A DNA stretch of 64,000 bases, from positions 2,784,001-2,848,000 of the forward strand of contig OZ252149.1 in assembly GCA_965248755.1 (NCBI GenBank), in the 5' to 3' direction. Positions 1 through 64,000 of this stretch are shown here, one piece after another; positions within the stretch are counted from its first letter, which is position 1, and each line of letters begins with the position of its first letter. Both the position numbers and the translations under genes were made by a program. The stretch comes from Candidatus Latescibacterota bacterium (GTDB lineage: Bacteria > Latescibacterota > CBDEFO01). The notes below the pieces were generated by a model. That model was not told the DNA's origin. It worked only from the letters and a program-made list of their open reading frames with translations, and searched no databases.

Positions 1-1486
1 TCATGTCTAAAAATACCCTGTCATTCCTCACATAACCTACTATCGGAGGATTATTCGCTCTCAAAAGAGCCGAGATCTTCGAAGCGGAGGTGGTGCAACC
101 TGCACTCTGTGTGCGATCACTCTGTGTGCGATCACTCTGTGTGCGATCACTCTGTGTGCGATCACTCTGTGTGCGATCACTCTGTGTGCGATCACTCTGT
201 GTGCGATCACTGCTTGCCGAAATCTCCTTGGGACTTATCGAAACTGAAGCGCTCTGGATCGGCTCCAAAGGGAGTGCTCCGCTTCCCGTCTGAGCCTCAG
301 TCTCCTCCAATTTTAAATCCAGGTTGTCTTTTACATCGTCTAACATTCCGAGCAACCTCCTTCCCCTATCCTTAACAGTATCCAACCCCTCCGTCATCAT
401 CCTTAAGACCGGATGGGTCTTTGCTAGTTCCCCTTCCTGTAGATAGAGCTTCAAAGTCGCCTCCAGCGCCCCGTATATCAGTTTATCGCACCTTAAAGTC
501 CTCATAAGCGGATTCTGCTTGATCATATCTATATATTCTCTCTTTCCTATAATTAGCCCCGCCTGAGGTCCGCCCAGCACCTTATCTCCGCTGAACGTTA
601 CTACATCCGCGCCCCTTTCTATGCTCTCTTTTGCGACCGGTTCATAGGGCAGTCCATATCTCGTCAGATCTATCAGCGCCCCGCTGCCCAGGTCGTTGAC
701 AACGGGAATTCCACACTCAGTCCCTAACTTTATTAATTCATCCAGACCGACTTGGGCCGTAAAACCCGTAATCTTATAGTTGCTCTGATGAACCCGGAGG
801 ATGAGGCCGGTCTTTTCACATATCGCGCTCTGATAATCCTTAAGGTGAGTCCTGTTCGTCGTTCCGACCTCAATCATCTTGGCCCCGCTCTTGTCCATAA
901 CGTCGGGGATCCTGAACGAGCCCCCGATCTCGATCAACTCCCCTCTGGATACTATAGTTTCCTTACTGAAGGACAGTGTGTTCAAAACCAAAAAGACCGC
1001 AGCTGCATTGTTATTGACCACTGCCGCGGCCTCTGCACCCGTCAACTGTCTCAACAGTTGCTCAACGTGATCTGTTCTGTGCCCTCTTTCGCCCGATTCT
1101 AAGTCTATCTCTAAGTTGCAGTACCCCTTCGAAATCTCCATCATCCTCTCCCCTGCTGTCTCTGAAAGGGGAGCGCGCCCCAAGTTGGTATGAAGGATAA
1201 TGCCCGTCGCGTTTACCACTCTTTTCAGGTTCGGCTGAAGCATCTCCTCTGTCTTCTCTCCCACAGACCTGGCTATTTCTCCGACAATCTCATCTCTGCC
1301 AATATCACTTTGATTTTCGTCTGAAATGAGTAGGACCTTGTACTCCTCCAGACCCTCCCTTACGAGGTCCACGATCATCTTTCTGGAATACGTCGAACAG
1401 AGCTTATCCACCTCAGGCAGGGATAGAACGCTGTCCACAGAAGGTAGCTTTGAAAGCAAAGTATGATTTGCTCTGCTGTTTGACAT
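1..1486 (-). CDS. selA: L-seryl-tRNA(Sec) selenium transferase, 3' end runs off the window
   Basis: Manual translation of both ends in one frame from ATG 1486: LKRVVNATGIILHTNLGRAPLS near the N-terminus, and QTGSGALP...LRANNPPIVGYVRNDRVFLDM at the window edge. Its absence from the ORF track fits a frame with no stop inside the window. Confidence 0.95.
   Translation of the reverse strand, partial: MSNSRANHTLLSKLPSVDSVLSLPEVDKLCSTYSRKMIVDLVREGLEEYKVLLISDENQSDIGRDEIVGEIARSVGEKTEEMLQPNLKRVVNATGIILHTNLGRAPLSETAGERMMEISKGYCNLEIDLESGERGHRTDHVEQLLRQLTGAEAAAVVNNNAAAVFLVLNTLSFSKETIVSRGELIEIGGSFRIPDVMDKSGAKMIEVGTTNRTHLKDYQSAICEKTGLILRVHQSNYKITGFTAQVGLDELIKLGTECGIPVVNDLGSGALIDLTRYGLPYEPVAKESIERGADVVTFSGDKVLGGPQAGLIIGKREYIDMIKQNPLMRTLRCDKLIYGALEATLKLYLQEGELAKTHPVLRMMTEGLDTVKDRGRRLLGMLDDVKDNLDLKLEETEAQTGSGALPLEPIQSASVSISPKEISASSDRTQSDRTQSDRTQSDRTQSDRTQSDRTQSDRTQSAGCTTSASKISALLRANNPPIVGYVRNDRVFLDM
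103..211. repeat. 15-bp tandem repeat CACTCTGTGTGCGAT x7 (+4 bp), in frame in selA as (SDRTQ)7
   Basis: Seven perfect copies start at 103, 118, 133, 148, 163, 178 and 193. Confidence 0.97.
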
Positions 1487-1535
1487 CTTTAGTGTCTTTC
1501 TCACAGTAGCTGTAATATCCAACTATCGAGTCTGT

Positions 1536-2567
1536 TTATATCTCCTCCAGAAGGTCGTCCACATTCACGACGCAGTTCCCCTCAATCGAACGATACGCGG
1601 CCTCGATGATCGCCACGGTCTTCAGATTATCCTCTGCCTCGCACAGAAAGGGCTTACCTTTGTCCAGTGCCTCAATGTAATGCCTCATGCCGTTTCCGAA
1701 CGCATCGGGGGACCAACTGCCCTTAATTTCGGGATATATCCTTGTGCCTTCTGACGTGGTTATGCATATCTCCTCAGGTGTCCCCCTTATACAACCTCTA
1801 TCGCCCTGGATGACGATCTCCTCGAGCGAATGTGGCCGGCGCCCATCTTTTCCCCTGAAGCACCAGTTGTTGATAACGACGCACACAACGCCGTTCTTGA
1901 ACTTAATATTTAGCACGCCTAAACTCTCAGCCAGAACCCCCTTCTGAGATGCGTCAGCGGCGGCCACAGCGTAGACAGTATCCGCATCTCCGAACCAATG
2001 TCTGACCAAGGCAAGGTGATGCACCGCCACGTCGCTTATGATCCATCTTTTTCCCTTGGCGAACCAGTGATCCTTTGAGACATCTACCCAGGACCTATTC
2101 TCTATCTGGCAGTAGTAGGGAGTTCCTATATAGAGCTCGTCCCGCACGTATGGTTCTATCGCCTGAAACCCCGGTACAAATACCGAATTCTGGTTCACCA
2201 TCATCGGAGCTCCGTAGGACTTGGCTATATCCACTAACTCTTTGGCCTCGGAAAGATACGACATAAGAGGCTTCTGTATAAAGATCGCCCTGCCCTTTTT
2301 TGCCGCATATTCCACAATCGGCGCCCTGATCTCGAGCTTGTGGGGCACAGTTATGTCTACTATCCTCACGTCGTCTCTGTCTATTAACTCTCGAAAATCG
2401 GTGTAGAGGTCTTCGATCCCGAACTCTTCTCTTGCAAATTTGAAGCGCTCTTCGTCTATATCTGCGCCAGCCACTACTTTCAACCCATAAAGCTTGTAGC
2501 CTTCAAGGTGCCAGCGCGAGATACCTCCCAAGCCTACAATGCCTATGCCCCAGGTTGATGTGTCCAC
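1536..2567 (-). CDS. Gfo/Idh/MocA family oxidoreductase
   Basis: N-terminal GIVGLGGI Rossmann motif, QKP (EKP-like) motif, DVAVHHL. Confidence 0.9.
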   Translation of the reverse strand: MDTSTWGIGIVGLGGISRWHLEGYKLYGLKVVAGADIDEERFKFAREEFGIEDLYTDFRELIDRDDVRIVDITVPHKLEIRAPIVEYAAKKGRAIFIQKPLMSYLSEAKELVDIAKSYGAPMMVNQNSVFVPGFQAIEPYVRDELYIGTPYYCQIENRSWVDVSKDHWFAKGKRWIISDVAVHHLALVRHWFGDADTVYAVAAADASQKGVLAESLGVLNIKFKNGVVCVVINNWCFRGKDGRRPHSLEEIVIQGDRGCIRGTPEEICITTSEGTRIYPEIKGSWSPDAFGNGMRHYIEALDKGKPFLCEAEDNLKTVAIIEAAYRSIEGNCVVNVDDLLEEI

Positions 2568-2582
2568 TTTTATTGTTCCTTT

Positions 2583-4754
2583 TTATGTACGTACTTGTCT
2601 TTGCAGGACTATTGGATGACCTCCTAATAGCTTAGCCTTCAACGGATCGCACGTGAAGATTAGGATCTGTTTTTCGCTGGCGAATTCTCTTATAACTTCT
2701 GATGCTTTCTTTTGTATGTCAGGATCCAGGTTAGCCAGTGGGTCATCCATGATCAGAAACCCGTCTGTCTCTTTCAGAAAGTGGTTAGCCATTGACAAGC
2801 GCAGAGCTAACGCAAGCACATCTTTTTCACCACCGGAAAGCAATTCATTAGATAATAGTTCTCCGTCCCCGCGGACAAATCCTTCTGGAAGACTCTTTTC
2901 CATCTCAACGTGAGGGAATCGGCTCTCGATCATTACGGATACATAGTGTTCTACGTCTTCCTTTAACTCCTCATAAGTGCCTGTATCCATTTCTCCTAAT
3001 AGTTCTGTCGTCAAACCTTTAATCCGAGTGATAGCTTCAGCCCTTCGCAACTCAGATTCAAATTCTTCTTCGGCACCCATCAGTTGTTTTTCCAACTCTT
3101 CCGCCGATTCATCAGGCTCCCCTTTTTCCAATTCCTTCCGGTTAAGGATAAGTTCAGTCCTGTTTTTCTCTTCTGATTCCAATTCTTCCTTTTTTTCATC
3201 GTATTCCTGGATAAACAATTCTACATCGTCTACACCCTCAGGCAAAGGGGTGAGGTTATTTATTTGCTCCTGAATGTCCTTTTCATTTTTTACCACTTCT
3301 GCGAGATACAGTCGGAGTTGATGATAGCTTTCATATTCATCTTCAAGTTCGGCAATCCTCTTATGATGTCGGTCAAGCTCTTCCTCTATACTTTTAATAT
3401 CTTTCTGAATATTAGCGAGGTCTACTGCAATATCTGTCAATGACCTGGTTTCTTTTTCCTGCCCCATCTTTTCAATGCTCAATTCCAGTTCTTCATAAGA
3501 ATATTCCCCTACTTCATTTTTATAATTCTTCCGCGCTTTTTCCACCTCTTGATATTTAAATTTAAATTTGGTCCAGGCAGTAAATATAACAAAGACTGCA
3601 AATAATATAGGGATAACAATAATCCAAAGGGGAAAACTTGGCTTCCATAGCCAAATAAGAGAACACCCGATCATTATTCCACAGGCAGCTATCGTTAATT
3701 TCTTAACTTGCTTTTTCTCTTTTACTCTTTCAAAGCTCTCTCTCAGTTTTTTATTCTTTTCCTCTTTCTCCGCCTCTTTTTGCTCCTGCTCCAATGCGCT
3801 TTTTTTCTCTTCGAATTCGGATGACTGCTTTTTTATCTCGTCAATGTTGCTCTCAACAACTGGCCAATCTGTCTTGTCTTCTTCGTAATTGTTGATTTTT
3901 ACTTGTATGGCTTCTAATTCTGCGTTTAATGGCCGGCGTTGTCTCGCATCCTCCACAGCCTTTGCGTTTTCTTCGATATAATTCTCTTTTTCTTCTATTT
4001 GCTCGTCATATTTCGCAATCTGTTGGTTAATCCTATCAAGCGCCTCCTCATATTCTTGAGCTTTCGCAATATCCTTTTTTATTGTCTCCTTCTTATAAAA
4101 GGCACTGAGAACAATACCCGGAAACTTGAAAGGATTCTCAATACCTCGCCTATCCTTGGGGAATTCTTGTTCCCGGTCCCAATACTTGAAATAATCATCA
4201 TATTGACTTTGGAGCTGCTCTCTGAATTTATCTATTGAAACACCATCTGTTGCCTGGACTGCTTTCCGAAGAATATCTCCCAAAGTTTGCACAGTTTCGC
4301 GATCATTTGTTAATTCGTCAAGAGTTTTGGAAAGCCCCGATTGAGAGGTCATTAGCACCGATTTATAGGTTCCCTCTTTCGCGTATAGAAACGATTCTAA
4401 CTGTTGCGATATGGCAGTTTCATCCGTTACAACTGAACCATCCGGAAGCTCTAATGTCGCAGACTGAGTAGCCCCCCATATTCGGTTCAGAATGTAGGTT
4501 CCCCTATTATGGTCAAAGTGTAATTCTACAGAAACGGTATCTCCAACACCAATTGGGAGAAATCTTGCTATTTCACTCTTAAATTTAGTGTCGGTGAGTA
4601 TTGCTGGCGTGAAAAGGACTTTTTGGATCGCATTGAAAACCGTAGATTTACCTGCCCCAGTGTCTCCCCAAATGGTGTTGAGTCCGGGCTCAAAACTGAG
4701 ATTCCTATTGCTTAATGCACCAAACGGATTGAGCTTAACCTTTGTAATAATCAT
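2583..4754 (-). CDS. SbcC/Rad50-like (YhaN-type) ATPase with central transmembrane hairpin
   Basis: Walker A GDTGAGKST, long coiled coil, LSGGE signature, Walker B LIMDDP; adjacent to an SbcD-like gene. Confidence 0.88.
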   Translation of the reverse strand: MIITKVKLNPFGALSNRNLSFEPGLNTIWGDTGAGKSTVFNAIQKVLFTPAILTDTKFKSEIARFLPIGVGDTVSVELHFDHNRGTYILNRIWGATQSATLELPDGSVVTDETAISQQLESFLYAKEGTYKSVLMTSQSGLSKTLDELTNDRETVQTLGDILRKAVQATDGVSIDKFREQLQSQYDDYFKYWDREQEFPKDRRGIENPFKFPGIVLSAFYKKETIKKDIAKAQEYEEALDRINQQIAKYDEQIEEKENYIEENAKAVEDARQRRPLNAELEAIQVKINNYEEDKTDWPVVESNIDEIKKQSSEFEEKKSALEQEQKEAEKEEKNKKLRESFERVKEKKQVKKLTIAACGIMIGCSLIWLWKPSFPLWIIVIPILFAVFVIFTAWTKFKFKYQEVEKARKNYKNEVGEYSYEELELSIEKMGQEKETRSLTDIAVDLANIQKDIKSIEEELDRHHKRIAELEDEYESYHQLRLYLAEVVKNEKDIQEQINNLTPLPEGVDDVELFIQEYDEKKEELESEEKNRTELILNRKELEKGEPDESAEELEKQLMGAEEEFESELRRAEAITRIKGLTTELLGEMDTGTYEELKEDVEHYVSVMIESRFPHVEMEKSLPEGFVRGDGELLSNELLSGGEKDVLALALRLSMANHFLKETDGFLIMDDPLANLDPDIQKKASEVIREFASEKQILIFTCDPLKAKLLGGHPIVLQRQVRT

Positions 4755-5875
4755 TCTCTAACCTTCTGGATCAGGTCATAAGCGATTTGCAAGGACTCAA
4801 AGTCCTCCTCCTCGGCAAGTTTACTTAATAACTTGTGTGGGAAGGATTCTTGAGTGAACTCACTGTCGATCGCATCTAGTGTGATCTCTTCTGTAACTTC
4901 GCTGTCATCCCACTCTTGCAGGTGGAAGAGTTGATTTTCAATCTCTTCTTTCAATTCACGTAGGCTGTTGTACTCGTCTCTTGGGAGTCGCCCCTTCAAT
5001 TTCAACTTTAACAAAGTCTTGGTATGCGTTGGTTCGGAATATTTGGTCTTCAACATAGCCAGGTCTGTACCACTCTTGACTTCAACTTCATCGTGGAAAA
5101 ACCGATACTGTCCCGTAGAGATAGAAGTAGGTTGTATCTTCTTATCCTCGTCCAATTCTATGATCCAGGCTTTCCCTTCGTGCTTGCAATCGAAACCATT
5201 CGGCTCAGGCGTGCTAGGATAAAAGATTAGGTCATAGTCTCCGGGACCCGGAAGTTGAATACGGTCCGTGTGTCCCATTAGCCACAGGTCAACTTCGCAA
5301 TCCAGAAGATCAGTCCGCGTCATAGGATAATAGCTTTTCTCAAAGTCTGGAGAGACTCCTTCCAGACTACCATGGGCGATACCAATGTGATATTTAACCC
5401 CCTTATCCTTCAGTGTTTCTTTTATCCAACCTACATAATTTTCACTTGAATTTTTGGCATCACATGGGGCAGGATACAGATTGACATCCAAATCGTAGTG
5501 CTCCAGGGGATAAATCTTTTTTTCTTCGAGCACCAGCACATTATCATTATCACCAATGTTTCCTTTGAAAGTTGTCCATAACTCACTTTGCCCACTCGAT
5601 ATATAATCATGATTACCGGGAAGAACGGAAACCAAACGTCCTTGGAATTGACTCAGTATTTGTGCTGCTTTAAGCACATCGGGTTTGGCAATTGAAATGC
5701 GGTCAAAGAGATCGCCAGCTACAACAAACAGATCGCACTGTTCTGAGCTTGCCCGTTCTACCAGATTCTCTAAGGTCGTAAACCGCGCTTCGCTTAGTTC
5801 CGTTTGCACCTCGGGGTATCCTGCAAACTTCATCCCCAAGTGAACATCGGCCGTATGGAAGATTTTCAATGACAT
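4751..5875 (-). CDS. SbcD/Mre11-like (YhaO-type) metallophosphoesterase nuclease
   Basis: HTADVHLG, AGDLFD, PGNHD, AHG and GH motifs; 4-bp overlap with the ATPase gene. Confidence 0.92.
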   Translation of the reverse strand: MSLKIFHTADVHLGMKFAGYPEVQTELSEARFTTLENLVERASSEQCDLFVVAGDLFDRISIAKPDVLKAAQILSQFQGRLVSVLPGNHDYISSGQSELWTTFKGNIGDNDNVLVLEEKKIYPLEHYDLDVNLYPAPCDAKNSSENYVGWIKETLKDKGVKYHIGIAHGSLEGVSPDFEKSYYPMTRTDLLDCEVDLWLMGHTDRIQLPGPGDYDLIFYPSTPEPNGFDCKHEGKAWIIELDEDKKIQPTSISTGQYRFFHDEVEVKSGTDLAMLKTKYSEPTHTKTLLKLKLKGRLPRDEYNSLRELKEEIENQLFHLQEWDDSEVTEEITLDAIDSEFTQESFPHKLLSKLAEEEDFESLQIAYDLIQKVRE

Positions 5876-5936
5876 TTCAAGGAGCCTCCCGACTTAATTT
5901 TAATTACACATCTGTGCCCCTTTAGAACCAGTACGC

Positions 5937-7208
5937 CTAAAATACTCCTAAATTGCCATCAGAGTCAAACGCCATCTCCTTTGCGTCTGTTACCATCTGT
6001 AAGTCGTCCCTTCCTTCCATCTGATCTAGGTATGCCTCAGATGCATCTACTTCTTTCAACATCAGTGTGTTCTTTACTCTTAGGACCTTAGCATCTTCTG
6101 GCTCGATCAGACCGATAGTCGAAAGTGCGGCGTCCAAGACCTCCCTGTCCGTATCCATGGCAATAGGAACATAGCCCGCCTTGGGATTTACCGCTGTTAT
6201 GCAGTTTATGTATGTATCCTTGAACTTTATCTTGTCCGTCAAACTGTGGGTCGTAAAATCTGCAAAGCCTATCCCTGAGGCGTTCCCTTTGGCCTCGTTT
6301 GTCAGGTCTCTTACAAATATCCTTGTAACTTTCGGTCCACCTACGTCCTCCAGGGTTAGATTCATAGCCACGTGTTTTCTCCCAATAACGTTGGTGTCCA
6401 TCCCTGTTCCGCTTATGTTCTTTCCCATCTCATCCACGATCAAGAGATCGACTGGATCAAAGGGGAGTTTGGCAAGCCACTCTTTAGCTTGCTTCAGGAG
6501 GGCCTTTTCTTCTTCCTCTATATTCTCCGGTTCGACAGCCCTAATGACGGCAGTCTGATCGTATCCATTTTCAAGCGTCGCCATCCCGCAGAGTATTGGG
6601 CAGTTTGAAAGCATAAACCTCCCCACAGTCCTTACGATCCTGTCGAAGGAGAAGTTTACGATCGCTCTATGATAGATCTTTGCTCCTTCGTGCTTCCCCA
6701 TTCCGATCATCATCATCTTCATCATTCCGCTTTCTATCTCGCCCACGAAATCGGTGTGCGGCTTCACCCTGTTGGCGACCACGATGTGGTCGGCTTCCGA
6801 CGCATATTTGTCCAGATAGATGGGTATGGATAGATAGTCCTCCTCCACCGTCCCGACCTTAATCACCTCCATAGACGATTTTAGGGGACATCCCATCGTC
6901 TCCTCTGAGATCCCGTAGCTCCTTAGGATCTCACTTTGTCCCTCCGCGGTCCCGCCTCCGTGGCTCCCCATAGCGGGGACGATGAACGGTTCTGCTCCTA
7001 AGGACTTAAAGACGTCCACCATAGTCCTTATGATTACGTCTATATTTGCAATTCCTCGACTTCCCGCAGTGATTGCCACGCTCTGCCCCCCCTTCACCTG
7101 TGACCCCACGTTTATGGCCTCCATCTGATTCTTCACCTCTCCTGCCACATCCTTCACCACAGGAGCGTCAAATCTCTGATTCAATCTGAACATCCTCGGA
7201 TAGTCCAT
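5937..7208 (-). CDS. Lactate racemase (LarA-like) domain protein
   Basis: AITAGSRGIANI, PAMGSHGGGTAEGQ, NRVKPHTDF and GKNISGTGMDTNVIGR motifs; start placed at MDYP after GGAGG. Confidence 0.75.
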   Translation of the reverse strand: MDYPRMFRLNQRFDAPVVKDVAGEVKNQMEAINVGSQVKGGQSVAITAGSRGIANIDVIIRTMVDVFKSLGAEPFIVPAMGSHGGGTAEGQSEILRSYGISEETMGCPLKSSMEVIKVGTVEEDYLSIPIYLDKYASEADHIVVANRVKPHTDFVGEIESGMMKMMMIGMGKHEGAKIYHRAIVNFSFDRIVRTVGRFMLSNCPILCGMATLENGYDQTAVIRAVEPENIEEEEKALLKQAKEWLAKLPFDPVDLLIVDEMGKNISGTGMDTNVIGRKHVAMNLTLEDVGGPKVTRIFVRDLTNEAKGNASGIGFADFTTHSLTDKIKFKDTYINCITAVNPKAGYVPIAMDTDREVLDAALSTIGLIEPEDAKVLRVKNTLMLKEVDASEAYLDQMEGRDDLQMVTDAKEMAFDSDGNLGVF

Positions 7209-7284
7209 GATTATCCTCCGGTTTCTTTTCCCCGAAAGTGCTTCGATACTTATCGAGTGTCTAAATAAAATAAACGTTGACAAT

Positions 7285-8049
7285 CTATCCTGCCGTCCAG
7301 CCTCCGTCCACGTAGATTATCTGACCTGTTACAAAATCCGACGCCTCCGACGCTAAAAACGCAAACGTCCCCTTCAGATCTTCAGGGGTTCCCCATCTTC
7401 CCATAGGAGTTCTGGACAGGATATGCTCGTTCCTTTGTCTATCCTCCATTATAGGTTTTGTTAAATCGGTGGCGATAAATCCCGGCGCTATGGCGTTCAC
7501 ATTGATGTTGTATTTCGCCCATTCTACAGCCAAGGTCTTGGTCAAAATCACCAGGCCGCCCTTGCTGGATCCGTATGCCAGGGTGGTGCGAATTCCGATT
7601 GTGGACGTCAGGGACGCCGTATTTATGATCTTGCCCTTTTTCCTTTTGATCATCTCCCTTCCGGCAAGCTGACAGCATAGAAAGACCCCCTTTAGGTTCA
7701 CATCCAGCACCCTGTCCCACTCATCCTCCGGGAAGTCCTCAGCTGCAATTCGATAGGTTGTACCCGCATTGTTGACCAGAATATCTATCTTCCCAAACTC
7801 ATCGAGCGCGGTCTCTATCAATCTCTCTATGTCCTCTTTTACTCCCATATCCCCCGGAACTGCGACTACCTTTCTTCCCAGTTTCCTTATCTCATCAGCT
7901 GTACTTTCCAGCCTGTCTGTGTTCCTGCTATTTAGGACTATATCCGCTCCCGCCTCGGCCAGAGCCATCGCGGCTCCCCTGCCTATTCCCCGGCTCCCGC
8001 CCGTAACAACCCCGACATTCCCCGCCAGGCTCATCTTGTCAAGTATCAT
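7285..8049 (-). CDS. SDR oxidoreductase (KduD/gluconate 5-dehydrogenase-like)
   Basis: TGGSRGIG, NNAG, YGSSK and NAIAPG motifs; start placed at MILD after GGAGG. Confidence 0.88.
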   Translation of the reverse strand: MILDKMSLAGNVGVVTGGSRGIGRGAAMALAEAGADIVLNSRNTDRLESTADEIRKLGRKVVAVPGDMGVKEDIERLIETALDEFGKIDILVNNAGTTYRIAAEDFPEDEWDRVLDVNLKGVFLCCQLAGREMIKRKKGKIINTASLTSTIGIRTTLAYGSSKGGLVILTKTLAVEWAKYNINVNAIAPGFIATDLTKPIMEDRQRNEHILSRTPMGRWGTPEDLKGTFAFLASEASDFVTGQIIYVDGGWTAG

Positions 8050-8069
8050 AAAGTATCCTCCATCTCTGT

Positions 8070-9191
8070 CTACGTTGACGCTCTTACACAATCAGCCCAT
8101 GTTCTCATATATTTAATCCCCGCAATGATGTCATTTTGACTCACTTTATCCGTCACAATCACTTTTCCAATCCTTTCGGGGAGCACAAATCTTATCACAC
8201 CTTCTTTTACCTTTTTATCGGATTTCATCCTATCCAAAATATCGCTCGTAGATATATTCTCAATTCCCTTCGGGACCTCTACTCTTGACAATAGGCTGTT
8301 TTGACGCTCAAGGTCATCTTTCTTGAACAGACCCAATCTTTCTGCTATACTTCCCGCTGCGACCATGCCCAAAATCACTGCCTCGCCGTGCCTGTACACG
8401 CTGTAATTTCCCGCAGCCTCGATAGCGTGCCCGACCGTATGCCCGTAGTTCAAAGTTGCCCTCAAATCTCCCTCTTCTTTTTCATCTCCACTCACAATAT
8501 GCGCTTTTATGCGGCAGTTCCTGGCAATTAGGTCGTCCATCTGATCTGCTGAGACCTTCAGTTCCAGTATATCCTCTAAATTATCCTCCAAAAATGAAAA
8601 GAGTTCCTCGTCGGCGATCAAGCCGTGCTTTATGACCTCCGCTATGCCTGATCTTATCTCCTCTTGGGGGAGCGACCTTAAAAGATCGGTGTCCACAAGC
8701 ACAAACCTCGGCTGGTGAAACGCTCCGATCAGATTCTTTCCTAACTTATGGTCTACAGCAACCTTGCCCCCTATGCTGGCATCCACCTGGGCCACGATAG
8801 AGGTCGGGACCTGAACCAAGTCTATGCCCCTCAGGAACGTAGCTGCCACAAATCCCGCTGTATCTCCTATGACGCCTCCTCCTAACGCCACTATCGCCGA
8901 ACTTCTGTCGAGCCTGCTTTCTATCAGCTTTTCGTAGATCACATCCGCCGTCTCCAGATTTTTGTGCTCCTCGCCGTCCGGTATCACCACATCCACAACC
9001 TCTAAGTCCACCTTCTTGAGGCTGTGAGATGCGATATCCAAGTACGAATCGGCGACAGACATGCTGGATATTACCGCTGCCTTTCTGCCAAGTTCGTGCC
9101 TTTTATAGTACTCGCCCAACTGTGCCAGTACCCCATGTCCCACGTATATAGGATAGCTCCTGTCACCCAAATTTACAACTATCTTTTCCAC
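8070..9191 (-). CDS. aroB: 3-dehydroquinate synthase
   Basis: ALGGGVIGD, GKNLIGAFHQP and LNYGHTVGHAIE motifs. Confidence 0.97.
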   Translation of the reverse strand: MEKIVVNLGDRSYPIYVGHGVLAQLGEYYKRHELGRKAAVISSMSVADSYLDIASHSLKKVDLEVVDVVIPDGEEHKNLETADVIYEKLIESRLDRSSAIVALGGGVIGDTAGFVAATFLRGIDLVQVPTSIVAQVDASIGGKVAVDHKLGKNLIGAFHQPRFVLVDTDLLRSLPQEEIRSGIAEVIKHGLIADEELFSFLEDNLEDILELKVSADQMDDLIARNCRIKAHIVSGDEKEEGDLRATLNYGHTVGHAIEAAGNYSVYRHGEAVILGMVAAGSIAERLGLFKKDDLERQNSLLSRVEVPKGIENISTSDILDRMKSDKKVKEGVIRFVLPERIGKVIVTDKVSQNDIIAGIKYMRTWADCVRAST

Positions 9192-9225
9192 CCTGTCTCT
9201 TAGTTCCTTTCTACAACCTATGTTC

Positions 9226-10188
9226 TCACTTATCTCTCAACAGCGCGCGCTCCACAAAGTGAGAGACAAGCGCCTCAAAGGAGATACCGACGGCTCGAGC
9301 TGCATCTGGATAAAGGCTGGTCGGCGTCATTCCCGGCAACGTGTTGATCTCGATGACTACGGGCTCTCCTTCTTCTGGAACGATGAAATCCACCCTCGAT
9401 AGATCCCTGCAGCAGAGCGCTTCATGTGCCAGTGTGGCGATTTCCTGAGTGAGGCGATACTGCACCTCTGGAAGCGGAGCAGGGATGATGTGTTCGCTCA
9501 GGCCCGGTGCGTAGCGATGTTCATAGTCATACCACGAACCTGGAGGTGTTAGAATCTCAATTACCGGCAACGCTTCTATCCCATCTCGTTCGAGAATTCC
9601 CACAGTTATCTCACGACCCTCGATGCGTTTCTCAACAAGGACCCTCTCGTCGTAGGAAAAAGCAGCATCTATCGCCCCTTCAAGATCTGTCAAGTCCTCT
9701 CCAAATAGAATTCCGAGAGCAGAACCCTGACTGGAGGGTTTGACCACCACATCAGATCCCAGCACATCAAGAACGCGCTCTGCTGCACACGAAGCACCCT
9801 CGCTCCGGTGGATGACAATATCCTTTGCCACGGGCAGTCCATTGGCTCGAAAGATCTGTTTGGAAACTATCTTGTCCATTCCGCAGGCGCTGGCCAGTAC
9901 ACCGCTGCCGACGTACGGGATGCCTAAAATTTCAAGAAGTCCTTGAAATGTGCCATCCTCACCCGGGGGGCCATGGAAAGCAGGAAACACGATATCTACT
10001 TGTGTATCTCTAAGGGCTTCTACAATTTTGTCATCGTGCTCAAGGATAGTCACATTTTTATAAGTGGCACGAAGGGCGTCGGCGATGCATCTCCCTGAGA
10101 CTCGGGAAACCTCCGCTTCAGGCGAAGGTCCGCCGCATACGACAGCGATAGATGGCTTCTCCTTTTGAGACATAGCATAACCTTTCAT
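9226..10188 (-). CDS. ddl: D-alanine--D-alanine ligase
   Basis: GGPSPEAEVS, HGPPGEDG and EINTLPGMT motifs of the ATP-grasp Ddl family. Confidence 0.93.
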   Translation of the reverse strand: MKGYAMSQKEKPSIAVVCGGPSPEAEVSRVSGRCIADALRATYKNVTILEHDDKIVEALRDTQVDIVFPAFHGPPGEDGTFQGLLEILGIPYVGSGVLASACGMDKIVSKQIFRANGLPVAKDIVIHRSEGASCAAERVLDVLGSDVVVKPSSQGSALGILFGEDLTDLEGAIDAAFSYDERVLVEKRIEGREITVGILERDGIEALPVIEILTPPGSWYDYEHRYAPGLSEHIIPAPLPEVQYRLTQEIATLAHEALCCRDLSRVDFIVPEEGEPVVIEINTLPGMTPTSLYPDAARAVGISFEALVSHFVERALLRDK

Positions 10189-10227
10189 TTATGGACGAAA
10201 GGAAAGGTTCTGTTGGTTTTTAATTTC

Positions 10228-10317
10228 GGCTAACGTTCCCGTGTTTGTGAAGTGGTCGAAGGCGGGTTGCCGAAGGCCAAGGCGCATATGCACCAATGCG
10301 TGAGCCAGCTGTTAAGC
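10228..10317 (-). mobile_element. Degenerate attC-like site
   Basis: On the minus strand GCTTAAC (10317-10311) ... GTTAGCC (10234-10228), downstream of the 10438-11169 gene; arms pair poorly. Confidence 0.45.
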
Positions 10318-10437
10318 GTTGTGTTGCTTTTTGTAATCAGAAAAGCAAAAGGAAGTGGACATAACCTTCTCTGTTTTTTAGCCGATGTGCTAAGTCTTAT
10401 CAGGGTTGTCAGGCTCTTTGTTAAGGGAGACTGTATG

Positions 10438-11169
10438 TCATACGAATTGGACGACATCATCCAAGAAAGGGATCACCTGGTGAATGTGCATGAATCCACC
10501 AATCACTTTCTGCCCGTTCATATTGGCATCAGATGACATGACATAATTGCTCCAACGTGGCGGATTCTGTGGATCGATCTGGGGCTGACCTTTTCTTGGA
10601 CTCGACGGTATTGGAGTAATATTGAATTTGTTCGAATGAAAGCATCCATTTCTCAGGTGTCTGAAGAACTGAAGCATTGGATCCCAGTTGCGAGAATCCC
10701 TACCATGCTTCGAAATGAAAAGACTCTTATTTTGTTCAAATGCACCGCCTACGAGATAAGCTGTTAGTGTCTTGAAACGATCAGTTGGATCAGAGCTAGT
10801 CCAGGTGGTTCGTCCCGGAGCAGTGCCGTCTGCGCTCACTGCATCATCAGAGACCAGTTCATAATGAATACTCGTTAGTACAGACGTTTCTTGACCAGTT
10901 ATGAACAGGTGAATCTTGTTTGCTTCATGCAATTCAAGAACCTCCGTCGAGCTAGCAGAGCTTAGCCCAATTATGGGCGTCATGCTATGGTCGTTGACGC
11001 AGCCTTTAATGTTTGTGCTGCTTGACTCCACCATTTTATTGACGACATTTACGAGGTCGCGAATGGTACGGTTGGCGGCTGCAAGCATTAGCGAACCCAT
11101 ATTCGCAACGACCATCTGAGCAAATTGGTTAATCTCATCAAAGTATGGATGATCATCGTTAACAGTCAT
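10438..11169 (-). CDS. Hypothetical protein with HEPN-like RNxxxH motif
   Basis: 243-aa ORF containing FFRHLRNGCFH; flanked by GTTRRRY-type cores. Confidence 0.7.
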   Translation of the reverse strand: MTVNDDHPYFDEINQFAQMVVANMGSLMLAAANRTIRDLVNVVNKMVESSSTNIKGCVNDHSMTPIIGLSSASSTEVLELHEANKIHLFITGQETSVLTSIHYELVSDDAVSADGTAPGRTTWTSSDPTDRFKTLTAYLVGGAFEQNKSLFISKHGRDSRNWDPMLQFFRHLRNGCFHSNKFNITPIPSSPRKGQPQIDPQNPPRWSNYVMSSDANMNGQKVIGGFMHIHQVIPFLDDVVQFV

Positions 11170-11258
11170 AATTTGGCCCTTCGTAGTACTTAGGGCACAG
11201 AGGTATTCTGAGGATTTGCTCCTTTATACTGTTTCCATCGCACAAAAAGCAACATTGC

Positions 11259-11330
11259 ACCTAACGTATTATATCCAAACTATTTCGTATATCTTTCCAT
11301 TTCAGCGCGCTATCCGAAGATCCCTCTGTG
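11259..11330 (-). mobile_element. attC-like remnant ending in a perfect core GTTAGGT; related copy at about 13780-13860
   Basis: AACTATTTC..ATATCTTTCCATTTC...CGAAG occurs at both places; each lies just downstream of an aroK copy. Confidence 0.5.
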
Positions 11331-11353
11331 CCAAAGACCGACTTACTTTGTTT

Positions 11354-11570
11354 TTATAACCTACCAATAATCTCGTCCGCTATCCTGTCCGGTGGAGTTT
11401 GGTTATTCGATTCTACGATAATATCCGCCGTTCTGTAGAACTTCTCCCTTTCTTGGAGCATCCGCCTTATTTTATCTAATTTTCCACTTTCATCCAATCC
11501 AGATAGCAAGGGCCGGGTATCATCATCTTTTACCCTATCCAGGATCGTCTCAGGTGAAGAAGAGATGTAG
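11354..11570 (-). pseudogene. aroK: 3' fragment of a second shikimate kinase
   Basis: 71 aa align to the C-terminus of the intact AroK (54/71 identical by manual count); the P-loop is missing. Confidence 0.88.
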
Positions 11571-11602
11571 GCGCACACGGTCGTGTTAGCCCGTTAATCT
11601 GT

Positions 11603-12058
11603 CTATAACCTTCCCTCTTCAAGGTCATATACGTCAAACCAGACGTAAACCGGTCGGTGTTTGGGAACTTGCTCCTGGATGTATGTCTCCAAATATTCCT
11701 GGGACTTGTCGGACATCTCACCGAGCCGCATATCCCGCATCTTATTGTTCCAGCGGATAATTTTCATCCTGTCTTTGACTTTCGATTTGGCGTTGACCCA
11801 TTCGGCAACTTCTTCATCTGTGGCTCCCGTAGCCACGAATTCTTTCAATTCCTCATGATCTATCCCTGTAAAAGGCTCAAACTGGCTGCACAGTGAGCAG
11901 GGCCAGAAATTATACTCGCCATTGATCCCCAGAAGGAACGCCCGGCACTTATCCAGACAACGTGCCAAAATCACATAGCCTCCCAACATATCGCGGGGGC
12001 TCCTCGGATATCCCTTCCTCAAATCCCTGGCCAGAAGTTTCAGTTTGTCCATACTCAT
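11603..12058 (-). CDS. DUF5069-like protein
   Basis: DLRKGYPRSPRDMLGGYVILARCLDKCRA and C-terminal FDVYDLEEGR pattern. Confidence 0.75.
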   Translation of the reverse strand: MSMDKLKLLARDLRKGYPRSPRDMLGGYVILARCLDKCRAFLLGINGEYNFWPCSLCSQFEPFTGIDHEELKEFVATGATDEEVAEWVNAKSKVKDRMKIIRWNNKMRDMRLGEMSDKSQEYLETYIQEQVPKHRPVYVWFDVYDLEEGRL

Positions 12059-12103
12059 ATACTTATTATTCCTTCCAGAAAGCGTTGGTTGAGAAGGAAA
12101 CTA

Positions 12104-12206
12104 TTCTAACTATAAATCTCACCTGCCATAGGCGGCAGCTACTTCAAGGTACAGTACACAAACCCAAACGACAAGCCGTGCAGGATAGTTGCGCCCGTGG
12201 TTAGAT
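12104..12206 (-). mobile_element. attC-like site
   Basis: Minus strand ATCTAAC ... CCTGC/GCAGG ... GTTAGAA, between the SDR and DUF5069 genes. Confidence 0.5.
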
Positions 12207-12255
12207 ACAGCACAGAGCAGGCAGTTTCTATTGCTGATATTCGATTAAATGCAGA

Positions 12256-12855
12256 TTATTCTGCATTCCAGACCGTGAGCACCTGACCTGTCGCATCACC
12301 TTCCACACTTTCAACGTATGCTGCCCCTGCTTGCTCCAGAGTCACCTTACGGCTTCCTTTGGTTACGGGTCCGTCAACAATAAGTGCAGGGCTGACTGAA
12401 TTGATTCGTATCCCTCGGGGCATCACAGTGGACGCACTAAATACGAAGGAATTGATCGCTCCGTTAACCGTCCCCGTCACACAACTTTCAGGGGTTGGGA
12501 ATTGGGTCAGGAAGCCTGTGGTTAATGTGAACGAACCACCGTCATTGATGTAGTCCTTGCCTATGAGAACCAGATTTACTTGCCCCATCAGCTTCCGTCT
12601 GATACCGATATAAAACTTTTCTTCACTCAACTTCTCAAACGGGCCAAAGTGGCTGTCGTGTCCTCCAACTGTCGCTACAACCGCGTCAAACGAACCGACA
12701 GACTCATACATGTCCCGGATGGATTGATTATCCGTGTAGTCGAGGGTCAGATCACCTCTGGTGTGTCCGACTTTAATCACCTCATGTCGCGGTAACAGCA
12801 GTTCTACAACTTTGCTACCGATGTAACCTGAAGCTCCTACAGCAACGATTTTCAT
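12256..12855 (-). CDS. Short-chain dehydrogenase (short, about 200 aa type)
   Basis: VGASGYIG, KLMGQVNLV and GIRINSVSP motifs. Confidence 0.88.
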   Translation of the reverse strand: MKIVAVGASGYIGSKVVELLLPRHEVIKVGHTRGDLTLDYTDNQSIRDMYESVGSFDAVVATVGGHDSHFGPFEKLSEEKFYIGIRRKLMGQVNLVLIGKDYINDGGSFTLTTGFLTQFPTPESCVTGTVNGAINSFVFSASTVMPRGIRINSVSPALIVDGPVTKGSRKVTLEQAGAAYVESVEGDATGQVLTVWNAE

Positions 12856-12988
12856 AAGTTTCCTCCCGAATTGTTAAAGTAACATACCTTCGCCTAATCG
12901 CGATAAAAAAGCCAAGTCACATACCTATCGCACCACTCAAGGTCACAGGGTGTAGAGCCTCTCTCTTTGGGAGAATGGCCACGGTTGC

Positions 12989-13069
12989 TTATAACTTATT
13001 ATCGGTCACGAACCCACGTAGTGTGCTTGCGAAGGATGAACGGACAGAGCCGTGACCCAGGTGTTAGGG
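12989..13069 (-). mobile_element. attC-like site
   Basis: 14 bp after the HAD stop: CCCTAAC-acctg-GGTCACG ... CGTGACC-gataataa-GTTATAA, with complementary inner arms. Confidence 0.62.
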
Positions 13070-13083
13070 GCTTTTGCTCCTCT

Positions 13084-13755
13084 TTATGGCACTGTTAGAG
13101 ACTCGATCTGCGCTATTAAATCATGCAAAGGTAGATCGGCCAGAGAGCTCAATTGAAGATCAGCTTCTTCTATAGAAAGGTGCTTGGTTATAGAATTAGG
13201 CACGGACACGCAAAAGATTCCAGCGCTTTTAGCGGCTCGTATACCGTTCGGGGAATCCTCAAACACTATCGCTTCGTCAGCAGCGACAGCCAACGCCCCA
13301 AGGGCAAGCGTATAGAGCGCGGGATGTGGTTTCGTTTCGGTTACATCATCCCGGGTCTTTATGTCATCAAAGTAGTGCAGAAGATCTAAACGGGCTAAAT
13401 GAGGAATAACCCAATTTCTGGGAGAACTGGAAGCTAATCCAATCTTCAGGTTCAGTCGTCTGGCATCTTGCAGATAGCCTTCCACACCGGGTAATGTATG
13501 CTGATCCTGGAGTAGCTCTTGATTGCGCAATCGGAGTTTTGCTTTAATATCTTCCCGATCAATGGACGTACCTAACTGATCTTCTAAATGTTGGTAAGGA
13601 TCGAACGATGATGATGCTGTTCCAATACAAACAGACCAAGTAGATAATGAAAGCTTACAATCGAATTCTTGATATATCTCCTGCCACGATTGGAATATTG
13701 GAAGCTCGGTATCTAAAATAAGACCATCGAAATCGAATATCAGTGCTCTGATCAT
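13084..13755 (-). CDS. HAD family hydrolase (YhcW-like)
   Basis: FDFDGLILDTE, KPHP and FEDSPNG motifs. Confidence 0.92.
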   Translation of the reverse strand: MIRALIFDFDGLILDTELPIFQSWQEIYQEFDCKLSLSTWSVCIGTASSSFDPYQHLEDQLGTSIDREDIKAKLRLRNQELLQDQHTLPGVEGYLQDARRLNLKIGLASSSPRNWVIPHLARLDLLHYFDDIKTRDDVTETKPHPALYTLALGALAVAADEAIVFEDSPNGIRAAKSAGIFCVSVPNSITKHLSIEEADLQLSSLADLPLHDLIAQIESLTVP

Positions 13756-13892
13756 TTCGTTATCTCTTACTAAATGGCTGCTAATTCGTTTACACGTGAA
13801 CTATTTCTCATATCTTTCCATTTCGGTCTGATATTCGAAGTTCGGATATATATCTTTGTGGCTGAAAAAGTAACATCGCTCTGTTCTCCCCC

Positions 13893-14435
13893 TCATCTTT
13901 GACCCTTCTGCTTTTTCGATAACCTATCAATGATCTGGTCAGCTTTCCTGCCAGGGGAAGTCTCGTCGTTAGATTCTACTATAATGTCCGCCATCCTGTA
14001 GAACTTCTCTCTCTGTTCCAGCATCCGTCTTATCTTGTCCAGCTTTCCCTTTTCATCCAGTCCAGATAGCAGAGGTCGGTGATCGTGATCCCTTACTCTC
14101 TCTACAATAGTCTCCGGTGAAGAAGACAGATAGACGCTTATCCCTGACTTTGAGATCGCTGCTCTATTCCTCTGGTGAACAATAGCTCCACCGCCCAGAG
14201 AGACGATAGCTCCCGAAAGGGAACACGCCTTCTTCACACAATCGTGCTCCACATCTCTGAAGTAGCCCTCGCCGTCCTCTTCAAAGATCTCGGGAATTGT
14301 CCTTTTCTCCATCTCCTCGATCATATCGTCTGTGTCCAGGAATTTTATCCCCAGTTTCTTGGAAAGAGCCAGGCCGACCTTTGTCTTACCCGCACCCATA
14401 AACCCCGTTAGAAATATATTCTGCCCTTTACACAT
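13893..14435 (-). CDS. aroK: Shikimate kinase
   Basis: GFMGAGKT P-loop, DTD, SLGGG and RPLL motifs; start placed at MCKG, overlapping the aroC stop. Confidence 0.95.
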
Positions 14436-15603
14436 TGTAGCTCTGGACATAAGCTTCGTAGTTGTGTCGGACCTCCTGCATGCTGTCCCCACCGAACTTC
14501 TCCAGAAAGGCGTCCGCAAGTACAAAGGCGACTACTGCCTCGCCGATAACGGACGCCGCCGGGACGGCGCATACGTCGCTCCTTTCTACGTGAGCTAAGA
14601 CTTTCTCCTTGGTCTCCATGTTCACGGACTCAAGCGGCCTCATTAAGGTGGAAATCGGCTTCTTAGCCACTCTGACGATCAGCGGCTCTCCGTTTGTCAT
14701 TCCGCCCTCCAGGCCCCCTGCGTTGTTCGACTTTCTGTAGTAGCCCTTCGCAGTGGTCGTACCACCGTCGCCGTAGGCTATCTCATCGTGAACCTGTGAA
14801 CCCTTTCTGCGGGCGCAGTCGAAGCCCAAGCCTATCTCCACTCCCTTCATAGCCTGAATACTCATCAGCGCCTGAGCCAGTCTTCCATCCAGTTTCCTGT
14901 CCCAGTGAACGTGACTTCCCAGTCCTACAGGGAGTCCTGTTACAACCACCTCGAAAATTCCCCCTGCGGAATCCCCCGCATTTTTAGCTTCATCTATCTT
15001 TTCTATCATCTTCTTTTCAATCTCGGGGTCTACGCATCTGACCGGAGACTTATCTATCTTTTCGTTGGAAAGCTCTTTTAAAGCTTCAATGCTGAGTCTA
15101 TCTCCCTCCACACCTCCGATACAGGTCACGTGGCTCTTGATCTCTATGCCGAACTCCTCCAACAGCTTCCTTGCGACAGTCCCTATGGATACCCTCGTGG
15201 CCGTCTCCCTTGCGCTAGACCTTTCCAGCACATTCCTAATATCCACATGTCCGTATTTGATCGAACCTGCAAGGTCGGCGTGGCCTGGCCTCGGTATCTG
15301 CACGGGCGTTACGTTTTCTCCACTTCCCTCAACGCTCATCCTTTCTGTCCAGTTTTCCCAATCCTTATTCTCTATCAAAAGGGCGATAGGCCCTCCCAAG
15401 GTCTTCCCGAATCTCACACCCGAAAGTATCTTTGCCCTGTCGGATTCTATCTTCATCCTCCGGCCGCGTCCGTAGCCCTGTTGTCTCCTCCAGAGTTGAT
15501 GCGCAATATAATCCTCACTTATCTCCAGCCCTGAGGGCATGCCCTCCAGGATGCCTATCAGACCCTGACCGTGAGATTCTCCTGCTGTAAGGTGGCGAAG
15601 CAT
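14428..15603 (-). CDS. aroC: Chorismate synthase
   Basis: [21 protein letters not shown] and [13 protein letters not shown] motifs. Confidence 0.98.
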
Positions 15604-15659
15604 GTACTGCTCCTTCCTGATAAACAAGCAGACAGCATGGAGGCAAAGGCAGTCTGAAT

Positions 15660-15687
15660 GAGATTGCTGCGCTCCGCTCGCAATGAC
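15660..15687 (+). repeat. Dispersed palindromic repeat family B (GAGATTGC...CGCAATGAC)
   Basis: Related copies at 52225-52251 and, inverted and interrupted, at 32878-32938. Confidence 0.7.
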
Positions 15688-15717
15688 GGTTTGGGGGGAA
15701 CCACCCTGTCTACTTTT

Positions 15718-17418
15718 TCACATTCTCTCCGGTTTCTTCATCCCCAAGAGCCCTAAGGCGCTCCCTATGACGACCTTTGCAGAATACACAAGAGCGATTC
15801 TGGCCTTTGTCAACTCTGCATCGTCGCCTAAAACTCTGCAATTGTTGTAAAACTTATTCGCTGCCGTAGCCACATCTGTGAGGTGTCCGGCGACTATAGA
15901 CGGCTCATACGCCTCGGCGGCGGCCATCACGATCTGAGGGAATCTTTCCAGAAGCTTGATAAGGTCTGCTTCGGTCTCATGCGTCAGAAGCCCTGCCTCA
16001 AGCTCCTTTTCCATCTCTTTGCCGTACTTCGTCAGGACACTGCACAGCCTTGCGTGGGTGTACTGCATGTACGGCCCTGTCTCGCCGTCAAAGTTGAGCG
16101 CTCTGTCCCAGTCAAAAACCACGTTTTTTGTCCGCCTGCTGGACAGATCTGCAAATATCACAGCCCCGATCCCCACGTCCCTTGCTACACCCTCCTTGTC
16201 CTCAAGATCAGGGTTCTTCTCCTCTATTATCTCCCCTGTGAACTCCACAGCGCCATTCAGCACATCCTCCAAGAATACTACGTTCCCCTGCCGAGTGGCG
16301 ATCTTTCCCTCCTTAAAGCTCATAATTCCGAACGGAACGTGGACGCACCTTTCTACCCAATCCATTCCCATCAACTCCAGGGCCTTGAACAGTTGCCTGA
16401 AGTGGAGACTCTGGCCTACATCTGTCGTATAGATCAGCTTATCGAAATTGTACTCCTTAAATCTGTACAATGCAGCGGCCAAGTCCCTGCTGTGATATAT
16501 GCTCGTCCCGTCGCTCTTCCTCAGAATAAGTGGAGGCATGTCATATTCGCTCAAATCCACTATCAGAGCTCCCTCGCTTTCGGTCGCAATGCCCACGTCC
16601 AGGGCCTTCTGGACTGTCTCATCTATCATTTCTACGTAGAAACTTTCTCCCGCGTACGAGTCGAAGTCCACGTCCAGAGCCTGGTAAATCCTCTTAAACT
16701 CCTTTAGACTCTCATCCCTGAACCATCTCCACAATTCTACTGCCTCATTGTCCCCCTGCTCGAGCCTTTGAGACCATTCATTAGCTTCTTTACCCAGAGA
16801 ATCGTCCTTCTTTGCCTCCTCCTGATATTTCACATAGAGCTTGAAAAGCTCTGCCATGGTCTCTACTTCAACCTTTTCTCTATCGCCCCATCTTTTATAC
16901 GCAGCGATAATCTGGGTAAAATTAGTCCCCCAGTCCCCCAGATGATTCACTCCAATACAATTATAGCCCAAGAATTCGTAAATCTTCTTTATGGAATTCC
17001 CTATGGCTGTGGATCTCAGGTGTGCTATATGAAAGGGTTTCGCTATGTTGGGCGAGGAATAGTCTATCACTACAGTCTTGCCGAGACCCTCACCGCTCCT
17101 GCCGTAATCTTCTCCCTCGTTTAAGATCCTGTTTAAGACATACCGGGTAAGCTCCGTCTTGTCGACGAAAAAATTCAGATATGGCCCGGCGCTCCTGATC
17201 TGGGTTACATATCTGATCCCCTTGATCTTGCCCGATAGCCCGTTAGCTATTTCTACCGGATTCTTCTTAAACTCTTTTGCCAGTAAAAAACACGGGAAAG
17301 CGTAATCGCCCATCTTCCCGTCCGGAGGAATTTCCAATGCTCCTTGAACCTTACGTCTGTCGATATTTGCTTCTTTACTTATAACATCAGCTATTTCGTC
17401 TATGAACGGATTTATCAA
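15718..17418 (-). CDS. argS: Arginine--tRNA ligase
   Basis: DYSSPNIAKPFHIAHLRS (HIGH-like), NHLGDWG, GPYMQYTHAR and C-terminal ERM. Confidence 0.97.
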   Translation of the reverse strand: MINPFIDEIADVISKEANIDRRKVQGALEIPPDGKMGDYAFPCFLLAKEFKKNPVEIANGLSGKIKGIRYVTQIRSAGPYLNFFVDKTELTRYVLNRILNEGEDYGRSGEGLGKTVVIDYSSPNIAKPFHIAHLRSTAIGNSIKKIYEFLGYNCIGVNHLGDWGTNFTQIIAAYKRWGDREKVEVETMAELFKLYVKYQEEAKKDDSLGKEANEWSQRLEQGDNEAVELWRWFRDESLKEFKRIYQALDVDFDSYAGESFYVEMIDETVQKALDVGIATESEGALIVDLSEYDMPPLILRKSDGTSIYHSRDLAAALYRFKEYNFDKLIYTTDVGQSLHFRQLFKALELMGMDWVERCVHVPFGIMSFKEGKIATRQGNVVFLEDVLNGAVEFTGEIIEEKNPDLEDKEGVARDVGIGAVIFADLSSRRTKNVVFDWDRALNFDGETGPYMQYTHARLCSVLTKYGKEMEKELEAGLLTHETEADLIKLLERFPQIVMAAAEAYEPSIVAGHLTDVATAANKFYNNCRVLGDDAELTKARIALVYSAKVVIGSALGLLGMKKPERM

Positions 17419-17425
17419 GAACGTC

Positions 17426-18031
17426 TCACCTTTTCAAGTATTCAACCAGATCGTTTATCGAGATAACTCTGATATCATACCTGCCTGCAAATTGAACTAA
17501 TTCGTCTAATGTAGCCATACCTCCATCTTCATCCAGGATCTCGCATATTACGGCTGCAGGATATAAACCGGCCCCAATAGATAGATCGACTGCCGCTTCG
17601 GTATGACCCGGTCTTTTTAGTACGCCACCCTCTTCATACCTTAAAGGAAACATGTGACCCGGTCTTAGCAGGTCTTCCGGGGTCGTATCTGGATCTAAAA
17701 CGGCCTTAATTGTCCTTGCTCTATCGTAAGCTGATACCCCTGTCGTTGTGCCCTTTTTTGCATCGATTGACACCGTAAATGCACATCTTGTTATCTCGGT
17801 ATTCTCCTTGACCATTTGAGGAATCTTTAATTCATGAAGTCGTTTCCCCGTTATGGCCAGACAAAGGAGACCGCGGGCATATCTGAGCATGAAATTTATC
17901 TTTTCCGGAGTGGCCTTCTCTGCCGCTATTACCAAGTCACCTTCATTTTCTCGCTTTTCATCATCTACTACTATGACGAATTTCCCCGCTTTGATGTATT
18001 CTATTGCTTCGTTGATAGTCCAAAATGACAT
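17426..18031 (-). CDS. ribB: 3,4-dihydroxy-2-butanone-4-phosphate synthase (stand-alone)
   Basis: VVDDEKRENEGDL, TTTGVSAYDR and GHTEAAVDL motifs. Confidence 0.96.
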   Translation of the reverse strand: MSFWTINEAIEYIKAGKFVIVVDDEKRENEGDLVIAAEKATPEKINFMLRYARGLLCLAITGKRLHELKIPQMVKENTEITRCAFTVSIDAKKGTTTGVSAYDRARTIKAVLDPDTTPEDLLRPGHMFPLRYEEGGVLKRPGHTEAAVDLSIGAGLYPAAVICEILDEDGGMATLDELVQFAGRYDIRVISINDLVEYLKR

Positions 18032-18109
18032 TTGTTACCTTTAACTGAATCCTGGATATGCGGTATTTGCGCAGCAGTGTGCTTTCAGATAAGGCATTAC
18101 ACAGACTCC

Positions 18110-18817
18110 TTACTCCTCCTTTACGCCGCAGTATAGGCTCACAATCCCGAACGTAAGGCGCTTTTCCTCCAAATCTTTGAATCCCGCCTGCTCCATATAA
18201 CGCAAGAATTCGTCTCCCTGGGCAAATTGCGTCGTGGAATCGTAGAGGTAGCGATAGGCCTGCGGATCTCCTGAAACGAGGCCCCCTATAGTGGTAAGAA
18301 CGTACTTAAAATACAAAAAATACGCTGCCTTGAGAATTGGTATCGTCGGTCTTGAGAACTCTAACACCACAGATCTCCCGCTCGACCTTAAGACTCTGTA
18401 GATCTCCCCCAAACTCCTGTCTAGATCCACAACGTTCCTAACACCGAACCCCACTATCATCCCGTCGAAAGTGTCATTTCCAAAGGGCAGTTGCCCTGCG
18501 TCTGCGCAAACCAAAGAGAGTGTTTTTTCATATCCCTTTGTATGAAATTTCTCGGCGCACAGCTTCAGCATTTCTTGTGCGGCGTCCACGCCTACTATAT
18601 TCGTCAAAGTTCCCTTTCTTACGACTGCTAACCCCATATCTCCCGTCCCGACGCACAGATCTAGAATTCTCTCTTTCTCTTTTATCTCTAAGAGCTTTGC
18701 GGCAGAATTTCTCCAGTAAAGATCGAGGCCGAAGCTCAGCAATCTATTTAAAAGATCGTAGGTCTTCGATATCCTCTTGAACATACCTGTGATGGAGTTC
18801 TGATCTTCCCTTTTCAC
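18110..18817 (-). CDS. menG: Demethylmenaquinone methyltransferase (UbiE/MenG)
   Basis: YDLLNRLLSFGLD, LDLCVGTGD, FGVRNV and LEFS motifs. Confidence 0.92.
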   Translation of the reverse strand: MKREDQNSITGMFKRISKTYDLLNRLLSFGLDLYWRNSAAKLLEIKEKERILDLCVGTGDMGLAVVRKGTLTNIVGVDAAQEMLKLCAEKFHTKGYEKTLSLVCADAGQLPFGNDTFDGMIVGFGVRNVVDLDRSLGEIYRVLRSSGRSVVLEFSRPTIPILKAAYFLYFKYVLTTIGGLVSGDPQAYRYLYDSTTQFAQGDEFLRYMEQAGFKDLEEKRLTFGIVSLYCGVKEE

Positions 18818-19674
18818 TTAAATCGCTCTATAAGGCTTCTCTTCATCACGTCAGTCGGAGGTTCTATGCCCGTCCATATCTGGAAAGACCTTGCCCCCTG
18901 AAGAACCAGCATGTCCAGCCCGCCTATGACCTTGGCTCCTCGTGATTTGGCCTCGGACATCAGTTTCGTCTCCGCTGGGTTCGGCACAGAATCAAAGACC
19001 ACCAGGCGGCTGTGGAAGCCTGAACCGTCGCAGAGGGGAGAGGCATCCACATTAGGATGCATGCCCACAGAGGTCACATTGATTAACAACTCACAGTCTT
19101 TCAGTTCATCCTTTAGAACCTGGCTCTGTAGCACGTTGCTCCTTATCCCCTTTCCCCGATTGGAGAACTCATCTTTTAACTTTTCGGCCTTTTCGGCCGT
19201 TCGATTTAGTATCAGAATCTCTTCGACCTCGTCCACTGTCGTCAGTCCATAGATGACAGCCCTTGCGGCTCCACCTGCACCTAATACTACGACTTTAGGC
19301 GCAAAACAGCCTTTGCCCCCCTCTCTCCTCAAAGATTCAAGGAATCCGTAGACATCGGTATTATGGCCTGTAAGCTTCCCATCCGTGTTAGCTATAGTAT
19401 TAACCGCGCCTACAGCTTGGGCTTCCTGTGAAATCTCGTCCAGAAACTCCATAACTGCCATCTTATGTGGTATCGTTACATTGGTTCCGCCCATACCAAG
19501 GCCTCTTATTCCTCGTACAGTATCCTCAACGTTCTCTGGCAATACATCAAATGCGACGTAGCACCAGTCAATCCCCAAAGCCTCAATAGCCGCATTGTGC
19601 ATAGCTGGAGAGAGCGAATGACTTATAGGGTGTCCGATGACGGCAAGGAGCTTGGTGTTGCTCGTAATCTTCAA
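18814..19674 (-). CDS. aroE: Shikimate dehydrogenase
   Basis: GHPISHSLSPAMHN, NVTIPHK, GAVNT, NTD and GAGGAARA motifs. Confidence 0.97.
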   Translation of the reverse strand: MKITSNTKLLAVIGHPISHSLSPAMHNAAIEALGIDWCYVAFDVLPENVEDTVRGIRGLGMGGTNVTIPHKMAVMEFLDEISQEAQAVGAVNTIANTDGKLTGHNTDVYGFLESLRREGGKGCFAPKVVVLGAGGAARAVIYGLTTVDEVEEILILNRTAEKAEKLKDEFSNRGKGIRSNVLQSQVLKDELKDCELLINVTSVGMHPNVDASPLCDGSGFHSRLVVFDSVPNPAETKLMSEAKSRGAKVIGGLDMLVLQGARSFQIWTGIEPPTDVMKRSLIERFK

Positions 19675-19679
19675 GAGCT

Positions 19680-19826
19680 TTACTGCCCTCCCAGGAGATC
19701 GGCTATGAATTGATCTGCAATCTCAAAGCTCTCCCGCCATGAACACTTATAGGCGTACTTGATCAGCACTATTCCGCCCAGGAGGATAAACGCTATGAAA
19801 ATTAGAAACTGAAAAAGAGCTCTCAT
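19680..19826 (-). CDS. Small 48-aa single-TM protein
   Basis: MRALFQFLIFIAFILLGGIVLIKYAYKCSWRESFEIADQFIADLLGGQ; AGGAG RBS; fills the aroA-aroE gap. Confidence 0.65.
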   Translation of the reverse strand: MRALFQFLIFIAFILLGGIVLIKYAYKCSWRESFEIADQFIADLLGGQ

Positions 19827-19828
19827 CG

Positions 19829-21130
19829 TCAGTTCTCCTTCAAAGAGTCCAAAATGTCAAAAAACCCCGGAAAAGATATGTCCACCCACTCTGTTCCCTG
19901 AATTATCGTCTCACCTTCGGATACCAATCCTGCAACAGCGAACGCCATGGCCGTTCTGTGATCTTTGAAGCTATCTATCCTTGTCCCCTGAAGCCTTCTG
20001 CCTCCCTCAATTATAAAGCCGTCCTGAAGTTCCCCCACCTTTGCCTCCATTCTCCTCAAATTATCGACCAGGGCCGTTATCCGGTCTGTTTCCTTCTTCC
20101 TCAGCTCTTCGGCGTCTCTGACCAAGAATTCGCCCGTTGCCTGCGTTGCAGCCACAGCCAATATGGGGATCTCATCGATCAGCGTCGGAACAATATCTCC
20201 ACCTATTTTTGTCCTTTTCAACTCCGAACCTCTCACCACGATGTCTCCTACGAGTTCGCCTCCACTTTGGTACTCATTTTCAACGGATATGCTCGCCCCC
20301 ATTCTCCTTAAGATGTCCAATATGCCTCGCCTTGTGGGATTCAGTCCCACGTCTTTGATCACAACCTCGGAATTGGGCACAATTGCCGCTGCTACTATGA
20401 AAAACGCCGCCGCCGAAATATCACCCGGAACGATAATGTCTATCGCATCCAACTCGACGCCTCCCTCAACAGACACCTCGTATTCCTTTCTATCCTTCAG
20501 CCTTACTGTCTTAACGCTTGCTCCTGCAGATTTCAACATCCTTTCGGTGTGATCTCTAGTTTTTGTCGTCTCTATGATTGAGGTCGTGCCATCTGCGTAT
20601 AGTCCTGCCAAGAGGATGCACGACTTGACCTGCGCGCTTAAAACCGGCAGCTCGTAGCATATAGACTCAAGGTCCCCCCCCGCGATCTTCAAGGGCGGAT
20701 ACTCGTCATCCAGGCCCGAAATCTGGGCACCCATCAACCTCAAGGGCTTCATAATCCTCCCCATCGGACGCTTATTTAATGACTCATCGCCTTTCAGACA
20801 GCACTCAAAGCCCTGACCGGCTAATATCCCGGACAGAAGCCGCATCGTTGTCCCCGAGTTTTCGGCGTTCAGTGCGCCATCGGATCTCTTAAGCCCCCTA
20901 AGACCTGTGCCCTGAACGACTATCCCGTTATCGCTCCTGTCTATCTTTACACCCAGGTCTCTCAGGCAGTTGACTGTGCTCTGGCAATCCTTGCCTGAAG
21001 GGAAATTCTCTATCCTGCTTTTCCCCCTTGCGATGCCTCCCATCATCACAGCCCGATGCGAGATAGATTTATCCCCCGGAACTGTAACTTCTCCTTTTAG
21101 GACTTTAGCCGGAGTTATCGTCCTTTCCAT
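19829..21130 (-). CDS. aroA: EPSP synthase
   Basis: PGDKSISHR, NSGTTMRL, SAQVKS, KETDR and DHR motifs. Confidence 0.98.
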   Translation of the reverse strand: MERTITPAKVLKGEVTVPGDKSISHRAVMMGGIARGKSRIENFPSGKDCQSTVNCLRDLGVKIDRSDNGIVVQGTGLRGLKRSDGALNAENSGTTMRLLSGILAGQGFECCLKGDESLNKRPMGRIMKPLRLMGAQISGLDDEYPPLKIAGGDLESICYELPVLSAQVKSCILLAGLYADGTTSIIETTKTRDHTERMLKSAGASVKTVRLKDRKEYEVSVEGGVELDAIDIIVPGDISAAAFFIVAAAIVPNSEVVIKDVGLNPTRRGILDILRRMGASISVENEYQSGGELVGDIVVRGSELKRTKIGGDIVPTLIDEIPILAVAATQATGEFLVRDAEELRKKETDRITALVDNLRRMEAKVGELQDGFIIEGGRRLQGTRIDSFKDHRTAMAFAVAGLVSEGETIIQGTEWVDISFPGFFDILDSLKEN

Positions 21131-21527
21131 AGATGTCCTTTTCTCTCAAATAGCGTTCCATTCGACTCAAAAACTCTTCAGCCTCTGCTATTCTTGTCTC
21201 TGCTGTTTCTACCGACACCTCCTGACTTACCCTATAGTCTGATATATTCCTGTCGTCGAAGGCAGTGCTCAACATTCTCCCGTACTTGGCATCTATCGAG
21301 CCTTTCTTAACTAATTCCAAGCCGAACAAAGATATAACACCCGAATGTTTTGAAGGGTTCTTTCCTATTGAAATGAGAACAGAGGTAGCGGCGTAGAAGA
21401 CGGCGTAATACACCTTGGATACGGAATCTCTAATCAGTCCATTATAGAGGAGCAACCTTGCAGCCTGCAGAGCTTCATCAGCTCTATCCAGATACGCCCG
21501 AATTGCCTCTAATTGTTCCTCTTCCAT
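21105..21527 (-). CDS. HEPN domain protein (MNT-HEPN pair)
   Basis: SKVYYAVFYAA...KHSGVIS...RNISDY pattern; overlaps the MNT gene. Confidence 0.85.
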   Translation of the reverse strand: MEEEQLEAIRAYLDRADEALQAARLLLYNGLIRDSVSKVYYAVFYAATSVLISIGKNPSKHSGVISLFGLELVKKGSIDAKYGRMLSTAFDDRNISDYRVSQEVSVETAETRIAEAEEFLSRMERYLREKDIYGKDDNSG

Positions 21528-21895
21528 ATCCTTTTTCCCTCTACCTGAACGTTATGTATGAAAGGATAGAAGCTCAACTTGTCCTCAGGAATATGTGAAG
21601 AGGGCATGGTTTGAACGGATATAATGAATCTGAAGTCATGCTTATCCTGGAGGTCGTACGCTATGTCTCTTAGACTCTCCAGCAACTCCCGATCCTCAGC
21701 GGGAACAGCTACCAGAATATCAATATCCGATTCGGCAGTGGAATCTCCTCTCGCCTTGGAGCCATAGAGCCATATAGAGTCGATCCTATCTTCAAATTCC
21801 CCTACAACTTTCCCCACATATGTATCTATAATTTCCCTTTCCTCATTCGACAGGCTCGTTATTGTCTCTAAACTATCTTTGCGATCTTCTATCAT
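21509..21895 (-). CDS. Minimal nucleotidyltransferase (MNT)
   Basis: LYGSKARGD...SDIDILV motif; start placed at MIED. Confidence 0.9.
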   Translation of the reverse strand: MIEDRKDSLETITSLSNEEREIIDTYVGKVVGEFEDRIDSIWLYGSKARGDSTAESDIDILVAVPAEDRELLESLRDIAYDLQDKHDFRFIISVQTMPSSHIPEDKLSFYPFIHNVQVEGKRIWKRNN

Positions 21896-22679
21896 CTTCT
21901 CCACGCCTCGTAGCCATAATTGAGGGGTAGCCATAAACGGAAGGGTCCCTTATGTAGAAATGGGGACAGAATCATTCCTTTTGAGCTAGAATCCATAAAT
22001 GATGTTCTAAATAAGGGTGTTCTTCTTCCACATGAAGGAGTCTAAATCCAGCTTCTTGAATTAATTTCTTATTTTCTTCAATTGAATAAGAACTCCATGC
22101 CATCTCTGAACCAATCCACTCTTCAACAGCCATAAGCATTCCGTTCGTTCCCATGGTAACAAGAATAGGCCCTTTTTCTTTGAGAATAGTGTAAATTTTT
22201 TCAAAAAGATGTTTATGCTCTTCTCTCGGAATATGAAAAATTGCGTATAATGAAACAACAGCATCAAACGATCCTGATTCAAAATCAATATTAGACAAAT
22301 CTCCTTTTATGTATTTTGCCTGAGGGACATTCTTCCTTGCAATGTTGATATGTTTTTGTGAAATGTCTATGCCTGTAATCTCGCAGCCAGATTTAACGAG
22401 ATATTTATCGTAGGGTATTCCAATACCTGAACCAAGATCAAGGACTTTTGCATTTTTAGGGATTAAGTGTAGTAATTTATCAAAAAATCTTTGTTCCATT
22501 TCATTCAGATTTTTATTTAATCTAAAGAATTTTTGGTAATCTCCCTCATCATATCCTTTTTCAACAATTTTCCGTATATCTTTTACCATCTACAATTTCC
22601 CTTTCCTCATTCGACAAGCCCGTTATTGTCTCTAAACTATCGTTGCAATCTTCTATCATCTTCTCCTCGCCTCGTAGCC
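21824..22679. repeat. 92-bp direct repeat pair (21824-21915 and 22588-22679) flanking a methyltransferase gene
   Basis: Manual alignment gives 6 mismatches in 92 bp. Confidence 0.93.
21972..22589 (-). CDS. Class I SAM-dependent methyltransferase (AT-rich)
   Basis: VLDLGSGIG, GIDIS and FDAVVSLYAIFHIPR motifs. Confidence 0.92.
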   Translation of the reverse strand: MVKDIRKIVEKGYDEGDYQKFFRLNKNLNEMEQRFFDKLLHLIPKNAKVLDLGSGIGIPYDKYLVKSGCEITGIDISQKHINIARKNVPQAKYIKGDLSNIDFESGSFDAVVSLYAIFHIPREEHKHLFEKIYTILKEKGPILVTMGTNGMLMAVEEWIGSEMAWSSYSIEENKKLIQEAGFRLLHVEEEHPYLEHHLWILAQKE

Positions 22680-23759
22680 TTCTCTTGTCAATAGTTCCAC
22701 GGCCTTATCCGCCTCTCTATTTCCCTCGAAGGCCAACCTTAAAGTTCCTCCCTCGCCCTCCCTTACCTTGAGGACCTCTATGTCGCTGATATTGATGTTC
22801 TCATCTGCCAATATTCCTGAAATTTTGGCGATCGCGCCGGGTCTGTCCTCAGCTACCGCTAAGATCTCAGGGTGAGGTCTCAAGAATCCCTTGGAGTCTT
22901 TCGGTATGCTGTCGCGTGTTCTGTTTGCCGCTCGGAATGCCTCTTCAAGGCCCTTCTGTTTGAGCTTTGTTTTTGTATCCTCAAGATAAGATATATAGCA
23001 GTCTATCGTACCCAAGATACGATCTGTGTTCGTGGCGCAGATGTCCTCCCACATCGTGTAGGGACTCGAGGCTATCCTGGTCATATCTCTGAATCCCCCT
23101 GCGGCTAATTGAAGGAAGAGGCCGTTCTCCTCATTCAAGTTTCCCACCATCTGAACCAGAGCCACAGCCATCATCTGAGGCAGATGGCTGATAGCTGCTG
23201 CTATCGTGTCGTGATCAGAAGGGGACATCTTTATAATCTTGGCTCCTGTAGATTTCAGCAGATCTTCAAGACTGTTCGACACTTCATCTGGAACATTCTT
23301 CCCCGGAGTCAAGACGTATATCGCATTTTGGAACAGGAATGGATCGGAAGCGCCTACGCCTCTGCTTTCGGACCCCGCCATAGGGTGACCGCCTACGAAA
23401 TACGCTCCGCTTTTTAGGACACTTTCCGCCGTCGCCGTGATCTCTTCCTTTGTGCTTCCCACGTCTGTTATTACCGCTCCATCTTTTACGTATCTCGAGA
23501 TTTCTCGCAAAAGTTCCTGAATTCTGAGTATAGGTGTGCACAAAAAGACAAGGTCGGCTTCGGCTATGTGTCCTTTCATCTCCTCATAGGCGCACCCATC
23601 GTCTATCGCGCCTAATTGCAGAGCCTTACGGATCGTAGACTTTCTGCTTATGCCAAAAACCCTCCTTTCTGATCCTGTCCTCTTCAAAGCCAGCCCTAAA
23701 GAACCGCCGATCAATCCTACACCCACAATCGCTATATTCTTAAAGTCCGATTTATCCAT
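22656..23759 (-). CDS. tyrA: Prephenate dehydrogenase with C-terminal ACT domain
   Basis: IVGVGLIGGS, DVGSTK, GGHPMAGSE, SHLP, GFRDMTRIA motifs and ACT-type DRPGAI. Confidence 0.95.
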   Translation of the reverse strand: MDKSDFKNIAIVGVGLIGGSLGLALKRTGSERRVFGISRKSTIRKALQLGAIDDGCAYEEMKGHIAEADLVFLCTPILRIQELLREISRYVKDGAVITDVGSTKEEITATAESVLKSGAYFVGGHPMAGSESRGVGASDPFLFQNAIYVLTPGKNVPDEVSNSLEDLLKSTGAKIIKMSPSDHDTIAAAISHLPQMMAVALVQMVGNLNEENGLFLQLAAGGFRDMTRIASSPYTMWEDICATNTDRILGTIDCYISYLEDTKTKLKQKGLEEAFRAANRTRDSIPKDSKGFLRPHPEILAVAEDRPGAIAKISGILADENINISDIEVLKVREGEGGTLRLAFEGNREADKAVELLTREGYEARRR

Positions 23760-23798
23760 GCTAACGCTCCAGATACAGCTCTTGTCTTTTCCTGTCTA

Positions 23799-23821
23799 CC
23801 CCCCGTTGAATCTATCGGGGG
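23799..23821. repeat. Dispersed palindrome family A (CCCCGATTGAATCTATCGGGG), variant copy
   Basis: Other copies at 24890-24927 (nested double), 25287-25307, 32889-32911, 40053-40073 and 42419-42439. Confidence 0.8.
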
Positions 23822-23835
23822 TGCTGTTTACTATC

Positions 23836-24852
23836 TTACTGCATTTTTTTCTCCACGACTGCTCCTATAGCCCTTATCTCCTTCATCATCACCTCGAACT
23901 GATCGGGGAAGAGGGACTGAGCACCGTCGGACAGGGCGTGATCGGGATCGTGGTGAACCTCGATCATCAGGCCGTCTGCTCCAGCGGCTATCGAGGCCCT
24001 TGCCATAGGTGCCACCTTGTTCCTTATTCCCGTTCCCTGACTGGGATCGGATATGATCGGAAGGTGGGAGAGCTTCTTGACCACAGGGATCGCGCTGATA
24101 TCCAGTGTGTTTCTGGTATATTTTTCAAATGTCCTTATTCCGCGCTCGCAGAGGATCACTCTGTGATTTCCTCCCGAACAGATGTACTCCGCGGACATGA
24201 GCCACTCCTCAATCGTCGCGCACATCCCCCGCTTTAAGAGGACAGGCTTGGAGGTCTTCCCCAACTCCCTCAGCAAAGTAAAGTTAGCCATGTTGCGGGT
24301 CCCCACCTGGAAGATGTCGGCGTATTCCTCAATTAGTGCGATCTGGCTTGCATCCATAACCTCAGTCACTACGGGCATCGAGAATCTATCTCCAGCTTCA
24401 CGAAGGAGCTTTAAGCCCTCCTCGCCCAGGCCCTGGAAGCTGTAGGGAGATGTCCGCGGTTTGAACGCTCCACCTCTTAGGATGTTTGCCCCGGAGCTTT
24501 TGATCCTTTCGGATATGATCCTAAGCTGATCTCTGCTCTCCACAGAACACGGACCAGCCATTACGGCTATCTTGTCTCCGCCGATCTCCACGCCGTTCAC
24601 GTCTATGATAGTGTCCTCCGATCTGAAGCCTCTGCTGACCAGCTTGTAGGGTTCACTTATCCTGTGAACCTCGTGCACTCCCGGAAGAACCTCAAGGTCT
24701 CTTTCGTCCAAATCTGTATTTGTGCCAATAACCCCTATTACTGTCCTTTCTACTCCCTTAGAAATGTGAGTGTCAAATCCCAACTCCGAGAGCTTTTCGA
24801 CAAGATTCTGGACATTTTCCTCTGACGCTGTACCATCCATAACAATAACCAT
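23836..24852 (-). CDS. aroF: DAHP synthase, type I-beta with N-terminal regulatory domain
   Basis: AGPCSVES, GGAFKPRTSPYSFQGLG, LLKRG and CERGIRTFE motifs. Confidence 0.96.
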   Translation of the reverse strand: MVIVMDGTASEENVQNLVEKLSELGFDTHISKGVERTVIGVIGTNTDLDERDLEVLPGVHEVHRISEPYKLVSRGFRSEDTIIDVNGVEIGGDKIAVMAGPCSVESRDQLRIISERIKSSGANILRGGAFKPRTSPYSFQGLGEEGLKLLREAGDRFSMPVVTEVMDASQIALIEEYADIFQVGTRNMANFTLLRELGKTSKPVLLKRGMCATIEEWLMSAEYICSGGNHRVILCERGIRTFEKYTRNTLDISAIPVVKKLSHLPIISDPSQGTGIRNKVAPMARASIAAGADGLMIEVHHDPDHALSDGAQSLFPDQFEVMMKEIRAIGAVVEKKMQ

Positions 24853-24889
24853 TCGTTCCTTTGACCTCCTTGAAATTAGTGGACAGCAA

Positions 24890-24927
24890 CCCCCGATTGA
24901 ATCTATCCCCGATTGAACCTGTCGGGG
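24890..24927. repeat. Family A palindrome, two overlapping copies
   Basis: cccccgattgaatctat followed by ccccgattgaacctgtcgggg. Confidence 0.85.
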
Positions 24928-24995
24928 ACTTTGGGAGGTAGTCAGGGCACCGCCTCGTTTCCCTGTATGCTGTCTACTGCTTGCCGTATGCTTGT

Positions 24996-25256
24996 TTAAG
25001 CTCCCCTTTGTAGTTTCCTGGACTCCTCGATAATCCTTTCAAATATCCTCCTAATCGCCTCGTCGCAGAGAGGTCCGTTGTTCAATTTTTGAACCCCATT
25101 CAAAATTGCAGTCTCTCTCTCGGGAGAATGGACATCTTGTCCCTTTTCCCCCTTTATTCTCCCTATCTCTAAAGCGCACTTGGCCCGGCGATTTATAAGC
25201 TCTGCCAAACGGGCGTCTATAGAGTCTATCTCCTCACGCCAGTCTGATATATCCAT
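24996..25256 (-). CDS. Monofunctional chorismate mutase (AroQ class)
   Basis: WREEIDSIDARLAELINRR...IGRIK...PERE...IFERIIEESR; start placed at MDIS after a GGGGAG RBS. Confidence 0.92.
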   Translation of the reverse strand: MDISDWREEIDSIDARLAELINRRAKCALEIGRIKGEKGQDVHSPERETAILNGVQKLNNGPLCDEAIRRIFERIIEESRKLQRGA

Positions 25257-25286
25257 AGGCAACTCCCCTTGTAAGTAGACAGTAGT

Positions 25287-25307
25287 CCCCGATAGATTCA
25301 ATCGGGG
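25287..25307. repeat. Family A palindrome (reverse orientation)
   Basis: ccccgatagattcaatcgggg is the exact reverse complement of the consensus. Confidence 0.85.
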
Positions 25308-25344
25308 ATAGACAGGGTACATCCTCCCATCCCGTTTAAACTGC

Positions 25345-26151
25345 TCAAAAACGGGCGGACTTCAAAAGACCTGTTAACGTCTCTGTGTAATCACCTATCT
25401 TCGATACTAAAGATTCATCATTCGTCCACTGGCCTATTCTCCTGACGATCGCGCTGCCCACGACCACAGCATCTGCACAACTTGCCACCTGGACTACCTG
25501 CTCGGGTTTGGAGATTCCGAAGCCTACTGCTACAGGAATGTCCGTATGATCCCTTATCTTACTTACCATCGCCCCTATTGAATCTTCAAGTTTATCTCTT
25601 TCTCCTGTCACTCCCGTTCTGGAAACGTAATACACAAACCCGGATGCCATCTTTGAGATCAGTGCTATCCTCTCCTCTGTGCTCGTCGGGGAAAGCAGGA
25701 ACACGGTCTTGACTCCTCTTTCGTCCATCAACGCCTTGTACTCATTCCCTTCTTCAGGCGGAAGGTCTAACAAGAGCACTCCGTCAATGTCCGCCTCGGC
25801 ACACCTTTTCACGAACCTATTCACGCCGTATCTATGCACAGGATTAAAGTAAGTAAAGAGTACAATCGGAATCTGCGAGCTTTCCCTTAATTCCTCCGCC
25901 ACATCCAGCACATCTTTCAGCGAGACCTTATTTTTCAGCGCCCTTTGGGAGGCTTCCTGAATCACAGGTCCATCTGCCAGTGGGTCTGAAAACGGAACTC
26001 CCAACTCGATAATATCCACACCTCTTTTTTCCAGCTCGATTACCAGCTCTTTGGTAACCTTCAGAGTCGGATCTCCCGCCGTAATATATGCCACAAACCC
26101 TTTCTGATTTGCACTTTTCAACTTCTCAAACTTTCTGTCTATCCTGTTCAT
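25345..26151 (-). CDS. trpA: Tryptophan synthase alpha subunit
   Basis: [21 protein letters not shown] and VGFGI motifs. Confidence 0.98.
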
Positions 26152-27341
26152 ACTTTCTGTCCTATATACTTAGCCGCCTCCTGAACGTCTTTGTCCCCTC
26201 GACCTGAAAGGTTAATTATGATAATATCGTCTTTATCACCAGCTTTTGCAGCTTTAACCGTGTAGGCTACAGCGTGGGCGCTTTCAAGGGCGGGAATGAT
26301 CCCCTCCAGCTCACTTAGCATAGAGAAGGCCTCGATGGCTTCATCGTCCGTAGCATAAGTGTACTCGACCCTGCCTTGATCTCTCAGGAAGCTGTGTTCG
26401 GGTCCCACGCTCGCATAGTCCAGCCCGGCTGACACAGAATGCGTGGTGCTGATTTGACCGTCATCGTCCTGGAGCACGAAGCTCTTTGTCCCTTGCAGAA
26501 CTCCCAAGCCTCCGGTCTGAAACCTGGATGCGTGCTTTCCCGTCTCTATTCCCATCCCGCCGGCCTCGACGCCCACCATCCGTACAGATTTATCTTTCAA
26601 AAACTCGTAGAAGAGACCTATCGAGTTGCTTCCGCCTCCTACACAGGCACAGAGAAGATCCGGCAGCCTGCCCTCCTTTTCCAGAATCTGCTCTCTTGCT
26701 TCCAAACCTATAATCTTCTGAAAATTTCTCACGATCAGGGGATAGGGATGGGGACCTAACACCGAGCCTATGATATAGTGCGTGGTCTCCACATTCGTCA
26801 CCCAGTCTCTGATCGCTTCATTTATGGCATCCTTCAGGGTCCTGCTCCCCGAGGCTACAGGCGTCACCTTTGCCCCCAAGAGCCTCATCCTGAACACGTT
26901 TAAGGCCTGCCTTTCCATGTCCTCTGTCCCCATGTAGATCTCGCACTCCATCCCGAAGACTGCCGCCACAGTCGCCGTTGCCACTCCGTGCTGTCCCGCT
27001 CCTGTCTCGGCTATGATCCTCTCCTTGCCCATCCTCCTTGCAAGTAGGATCTGACCCAAGGTATTGTTAATCTTATGTGCTCCAGTATGGCATAGGTCCT
27101 CCCTTTTTAGGTATATCTTGGCCCCTTTCAGCTCCTCTGTCAGTCTCTCGGCAAAATAGAGCAGGGTTGGCCTCCCAGCGTACTGGCTTAAATAGTATCC
27201 CAATTCCTCCTGAAACCGTGTGTCACCTTTTGCGGTCTCATACTCATTTTCCAACTCCTCTAAAGCCGACATTAGCGTCTCAGGCACGAACTTCCCACCG
27301 TAGATCCCGAAGTGACCTGTCTTGTCAGGTGCAGTCTGCAT
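26148..27341 (-). CDS. trpB: Tryptophan synthase beta subunit
   Basis: [29 protein letters not shown] and NLSGRGDKD motifs. Confidence 0.99.
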
Positions 27342-27353
27342 AGTTTCCTTCCT

Positions 27354-27986
27354 CTATTTACGGGTCACGTTGAATATGAACCTCTTCAGCTTCTCCCTGT
27401 CCTTTTTCCCGGGCTCCTTCTCAACTCCGCTTCCCACATCGACAGCATAGGGGTTTACTATCTCTACAGCCTCATTTACATTTTCGGGATTTAGTCCCCC
27501 CGACAGGATTATCCTGCCGAAGTTTTTGGCCTCTATGGCTATATTCCAGTCGAACGTCCTGCCCGTGCCGCCGTATAGACCCTTATCGTACGTATCCAGC
27601 AGAAATCCATCTACGTCGTAATCCCTCAAAGACGCCGCCTCGAAATCTTTATCTATTCTTATAGCCTTAATGACACCTCTTATAGCCTTAATCACACCTT
27701 TGTCAAACGAGGCGCAGAATTCCGGCGATTCATCACCATGGAGCTGAAGCAGTGTAATACCGGCCTTATCTACGATCTCCTCAATTTTCTCCTTCTCCTC
27801 GTTCACAAAGACCCCTACGGTAGTCACAAAGGGCGGCAGTCTATCGGTGATCTCCTTTACGGCAGCCGTAAGCACGTAGCGCGGGCTTTTCGGGTAGAAG
27901 ATAAATCCCAAAGCGTCCGCTCCCAGTTCGGCGGCATAAAGCGCGTCGTCTATGTTCGTAATTCCGCAGACCTTTATCCTTGTCAT
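27354..27986 (-). CDS. trpF: Phosphoribosylanthranilate isomerase
   Basis: KVCGIT, QLHGDE, GGTG, LSGGL and VDVGSGVE motifs. Confidence 0.97.
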
Positions 27987-28540
27987 TCTTCCAATTTAAA
28001 TGAGAAAAGCTGTACCACCGGGCGAAATTCCACAACGCCTATCTCTACAATTTGTCCCCGCATCGGCAGAGAAGCTCGTTGAGAGATCTCCACAGCTTTG
28101 GGAACCAGATTTGGATCCAGATCCATAGCGAGCGTACAGTGAGGGACCCAGCGCCCCGGAAGATAATTCTCCCACCAGGGTTCGCTGACGTCCCGGACGA
28201 AACGATGAAAGTAAGAGTGGATGTCCAAAAGCTTATGTGTGACCGTCGGCGCGAGGAACACTACTCCCCTTGGAAAGATACCGACATTTGACAGGGTTAC
28301 AGCAAAGGGGGATAGCTCCTTTGCAAACGATCTCAGTCTTGCCTTAAATTCGGCGATATTAAGCTCGTTACAGATAGCGAGCGTTGCATGAGGGGGATCG
28401 CCAGAATCGAGCATATAGGAACTAACCCCTGCCTCTGCGAGATCCTTCCATATATCTCGTATAGCAGTTTCACTATCCGAATCCAGATACATTACAATCG
28501 CAAGTGGCATAACAAAAGACTTCTTTATGTTTTGACTCAT
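27983..28540 (-). CDS. 2H phosphoesterase (2'-5' RNA ligase-like) protein
   Basis: Two HxT motifs, PHATL and PHCTL. Confidence 0.88.
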
Positions 28541-28587
28541 ATTTTGGGCAGGCGCTTCAGAGCCAGTGTGATCTTGGTGATTACCAT

Positions 28588-28625
28588 TTATAGTCTGCCA
28601 ACCTAATTATAGTCTGCTAACCTAA
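28588..28625. repeat. 19-bp tandem duplication carrying GTTRGCAG core-like sites on the minus strand
   Basis: ttatagtctgc(c/t)aacctaa x2, one mismatch. Confidence 0.8.
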
Positions 28626-29452
28626 ACTCGTTTCCTGCACACAGCGATTAGATGTGTGCCCATATCCAGACAACCCGGCTCACGACAGGCCTCTATTTCC
28701 ATTTCCAAGAGGTGTTGCCAGATATCTCTGTCCTCTCGTAGAGTGCCCAGATGCTCTTCCCACGTGGCGGACAGGCAGTCGCTGGCTGAGAGTACCTCAA
28801 TGATAACCCCTGCCTTCTCGAGGAAGGCTCTAAACTCGTCAGCGCGATACATATGGCAGAAATGCTTTAAGACCGCGGACTTGTCTGGACCCAGATCTCC
28901 TGAGACTACGATCTTTCTGTTCACCTCGGGATCCACTTCGAGAACCCCGGGGAGAAAATGATGAACTGACCCCCATAGGCTCATCACCCCCAGGAAAAGC
29001 AATCCGCCCGGTCTGGTGACATGCAGAAGTTCCCGAATGGCTTTCTCTCGTTCATTAAACACGTAACTCAAAGGCCCTCCATAGCAGACCAGAGCGTCAA
29101 ATTCCCCTTCGTGGAAATGAGGTCGCAGGTCGCACATATCGCACTCGACCCAGTGTTCTATGGAGTCGGAGAATCCCAACGTCAGCGCGTTTTCCCGATT
29201 GAGTTGAAGCTGAATCGGCGAGATGTCTGCAACCACAATCTTCTCTGATATCCTGGCGAGCTCCTGTGTGAATCTCCCGGGGCCTGCCCCGATCTCCAAA
29301 ATACGGTGATGTGCCTGAAGATACTTCTGTAGATAGTACAGATGCACCTCGAACTTAATCTGCTGGACAGGGCTTTCGTCCCATCGCTCCCATTCTTTGT
29401 CGCCGTATTCGTTGTAATACGATCTCACCCAATCGGGATCATATCTTGTCAT
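28622..29452 (-). CDS. Class I SAM-dependent methyltransferase
   Basis: ILEIGAGPGRFT, VADIS and CYGGPLSY motifs; start placed at MTRYD. Confidence 0.9.
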   Translation of the reverse strand: MTRYDPDWVRSYYNEYGDKEWERWDESPVQQIKFEVHLYYLQKYLQAHHRILEIGAGPGRFTQELARISEKIVVADISPIQLQLNRENALTLGFSDSIEHWVECDMCDLRPHFHEGEFDALVCYGGPLSYVFNEREKAIRELLHVTRPGGLLFLGVMSLWGSVHHFLPGVLEVDPEVNRKIVVSGDLGPDKSAVLKHFCHMYRADEFRAFLEKAGVIIEVLSASDCLSATWEEHLGTLREDRDIWQHLLEMEIEACREPGCLDMGTHLIAVCRKRV

Positions 29453-29463
29453 GCGCAATTTGC

Positions 29464-30282
29464 TTAGTTGCCCGCCGATGAGCCTGATGGCTTCACAGCG
29501 CGGACATATAGATACTCTGCCGCGTGATCGCGCCACCTTTTCAGCCAGGGGTGCTCTTTACACACCTCCTCGGATGGGCGCGGTTCTTCGACTTCCTTCA
29601 AGGCGAATCCCGCCCCGATCAAAGCGTTGAGATATTCGGAGAGCGTCTTGGGAAACCTCGGCACAATAAACGGTGTAACATCCTCATTAACGGGAGCCTT
29701 TGAGAATCTCCAATGCAACACTACTGGCTTGTCGTTGAAATAATCGGAGACTGTAAATTTGATGCAATTGCCCTGCTCGTCACGTATCCACCCGTGACCT
29801 TTGGTAGAGAAACATGGATGAGTTATGCTGAAGATCAACTCGCCACCCAGTCGGAGCACTCTGCAGATCTCTTTGACAGCAGCTTCAAAGTCAGGGCTAT
29901 CCATCAGCGCCATGAATGAAACTACGACGTCGAAGGATGCATCGTCGAAGGTAGAAAGATCGCAGAAGAACGCCACCTCGTAGCGAATCCCAAGAGGTTC
30001 CCTTTTCTCTTCCTGAAGAGCAAATTCGATCATCTTCGGGGAAATATCCACGGCGACCATTCGCGCACCGCTTCTGGCCAAAAGCCGCGTGTTGTAACCC
30101 TCCCCACAGCCGGCGTCCAGGACCCTCATTCCATTAAGGTCGCCGATGAACCTAAAGAAGGCGGGATTGTTAAAGTGCTCGCGGTAGGCGTCCCAGCCTC
30201 TGCGGACATGGTCTGCCCATAAGTCCGCATTACGATCCCCATATCGGGCGACTTCCTCTTCGGATAATTCCGAACGCTTCAT
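29464..30282 (-). CDS. Class I SAM-dependent methyltransferase
   Basis: VLDAGCGEG, AVDIS and FSITHPCF motifs. Confidence 0.92.
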   Translation of the reverse strand: MKRSELSEEEVARYGDRNADLWADHVRRGWDAYREHFNNPAFFRFIGDLNGMRVLDAGCGEGYNTRLLARSGARMVAVDISPKMIEFALQEEKREPLGIRYEVAFFCDLSTFDDASFDVVVSFMALMDSPDFEAAVKEICRVLRLGGELIFSITHPCFSTKGHGWIRDEQGNCIKFTVSDYFNDKPVVLHWRFSKAPVNEDVTPFIVPRFPKTLSEYLNALIGAGFALKEVEEPRPSEEVCKEHPWLKRWRDHAAEYLYVRAVKPSGSSAGN

Positions 30283-30293
30283 CTCTTTAGCTC

Positions 30294-31085
30294 CTATCGA
30301 GCATTCTTACCTAATAATTCCCTTACTTTCTTACCGATGTCCCTCTCCCTTATCAATGCCTCGCCCACTAAAATCGCATCGGCGCCGGCGTCCTTGAGCC
30401 TTAAAACGTCCTCTCTCGTGTTGATTCCACTTTCGCTCACTACAGTTCTATCTTCAGGGATCTTATCTATTAAATCAAATGTGATCTTCAAATCCGTCGT
30501 AAATACTCTCAAGTCCCTGTTATTTATGCCTATGATCCTAGCGCCGGCATCTAATGCCCTGTTCAACTCCTCCTCGGTGTGCACCTCCACAAGAGCGGAC
30601 ATCTCCAACCTCTCGGCCAAGCCTGAGTAATTCCTCAACTGAGGGTCGCTCAAGATCGCCGCGATGAGCAAAATTGCATCCGCCTCCAATATCCTGGCTT
30701 CGTATATCTGGTATTCATCTACAATAAAGTCCTTTCTCAAAGCCGGAAGGTTTGAGACGCTTTTGATCATACCGATGTGCTCAGGTCTGCCACCAAAGTA
30801 CTTCTCATCCGTCAAAACCGAGATCGCAGTTGCTCCGTTCTCCTCGTAAATTCGCGCTATCTCTTCGGGATCGAAATCCTCTCTGAAGACGCCTTTGGAG
30901 GGGGACGCCCTTTTCACTTCTGCGATCAGTGAGATGTCCTTGTCCTTGATCAGGGCCCCGCCAAAATCCCTCGCCGGAGGGACGTCAGCTGCAGTGAGCT
31001 TTATCTCCTCTATGGGCTGCAGGGCTTTTGCATCCTCCACACAGCCTCTCTTGTAGTCTGCTATTTCGTCTAATATACCGGGCAT
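30294..31085 (-). CDS. trpC: Indole-3-glycerol phosphate synthase
   Basis: IAEVKRASPSKG, LRKDF, GINNRDL and SESGI motifs. Confidence 0.98.
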   Translation of the reverse strand: MPGILDEIADYKRGCVEDAKALQPIEEIKLTAADVPPARDFGGALIKDKDISLIAEVKRASPSKGVFREDFDPEEIARIYEENGATAISVLTDEKYFGGRPEHIGMIKSVSNLPALRKDFIVDEYQIYEARILEADAILLIAAILSDPQLRNYSGLAERLEMSALVEVHTEEELNRALDAGARIIGINNRDLRVFTTDLKITFDLIDKIPEDRTVVSESGINTREDVLRLKDAGADAILVGEALIRERDIGKKVRELLGKNAR

Positions 31086-31112
31086 CCAGCTATCATCATC
31101 GATGTGTTTTGT

Positions 31113-31161
31113 TTAGGGGCGAGGTTACCTCGCCCGGTGGGCAGCGAAACCCTGACCCTAA
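31113..31161. repeat. GTAG-type REP-like doublet (TAGGGGCGAGG-TTA-CCTCGCCC ... CCCTA)
   Basis: Intergenic hairpin GGGCGAGG/CCTCGCCC; related to 48835-48875 and 34595-34622. Confidence 0.6.
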
Positions 31162-31177
31162 ATTTTTGTTTTAACGG

Positions 31178-32188
31178 TTAAGAATTACTGACGCTCTTTA
31201 GCTCTTCTAACTTCTCCATCGCCTTTCCAGAATCTATAGCTTCGGCCGCCAGTCTCATGCCCTCACCCAGACTATCTGTCAATCCACCTACCAGGATAGC
31301 AGCCCCGGCGTTCATTAACACGATGTCTCTTGTCGGACCCTTTGTCCCGCTCAAAACGTCCGTAACTATACGGGCATTTTCCTCTACCTCACCGCCCAGA
31401 AGGTCTTCCGTCTTAGCCCTCGAAAACCCGAAATCCTCGGGTGCGATCTCGTAGCTTTCCAATGCGCCATCTCTAAACTCGCTCACTTTCGTCCTGTCCG
31501 TTATCGTTATCTCATCGAGGCCGTCCATACCGTGAACCACAAGCGCATGCTCCGCGCCTAAATTTCCCAGAACCTGTGCAATTATGTCAGTCAAATTGCT
31601 ATCGTAAACACCCACTACCTGCCTTGTCGCCCCAGCAGGATTGGTCAGAGGACCCAGGATGTTAAAGATGGTCCTTACGCCTATCTCCCTCCTTGGACCT
31701 ATTGTGTATTTCATAGCTTTGTGCAAGGCGGGGGCAAATAGAAATCCAATGCCCACTTCATCAAGGCACTCCTCGACCTTCTCTGGCGGAGCCTCTACAT
31801 TCACTCCCAATTCCTTCAGCACATCTGCGCTGCCGCACTTGGACGACGCTGCCCTGTTTCCGTGCTTTGCCACACAGAGTCCAGCTCCCGCAGTCACAAA
31901 AGCAGCGGCGGTGGATATATTAAATGTCCCCGAACCGTCGCCGCCAGTTCCACAGGTATCCACGACGATTGCGTGCTCAGTCGCTATCTTGATCGCCTTC
32001 TTCCTCATAACGGAGGCGCAGCCTGTGATCTCTTCCACAGATTCGCCCTTCAGTCTAAGTGCCACCAGAAACGCTCCTATCTGAGCGTCGGTCGCCTCCC
32101 CCGACATGATCTGATTCATCACGCCACTGGCCTCTTCTCTGGTGAGATCCTCACCGGCTATGACCTTATTTATACCATCCCTTAGCAT
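31178..32188 (-). CDS. trpD: Anthranilate phosphoribosyltransferase
   Basis: DTCGTGGDG, FNIST, KHGNR, GPLTNP and GLDE motifs. Confidence 0.98.
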   Translation of the reverse strand: MLRDGINKVIAGEDLTREEASGVMNQIMSGEATDAQIGAFLVALRLKGESVEEITGCASVMRKKAIKIATEHAIVVDTCGTGGDGSGTFNISTAAAFVTAGAGLCVAKHGNRAASSKCGSADVLKELGVNVEAPPEKVEECLDEVGIGFLFAPALHKAMKYTIGPRREIGVRTIFNILGPLTNPAGATRQVVGVYDSNLTDIIAQVLGNLGAEHALVVHGMDGLDEITITDRTKVSEFRDGALESYEIAPEDFGFSRAKTEDLLGGEVEENARIVTDVLSGTKGPTRDIVLMNAGAAILVGGLTDSLGEGMRLAAEAIDSGKAMEKLEELKSVSNS

Positions 32189-32204
32189 AACTAATCTCCA
32201 GGGC

Positions 32205-32768
32205 TTAAGACTCCAAAAAGTTCTTCAACAGGTTTTTCCCCTCTTTGGTCAGGATCGACTCAGGGTGGAACTGCACTCCTTCGACTAACATATCCCTGTG
32301 CCTTAATCCCATAATTAAACCGTCATCTGTCTCTGCCGACACCTCCAGACAGTCGGGAAGTGAGTCCCTTTCGACAATTAAAGAGTGATACCTTGTAGCA
32401 GTGAACGGATTTTCCAAGTCCTTGAATATGGTCTTTCCGTCGTGATATATCTCAGATATCTTCCCGTGCATCAGATAGGGCGCCCTTAACACCTTCCCGC
32501 CGAACGCCTGTCCCATAGTTTGATGTCCCAGACATACGCCCAAGATCGGGATCTTCACGCTAAAGTGTTTGATAAGATCGAGGGATATTCCCGCCTCGTT
32601 CGGGGTGCAGGGACCAGGGGATATGACTATCTTATCTGGCCCCATATCCTCTATCTCCTCAAGGGTGATCTTATCGTTCCTGTAGACATCAAGTTCACCC
32701 CCTAACTCGCCTAAATACTGAACGAGGTTATATGTGAATGAGTCGTAGTTGTCTATCATCAGTATCAT
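32205..32768 (-). CDS. trpG: Anthranilate synthase component II
   Basis: [22 protein letters not shown] and QFHPES motifs. Confidence 0.97.
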
Positions 32769-32877
32769 AGCTGTTACCCTTGAAGAAAGTAGACAGGTGA
32801 GGTTGAATCGTCAGACAAGAATGTCTTACCCACCGGGTTTCACCCATTTGGATTACTGAAGTCCGAAGCCAAATATT

Positions 32878-32938
32878 GTCATTGCGACCCCCCGATTGAA
32901 TCTATCGGGGGCTAAATTGGGGGCAGAGAAGCAATCTC
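32878..32938. repeat. Family B repeat (GTCATTGCGA...GAAGCAATCTC) with a family A palindrome nested at 32889-32911
   Basis: Direct reading of the trpE-trpG spacer. Confidence 0.75.
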
Positions 32939-32979
32939 GTAGATAGCAGACAGGGCATTTGCCTCTCCCTGTATGCTGC

Positions 32980-34476
32980 CTAAAGGCTACTGTCGACTGT
33001 TATGTCTCCTCTTTCTGCCATCTGGATCGCGTTGATCAGTGCCTTGGCTTTGTTCACTGTCTCGGCAAATTCATTTTCCGGAACGGAATCTGCCACTATT
33101 CCGCCTCCTGCCTGAATGTAGGCAATACCGTCTTTGGCAACAAGGGTTCTTATGGAGATGCAGGTATCTAAGTTTCCTGAAAAGTCCAAATATCCCACAG
33201 CTCCCCCGTAGATGCCTCTCCTTGTCGGCTCCATCTCGTCTATTATCTCCATCGCCCTTATCTTAGGCGCTCCTGTCAGGGTCCCTGCAGGGAAACACGC
33301 AAAGAGGGCGTCCAACTCATCGAAGCCATCCCTTAATTTCCCCTTCACGTTAGACACGATGTGCATAACGTGCGAATATCTCTCCACCCTCATCTGCTCG
33401 GTCACTTCGACAGAACTGTACCTGCTGACTCGTCCGATGTCGTTCCTCCCCAGATCGAGCAACATAAGGTGCTCTGCCAACTCTTTTTCATCTGACAGGA
33501 GTTCTCTTTCGAGCTTTAGATCTTCCTCTTCGTTTTCGCCCCTTTTTCTTGTTCCAGCGATAGGTCGCGTTGTCACGATGCCGTCTTCCACTCTCACCAG
33601 AAGCTCAGGAGATGCCCCCACAATTGCCAGACCATCCATCGAAATGTGGAACATATAAGGAGACGGATTGACGATCCTCAGCATCCTGTAAATTTCAAAC
33701 GGATCAACGGATATCTCAGTCTGAAAGCGTTGAGATATGACTACCTGAACGATGTCTCCGGCCAAAATGTACTCCTTGCACCTTAATACCCTGTCTTTAT
33801 AATCCTCCTTTTTAAGGTTCGACACGACTTCACAGTGTCCTTTTCCCGCACGAGGAACACCATCCACCGATTTTGACAGCGCATTTTCCAACTTTGCAAT
33901 CACTTTTATGGCAGCATCGTATTTGTCCCTCAAATCCCCTTCGGAATCTACACGGACATTGGAGATCAAGATGATCTTATGAGCGATATTATCGAATGCA
34001 AGGATAGTATCGAAGAATAGAAAGACTATGTCATCCAAATTCAGATCGTCTATGTTGTCGTCGGGGATATCCTCTACCAACCTTATCCCATCGTAAGCCA
34101 CGTATCCCACTGCGCCGCCTGTAAACCTCGGCAGTCCCTTTAGATGAACGCCCCTGTGTCCCTCAACTAACTTTCTCAACTCTTTGATAGGGTCAGCTCT
34201 ATACTCCTCCTTTTTGCCTGAGGATAGATCTTTTATAACTACCCTTTTACCTCTTGATCGGAATATCTTAAATGGCCCCACGCCCAAAAAAGAATACCTT
34301 GCTATCTTCTCACCGCCCTCCACGCTTTCTAAAAGGAACGAATATTTACTTTGATGGCGTATCTTCAAATAGGCCGAAACCGGGGTCTCAGTGTCCGCCA
34401 GGATCTCCTTGAACACGGGGACTATATTCGCCTTGAAGGTGAGCCTTTCGAAATCCTCATAACTCGGTTCTATCAC
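32980..34476 (-). CDS. trpE: Anthranilate synthase component I
   Basis: FLLES, NPSPYM (Trp feedback site), PIAGT, EHLMLLDLGRND and GAPK motifs. Confidence 0.98.
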   Translation of the reverse strand: MIEPSYEDFERLTFKANIVPVFKEILADTETPVSAYLKIRHQSKYSFLLESVEGGEKIARYSFLGVGPFKIFRSRGKRVVIKDLSSGKKEEYRADPIKELRKLVEGHRGVHLKGLPRFTGGAVGYVAYDGIRLVEDIPDDNIDDLNLDDIVFLFFDTILAFDNIAHKIILISNVRVDSEGDLRDKYDAAIKVIAKLENALSKSVDGVPRAGKGHCEVVSNLKKEDYKDRVLRCKEYILAGDIVQVVISQRFQTEISVDPFEIYRMLRIVNPSPYMFHISMDGLAIVGASPELLVRVEDGIVTTRPIAGTRKRGENEEEDLKLERELLSDEKELAEHLMLLDLGRNDIGRVSRYSSVEVTEQMRVERYSHVMHIVSNVKGKLRDGFDELDALFACFPAGTLTGAPKIRAMEIIDEMEPTRRGIYGGAVGYLDFSGNLDTCISIRTLVAKDGIAYIQAGGGIVADSVPENEFAETVNKAKALINAIQMAERGDITVDSSL

Positions 34477-34667
34477 ATCTAAGTTCCTACTTTATGAGTG
34501 GACAGTGCATCTGGCAGAGGCGAACCCACGGGTAGTGGACAGGGAGATGTGGCAACAAGCCACGAAGTGGTTACGCCCGATTTATCCGTATTTTCAGGGC
34601 AGACCTGAGTGTCTGCCGCTACTTACCGTACTTACTTTTCTCCATAGAATCGCTCTTCCGTTATAAT

Positions 34668-36041
34668 CTATCTATGCCTGACAGTATACTCCACTTTCTC
34701 CTCTCCTCCCGCTTTCACCGGAACGTTAAACTCCAGAGTCTGAGCGTCCTTCTTCTTAAAACCGTGCGACTTTTTGGGTATCTCCCAAAAACCCCATATG
34801 TGCTCTACCACTACGACCTCTATGTCTTTGTCCTTATGATTCCTTAAAGTTATCTTCACATCTTCGTCATATATCCTATCTGTGATCTTCCTTCTATATG
34901 CGACTATCCTCTCGCCTACAACGTCAAACGCATCGCCTAATATAAGCCGAACCTCCTCATCCACCGGCGTATGATCTATCTTATCCTCCCCGATGAACTC
35001 CAGCGACTCGTCCACATCCTTTTTGTAGACCCTCACTTTGCCGCCCGGAAGCGGCATCCCCATTCCTGCTTTTTTGCTATTGTTAAATTCTAACTTCACC
35101 TTCACCTTTTTATTGTTTCTAACTCCGTCGTAGTAATAGACCTTCCTGGATTTCACCTCTGTGTTGGGAAATAGAGAAAGCTGTTTGATCTGATTATCTT
35201 TGATAGTGGTCTTTCTATCCAAAGAGTAGAGATGGTATTCGAAGAAGGCCCTCTCCTCGAACTGAGGAACAGCGGCCTTTGCCATAACCTCGAAACGCCT
35301 TCTTCTGAACTCAACTTCCTCCTTGACTCTGTGTACATCCCCCGCCACAAGCTTGACCTGCGCGTCCTTGTAATCCGTCCCGGAGCGATTATCTATCGTC
35401 ACCCATCCTCCTAACTCGGTCTTCTTCTCATCTTTTCCCACAACCGTCACGTACTCAGCGTGCCATTCGATTCCCGATGTCAGGTAACTTATCTCCCCTA
35501 AATGTTCATCGGCCTTTTCCGACTCCAAGAGCCATACTAAAGTCGGCTTTGTGATCAGTTCTACACCCTCGATCTCTTGCAATTGGATATTCTTAATCGT
35601 CTCTAATTTAACTATCCTGATCTGGTCTACACCCATCAACACAATATCCCCGTCCTTGAAGCTGATCAGCGTGCCCTCGTGGAGCTTTTCTCCCTTTGCT
35701 AAAATGCTAACGTTTCTGTCCAGGTACTTCTCCAGGATCTTCATAGGACTAGATAGGTCGTATTCATAATTCTGTTCTAATATAGCCACTCCATCGGGAT
35801 CGGTAAGCGATTTAAAATGCACAGATGTGGGGTCTATGCTCGAAGCTACATCTGCAAACTTTACCAGGTTTGCCCCTTTCTCTAACTCTATCTTCCTTAC
35901 CTCTTTGACTAACGCCAAGTCCTGATTGTAAACTGTCAGCGCTGTCGTCTCGTTTTGGGACTCTCCGGTTCCACAGAAGAAGTGCAGCGATAAGAGTACC
36001 GCTGCAACGCGGAGTGGTCGCACCACTATCAAAGCACTCAT
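34668..36041 (-). CDS. DUF4139 domain exported protein
   Basis: Signal peptide, LTVYNQDLALVKE, LEQNYEYDL and GMPLPGGKVRVY motifs. Confidence 0.82.
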   Translation of the reverse strand: MSALIVVRPLRVAAVLLSLHFFCGTGESQNETTALTVYNQDLALVKEVRKIELEKGANLVKFADVASSIDPTSVHFKSLTDPDGVAILEQNYEYDLSSPMKILEKYLDRNVSILAKGEKLHEGTLISFKDGDIVLMGVDQIRIVKLETIKNIQLQEIEGVELITKPTLVWLLESEKADEHLGEISYLTSGIEWHAEYVTVVGKDEKKTELGGWVTIDNRSGTDYKDAQVKLVAGDVHRVKEEVEFRRRRFEVMAKAAVPQFEERAFFEYHLYSLDRKTTIKDNQIKQLSLFPNTEVKSRKVYYYDGVRNNKKVKVKLEFNNSKKAGMGMPLPGGKVRVYKKDVDESLEFIGEDKIDHTPVDEEVRLILGDAFDVVGERIVAYRRKITDRIYDEDVKITLRNHKDKDIEVVVVEHIWGFWEIPKKSHGFKKKDAQTLEFNVPVKAGGEEKVEYTVRHR

Positions 36042-36089
36042 AGCTATATGCCCTCTAAAACGATGTTAGTCGAAGTCTTTTATAAACTT

Positions 36090-36119
36090 AACATAACATT
36101 CCTGATACACAGTTGTCAA
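36090..36119 (-). promoter_or_regulatory. Putative sigma70 promoter downstream of the attenuator
   Basis: TTGACA (36119-36114), 18 bp, TATGTT with a TG extension. Confidence 0.5.
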
Positions 36120-36130
36120 GGGAAATCAAC

Positions 36131-36166
36131 AAAAAAGCCGCAGGCATTCAAGTTATGCCCACGGCT
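36131..36166 (-). terminator. Intrinsic terminator of the predicted attenuator
   Basis: GCCGUGGGCAU-aacuuga-AUGCCUGCGGC followed by UUUUUU. Confidence 0.9.
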
Positions 36167-36195
36167 TTTTATCTTCTGCGATATATACGGCTATC

Positions 36196-36279
36196 TTAAC
36201 TTACGAGCCATGGACATATTCCTCCCCAGTTATACCAGCGGCTGTAATAAATTCCGTAGAAAGGGAGTGAAAATTCCAT
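36196..36279 (-). CDS. Aromatic amino acid-rich leader peptide (27 aa; 2 Phe, 4 Tyr, 3 Trp)
   Basis: MEFSLPFYGIYYSRWYNWGGICPWLVS; AAGGAG RBS 6 nt before the ATG; lies between a promoter and a terminator upstream of the trp/aro operon. Confidence 0.88.
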   Translation of the reverse strand: MEFSLPFYGIYYSRWYNWGGICPWLVS

Positions 36280-36344
36280 CAAGCTCTCCTTTTTCTCCAA
36301 TGTCGTCCAAATTTGCTCTTGGACTGTGTGTTGAAACTACATAT

Positions 36345-36373
36345 ATAATAATCAATATCTGTCGCTTTGTCAA
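36345..36373 (-). promoter_or_regulatory. sigma70 promoter for the leader
   Basis: TTGACA (36373-36368), 17 bp, TATTAT (36350-36345). Confidence 0.82.
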
Positions 36374-36421
36374 GGGGAAAAGTATGAAGTTATATTCACC
36401 ATAACCACATCTGATACCTTA

Positions 36422-37780
36422 TTATTTATTTTTATATAAAACTATTACCCTTCTGATATTTTCTAAATTTGTCATAGTTCCAATTAAAATAAGAGCTAAG
36501 AGGGGCTGATTCATTAAGGCACCTACAAAAATAATAAATGTTCTAACATCACGACGTATTCTGAATGAAAAATCTTCTGAACCAATTCTTCTGTTCAGCA
36601 GTCTATTCCTCAAACTATAATACTTGTCTGCAGTATAACTGTTCATAAAAGATCCCATTATTGCCAAAAAACCAATCGCAATGTACAAGAAATTATTATT
36701 CAAGACATAAACATAATAAGTTAAACTAAATAAAAGAAATCCATCAGCATATCTATCCAATACTGCATCAAACCATCCACCGAATGTCGTAGCTTGAAAT
36801 CTTAGTCTTGCTACTTCACCATCACAGCCATCAACGATTGATGAGATTTGCGCAAGAATTCCGCCAATAACTAAATTAACATACCCACCTAAAAAGAAGA
36901 AATATGCACCCAACATAGAAATGATAAAAGGAAAAAAAGAAATAAAATTTGGAGTTATGCTAGTTTTTATAAGATACTTTGAAATAATAGTTGATATAGG
37001 TCTATTTACATACCTTGAAACAGGACCATCGGAAGTTTTTTTCAGATTAGTCATAAGCTTGTCGGATGCTTTTTTTAAATCCTCCTGCGTATCTATATCT
37101 GTCCACCAAAGCTCGATGTTTTTTCTCATCTTTGAGGAGTAACTTTCGATCTTGGTAATATCAAATATCTCAGCGTCTCCATTTTTGGTGGCTTTTTTGA
37201 TACTGTCCCTAAGTTCTCCTTTTTTCTCATTTGCCGCCTCTTCAATATAAGAAAATATCTTCGGTGAACATAAAAAGATGCCCGTATCTACGCAGTTTGA
37301 CTCCCTTATGTTCTTACCTATATCGACGATCTTCCCATTTCTTTCCAGGACTTTCGTATCCTCTTTGCACGGCTCTTTTCTATCGACTGCTAAAACCACA
37401 GAACTTTTCATATCACATTTTACAAGTTCATTTAAGATACGATCATCAAAGATATGGTCTGACATCAAAAGGACGAAGTTCTCATTCAACGCCTCTCTCG
37501 CCTTTAAAACGGAGACTCCATTTTCTTCCTTTTGCCATTCCTTATTCTCAATATAATCTATTTTTACTCCGAGTCTCTCTCCGTCTCCTAACTTTTCTTT
37601 TATTTTGTCCCCACGATAACCGACAACTATCAAAAATTCGTGAATATCCGCTTGTTTTGCAGTTAACACTGTTCTTTCAATCAATGATAAACCTAAGAGT
37701 TGGATTAGCGGTTTTGGTTTATCTTTAGTTAGATCGCCTAATCTACCACCGTCTCCAGCGGCTATTATCAACGCTTCCAT
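36422..37780 (-). CDS. Bifunctional NTP transferase / CDP-alcohol phosphatidyltransferase (IPCT/DIPPS-like)
   Basis: IIAAGDGGRL...KPKPL nucleotidyltransferase domain followed by DGCDGEVAR...GGWFDAVLDRYAD. Confidence 0.87.
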   Translation of the reverse strand: MEALIIAAGDGGRLGDLTKDKPKPLIQLLGLSLIERTVLTAKQADIHEFLIVVGYRGDKIKEKLGDGERLGVKIDYIENKEWQKEENGVSVLKAREALNENFVLLMSDHIFDDRILNELVKCDMKSSVVLAVDRKEPCKEDTKVLERNGKIVDIGKNIRESNCVDTGIFLCSPKIFSYIEEAANEKKGELRDSIKKATKNGDAEIFDITKIESYSSKMRKNIELWWTDIDTQEDLKKASDKLMTNLKKTSDGPVSRYVNRPISTIISKYLIKTSITPNFISFFPFIISMLGAYFFFLGGYVNLVIGGILAQISSIVDGCDGEVARLRFQATTFGGWFDAVLDRYADGFLLFSLTYYVYVLNNNFLYIAIGFLAIMGSFMNSYTADKYYSLRNRLLNRRIGSEDFSFRIRRDVRTFIIFVGALMNQPLLALILIGTMTNLENIRRVIVLYKNK

Positions 37781-38049
37781 ACATGTCCTCCTTCAAGTCT
37801 TCAAAATATTCCTTCTGATCTTATAGGAAGATACGAAGTGAGGTGTTTGATGTCAATAGAGACTGGGGGAAATAATCCGTTGGCCAATCTTTTTTACTCC
37901 TCTCAACGTCTACTCATTGCCCTCGCTGCACTTCCCATGCAACGCTCTCGACGGCGGTTCTCTGAACTCTACAAAGGGTATCGTTACAGAGTATAGGGTA
38001 CTAACCAATCCTCTTCAATCTCCAGGCCGACTCCCGGTCCGTCATTTCA

Positions 38050-38225
38050 GGCGATATAGCTGTCATGGGATGGCCGTAAGAAGCCCTTCCCAATCCCCAC
38101 ATCTCGTCTTCGACCGTCACCTTCACCCAGACATCTCCGAAGTTGGACGTCCAGCTTCGGAGGTGCCTCTTGCACGTGGGATACCTCGACATTGGGAGTT
38201 GGGACCTCGGAGTCTTCCGCTCAGA
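38050..38225 (-). pseudogene. N-terminal fragment of an L-rhamnonate dehydratase-like enolase-superfamily gene
   Basis: EDSEV / PMSRYP...SW...VWVKVTVEDEMWGLG, with a frameshift and truncation. Confidence 0.55.
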
Positions 38226-38268
38226 ACGTACACCTCAGCTATGTCATTGGTGCTTCTCATGGAGAGCC

Positions 38269-39189
38269 TTAACGTTCACTGGCTCTATCTTCTTGATCTC
38301 CCTTATTCTCTCCTTGCCTTGTTAATGTCTGGATGAACCTCTCAGCCGGAACAGTAAGGACTTTTCCCCTTTTATGAATGATTCCAAGCGGTCGCTTGAA
38401 CCTCTTATCTTTGAAATCTATCGCCTTGAGCGTACCGTGTTCGATCTCCTGTTCCACCGTTACCGATGGGACGATGGAGACTCCTAAGTCGGCTTCAACA
38501 GCGTGCTTTAGCATCTCCACGTTGTCGATTTCCATGGAAATCTCAACTTGAACCTTATGATCTTTCAGGATCTTGTCTATTGCCCTCCTTGTGGGAGTGT
38601 CCTTCTCGAACGCCACGAATCTCTGTCCCTGCAACATCTCCACGTCTAACTTATCAAATCTTGATAGAGGATGGTCGGGATTGGATATGACCACTAACTC
38701 ATCCTCCTTAAAAGGAATTGTCTCGATCCCGCCTTTTCTGACCGGATAGACCACAATCCCCAGATCGATCTTGTTATTTATCACGTTTTCGTATATCTGA
38801 TCTGCCCGGTCGTAATCCAGGATCACGTTTACCTGCGGGTACTTACTGAAAAATGTCTTCAGATACGATGAAAGCTCGTGTATCCCAACGCTGTATATGG
38901 CCTCCACCTTTATTGTCCCTGCAACCACGCCCGATAGCTCCTGAAGCGCAGATTCCATCTCATCGTATCTTTGAACCATATCCTTACATCCCTTATAGAA
39001 TATCTCCCCCGCCGGAGTCAAATTCAGACCGCGTTTTCCCCTTTCCACAAGCTTATGACCGAAGGTCTCCTCTACCTTCTTTATCTGCTGACTGACAGCC
39101 GACTGGGAGACGAAATTGCTGCTTGCCGCCCTGGAAAAGCTTCCGCTCTCGACCAGATCGCAGAAGATCTTCAGACTCTCTATAAGCAT
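38269..39189 (-). CDS. LysR family transcriptional regulator
   Basis: GSFSRAASSNFVSQSAVSQQIKKVE HTH, LTPAGE and substrate-binding domain. Confidence 0.95.
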   Translation of the reverse strand: MLIESLKIFCDLVESGSFSRAASSNFVSQSAVSQQIKKVEETFGHKLVERGKRGLNLTPAGEIFYKGCKDMVQRYDEMESALQELSGVVAGTIKVEAIYSVGIHELSSYLKTFFSKYPQVNVILDYDRADQIYENVINNKIDLGIVVYPVRKGGIETIPFKEDELVVISNPDHPLSRFDKLDVEMLQGQRFVAFEKDTPTRRAIDKILKDHKVQVEISMEIDNVEMLKHAVEADLGVSIVPSVTVEQEIEHGTLKAIDFKDKRFKRPLGIIHKRGKVLTVPAERFIQTLTRQGENKGDQEDRASER

Positions 39190-39594
39190 AGTTAAGCACC
39201 TTTTTCTAAGCGTGTTTAAGGCGCGGTATGGCTCTACATTTGGGTTGCTACTGTCAGACTCTAATGGATCGCCTAATATTAGTTTATTTAATAATAAGCA
39301 TTAAATCAATTAATTTGACTTATAATACCAATTATGACAACTTCATTAATAGGTAATAGAGACATCGGAAATACAAAGGAAATACAAACCTTAAATCATA
39401 ATAGAAGAGGTGAAAAACTGTGAAATCACACATGTTGATAGAGCATATAAGCCTGGTTGCACTTATATCAGCGTTTGCGCTGTATGCCTTCTACAGCGTT
39501 GCTGTCTTGTTCTAGTGCATAAGGCTTCAACGCCAATCTTACAGAAGGTGGGAAGCTCCGGCCTTTGGGTCGGAGCTTTTCCATTTTCTCTCCC

Positions 39595-39756
39595 ACACCT
39601 TCCGTAGAGTATCCTCCTGCTGGCTTCAAGTTCAGACCGTGTTTCCTCTCTCCACAAGCTTATGACCGAACGTCTCCTCTACCTTCTTTATCTGCTGACT
39701 GACAACCGACTTGGAGACAGAATTGCAGCTTGCTGGCGCCGAAAAGCTTCCGCTCT
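39595..39756 (-). pseudogene. Degenerate copy of the LysR 5' region
   Basis: 39651-39756 aligns without gaps to 39044-39149; similarity continues past a frameshift. Confidence 0.85.
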
Positions 39757-39759
39757 TGT

Positions 39760-40036
39760 AGGTTCATGCCTCCGAGGGATGATTGTAGACGCTTCTTGTT
39801 GTAGTCCTCAATCCATTGGGATATGATATGATCTGTTCGAAGGACTCCAAACGGTTAGACCAAACACACTTTTTATTCAGGTTCCAGAAAAAACGTTTCC
39901 CGTTGTCCACTCATACGCCTGCTAGTAGCCGATGCCATTTTCCCGATACATCCGCTCTTTTCAAAAGATCCAACACGACCTCTGCCTTTCTAAATGTTGT
40001 ACAACTCTAACTATCTTTCGCTACAGGGATTGACAT
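39760..40036 (-). pseudogene. IS3-family transposase remnant
   Basis: RFFWNLNKKCVWSNRLESFEQ, then after a frameshift QWIEDYNKKRLQSSLGGM, resembling the rve C-terminus; in-frame stops. Confidence 0.6.
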
Positions 40037-40052
40037 CTTTTTGACCTCCTTT

Positions 40053-40073
40053 CCCCGATAGCATCACTCGGGG
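40053..40073. repeat. Family A palindrome, variant
   Basis: ccccgatagcatcactcgggg. Confidence 0.7.
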
Positions 40074-40239
40074 ACAAGCCTCAAACCCCAATTTGCATAA
40101 TATGTGTGGATTTGTCAAGAGCAACAGTGTGACACATGCTTTGCTTCTGTATTGTCTTGACATTCAAAACTATCAGGTGTATTTTGGTTATGGGCCACAG
40201 ATTATGCACTGCTCTTGTGCCTCCGGGGAAAGGTCGCCT

Positions 40240-41079
40240 TTGAGAACACTTATCGCTCTCATACAACTTACAAGACCCTTAAACTGTCTGATCTGTTTTT
40301 TCTCCGTGATCGTAGGTGCAGCAGCGTCGGGGACTATAGCTTCGCCTCTTAAAGCTATAGTTGCCGCCTTTTCTGCAACTCTTATCGCCGCAGCTGGCAA
40401 TGGCTTTAACGACCTTTCTGACGTGGAAGCCGACAGGATAGATAAACCCCACCGTCCTATACCGGCCGAGGTAGTCACAAAGCGCACCGCTTCTATTCAA
40501 TCTACGTTGCTCTTCATCGGCGGTATGCTCCTGTCGTTCCTTATAAATAAAGGGGCAGTTGTCGTAGCTTTTGCAACAACTCTTCTTCTGATTCAATATA
40601 GCATTAGATTAAAATCTATTCCGCTGGTGGGTAATTTTACGGTCAGTTGCGTTGCAGCTTTAGCCTTTGTCTACGGGGGACTTTCTACCGGAAACATATA
40701 CGCATCCTTTATACCCGCACTATTTGCCATCCTTTTCCACCTTGGACGGGAGATCATCAAAGACGTAGAAGACATCCAGGGGGACATGCACTCCAATTAT
40801 TCCACTTTCCCCGTTGTCAAAGGCAAAAAAGCGGCGTTTGCAGCCGCTACCGCCGTCTACACTATTCTTATGCTTCTGACTCTTGTGCCCTACCCACTTC
40901 GCATCTACGGTTCGGCCTATTTAGTCGTTGTGCTTGTGGGGGTGCATCCTGTGCTCATATATGTTATCAGATCTATGTGGAAGGATGATTCCTCCGCCAA
41001 CCTCAAAAGACTCAACACTATCCTCAAAGCCGATATGGTTGTCGGTCTTGTTGCTGTCCTTGTTGGAGCTAACGTCTGA
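40240..41079 (+). CDS. UbiA-family prenyltransferase, DGGGP synthase-like
   Basis: LTRPLN, NDLSDVEADRIDKPHRPIP and REIIKDVEDIQGD motifs; start placed at TTG 40240, downstream of TTGACA-17-TATTTT (40157-40185). Confidence 0.85.
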   Translation: MRTLIALIQLTRPLNCLICFFSVIVGAAASGTIASPLKAIVAAFSATLIAAAGNGFNDLSDVEADRIDKPHRPIPAEVVTKRTASIQSTLLFIGGMLLSFLINKGAVVVAFATTLLLIQYSIRLKSIPLVGNFTVSCVAALAFVYGGLSTGNIYASFIPALFAILFHLGREIIKDVEDIQGDMHSNYSTFPVVKGKKAAFAAATAVYTILMLLTLVPYPLRIYGSAYLVVVLVGVHPVLIYVIRSMWKDDSSANLKRLNTILKADMVVGLVAVLVGANV

Positions 41080-41081
41080 AG

Positions 41082-41912
41082 TTGGAGAGCCAGTTGGAGA
41101 AGGTCTCTGGATTCTGGATAGGTCTCATACTTGCTGCTTTAGTAGCCACTCTTTCATACAGAGTCCGATTTCTGACTGTCAGTGGCTCAGTCGGAGCGCT
41201 TGTTTTAGGAACTGTTATCTTCGGATTAGGAGGACTGCCATGGGTTTTTGCTCTTCTTGTCTTTTTCTTGGCATCAAGTCTCCTATCCAAACTCGGCGCA
41301 GAGAGGAAAAAGGATTTCAGGGCTGTCTTTGAAAAGGCATCGACTAGGGATCTTGCCCAGGTTCTGGCCAACGGAGGTATCCCCGGGGCTATAGTGCTAG
41401 CGAACGCTCTTTTGCCATCGCCGATCTGGTGTACAGCATATTTAGGGGCCCTTGCCACTGCCACAGCCGACACGTGGGGGACAGAGATAGGCATCCTCTC
41501 GACCTCCCGCCCTCGTCTTATAACTGACCTTAAAACAGTTGATCCCGGAACATCGGGAGCCGTTTCTTTTATTGGATTTACAGGGTCCGTTCTCGGTTCT
41601 CTCCTTATCGCCTCTACGGGATTGGCCTTTTACCCCTATTTGAATGTCCTGAACTTGACAGCTATCTGGCTTGCTGGAATTGCAGGGGCCCTCGCAGACA
41701 GTCTTTTGGGAGCGACTCTACAGCGGGAATATATGTGCTCCAAATGTCTCCAAACGACAGAGCGCCCTTTTCACTGTGAAGAGACGTCCTGTCGTTTAAC
41801 TTCTGGGATAAGCTGGCTTGGAAATGATGCTGTCAATGCCCTATCGTCCCTCTATGGAGCCGTCTTTGCCTTGATAGTAGATAGGCTATTAGACCTGTTT
41901 ATTTCCCTCTAA
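41082..41912 (+). CDS. DUF92 (TMEM19-like) membrane protein
   Basis: RDLAQVLANG, ADTWGTEIG, PGTSGAVS and DSLLGATLQ motifs. Confidence 0.9.
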   Translation: MESQLEKVSGFWIGLILAALVATLSYRVRFLTVSGSVGALVLGTVIFGLGGLPWVFALLVFFLASSLLSKLGAERKKDFRAVFEKASTRDLAQVLANGGIPGAIVLANALLPSPIWCTAYLGALATATADTWGTEIGILSTSRPRLITDLKTVDPGTSGAVSFIGFTGSVLGSLLIASTGLAFYPYLNVLNLTAIWLAGIAGALADSLLGATLQREYMCSKCLQTTERPFHCEETSCRLTSGISWLGNDAVNALSSLYGAVFALIVDRLLDLFISL

Positions 41913-41938
41913 AAGTTTGCGAAGGCATATCTTTTTAC

Positions 41939-41967
41939 TTGACATAAGTTTCATATTGTATTATGAT
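41939..41967 (+). promoter_or_regulatory. sigma70 promoter for the HU/IHF gene
   Basis: TTGACA-17-TATGAT. Confidence 0.75.
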
Positions 41968-42087
41968 TATGGAAGCCCTCAATAGAGGTTGAAATTACAG
42001 GTACTGAAGCAGAAGGGATGAAAAATTGAGCAGGTGATAGGAATATCAGAAAAGTTGTGGAGAGGATTAAAAAGAAAGGAACCGCTT

Positions 42088-42381
42088 GTGACAACGACTA
42101 AGAAGGATCTCGCTATAAGAGTCAGCCAGGATACAGCTTGTAAGAAGAGTTTAGCTGCCGATATGGTCCAGAGCTTATTCGATGCAATGAGAGAGAGCCT
42201 TGAAAAAGGCGAAAGAATAGAGATCAGAGGCTTCGGAGTCTTTCAGGTTAAGAACACCAGACCCAAGCCTGCTGCAAGGAATCCAAGAACAGGAGAAAGG
42301 ATCCGCGTTCCCGCACGTCGCAAGACCCACTTTAAACCCGGCAAGCTTCTCAAAGACACACTCCACCAGTCGATAGAGTAG
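42088..42381 (+). CDS. HU/IHF family DNA-binding protein
   Basis: TKKDL, IEIRGFGVF, ARNPRTGE and FKPGK motifs; GTG start after AAGGA. Confidence 0.94.
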   Translation: MTTTKKDLAIRVSQDTACKKSLAADMVQSLFDAMRESLEKGERIEIRGFGVFQVKNTRPKPAARNPRTGERIRVPARRKTHFKPGKLLKDTLHQSIE

Positions 42382-42418
42382 CGGAGAGTCAATGTGCTTT
42401 TTTCCCAGAAAAGTTGTT

Positions 42419-42439
42419 CCCCGATAGAATCAATCGGGG
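42419..42439. repeat. Family A palindrome
   Basis: ccccgatagaatcaatcgggg. Confidence 0.8.
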
Positions 42440-42541
42440 ATGGCGAGCGCCTTCGATCTTTTGGGGTCTCCTTCTCTCCAGAGGAATCTCTCCATGCACA
42501 GTAGGGTGTAATCGCCAGACTCGCTTGAGAGGGAACTGAAA

Positions 42542-42965
42542 GTGGACGACTCTGCTGTAATATTACCGCTTTTGGTATTCATCTTGTTTATTCTGCTGGT
42601 CTTCGGATTTCACACGCTTATAAGTGAATATCTCGAGTGGGCAATTGAAGGTGTCCTGCTCGCTATATTGGCATCCGAAGCGTGGCGTATCTTCAAGTAT
42701 CAGGCAGTTAAACAAATTGAAAAGGAAAGCAGAGATAGCTGCAAAAAAGAGAGAGTATAATCGGCTTATGGAGCAGTCCCAAACCTATCTGGATAAAGGA
42801 CGTATAGACGAAGCCCTTGATCTTTGCAACAGAGCCGCCCTACTGACAGAGGACGAATCTATAGTTGCAAAAAGGTATGAGGAGACGGGAGATGTGCTTA
42901 TGCTGTTAGGAGAGTTTGGGAAAGCCAAAGAATGTTTTCAAAAGGGCATTCGTCTTCTCGTTTAG
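42542..42965 (+). pseudogene. Membrane-anchored TPR-like protein split by a frameshift
   Basis: Hydrophobic ORF 42542-42760 overlaps a +1-frame ORF with TPR-like helices (GRIDEALDLCNRA, GEFGKAKECFQKG). Confidence 0.55.
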
Positions 42966-43173
42966 GGTCTTGAGTAGCACAGTAGTTTTTGCCTATAGAT
43001 CTGATAACGAAAAAGGTGGTAGACAGAATATAGGTACTAGCCGCCGTGGACGCTTTGTCAGGGAGTGGAGGCAGCAGCGCACGAAGTGCCGCCCCTACTC
43101 CCTTTTTATTGACGAACAGGAGTCAACTGCTTAGATGTGCATCGGAGCAAGCTTTGGACAGACCGGAGGAAAT

Positions 43174-44016
43174 ATGCTATTAGGAGCACACACATCGGGT
43201 CAAGGAGGATTGGATAAGGCTGTTTTAGTGGCTGAGGAGATAGGCTGTAACACGGTTCAGATATTTACCAAAAATCCAAACCAGTGGAGGGGTTTCGAGC
43301 TTACAGATGAGATCACGGATGGGTTTAAGAAAGTCTGCAGGGATACGGGGATATATCCTGTGGTGGCTCACGATTCTTATCTGATTAACTTGGCTTCTCC
43401 ACAAAAGGCCACGTACGGAAGATCAATAGGGGCCTTCCACACGGAGATAAAAAGGGCGGAAGCCCTAGGCGTTTCATTTCTGGTGACTCATCCGGGGGCT
43501 CACAAAGATTCGGGAGAGGATGAGGGGATAAAGCGTCTGTCAGAGAGTATTAACAACGTGCACCACAAGACTCCTGGATTTCAACTTAAAATCCTGTTAG
43601 AGACTACGGCGGGTCAGGGGACATATTTAGGACACAGATTTGAGCACCTAACACAGATGATAGAGCTGATTGATGAAGACGACAGAGTAGGCGTCTGTTT
43701 CGATACTTGCCACGTGTTTGCGGCCGGATACGATATAAGAACAAGCGACGGGTATTACAAGACTTTGGAGGAGTTCGATAAGATTGTAGGATTTGATAGG
43801 CTTAAGGTAATTCACGCTAACGATTCCAAGAAGGGATTGGGCAGCAGAGCGGACAGGCACGAACATATAGGAGAGGGGCAGATAGGTCTGGAGGCGTTCA
43901 GGCTGTTGCTCAACGACGAAAGGTTGAAAGGAATACCGATGATAGTAGAGACTCCGGACTCTGAGACCATGCACAAGGTAAATCTGATGAGATTAAGAGA
44001 CCTGATAGAACCGTAG
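43174..44016 (+). CDS. nfo: Endonuclease IV
   Basis: GAHTS, QIFTKNPNQW, HDSYLINL, HPG, ETTAGQG, DTCH and DRHE motifs. Confidence 0.97.
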   Translation: MLLGAHTSGQGGLDKAVLVAEEIGCNTVQIFTKNPNQWRGFELTDEITDGFKKVCRDTGIYPVVAHDSYLINLASPQKATYGRSIGAFHTEIKRAEALGVSFLVTHPGAHKDSGEDEGIKRLSESINNVHHKTPGFQLKILLETTAGQGTYLGHRFEHLTQMIELIDEDDRVGVCFDTCHVFAAGYDIRTSDGYYKTLEEFDKIVGFDRLKVIHANDSKKGLGSRADRHEHIGEGQIGLEAFRLLLNDERLKGIPMIVETPDSETMHKVNLMRLRDLIEP

Positions 44017-44036
44017 AGTTCCGGCAAGAAAAATAC

Positions 44037-44065
44037 TTGACAAGTTGCGGGTTTGTCACTATACT
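44037..44065 (+). promoter_or_regulatory. sigma70 promoter with overlapping inverted repeat TGACAA-N9-TTGTCA
   Basis: TTGACA-17-TATACT upstream of the giant permease gene. Confidence 0.75.
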
Positions 44066-44162
44066 AATTCCACATTAGGTAGATAGAAGTGGTAGATAAA
44101 GTCACACCTTGCGCAATTCCAGATATTATGGAGATAAGGGGATCATGAAGGCAAGGGGATGC

Positions 44163-47100
44163 ATGAAGGCTAAGGCTTTGATTTTAATGTCTCTTATGTT
44201 TGGATTGTATTCCGATACAGAGGCAGCCTATACCCCTGACATGGATTACGATGACCTTTATGAATCTGTGGATGAGGACAGGATAAGAGAAAATGTAGAG
44301 TTCCTGTCGTCTTTGGGATCGAGGGTCGTGGGTTATCCAGGTAGCGATACAGCGGCGGTGTACATACAGCGGCAGTTTGAAAGAATCGGGCTCCAGGATG
44401 TAAGGTCGGAGGAGTACACGATGGTCATTCCGGTGGACAAGGGAGGGAGTCTTAGCATCATAGGTGAAGATAAGAAGATAAGGCTCTACTCGATATGGCC
44501 CAATTTAGTTAAGACATCTACGCTGCCTGAGGGTGGAATAAGAGGGAATTTGATATACGGAGGGTCGGGAGAATTTTCAGCCTTCAACGGGAAGGATGTG
44601 GAGGGGAGTATAACTCTTATGGAGTTTAACACGTGGAACAACTGGCTGAATGCTGCGATGTTAGGGACACAGGCTGTGATTTTCATTGAGCCTGACGAGA
44701 CGGTGTACCTGGAAGCCGAGCAAAAATTTGTCCAAGTTCCTTTAAGCGTCGAAAGGTTCTGGATCTCCAAGGAGGAAGGCCGATATCTGTTAGAACGATT
44801 GAAAGAGGAGGATATTCAGGTCCACATGGAGGCGAGGATGGACTGGGAAAGGAGACCGGCGTGGAACATTATGGGAACTATACCTGGGTACGACGCAGTG
44901 TTGAAGGATGAGATAATAGCCATTCAGTCCTATTACGATGCGATGTCGGTAGTTCCTGCACTGGCTCCAGGCGCGGAGATGTCATCTGGCGTCGTTGGAC
45001 TCTTGGAGCTGGCAAGGTATTTCAGGCAGCATCCTTCCAGAAGGACATTGATATTTCTGGCGACTTCGGCTCACCATCTGGGATTAAGAGGGATAAGCGA
45101 TTTCCTTCAGAGGCACCACAGGAGGGAGGAACATTACGTCAAGATGATGGAAGAGCCTATAGACATAAAGCTGTTTATAGGACTGGATCTGTCCTCGCGG
45201 ACCGATGAGTTGGGGATATGGAACAGCAGTTCGGGCTTTTCTCACAAGCGTTTCTTCGCTCCGTTCGGCAGGACCTTTGTGAATCTTGCAGAAAGAGTAG
45301 GTAAGGCATTAGGTTTAGATCCGAAAGGCGTTTTGGCAAACGGCATCAGTCCCGTGACCGGAATCAGTTGGGAGACGTTTATCCCCGGGGGATCTATAAA
45401 TGTGGATAGTGAGGTCGTGTTCCGCACAGGGACCCCATCTTTGTCTTTTGTGACTATCAACGACGGAAGATTTCTGGCGGATACTCCCTTCGATGTGCCG
45501 GAGAAGATGAACTTTTCTAACCTTGCGACTCAGATCAGAGTACTGGCGGGGATGTTCTATATGGCGTTCGACGATCCGCGCCTCTTTCCAGACCTCAAGG
45601 AGAGGCAGAAAGATACCCTCAAAGGAGTTTTAGGTCGGGTGGCCACGCTTACCAGGGGCAGCGTAACACCGGATCATCCAGTAGCGGGGGCTGTGGCGGT
45701 TTTAAGGACGGGAGGAAAGTCGCAAAAAGGTGTCAGGGGCACGCACTACGAGATCACAGACGCAGATGGCCTCTTTCAAGTCAATAGCATCTTAGTAAGT
45801 AACCTGGCTGTTGAGGCTTACTACATCGATCCTTATACGGGGAATATCACGTACGCACCCAACAAAGGGGGACAGTCTAAGATATATGGTGCTGAGTTCA
45901 CTGCAGATTGGTGGCAGACAAAGACAGTCACCGAGCTCTTTCAGTGTGTCTCGACCGACTTTTACGATACTGTGGATCCGAGGTACTTGACCAAGCTTCA
46001 GGAAGTTGTGGTTTACGACGAGAGCAATACAGCCCCAAACGACTTCGGGTATTCGATAGGCTATGGTCCGACCGAGCCTATAGGGGTGCTCTTTACGCGA
46101 CCGGGAGAGAAAGTTAAGATCTCTATGAGTGCGGGGATGTTCGGCGTACGATACCTCTTGACCAATTCTACCATACAGGTAGAAGATACCTTAACGGTCT
46201 CCCTCGATGCCCCGGTCCTCCTGCGCACAGACCAAGCGAAGATCGAAAAAGGTTCCTTTAAGCTTATCGATTCTGGAGGAACGCTCCTTAGGGTGGGAGT
46301 TGACTACACGGTAGACTACGAAAACGGATCTATAACGGCTCTTTCCTCCGGTGGGAGACTCGTTGACGGAATTGACTATAATATCAGCTATCGCATATTC
46401 CCACAAAATGAAGAGGAAGCAACGGGGGTGGGGTTTGAGACTTTAGATCACGGGGCGCTCATCAGGACTTCCTTTTTAGCTGCCAGGGACATGTGGAATC
46501 TGGATGAAGCCAGGATCAACGAGCTTAAGAAGTACTCCATAGAGAATAAGAGGCTGGATTTACTCCACAATACCGCTGGGACGCAGTTGGATCTGGCGCA
46601 GAAGGCTATGGAGGATAAGAGATGGGACGATTTTATTAAGTATACCAGAGCTGCGATGGGCATAGAGTCAAGGGCCTATCCTGATGTCAGAGACACTCAA
46701 AATGACGTGGTAAGGGGGATAATATTCTTTATGGTTCTGGTGCTCCCATGCGCCTATTTCCTGGAGAGGCTCCTCTTTTCCTTTGCGACTATTCAGGGCA
46801 GAATATTGGGGTTCATCGGAGTATTCATAGTGATATGGTTCTTTATGTCTTTAGTTCATCCTGCATTTGAACTATCCAACCCGTTTGTGATACTGTTAGC
46901 ATTTGTAATCTTGGCTCTGGCGGTATTCGTGATGTCTATGGTATTTTCCAAATTCGACGTTCAGATGAAAAACTTAAGAAAAGAAGCGGCCATAGTGCAC
47001 GATACGGACGTTGGCAGGATGTCTGCGTCTATGACCGCTTTTTCTTTGGGTGTATCCAATATGAGGAGGAGGAAGCTTAGAACAGGGCTGACTTTGGTGA

Positions 47101-48806
47101 CTATCCTGCTTTTGACGTTTACAGTCCTGTCGTTCTCGTCTATAAAGACCAAGTTGAGGTTCAACCAGGTTCCGATGGATGATGAGGGGATATACGAGGG
47201 TGCTCTTATACGGAACAGGACGTGGGGGGGGCTGGAGCAGTCAGCTTACGACTATGCAAAGTCCGATTTCGAGGACATGGCTGTAGTGGTTCCCAGGAGT
47301 TGGTACACCTTTAGGTCCAAGAATTTCATCAAGCTTAAGTGGGAAGACAAATCGGTGAACGCCTTCGGGGTCTTAGGCGTAACTGCCGACGAGCAGGAGG
47401 TGACGGGATTGGACAGGTGTTTACTAGTTGGGAAATGGTTTGATGAGAACGACAGATATGTCTGCATCATTCCGACGGACATGGCAAGCAAATTGGAGAT
47501 AGGCTTTGAGGATGTTGGCACGGCAACGGTCAGGCTCTTCGGGGAGATGTTCACTGTGGTGGGGATTATAGATTCCAGAAAGGCGGAGCACGTAAAGGAC
47601 CTGGATGGAGAGGTCCTGACCCCGGCGGACTTCAAGGAGACAGGCGGACAGATGATTCAGATGACGGCTCAAAGGGAGCAGGAGGAAAGACAGGGTTTGA
47701 CCGACAGACCGCCTGTGATAGAGGCATTTGAGCATCTGAAGATGGATAATGTGCTGATCGTCCCATACAGGACCCTGCGGGAAGTCGGAGGTTCGCTCAG
47801 GTCTGTGGCTGTGAAGTTCAACGAGGGGGTGGACGTAGTAGGCCTGATAGAAAATTTCATCTCCAGGCTGGCTGTGACCCTTTTTGCCGGGATCAAGAAC
47901 GAGGAGACGGGGCGAATAGATGTCTCCGTTTACAGTTCTCTGGGATTGACTACATTCAGGGGGTTGACCAATCTCTTTATCCCGATGTTGATCGCCGCAT
48001 TGATAGTCCTAAATACGATGATGGGGGCCGTCCATGAGCGATTCAGGGAGATAAGTATATATTCTTCCGTAGGGCTGGCCCCTGTGCACATCTCTCTTCT
48101 TTTCATCGCAGAGGCGTGCGTCTATGCGGTCTTAGGGGTGGTATCCGGGTATCTGGTGGGACAAGGTGTGGCAAAGGTGTTGATATTGGGAGGGTGGCTT
48201 TCCGGTTTCACGCTGAACTATTCCTCAATGTCGACCGTTATGTCGGCACTTTTGGTGATGATCGTGGTCATGCTTTCGACTCTGTATCCTGCAAAGAAGG
48301 CCGCAAGTATAGCTGTGCCCGACGTGATGAGGAGGTGGAAGATCCCCGAGCCAGATGGGGACGACTGGACATTCGATTTTCCCTTTACCGTAGGCGGAGC
48401 GGATGTACTGGGAATATGCACCTTCTTGATGGACTATTTCGACGCCTACAGCGAGGAGTCTGTGGGGATATTCTACACTCAAAATGCGAGGCTCTCAGAT
48501 CGTGAGACGCCAAAGGGGATAGGTTACAGCATAGATATGGATATATGGCTGGCTCCTTACGATCAGGGGGTAAGTCAACACATAGAGTTCAGCGCGAATC
48601 CGACAGGCGCGCATAATGTGTATGATATAGAGTTGAACATAAGGCGGGTCAGCGGTCAGGATGTGTCCTGGAAGAGGGCAAATCAGAGGCTTATGAACGT
48701 GATAAGGAAACAGTTCTTAATCTGGAGGACTATCCCTGCTGATGCAAAGGACGAATACAGACACAAGGGAACAAATCTGCTTGAGGAACAGGCTGTTGTG
48801 GCATAA
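44163..48806 (+). CDS. Giant exported M28-peptidase-like / MacB-FtsX-like permease fusion
   Basis: Signal peptide, SRVVGYPGS and PA/M28-like region, TM cluster, NMRRRKLRTGLTL and ERFREISIYSSVGL FtsX motifs; exact start uncertain (44109, 44145 or 44163). Confidence 0.85.
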   Translation: MKAKALILMSLMFGLYSDTEAAYTPDMDYDDLYESVDEDRIRENVEFLSSLGSRVVGYPGSDTAAVYIQRQFERIGLQDVRSEEYTMVIPVDKGGSLSIIGEDKKIRLYSIWPNLVKTSTLPEGGIRGNLIYGGSGEFSAFNGKDVEGSITLMEFNTWNNWLNAAMLGTQAVIFIEPDETVYLEAEQKFVQVPLSVERFWISKEEGRYLLERLKEEDIQVHMEARMDWERRPAWNIMGTIPGYDAVLKDEIIAIQSYYDAMSVVPALAPGAEMSSGVVGLLELARYFRQHPSRRTLIFLATSAHHLGLRGISDFLQRHHRREEHYVKMMEEPIDIKLFIGLDLSSRTDELGIWNSSSGFSHKRFFAPFGRTFVNLAERVGKALGLDPKGVLANGISPVTGISWETFIPGGSINVDSEVVFRTGTPSLSFVTINDGRFLADTPFDVPEKMNFSNLATQIRVLAGMFYMAFDDPRLFPDLKERQKDTLKGVLGRVATLTRGSVTPDHPVAGAVAVLRTGGKSQKGVRGTHYEITDADGLFQVNSILVSNLAVEAYYIDPYTGNITYAPNKGGQSKIYGAEFTADWWQTKTVTELFQCVSTDFYDTVDPRYLTKLQEVVVYDESNTAPNDFGYSIGYGPTEPIGVLFTRPGEKVKISMSAGMFGVRYLLTNSTIQVEDTLTVSLDAPVLLRTDQAKIEKGSFKLIDSGGTLLRVGVDYTVDYENGSITALSSGGRLVDGIDYNISYRIFPQNEEEATGVGFETLDHGALIRTSFLAARDMWNLDEARINELKKYSIENKRLDLLHNTAGTQLDLAQKAMEDKRWDDFIKYTRAAMGIESRAYPDVRDTQNDVVRGIIFFMVLVLPCAYFLERLLFSFATIQGRILGFIGVFIVIWFFMSLVHPAFELSNPFVILLAFVILALAVFVMSMVFSKFDVQMKNLRKEAAIVHDTDVGRMSASMTAFSLGVSNMRRRKLRTGLTLVTILLLTFTVLSFSSIKTKLRFNQVPMDDEGIYEGALIRNRTWGGLEQSAYDYAKSDFEDMAVVVPRSWYTFRSKNFIKLKWEDKSVNAFGVLGVTADEQEVTGLDRCLLVGKWFDENDRYVCIIPTDMASKLEIGFEDVGTATVRLFGEMFTVVGIIDSRKAEHVKDLDGEVLTPADFKETGGQMIQMTAQREQEERQGLTDRPPVIEAFEHLKMDNVLIVPYRTLREVGGSLRSVAVKFNEGVDVVGLIENFISRLAVTLFAGIKNEETGRIDVSVYSSLGLTTFRGLTNLFIPMLIAALIVLNTMMGAVHERFREISIYSSVGLAPVHISLLFIAEACVYAVLGVVSGYLVGQGVAKVLILGGWLSGFTLNYSSMSTVMSALLVMIVVMLSTLYPAKKAASIAVPDVMRRWKIPEPDGDDWTFDFPFTVGGADVLGICTFLMDYFDAYSEESVGIFYTQNARLSDRETPKGIGYSIDMDIWLAPYDQGVSQHIEFSANPTGAHNVYDIELNIRRVSGQDVSWKRANQRLMNVIRKQFLIWRTIPADAKDEYRHKGTNLLEEQAVVA

Positions 48807-49033
48807 AGCAGACAGGGAAAGACAGTAGACGTATGTAGGGGCGAACCGGTGCGGCAGTGACAGGTCTGCCCCTGCACTTTCTATTGCTGGATTTGGGTGA
48901 CATTTCTTGAAATGGCAGCTATACTTTTCTGCATGGTGGTTCTAACATTCCTGTCTGACATTAGATCAGTCAGAACAGAGGTACATGTCTGTTGGCCCGA
49001 TATTTGTGAGGCCAAAATGGAAAGGGCAATTCT

Positions 49034-51658
49034 TTGTTAGGGCGCAAGGGCGGCTCTCAATTTGAGGAGATCGAAGAGTACAGGGATCTTCTGCACCCTC
49101 CCGAGCAGTTCGAGGAGGGTTTCACTATAAGGACTATTATAGGGGCGCTGTTCATCTCTGTAATTATGGTCCCCGGCAATATGTATTTGGACTTGATGAT
49201 CGGAGGAGGAATAGGTGCTGCGGCTCAGTGGGTGACGATCATCCTCTTTATGGAGATCGCTAAGAGGTCGTTTGTGACGATGAAAAAGCAGGAGATTTAC
49301 CTGCTTTTATATGTGTCCAGCGCTTTAGTGGCGGCAGAGACAGGGATGTTTGAAGGTCTTATATGGAGCCAGTATTTCGTGCAATCTCCTGCGGCACAAC
49401 AGTTCGGCATAGCCGAACTTATCCCCCATTGGGTGTCTCCTCAACCTGAATCTGAGGCGATAATAAACAGGACGTTTCTCCATAAGGATTGGCTGTATGC
49501 TATTATACTTTTGGTTTTAGGTACTGTGTTTGGAAAGTTAGCGTGGTTTACGGGGGGCTATGTGCTCTTTAGAGTTACGTCCGATTACGAAAGATTACCC
49601 TATCCCTTCGCTCCGATTGCAGCCCACGGGGCGATGGCTCTGGCGGAGGAGAGCAGCGGCCAGGAGACCTGGAGATGGAGACTCTTTTCGGTCGGAGCCG
49701 TAATAGGGATGGTATGGGGCGTCTTATATGTAGGGGTTCCCACTATCACGGGCGCACTGGCGGCCGAGCCTATTCAGCTGATTCCGATTCCGTTCTGGGA
49801 TGTCACGCAGTACACGGGATATTTTCTCCCTGCGGCGCCTATGGGAATTACGCTCCATCTGGGGCCTATCTTCGCGGGATTGGTGGCTCCTTACTGGGGC
49901 ATAATAGGATCGGTCATAGGGGCGGTATTTTATACAGTGGCGAACCCTATTTTGTATCACAACGGCTATCTGCCGAGCTGGTTTTTAGGGATGGATACGA
50001 TTCAGACCCAGATGGTTATTACGATAGATTTTTGGATGAGCTTTTCTATCGGAATAACCTTGACGCTTGCGGTTATAGGTTTCTACCAGCTATTTGTAGG
50101 GGTGAAGACGAAAAAGGAGGAGGAAACCAAGTCCCCAGAGGCCAAAAGGACGATGGCACCACCCCCAGGGAGAGGAGATTTCAGGATTTGGGTATGCCTC
50201 TTGGTCTTCGGGATAGCCAGCCTTTACGGGATTGTCCTTGCCAAGGTCTTATTTCCGGATCTCGTCGATACGAGGCTCCTTATGTTCTTGATCTTCTTCG
50301 GTTTCGTCTATACTCCGGTGATGTCGTGGATAAACGCTCGCCTGATCGGCATGGTGGGTCAGACTGTGTCCTTGCCTTACGTGAGGGAGGCGACCATATT
50401 TTTGAGCGGCTTCAGGGGCATAGAAATATGGTACGTGCCGTTTCCACTGGGAGATTACGGAAGTCAGGCGTCCAAGTTCAGGGAGATCGAACTTACGGGA
50501 TTGAAATTTACAAGCATAGTAAAGGCTGAGATTTTTATGGTGCCTCTTGTGTTCATCATGAGCTTTCTGTACTGGTCTTATATATGGAAGTTATCCCCGA
50601 TCCCCTCAGCGACGTATCCTTACGCTCAGAAGATGTGGCCCTTGAGGGCATTTCAGTCGTGCATATTTCTTACAAGCACTATAAGGGGTGAACCTAACGT
50701 CGAAGAGGACCAGAATGACAAGGGCTCGTGGAGCACTCCCAATCTGATTGACGGCTATTGGTGGTTCTGGAGAGTTAGGGCAACGTACGACGTGGATGTT
50801 GAGGATCCTGACCAAAGAAGATATGGGGAGTGGTCAGAAGTTGGCCATTTCTACACGGATTTCGAAGGCCTGGGTCTGCCGTCTATTCCGCTTCCGAGGA
50901 TTCCGGAGAAAGTTCGCGGTGAGGAACCAGAAGAAGGAACGCCTCCTGCGCCTGTGATAGTAAGTCCCCAAGACGGTGTGATGGTGAACTCGCCGACGGT
51001 CAATTTGACCATTCTTCCACCAGAAGGGTATGAAGGAGAGGTGACCTACGACGTTGAAGATTTCGGTCCAGGAATTTCATCCAAGTTAAAGGGGGTTTTG
51101 AAAGGCCGAAACCTGATGATGGTCTTTGCTTCTTCAGATCCAGAAGAGTCGCACGAGAAAGTTCCTGTTGAAACACCAGATATGGAGGATCTTATAGCTC
51201 AGATGGATGAGGAGTTAAAAGAGGCATCAGTTGTAGAGGGCGGACGACTTATAGCTTACCTCCAGTTTGAAGTGGACCAGGTACCGACATTCGATGGCAC
51301 TGACCATCAGACTTCGGACGACAAACCCCTCTTTTTCAAAGCGATAAAGCCAGAGGTGATAGGAGTCGGGTTTTTAACCTCGCTATTATCCTTTGTCACA
51401 CTGTCCGTCTTAGGCCTTCCGATCCTTCTGATCTTCGGCTTTGTGCATGGTATGATTTCTCTTCCGCATTTCATACTACCGTCAATAATCGGAGCGTTGC
51501 TGGCGAAGTACTATTTCTGGCCGAAGTATGGGAAAAAGCAGTGGAGGCTATACGCCACTGTGCTGACTGTGGGCTTTGGCGTGGGGATGTCTTTGATGGG
51601 TATGGCGTCGGTGGCGATTTCGATAATTCAAAAGTCCGTCACGACGATACTCTTTTGA
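49034..51658 (+). CDS. OPT-superfamily-like integral membrane protein with a soluble insert
   Basis: Many TM helices; EEGFTIRTIIGALF, ERLPYPFAPIAA and SATYPYAQKMW motifs. Confidence 0.78.
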   Translation: MLGRKGGSQFEEIEEYRDLLHPPEQFEEGFTIRTIIGALFISVIMVPGNMYLDLMIGGGIGAAAQWVTIILFMEIAKRSFVTMKKQEIYLLLYVSSALVAAETGMFEGLIWSQYFVQSPAAQQFGIAELIPHWVSPQPESEAIINRTFLHKDWLYAIILLVLGTVFGKLAWFTGGYVLFRVTSDYERLPYPFAPIAAHGAMALAEESSGQETWRWRLFSVGAVIGMVWGVLYVGVPTITGALAAEPIQLIPIPFWDVTQYTGYFLPAAPMGITLHLGPIFAGLVAPYWGIIGSVIGAVFYTVANPILYHNGYLPSWFLGMDTIQTQMVITIDFWMSFSIGITLTLAVIGFYQLFVGVKTKKEEETKSPEAKRTMAPPPGRGDFRIWVCLLVFGIASLYGIVLAKVLFPDLVDTRLLMFLIFFGFVYTPVMSWINARLIGMVGQTVSLPYVREATIFLSGFRGIEIWYVPFPLGDYGSQASKFREIELTGLKFTSIVKAEIFMVPLVFIMSFLYWSYIWKLSPIPSATYPYAQKMWPLRAFQSCIFLTSTIRGEPNVEEDQNDKGSWSTPNLIDGYWWFWRVRATYDVDVEDPDQRRYGEWSEVGHFYTDFEGLGLPSIPLPRIPEKVRGEEPEEGTPPAPVIVSPQDGVMVNSPTVNLTILPPEGYEGEVTYDVEDFGPGISSKLKGVLKGRNLMMVFASSDPEESHEKVPVETPDMEDLIAQMDEELKEASVVEGGRLIAYLQFEVDQVPTFDGTDHQTSDDKPLFFKAIKPEVIGVGFLTSLLSFVTLSVLGLPILLIFGFVHGMISLPHFILPSIIGALLAKYYFWPKYGKKQWRLYATVLTVGFGVGMSLMGMASVAISIIQKSVTTILF

Positions 51659-51702
51659 TTAAGTAAAGAGCTGTTGACATCATCCACAAGACAACGAAAA
51701 GC

Positions 51703-51755
51703 AGTAGAGGCGACCACTTCGTGGCTTGTTACCTCCATTCCCTGACAATGCACGG
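51703..51755. repeat. Dispersed repeat family C (core CAAGCCACGAAGTG)
   Basis: Inverted relative to copies at about 34540-34579, 43044-43098 and 59772-59806. Confidence 0.65.
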
Positions 51756-51825
51756 AGTGCCGGGTTTCCTCGCCTAATCGCTCGATTTCCGCTCTCCTTT
51801 AGAGTATCAAAGATATGGCGAAAGA

Positions 51826-52080
51826 CTACTTGAATCTGCGTTTGACGACCTCTCTGAAGTCCTCATAAGGTCTTACCGGAAGTATTTCATCAAATCCGAG
51901 ATAGTGCGCCTGAGGCAATGCTGCCATCAGTACCTGATCCAATTAGTCGTGAGAATCTGCGTTTACGACTTCGCTGACGACTCTCTGTCATTAGACCTTG
52001 TAGATCCTATCTGCCTTGACTGCTACGTTCGTACCTAATGCTGCTTCCTTTCCCTATCTGATTTTGAGAAAGTAGCGGGA
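51826..52080 (-). pseudogene. Muconolactone delta-isomerase-like pseudogene
   Basis: YFLKIR*GKEAALG...IYKV**QRVVSEVVNADSHD*LDQVLMAALPQAHYLGFDEILPVRPYEDF, with four internal stops in one frame. Confidence 0.5.
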
Positions 52081-52325
52081 TATTTCATATCTCTCTGCCT
52101 CGGTTATCCGATTCGGACAAATGTTTGGCAATATAGGCAGAATCTGTCTCTTGTCGAGTAAAATCTGCTCTGATTGGGCTTTCAGTTCACCAAGAGTAAC
52201 CTCGAGTTACCACAGTCGATACTAAGAGTGCTTCGCTTTGCTCGCAATGACGTTGCCCACTTTTAGTTATTTCGATCTGTCAGAGCCCCAAGCAAACTGA
52301 AACTACTTGAGTATACCAAGGAACA

Positions 52326-53606
52326 ATGGATTTAAGGAGAATAATAATAGTTCTGGGTGCTTTGATGCAGCTCGGCTTCTCCTATATCGCTCTTGCAGGA
52401 GATCTCAGGACTAATATACCCAATTTCTGGGCCGCAATTTTCCCCCTATTTATCGTCTATCTTGTCGCTATATGGGTTGTCAAGCGCAGTGAACATGAGG
52501 AGAAAGCTCTCTTTTCTATAGTGATCTTTGCCGTGATTTTCAGACTTACTTTGATCTTTACGACTCCGTCGCTGTCGGACGATATATACCGATATTTGTG
52601 GGACGGAAGGACCCAACTAAACGGGATAAATCCTTATAAATATCCGCCAGGCGCTCAAGAAGTAGCTCATCTAAGAGATGAGTACTATCCCTATATCAAT
52701 CAAAAACATATCTCCACAATATATCCGCCCCTTTCACAGGCACTCTTCCTTGTGTCCTATTATGTAAGTCCTACGATAACGGGGATGAAGTTTGTATTTG
52801 TCCTCTTCGATCTTTTAACAATAGGGATTCTTCTGCTTTTGCTAAGAAGACTCGGACTTAATCTCAACTATTCTATCGTCTATGCGTGGAGCCCACTTGT
52901 GATAGTGGAGACGGCGTCGAGCGGGCACAATGAGGCATTGGCAGTATTTCTTTTACTTCTTGCTATCTATCTTATAGACAAAAAGAGTGATATGTGGTCA
53001 TTTGGAGTTTTGTCTTTATCCTTTCTGTCCAAGTTTTTAGCTTTTATATTGTTGCCGTTTTTTGTAGTCAAGGTTAGGAAGAAATGGGCTCTCTTTCTTT
53101 TCCCTCTGATGGCTGTGATAGGGTATTTGCCTTACGCAGATGCGGGAAAGCGGCTCCTTTACGGACTCGGCGTCTACACTTTGAAGTGGAGGTTTAACGA
53201 TTCCCTCTTTTCGATCATATATCATTACGCAGGTTCGTTAGATTTGTCGAAAGGAATCGTAGCTGGGGTCTTCATAGTGTACATGGCATATCTGGTGCTA
53301 AGGCAGGTCGATCCTCTAAAGGCTGGGTTTCATCTTGTGGGGCTCACGCTGGTGTTGACTACTACTCTTCATCCCTGGTATTTGATCTGGATGGTACCGT
53401 TCTTATGTTTCTATCACAGCGGGGCGTGGATACTCCTATCAGGTAGTATTCTTCTATCGTATCAGGTTCATACTAATTATGCAAACAGGGGCGTCTGGGA
53501 TACTTCCGATTGGGTCGTATGGGCCGAGTACGTTCCGTTCTACAGTCTGCTTGTGTCTTCTATAATTAACTCGATATACACAAGATATAAGTACAAGCTA
53601 AGGTAA
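52326..53606 (+). CDS. GT-C membrane glycosyltransferase (GT87/DUF2029-like)
   Basis: LSDDIYRYLWDG, TIYPP, YAWSP, GHNE and HPWY motifs; many TM helices. Confidence 0.85.
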   Translation: MDLRRIIIVLGALMQLGFSYIALAGDLRTNIPNFWAAIFPLFIVYLVAIWVVKRSEHEEKALFSIVIFAVIFRLTLIFTTPSLSDDIYRYLWDGRTQLNGINPYKYPPGAQEVAHLRDEYYPYINQKHISTIYPPLSQALFLVSYYVSPTITGMKFVFVLFDLLTIGILLLLLRRLGLNLNYSIVYAWSPLVIVETASSGHNEALAVFLLLLAIYLIDKKSDMWSFGVLSLSFLSKFLAFILLPFFVVKVRKKWALFLFPLMAVIGYLPYADAGKRLLYGLGVYTLKWRFNDSLFSIIYHYAGSLDLSKGIVAGVFIVYMAYLVLRQVDPLKAGFHLVGLTLVLTTTLHPWYLIWMVPFLCFYHSGAWILLSGSILLSYQVHTNYANRGVWDTSDWVVWAEYVPFYSLLVSSIINSIYTRYKYKLR

Positions 53607-53623
53607 ATGCCTATACACTGCTA

Positions 53624-53674
53624 TTTGTGAACATAATCTTTTTGTGAGCATAATCTTTTTGTGAGCATAATCTT
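53624..53674. repeat. 17-bp tandem repeat TTTGTGA(A/G)CATAATCTT x3
   Basis: Copies at 53624, 53641 and 53658, between convergent genes. Confidence 0.92.
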
Positions 53675-53788
53675 TTCCTGCTGCTGAACGAAACCTACCC
53701 CAAGCCCAGCTTGGTCGCTTACAGATACCATTCTTAAGCCAATTCCCTGACCAGCTCTTTAAATGATCCATAAAATGTCTCGTCTCCA

Positions 53789-55006
53789 TTACTGTCCGGC
53801 CACAAAGGGAGTGCGGGGGAAAGACATCAGCAGTTCTGGGCCTCCCTCGGTCACATGACACACATCTCCGAGCGGAACGAACATCTTTCCCGAGTCGGGC
53901 AAGGAGAAGATGGCGTGAACGACGGCGGTTGCACCAGCCTTGAGGACTGTCTGGTTACTTTCAGTCATGTTCTGAAGTTCACTGTAGTCCAATCCGATGC
54001 CGTGTCCTATGCGACCTCCTTGGATTTCCCAACCATGTTCTGCCGCCTTTTCTCTGATCGCCGCGGCGATGTGACCCACCGGCCAACCAGGTTTCATTAC
54101 TGTAAGACCTGCTTCCTGGGCCTCTCGCGTAATCTTGCAGATGTGTTCTAACTCTGTACAGGGCCTCTGAAGCACCCCCGTGCGTTGGCCGTGACACCAA
54201 TAGCCCTTGTAAACAACGTAGGAACAGGCCGCCATCAGGTCTCCTTCCTCCAACACGCGCATATGGGGTTTCAGTTCAAGCTTTACATTCGACCAGTCGG
54301 GTGGTGGACCTGAAGCCAACCAATACTTGGCGTGATCGGCACCCTCTCTCCGGATTACTCTTTCCATTTCTGCAACTATCTCAATGCCTTGAAGACCCGG
54401 CTCGGCTATCTTGAGCATCGTCTCGAAACCCAGGTCGCTCAGACGTGCTGCGTGCCTCATCATTTCGACTTCATCGGGGCTCTTGGCGTATCGCAGTTCC
54501 GCAACAATATCCTTTACGGATTTGAACCTTTCGCCCAGACCTTCGCATAGGCTTTGATGGAAAAAGAAGGACATGTTTTCAATACCAACGACCCCAATAT
54601 TCTTTCCTCCAAGTCCGTTATCTTGAAGAATTGCCAGTGCTTCCTCGGCAAAACTGCCAAGAGCGTCGCCTTTTTTCGGATCAACAGCTACGGCACCGGG
54701 GTCAACAGCTCGCACCAGGCGCACATCATCAAGCGGCGAGACCTCTAAGGCTAATTCACGCATGTAGGGCATCCCTGAAAAAAGCAGGGCTGGAGCACCC
54801 TGGAGAGGGACGACAACCGCCGAATCCACAATGCGGTCATGATCCGCCCATCCGGAAAGATAAGACACATGGCTTGTCTGTCCCCACTTGTGCTCCATTG
54901 GCGGCGAATATACAAATAGAGCACCTAGATCTTCTTCCTCTAAGAATTCTTGAATCTTTCCAAATCGAAGCTGACAAGTCTCATTTGAAATTCTCTCAGT
55001 CGTCAT
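53789..55006 (-). CDS. M24/creatinase-fold hydrolase
   Basis: Creatinase N-domain, LRYAKSPDEV and GHGIGL motifs. Confidence 0.85.
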   Translation of the reverse strand: MTTERISNETCQLRFGKIQEFLEEEDLGALFVYSPPMEHKWGQTSHVSYLSGWADHDRIVDSAVVVPLQGAPALLFSGMPYMRELALEVSPLDDVRLVRAVDPGAVAVDPKKGDALGSFAEEALAILQDNGLGGKNIGVVGIENMSFFFHQSLCEGLGERFKSVKDIVAELRYAKSPDEVEMMRHAARLSDLGFETMLKIAEPGLQGIEIVAEMERVIRREGADHAKYWLASGPPPDWSNVKLELKPHMRVLEEGDLMAACSYVVYKGYWCHGQRTGVLQRPCTELEHICKITREAQEAGLTVMKPGWPVGHIAAAIREKAAEHGWEIQGGRIGHGIGLDYSELQNMTESNQTVLKAGATAVVHAIFSLPDSGKMFVPLGDVCHVTEGGPELLMSFPRTPFVAGQ

Positions 55007-55329
55007 GAAACCTCCTCCTCGCTATTAGATGTTCTATGTCCTTCTGCGTCAAATTAAATGCATTCGTGGTGGTTAGGTCAAACCGTTTTCAGCCAGGTTG
55101 TGGCGATTCCCATAATGTGCTCACCGCTTGGAGTTAGATCTTGTCAACTGTCGATACTTCAAAGTTGATCTTGAGCCGCAGGTTCTTATGAGCCGTTGCA
55201 AGGTGGGTTGTCGGGCATTATAGAGGCCTTTCTCTACTCTACGAACTGCCGATGCCGCCAGAGGTGGTCTGGTCGACGCGCCTAAGTAACGAAGCCGCAA
55301 GCCGGGTATTGATTAGCGAGGGGGAGCAT

Positions 55330-56049
55330 TTATTCTTCGAGAATTTCCGAAAGGTTTCTGATGATTCGGTCAGGGTGCACTTGGGTCGCATCAGGCAAGC
55401 CTTTGCCCGCAAAGTCTACCCAAATAGCGAAAATCCCCAGGCGCTGGGGACCCTTCACATCCCAGTCCAGATTATCCCCGATCATCCACGTATCCTCTGG
55501 TTCTACGTTGAGTCGATCCAGACTATGCACGTAAACCCGTTCATCGGGTTTGCCGACACCAAATTCATCTTCGACAAGGATGTAATCAAAGAGGTTGGCC
55601 AGTCCGAACTTCTCTATCTTTCTCCGCTGTCCCTCGGCGTTTCCATTTGTGATAAGCGCCAGGTGGATACCTTTTCCCCGGAGTCGGTGTAGGGCTTCGA
55701 TGGCTCCGGGAAATGGCTGGACTGTTTCCTCTCTTTTGGAGGTGTACGAGTCTGCTATTTCGTTCGCCAAAGTTCCGTAATTTATCTTCAAACGATGAAA
55801 GCCACCAGCGACGATTTCTCGCCGCGCCATCCCTAAGTTCAGGCGCCCCCTACGATGACGTTCGGGATTCTGCCAGAACCAGGTACGGCTTTGCCTGATG
55901 GCTTCGAATAGAGCTTCGGCCTTAAGTCCTTCTACTCTAAACGCAAATTTCTCACAGATTTTTCGCCAAGTCGGCTCTGCGCTCTCGGAGAACGCCAAAA
56001 TTGTATCGTCCAGATCAAATAGAATGGCTTTTGGTAGACTATTTTTCAC
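55330..56049 (-). CDS. HAD family hydrolase
   Basis: FDLDDT, ITNG, KPD and GDNLDWD motifs. Confidence 0.92.
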   Translation of the reverse strand: MKNSLPKAILFDLDDTILAFSESAEPTWRKICEKFAFRVEGLKAEALFEAIRQSRTWFWQNPERHRRGRLNLGMARREIVAGGFHRLKINYGTLANEIADSYTSKREETVQPFPGAIEALHRLRGKGIHLALITNGNAEGQRRKIEKFGLANLFDYILVEDEFGVGKPDERVYVHSLDRLNVEPEDTWMIGDNLDWDVKGPQRLGIFAIWVDFAGKGLPDATQVHPDRIIRNLSEILEE

Positions 56050-56333
56050 TGATTATCTCGACTTCAAAGAAATGTCCGAAGGATATCCTGGCTCCACCCA
56101 TTATATCTAACGTCTTAGTATGTGCTAACCCAGTGCTGTTGATTGGGCTTAGGAAGGCACGCGCCGTGTTGTTTGTAATCAGAGCAGCCGAATGGGAGCG
56201 GACACAGGCCTTTCTGTTCTTGTGATTGCTCCCATCCCCAAGAAGAAGACAGCTATCTAGATCCGAAAGACTCCAAGCCTTTCGAGGTATGAGTGATCCA
56301 CCAAGTCATTTATATCCCCTAAATTGCATGAGG

Positions 56334-57077
56334 CTATGAGCTTTTCTTATCCTTCTCGGCGGCGTATGCATGTCCGCCGAAGATCGCTCTGATCTCTGCC
56401 GCCGTTTTAGCATTTTTCAATGCATTAATTCGGGGTTCTTCTTCTTCTTTCAGCGCTCGAACATTGGTAAGAACAGCCTCGAGCTTGTCGGCTGGAAACT
56501 TGCAGGCGCCATTTTCGTCCATGTGGATAATCTCACCGGGAGCAACATCCATGCCTGCCACTGTGACTGGAACATTTACCGCATGGACGCCCATGTCTCC
56601 GTGTCCTGCCGTGACACCGCTCAGCATATACTGAAACTTCATGGGACGTATCTCATCTATGTCCCGTGAAGGACCGTTGGATATGGCACCAACACAGCTT
56701 ATGGCTTTCAAAGCAGCCGTCATATTCCCACCAGACAGTCCCACCTTATCTGCGATCTCCGGTGGAAACTTCTGCTGAAAGACCAGAATGGATGGTCTCT
56801 TTGATGCTTCCAATCCGTCGATCACATCCATAAAGGACAGGCGTGAGTAATTTGGATCGGGCAATCCATATACACATGTTACGGCATATCCAACGGTTCT
56901 ACCCAATTCGGGATAAATACAGCGGATGGATTGGTCAGTGTACCAGTTCTCTGTCCAGGGATTGTAAAGTCCAAGACAAAGAGGGTTATTGGGATAGGTG
57001 GCGACGACGTTGGTAATTGACGGTGTATCGTGGTTTCGCAATTCCTCTAACATTTCCTGTTCGGTTAGTTTTGCCAT
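56334..57077 (-). CDS. RraA-like / HMG aldolase family protein
   Basis: DTPSITN, VGYAVT, GPSRD and PGEIIHMDENG motifs; start placed at MAKL after AGGAGGAG. Confidence 0.85.
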   Translation of the reverse strand: MAKLTEQEMLEELRNHDTPSITNVVATYPNNPLCLGLYNPWTENWYTDQSIRCIYPELGRTVGYAVTCVYGLPDPNYSRLSFMDVIDGLEASKRPSILVFQQKFPPEIADKVGLSGGNMTAALKAISCVGAISNGPSRDIDEIRPMKFQYMLSGVTAGHGDMGVHAVNVPVTVAGMDVAPGEIIHMDENGACKFPADKLEAVLTNVRALKEEEEPRINALKNAKTAAEIRAIFGGHAYAAEKDKKSS

Positions 57078-57631
57078 TGGTCTCCTCCTTATATAAGATT
57101 CCAGAATCAAAGCCATATCCTACCCAATGGGTACAGAAATCAGGTGGATGAACCAAGCTGCTTCCATGGTCCCCTTTGTTTTGTCTGTTTGCCAATTCCC
57201 AGATCACTGCCCGCCATCTGTTCTGCTCCTTCGACAGGGAGAGCAGGTCCCTCATTTTTCAGGAGGAACAGTCTCCTTTCTGCTGCCCTGGGGCGACTTC
57301 TGTATCTTCACATCACGCAGTAGGCTAAGATATGAAAGGAAATAGTGGATGTCAATAGGAATTATGGCTGACCGCAAGAAGCTCAGAATTCAGATGCGTC
57401 TGACGTTAGTTATCTTTATTACATGTGTGTCTGAGGAACTTCTTACACATAATTGTCCTTCTCTTAAGGGCAATTCGTGTTCATATTAAAAGAGAGCGGG
57501 GGAGAAAGTCTGTTCTGCATTAGATATCTCTGTAGGTGAGCTGTTTGACACGATAAAGGCAGAATAGATCAGGGGAGAATACGAGGGTATGGAGGCGATT
57601 CGGAAAGTTTCGGAGAGTTCACCACATCCTC

Positions 57632-58399
57632 CTATACTTTTTCGGCTACCATCCATTGCATGGCGCGATGTGGCACGATTCTCTTGAAGGGGAGCTTGCC
57701 TGGTTCTGCCAAGTAGCAGACTATCTCACCCGAAGTTGATGGCCGCATCATCGCCAGGTGAAGACCGTCATTCCAGGTAAATGGCCACTTGGGTGCCCCC
57801 ACCAGTACCAGGTCGCAATTAGATAGCACGTGGCCTTGCTGGATGATCGGCTGCATCGTCGTCAAAAAAGATATGTGATTTGGACCCAGGGCATGGTCGT
57901 CTGCCAGACCGAAAAGTTGTCTGATGCCGACCCGAATAGTGCGTCCCTGCCTCACAAGTTCTTTGAGTGCCTCCAGGTCTCCGAAAATAGGCTGGCCCTC
58001 GGCATCGTTTTCGTAAACCAGACTGAAGCGATCACAGACGAACCACCGATAGATGCCGTAGGGATAGGTATTGCTTTCATCAAGTACCTTATCACCGAGC
58101 ATCCACTTGATATGTGAAAAGGTTCCCGAGCTGTCGTACTTGAACAGACTGATATAGGGTTGTTGCGCAATCTCGCCTCGGTGGGTGTAGGAGTGGTGGT
58201 GACTCATCAGGCCGGCAAAGTCATCGCCCTCTCCGGCATAGGTCTGTTGAAAATACAGCGTCTCCTCATAAGTTTTTGTCGTCATATAGAGACGAAGGTC
58301 AGAGCCACGCCGTACGGCGCTGGCGACTTCTATGGTACTCCCACGAGTAACAGAGAGATCGGTCTGCTGTTCCAGTGCAAGAATCCAATCATTTCCCAT
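57632..58399 (-). CDS. Hypothetical protein with an internal two-fold repeat
   Basis: 255-aa ORF with a GGAGAGG RBS; no family recognised. Confidence 0.72.
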   Translation of the reverse strand: MGNDWILALEQQTDLSVTRGSTIEVASAVRRGSDLRLYMTTKTYEETLYFQQTYAGEGDDFAGLMSHHHSYTHRGEIAQQPYISLFKYDSSGTFSHIKWMLGDKVLDESNTYPYGIYRWFVCDRFSLVYENDAEGQPIFGDLEALKELVRQGRTIRVGIRQLFGLADDHALGPNHISFLTTMQPIIQQGHVLSNCDLVLVGAPKWPFTWNDGLHLAMMRPSTSGEIVCYLAEPGKLPFKRIVPHRAMQWMVAEKV

Positions 58400-58484
58400 T
58401 GTGCCTCTCCAGAATATGTAGACGTAGTGGTATCTCCTGAGGTTGCTTCTGCACGCTGTGAGCGCTTTCCTGTGGAGGTGGAAG

Positions 58485-58527
58485 CAGCACAGCACGAGGC
58501 GCCGCCCTTCGTGCTGTGCTGTTAGGG
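58485..58527. other. Strong hairpin CAGCACAGCACGA/TCGTGCTGTGCTG ending in GTTAGGG (attC-like or regulatory)
   Basis: 13-bp perfect stem; the minus strand begins with CCCTAAC. Confidence 0.5.
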
Positions 58528-58881
58528 AGGGAAGGTAGATGCAGCAAAGTACGAATTGTCTGCTTTACTGAGGTGGCAGCAAGGCACGAACTGGGCAAGG
58601 AATCACACTTGTGTTGCCTCTCCCTGTGTGCTCCATGCTAAATCTAACTCTATAGTCTTGTAAAGACTATTTTGACCTGATTTGTGACTACCTTTGGACA
58701 AAATCACTTGCTTTATTATCTTTCCTTTTGTATATTGATCTTGACAAAAGTCCAAACCACTTCACGGTTTCTTGCCGAAGCCGGCCCATTCCGCCCCTGA
58801 AGGACGGTAGTGAGCAACTTGAGAGGTTTCTTTGTTGTATGTTTGGATGCAAAGTCATCTTTTTAGTTTTAGGAGAAAGAA

Positions 58882-59691
58882 ATGAAGACCATCCACTCCG
58901 TGGTCTCTTGCCGACGCCCTGTCCATTTTCCCACGCTCTTTTTCGTAGCTATCCTGCTTATCGGGTCATGCTTAGTCCGTCCGTCCTACGGATTTGATGA
59001 TAAGGCATTGCAAGAAGTGGACGGTAATATTCTCAGGTACAGCTCCGCCTGGACCTCGTCCTTTTCTCAGTGGCCTGGTTCCATTAACAAAATAGGGGAA
59101 ATGGACGAGCCTATGCTCTTCTCCTTGTCATCCTTATCGTCAGAAGGCAGGATTCGGGTAGCGCTTGCTCAGAGTGAGGCGACTTCTGTGTTTACACCAG
59201 AAATAGAACTGGACCCCGATGAAAAGACGCACGACTTTGGGAATATCCCCATAGGAAGGTCTCAAAGGTGGACTCTCTGGGTCAGAAACAAGGGAAATAT
59301 CAATCTTGAAGTTGTGTGTCGGCTTGATGAAAAGATTACAGACTACACAATTGTTCAGGGGGAAGGCGAATCCGTTATCAGACCCTCCGAAGACATGAAG
59401 GTGGTGGCCAAATTCACTCCTGGAACCGAGGGCAACATAGAAGATAGATTGGTGATCCTGTCCAACGACCCGAAGCGAGAATCGATCCAGATCGCACTCA
59501 TAGGCAAAGGCTTGAATCTTGAAAGACAACGGGCAACCTATCTTGGCGACTATGGGTTAAAGACTGATCGCTATAGACCCAATTACGGTGACCACTACTG
59601 GCAGTCTAAGAAGGAGATAGTCTTTAAGGCGATCTTTGTCACAGTAAGCACAGCCGCGGTAGTTTCAGCTATAGCCTTGATCGCGCAGTAA
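58882..59691 (+). CDS. Exported or membrane protein with an Ig-like (ASH/choice-of-anchor D-like) domain
   Basis: N-terminal hydrophobic segment, HDFGNIPIG...VRNKGNINL...FTP...LVILSNDP...LIGKG, and a C-terminal TM. Confidence 0.72.
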   Translation: MKTIHSVVSCRRPVHFPTLFFVAILLIGSCLVRPSYGFDDKALQEVDGNILRYSSAWTSSFSQWPGSINKIGEMDEPMLFSLSSLSSEGRIRVALAQSEATSVFTPEIELDPDEKTHDFGNIPIGRSQRWTLWVRNKGNINLEVVCRLDEKITDYTIVQGEGESVIRPSEDMKVVAKFTPGTEGNIEDRLVILSNDPKRESIQIALIGKGLNLERQRATYLGDYGLKTDRYRPNYGDHYWQSKKEIVFKAIFVTVSTAAVVSAIALIAQ

Positions 59692-59823
59692 TTATGAATT
59701 GTCTCTAGGGTTGCGCTAAGAACTCGTTATGGGCAGCGTGGCCACTGCGTGCGCTGTGGCTACCCGTTTTTCCAGGGGACACGAATGTCAGCAAGCCACG
59801 AAGTGTTCTGTGGTAGACGATAC

Positions 59824-61188
59824 TTAGATTTCTGTGTGCTCCTCCGGGTCTTCTGAAGTGGTTGTTTCCTCCTTTATCTGATCTTTGTCGATTTTAGTGA
59901 TTTTCACTTTCGATATTCTTTGACCTTCCAACTCCTCGATCCACATTTTGAGCCCGTTGAACTCGAAACTTTCACTTTCATCGGGGATGTGTCCAAGATA
60001 ATCGTAGATGAACCCTCCCAGTGTTCCAAAGCTGTCTGACGGTATATCAGAGTTTAAAGTCTCATTCAGGTTGTGTATGTTTATCTTAGCATCCACTATC
60101 CAGGACGATCTTTTCTCATCCCAAAAAATTAAGCCCTTCTCCTCATCGTATTCGTCTTCTATCTCCCCAACTATCTCCTCCAGGAGGTCCTCCAGAGTCA
60201 CCAATCCCGCCACACCGCCGTACTCGTCCACTACGATAGCCATATGCCTCTTTTCCCGCTTGAAATCTCTCAAAAGCTCATCTATCTTCTTATTTTCTGG
60301 TACATAATAGGCCTCCCGGATCAAACTGCTCTTTCCCTTCTCCTTAATGAACTCTTCTAAAGTGTCATCAGTACTCCAATCCTTCGAACTTCCCAAAGCG
60401 TACAAGAGGTCCTTAGCGTACACCACTCCTTCTACATTATCCACCCTCTCTCTGTAGACAGGAACTCTGGAATGTCCACCCTCCTTGATCATCACCAATA
60501 GCTCTCCCAAGCTTAAAGAGCGCTCCGCAGCGACCATATCTACCCTCGGCACCATTACCCCCTTGACCGTAGTGTCGTAGAACTCAAATACGCCCTCAAT
60601 CATCTCCTTTTCATCCTCCTCGATCACACCCTCTTCACTTTCTGTCTCCACTATAGTCCTTAACTCTTCCTCCTTTGCGGCCTTATAGTCCACTTCATCC
60701 GACAGCAAACCTAACAACCTGCTCAGAGCACGCGCAAAAGGCGAAAAGGCAAAGTGAAATAGATAAAAATAGGACCGAAACTTGGGAGCATCTCGGTTTT
60801 CGTTATCGTCCTTCCTGAAGCGATAGGGGATGTTCTCACACAGGACCAGAAAAACTCCCGCCAGAACTATTCCCCAGATAATACCGTAATTTCCGGAAAA
60901 ATTCATAGCCAGAAGGACTGTTGAAGTCACAGCCACAGTACCGAGCAAAGTCCGGGCTATCCTTACTGTAAGTCCGAGCTTGTCCCTTGGCTGATAAACT
61001 CTTAACATCCTTCGAGCTCCCACCAAGCCTTCCTCATCCATCCTTAACAAGGAAGATCGCGATACAGAAGAAATAGCGGTTTCCATCTTAGATAACAGTA
61101 TGGTCATTAGAAACGAAATGACCGCCACAATCGCTTTTAATACGATCCATCCCTGTGTGTTGTTTGCTCCAAACGACGACTCGTCCAA
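59824..61188 (-). CDS. HlyC/CorC (CNNM-CBS) family protein
   Basis: VMVPRVDM, GHSRVPVY, VVDEYGG, TLEDLLEEIVGEI and TLGGFI motifs. Confidence 0.94.
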   Translation of the reverse strand: MDESSFGANNTQGWIVLKAIVAVISFLMTILLSKMETAISSVSRSSLLRMDEEGLVGARRMLRVYQPRDKLGLTVRIARTLLGTVAVTSTVLLAMNFSGNYGIIWGIVLAGVFLVLCENIPYRFRKDDNENRDAPKFRSYFYLFHFAFSPFARALSRLLGLLSDEVDYKAAKEEELRTIVETESEEGVIEEDEKEMIEGVFEFYDTTVKGVMVPRVDMVAAERSLSLGELLVMIKEGGHSRVPVYRERVDNVEGVVYAKDLLYALGSSKDWSTDDTLEEFIKEKGKSSLIREAYYVPENKKIDELLRDFKREKRHMAIVVDEYGGVAGLVTLEDLLEEIVGEIEDEYDEEKGLIFWDEKRSSWIVDAKINIHNLNETLNSDIPSDSFGTLGGFIYDYLGHIPDESESFEFNGLKMWIEELEGQRISKVKITKIDKDQIKEETTTSEDPEEHTEI

Positions 61189-61253
61189 AGATAAAAACCC
61201 CTTTCGAGTTTAAAGGAAAAAGATCAGATCTCCTGATTCCTTATTTCCCGATC

Positions 61254-61724
61254 TTAACTACTTACCTTCCGGGAACTTGACACAGATGAAAACTGCTTTA
61301 GGTACCTTTCCACGCTCTCCGTCATTATCTTCTCCTCCTCCTCGTCTTTGTGATCCATTCCTGTAAGGTGCAAAATGCCGTGAGCCAAGAGTCGCATCAC
61401 CTCCTCCTCTAAAGGCACTCCGGCCTTGGAAGCTTGTTCCATTGCTCTTTCTATCGATATGTAGACCTCCCCTTGGACATCGTCGGAAAAATCCGAGGCG
61501 TCGAAGTCGTCTTCGAGGTGGAAGGACAATACATCAGTCGGGGAATCTATCGAGCGATACCGACGATTTAAGTGGTGAATAAACTTATCGTTGGAGATCA
61601 CGACACTGATTGTCCCCTTTTCTTTGCCTTTGTCCTTTATGATCCGCTCCGAAAGTAGCCTAAACTTATACTCATCCCACCATGTGGGTGTGTCTGTTTC
61701 TTCAAAAAAAAACTTCACACTCAT
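61254..61724 (-). CDS. ybeY: rRNA maturation endoribonuclease YbeY
   Basis: LNRRYR, PTDVLSF and HGILHLTGMDH motifs. Confidence 0.96.
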   Translation of the reverse strand: MSVKFFFEETDTPTWWDEYKFRLLSERIIKDKGKEKGTISVVISNDKFIHHLNRRYRSIDSPTDVLSFHLEDDFDASDFSDDVQGEVYISIERAMEQASKAGVPLEEEVMRLLAHGILHLTGMDHKDEEEEKIMTESVERYLKQFSSVSSSRKVSS

Positions 61725-61727
61725 CTC

Positions 61728-64000
61728 TTAGACCCTTTCAGGGGCTATTTCAGGCGCCTCAGCCTTTTTGGGATACTCCACCCTCTGGTGCAGGGCTCCT
61801 GCAAGAACGCGCATAAAGCTCCCCTCGATCGCCGTCAGATCTTTTAGCGTCAGATCACACTCATCCAATTCGGATTCTGAGAATCTCTCCTTTATAGTAT
61901 CTCTGAGCACTCCCTTGACTCTGCCCGGTGCTTTGTCCTTTAATACCCTCGTAGTCGCCTCGATTGCATCTGCCAACATGATGATACCCGCCACTTTTGT
62001 CTGCGGTCTTGGTCCTTCGTACCTGAAATCTTGGGCACTTACGTCATCTTTACCTTCTCTTTGGATCGCCCGGTCGTAAAAATAAACCGCAAGGGTCATC
62101 CCGTGATGCTGTAAGATTATGTCTATTATCGCTTTGGGCAGGCCATTTTCCTCGGCCATCTCCTGACCGTCCTTCACGTGAGAGACTATGATAAGAGCGC
62201 TCATCGAAGGAGACAGTTTATCGTGAGGGTTCCTCATTCCCACCTGATTCTCTATAAAGTACTCAGGGTTCTTCATCTTTCCTATATCGTGATAGTAACA
62301 GCCTACCCTGGCCAAGAGAGGATTTTCCCCTATTGCCTCCGACGCTGCCTCGGAGAGATTGGCCATAATTACACTGTGAGTGTAAGTCCCCGGAGCCCTC
62401 AAGGCCAACTCTCTTAGAAGGGGTCGGTTCAGATCCGAAAGTTCCAAAAGCGTAATATCCGTCGTTATGTTGAATATGCTCTCAAAGATAGGCAGTAGAC
62501 CCATAGCCAAAACAGGTGAAAAGAACCCCACCAGTGCCCCCGGCAGAATATCTTCTAAGATCCTCTCTGAGGGCCCAAACCTTAAAACATCCGTCGCGGC
62601 TATCGTCGCCCCATAGATCAGCACCAGATAGATTATAGACCGATAGAAACTCTGCCTGTGTCTGACGTTCCTCACCGAATAGGCAGCTACTCCCCCAGAA
62701 AGCGTAAATACGAACGTCGCCTGAAGGTCGAAATTTAAGATGATCCCCGATAGAAGAGAGATCGCAAACGTAAAGACCAGTCCCACTTCCGCATCGAACA
62801 AAATAGTGGCCAGCATAGCAGAAAGAGCCACCGGCACTAAAAACTGCGCATTTATCTGAATTGGGCCATAAAACGGCAAACTCCATGTAATCTGTGCAGT
62901 CGACGCTGCCCACGAAGCTATAAGCACCGGAAACACAAGCACTATGGTCAAAAGGAGAAGATGCGAGACTTTATTGTATATAGATCTTCTAAACATGTAA
63001 AGATAGATCAAAAACAAAAATATAATGAGCGAGCATACAATCCCTTTTGCTCCGATTGTCAGCGTCCTTTTCCAGGGGTACTTCTCCTGCGTCTCTGATA
63101 GCTTCTTTTGCATGGAGTTCAAAACGTCCACGTGATCAGATGTAACTTTTTCGTTGGCATCTATTATCACCTGTTTTTTTATGTACTGATCCTTTACGGG
63201 AGCCACACCACCCGCAGCTTCGTTTCTTCTTCTTTCTGTTTCATTTTTGTTGAACTTAATATTTTCAGTAATCAATGAGCTTGTCAGTACCACACACATA
63301 TTTGCTGTTTCCTTATTTTCTATCCTGTTTTCCACGATCTCCTTTATGTCCTCTCGCACCTTTGTTATATCCTTAAGCTCATCGGCCGGAAGCATCTGCT
63401 CTTTTCCGCCCTTGAAGAGAGAAATCCTCCTTTTTGACTCGGGGAAGACCTGACTTTCCACAACTCTCTTATCGCGCACAATGCCCACACTGTAGTTATC
63501 CTTTAAGACCTCCCTGCACACCTTTTTAATCGCATCCGTCTCTCTTGAGCTTAACAAAAAGCCTATCACATCCTTTGGAATTATCGGATGTTTGTTCCAG
63601 AGCTGATCTATCTTCTCTGCGAAAATAGTCTCTTCTTCTTTTATCCTTTGCACATCTTTAAACAGAGAATCCAAAGCCCCGATTTGCCTTTTTCCTATCT
63701 CCTCATCAAAAAAGAAGACAGGGGCCACAGCCCTTTGCTCCTTTCTTTTGTCCTCCTCGTATTTCTTATCGTTCTTAAACACGCGAAAATCGAAGGGAGC
63801 TACGATCTTTTCCGCAGCTATCCTCCCCTCCTCCAACTCGTGAGTCTTCCTCTGAGGAAAGGATGCCGTCAAAACCACGATCTGAGCCCCTATCAAAAGC
63901 CATCTCAAGATCCTGCTTCTGGCTTTGTGTTCCCTGCTCTGATGCCTCAATACACCCGAGGGACTTTTCCGAAATATCCTTGAGAGTTTTCTTGTGAGGT
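61728..64000 (-). CDS. 7TM-HD (HDIG) phosphohydrolase, PgpH-like; 5' end may lie outside the window
   Basis: APGTYTHS, YYHDIGK, HHG and MLAD motifs; the frame stays open from TTG 63950 to the window edge. Confidence 0.93.
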   Translation of the reverse strand, partial: LTRKLSRIFRKSPSGVLRHQSREHKARSRILRWLLIGAQIVVLTASFPQRKTHELEEGRIAAEKIVAPFDFRVFKNDKKYEEDKRKEQRAVAPVFFFDEEIGKRQIGALDSLFKDVQRIKEEETIFAEKIDQLWNKHPIIPKDVIGFLLSSRETDAIKKVCREVLKDNYSVGIVRDKRVVESQVFPESKRRISLFKGGKEQMLPADELKDITKVREDIKEIVENRIENKETANMCVVLTSSLITENIKFNKNETERRRNEAAGGVAPVKDQYIKKQVIIDANEKVTSDHVDVLNSMQKKLSETQEKYPWKRTLTIGAKGIVCSLIIFLFLIYLYMFRRSIYNKVSHLLLLTIVLVFPVLIASWAASTAQITWSLPFYGPIQINAQFLVPVALSAMLATILFDAEVGLVFTFAISLLSGIILNFDLQATFVFTLSGGVAAYSVRNVRHRQSFYRSIIYLVLIYGATIAATDVLRFGPSERILEDILPGALVGFFSPVLAMGLLPIFESIFNITTDITLLELSDLNRPLLRELALRAPGTYTHSVIMANLSEAASEAIGENPLLARVGCYYHDIGKMKNPEYFIENQVGMRNPHDKLSPSMSALIIVSHVKDGQEMAEENGLPKAIIDIILQHHGMTLAVYFYDRAIQREGKDDVSAQDFRYEGPRPQTKVAGIIMLADAIEATTRVLKDKAPGRVKGVLRDTIKERFSESELDECDLTLKDLTAIEGSFMRVLAGALHQRVEYPKKAEAPEIAPERV

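Follow-up and report, generated by a model that had tools for sequence, protein, structure and literature searches.

The trpL-trpE leader of E. coli and Salmonella (RF00513) combines a short frame with cognate codons, three helices (1:2, 2:3 and 3:4) and a U-tract upstream of the trp cluster. Multivalent attenuators, which have been tested experimentally, use one leader to read more than one end product where a pathway branches, as in thrL (Thr, Ile) and the ilvGMEDA leader (Leu, Ile, Val). The Corynebacterium glutamicum aroR-aroF attenuator was reportedly described by Neshat et al. in 2014. Its leader contains Phe-Tyr-Phe and responds to Phe and not to Tyr (PMC11802643; also PMC4046766). Attenuators also stand ahead of aminoacyl-tRNA synthetase genes, namely E. 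coli pheM-pheST and Streptomyces trpS and leuS (PMC11802643, PMC1262725), and related literature includes a paper on Shewanella leaders (PMC2659441) and two others (PMC7356990; PMC3082878). The literature searched, which did not cover the main comparative studies, yielded neither a three-aromatic leader nor any attenuator in the phylum Candidatus Latescibacterota, and novelty in print is uncertain.

The locus studied here lies in a 64,000-nt stretch of a Candidatus Latescibacterota bacterium (GCA_965248755.1, contig OZ252149.1, positions 2,784,001-2,848,000), hereafter the window, and all of its elements are on the minus strand. The promoter-like site P1 (TTGACA-17-TATTAT, 36373-36345), a consensus match also conserved in genome G001, agrees with the consensus at 11 of 12 positions. 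It ranked top of nine promoter-like sites in 2 kb, a count that alone is not significant (6.8 in shuffles). Folding placed a small hairpin in the 5' UTR (36324-36305). A Shine-Dalgarno motif, AAGGAG (36291-36286), stands 6 nt before the ATG of a 27-codon leader (36279-36196), both read directly from the DNA. The leader contains two Phe, four Tyr, three Trp and one Arg codon, the aromatic residues being F3, F7, Y8, Y11, Y12, W15, Y16, W18 and W24. Region 1, the predicted protector arm (36247-36231, codons 11-17), pairs with region 2 in a 1:2 helix (with 36218-36201, -13.3 kcal/mol). Region 2 (36218-36206, codons 21-25 including W24) was assigned as the 5' strand of the antiterminator by folding, shuffles and covariation; region 3 (36166-36154), assigned by folding and covariation, is both its 3' strand and the 5' arm of the terminator. 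The 2:3 pairing spans 13 bp (36218-36206 with 36166-36154), and the segment folds at -21.4 kcal/mol. The predicted intrinsic terminator (36170-36131), which also covaries, has a 3:4 stem at 36170-36132 folding at -23.5 kcal/mol, followed by U6 at 36136-36131. On reading and folding the sequence, the promoter, ribosome-binding site, leader frame, 13-bp antiterminator and terminator all lay where the original prediction had put them. The protector helix was absent from it, as was the second promoter-like site, P2, considered below.

The locus thus has a short, ribosome-binding-site-led frame with codons for the pathway products, an intrinsic terminator and a mutually exclusive, covarying antiterminator, which are the marks of the trpL type. 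It differs from trpL in several ways. The leader mixes Tyr, Trp and Phe codons instead of carrying tandem Trp, region 2 is contained in the final codons, trpE is preceded by a DUF4139 gene, and no TrpR was found. In the window, no Rfam family reached its gathering threshold, the best weak matches being RF04312 (21.6/59 bits) and RF00506 (19.7/55), and the Trp_leader model RF00513 matched in none of five genomes with 150 candidates scored per genome. Compared by description, aroR shares the use of more than one aromatic codon type and the position ahead of a DAHP synthase gene, which here is in the cluster; however, aroR has no Trp codon and heads aroF, whereas this leader heads a trp-aro-tyr block. 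A fixed rule (small ORF, ribosome-binding site and terminator) gave 59 units genome-wide, of which the leader was the sole outlier, defined as at least five aromatics in 12 codons: its best 12 codons hold seven, and the other 58 units held four or fewer. No second copy of the leader was found in the genome by blastn.

When the upstream RNA was shuffled 300 times, no duplex as strong as the 13-bp antiterminator arose (p=0.003). Covariation was assessed on 31 loci selected by hand and aligned with MAFFT; family f6, in which the unanchored duplex search was noisy, was left out. In the antiterminator core, 81% of cells were paired, against 30-47% in slid controls, and six of nine pairs showed two-sided changes. 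The covariation score was reached by 0/500 shuffles, and the pair count by 89/500. In the same alignment the terminator was 94% paired, with two-sided changes at 8 of 11 pairs. The structure tested was derived from the window itself and the aligned loci are related to one another, both of which favor these covariation results. The 13-nt pairing originally proposed was real and conserved in its core, but its outer four pairs were not conserved in relatives. Taken one by one, the antiterminator duplexes were stronger than those of shuffled RNA (p<0.05) at only 7 of 36 scored loci. In 20 of 21 genera the core overlapped the final codons of the leader, and without a ribosome it was paired upstream in all 21, against 11.9 expected by shuffling. 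These upstream pairing counts point to a putative protector helix in relatives.

Similar leaders were sought across the phylum. A full TrpE match was present in 102 of 168 genomes, and clusters were fetched for 98; nine loci, from among the 50 of the first round, had incomplete upstream DNA and were set aside, leaving 89 trpE clusters. The closest relative of this TrpE in the genome collection was 96% identical and came from a Candidatus Latescibacterota genome (L081). At each locus, the aromatic ORF with the best score was picked from those no more than 420 nt away from the first gene. A score of at least 7.5 was obtained at 71 of the 89 loci, against 11/407 random windows and 4/57 trpE-upstream windows of other phyla. 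Four picks were discarded by eye as wrong (G015, G072, G109, G164). The 85 leaders kept are 15-40 codons long, and 82 are accompanied by a terminator. Trp was enriched 11.7-fold, Tyr 3.0-fold and Phe 2.3-fold in them, values that are biased by the score, since selection of leaders by aromatic score makes the enrichment and the frame control partly circular; Arg, which is outside the score, was enriched 2.0-fold. Peptide sequence was not conserved between families, only composition. Within genera, leader length differed by whole codons, and synonymous changes occurred in Tyr and Phe codons. The predicted leader family spans the phylum. The original prediction had suggested searching upstream of trpE in related genomes for F/Y/W-rich frames with compensatory changes, and such leaders stood before 85 of the 89 trpE clusters, with both antiterminator and terminator covarying.

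The conservation, covariation and geometry back the ribosome-mediated attenuation that had been proposed, and we consider a trpL-type transcription attenuator highly probable on the sequence and folding models. From this anatomy we infer translation of the leader, ribosome stalling and termination. When charged aromatic tRNAs are plentiful, the ribosome would reach the leader stop. There it would cover region 2 toward its 3' end, with the result that 3:4 would form and transcription would end near 36131. A stall at Y8, Y11, Y12, W15 or Y16, with W18 borderline, would place the ribosome over region 1. Region 2 would then pair with region 3, and polymerase would read into DUF4139-trpE and the trp, aro and tyr genes. 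P2 would probably give basal transcription. The proposed switch logic, in which the antiterminator is freed by an upstream stall and masked once the ribosome has reached the last codons, held in equilibrium folding. In this leader 2:3 was the winning helix at equilibrium also when no ribosome was present, which means that control must be kinetic. Searches of this genome, which is 98% complete, found no TrpR, TRAP (PF02081), TyrR HTH or T-box (RF00230).

The amino acids to which the leader would answer were examined by folding, again at equilibrium, in which the ribosome was taken to mask 10 nt past its A site; families f6 and f3, in which the unanchored duplex search was noisy, were left out of this stall analysis. 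Stalls at Y8-Y16 removed the protector (core paired upstream at 0.2 or less), the W18 stall was borderline, and the W24 stall masked the antiterminator. W24 sits within the antiterminator and cannot be a sensor. Provided that the leader is an attenuator, it is likely to sense at least Trp and Tyr. The OR gate originally proposed would add Phe, a shortage of which alone would also cause read-through. The Tyr and Trp codons are suitably placed for such a gate, but the F3 and F7 stalls, both upstream of the protector helix, left it formed (0.8 and 0.7). Every upstream stall in this leader left 2:3 dominant at equilibrium, as did those at 46 of 49 Phe codons across genera; 2:3 being dominant even without a ribosome, Phe sensing turns on kinetics. 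The protector was left formed by 15/49 Phe stalls across genera, against 7/59 Tyr and 6/44 Trp stalls. All three codon types occur in 76 of the 85 leaders, although one Phe per 30 codons is unremarkable. Within genera, the Phe columns took 0.39 non-aromatic replacements each, barely fewer than ordinary columns (0.48), against 0.13 for Tyr, 0.30 for Trp and 0.41 for Arg. In genus g7, two Phe columns were nonetheless invariant in all 15 distinct leaders, with both Phe codons in use. Also in favor of Phe, the nearest Trp codon in g7, g33, g34 and g35 lies 35-52 nt from the antiterminator, mostly farther than F7 does here (40 nt). The cluster contains DAHP synthase, chorismate mutase and shikimate genes, all needed for Phe, but pheA was absent from all fetched clusters, and the precedent aroR answers to only one of its two codon types (PMC11802643). 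On these models Phe sensing through F7 is close to an even question, tilting slightly toward no, and the full three-way gate is possible but somewhat doubtful. Arg sensing was considered because of argS in the cluster and the Arg enrichment, but was not supported for this leader: it has a single Arg, and the columns for this residue are about as variable as ordinary columns.

At the other extreme, the leader might respond to Trp only, its Tyr and Phe codons being structural or drifted neighbors. Trp is the residue most enriched, subject to the score bias noted above, the sister families f6, f4, f8 and f12 carry Trp-run leaders, and the aroR of C. glutamicum ignores Tyr despite its Tyr codon (PMC11802643). 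Yet Tyr is the aromatic codon nearest the antiterminator here and in most f13 and f7 genera, several f13, f7 and f14 leaders pair a single Trp with three to six Tyr, and the Tyr codons are the best conserved and track tyrS and tyrA content, which makes a Trp-only attenuator unlikely. It is also conceivable that the terminator only ends upstream transcription, with P2 as the true operon promoter and the leader vestigial in this genus. P2 (TTGACA-18-TATGTT with a TG motif, 36119-36090) follows the terminator and matches the consensus at 10 of 12 positions, and the -35 of P1 lies in a 33-nt stretch (36386-36354) that agrees at 28/33 positions with the terminal sequence of a high-copy element and is limited to this genus (2/89 loci). 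P2 passed the scan, however, in only 6 of 82 loci (3/27 genera), against 19/1640 control windows; its exact -35 alone occurred in 11/27 genera, a count made without control windows. Several relatives have only 9-30 nt between terminator and first gene, with no room for a promoter, and G001 retains an intact leader with both helices. A vestigial leader is thus quite improbable, although P2 could carry most expression. The most remote of the readings, and one to which we give very little weight, is that the peptide is a small protein or a TnaC-like nascent arrest peptide sensing free aromatics rather than a leader stalled by uncharged tRNA. The length of the leaders and their richness in Arg and aromatics would suit such a peptide, but only composition is conserved between families, the Cys/Val-Pro codons that leaders share at the C-terminus fall on the pairing strand, and arrest by excess product would have the wrong polarity for a biosynthetic cluster.

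Returning to the attenuator, P2 may supply basal transcription that is independent of attenuation. The high-copy element whose end resembles the P1 stretch is presumably of the IS3 type; it codes for an HTH protein together with an rve integrase (for example L236:500-1770) and carries a second, same-direction copy of its end about 1325 nt downstream. There are 94 sites within four mismatches of a 26-mer of this end genome-wide, the P1 site included. P1 is possibly an IS-derived hybrid promoter, and the location of its -35 in a copy of the IS end is an addition to the original prediction. The gene upstream (37780-36422) resembles a bifunctional inositol-phosphate cytidylyltransferase/DIPP synthase with a score below the curated cut-off, and the interval from this gene to P1 showed no terminator.

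The leader was originally said to head a trp/aro/tyr super-operon. It does precede a same-strand cluster, but the first gene is not trpE, and pheA lies outside, about 400 kb away. The 457-aa DUF4139/DUF4140 protein gene (36041-34668) and a 191-nt gap separate the terminator from trpE. Then follow trpE, trpG, trpD, trpC, two methyltransferases, a 2H-phosphoesterase, trpF, trpB and trpA (34476-25345), and next chorismate mutase, DAHP synthase, tyrA, a methyltransferase, a nucleotidyltransferase-HEPN pair, aroA and aroE (25322-18814). The last stretch (18817-8070), on the same strand, holds a ubiE-like methyltransferase, ribB, argS, aroC, aroK, five unrelated ORFs and aroB. The 28-kb block may be a single transcript, a putative unit proposed from its same-strand arrangement. 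DUF4139 is likewise interposed between leader and trpE in 11 of the 12 f6 loci fetched, with a Trp-run leader upstream of it in the nine that have complete upstream DNA; the intervening gene is therefore no argument against control of trpE. DUF4139 was first behind the attenuator in two families (f1 and f6; L042, L043, L060-L064, L071, L079). The toxin-antitoxin-like nucleotidyltransferase-HEPN pair (21934-21105) is inserted in the cluster, as are several SAM methyltransferases. The argS gene (17418-15718) was also within the aromatic cluster in f1, f12, f13, f14 and f7 (also L036, L187, L188). In G001 the cluster DAHP synthase was matched in two pieces (L031, G001:C8 ~1811100-1811840), which suggests a frameshift or an assembly error.

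The codon mix of the leaders varied with the content of the clusters. Leaders of f13 and f7 contain two to six Tyr each; tyrS is in the cluster in 19/20 and 21/24 loci, respectively, with three of the four loci lacking it being short contigs, and DAHP synthase and tyrA are there as well. The f12 leaders have zero to two Tyr and two to four Trp, and trpS is present in 17/17 loci. In f6, f4, f8 and f11, tyrA is detached and leaders have zero to two Tyr. The present genome has four Tyr, with DAHP synthase and tyrA in the cluster; its tyrS and trpS are located outside. Relatives' clusters thus resemble known synthetase attenuators in that tyrS or trpS goes with a matching codon mix, but any synthetase gene found here sits among biosynthetic genes of the cluster. 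In a TrpE tree with one genome per genus, Tyr-rich leaders appeared in two places, f1 and the f14/f13/f7 clade. The distribution is suggestive of a codon mix that follows cluster content, Tyr-rich with tyrS, DAHP synthase and tyrA, and Trp-dominant with trpS or a detached tyrA. Because the tree yields about three independent sister contrasts, two of them on weak nodes, this correlation is suggestive and no test of co-evolution. The simpler idea that Tyr-rich leaders follow tyrA linkage fails on f12, where tyrA is linked and leaders are Trp-dominant; in this family trpS is present and no DAHP synthase is linked.

Other features of these clusters deserve mention. The f12 order (L036, L188 and others) is trpEGDC-trpS-CM-tyrA-aroA-aroE-argS-aroB, trpF, trpB and trpA being absent from the DNA fetched, and a full TrpE match was found in only 19/76 f12 genomes. 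A TrpB2-like gene lies inside the trp cluster in f6, f8 and f4 (L063, L059, L051), f6 and f4 also having ordinary trpB there. A type I-alpha DAHP synthase occurs in f13 and f7 (L184:13926-15029, L187:12481-13506, L227:14246-15370) where f1, f14 and f3 have type I-beta, apparently a displacement in place. In part of f4 (L051, L065, L070), a trpA-CM-aroF-tyrA block lies in inverted orientation, diverging from the block of leader and trpE, and no second leader was found in this arrangement. None was convincing at the detached tyrA/aro blocks of f6, f4, f8, f11, f2 and f5 in 23 loci. In the present genome, neither pheA nor the gene for the second DAHP synthase was found to be preceded by an aromatic leader. 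The two aromatic-scoring small ORFs ahead of tyrS or trpS were rejected as paralogous leaders: neither had a terminator, and one overlapped the upstream gene.

The mechanism itself is not new, and its mixed-aromatic-codon form is unusual. It would extend classical attenuation to an uncultured phylum, in a family outside Rfam, and would be an aromatic counterpart to the multivalent thr and ilv attenuators, predicted here for another pathway. We entertain only tentatively, and with the balance against it, the combined view of a three-input gauge (Trp, Tyr and Phe) over a 20-28 kb unit of nearly the whole shikimate, Trp and Tyr pathways, retuned across the phylum by codon swaps to the recruited branch genes and tyrS or trpS. 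If true, it would provide a natural series of changes in attenuator specificity. The 85 homologous leaders, which range from Trp-run to Tyr-rich, make the gain and loss of specificity and the distance limits of control codons testable, and a single element that senses two or three of the aromatic amino acids may be useful as a biosensor part.
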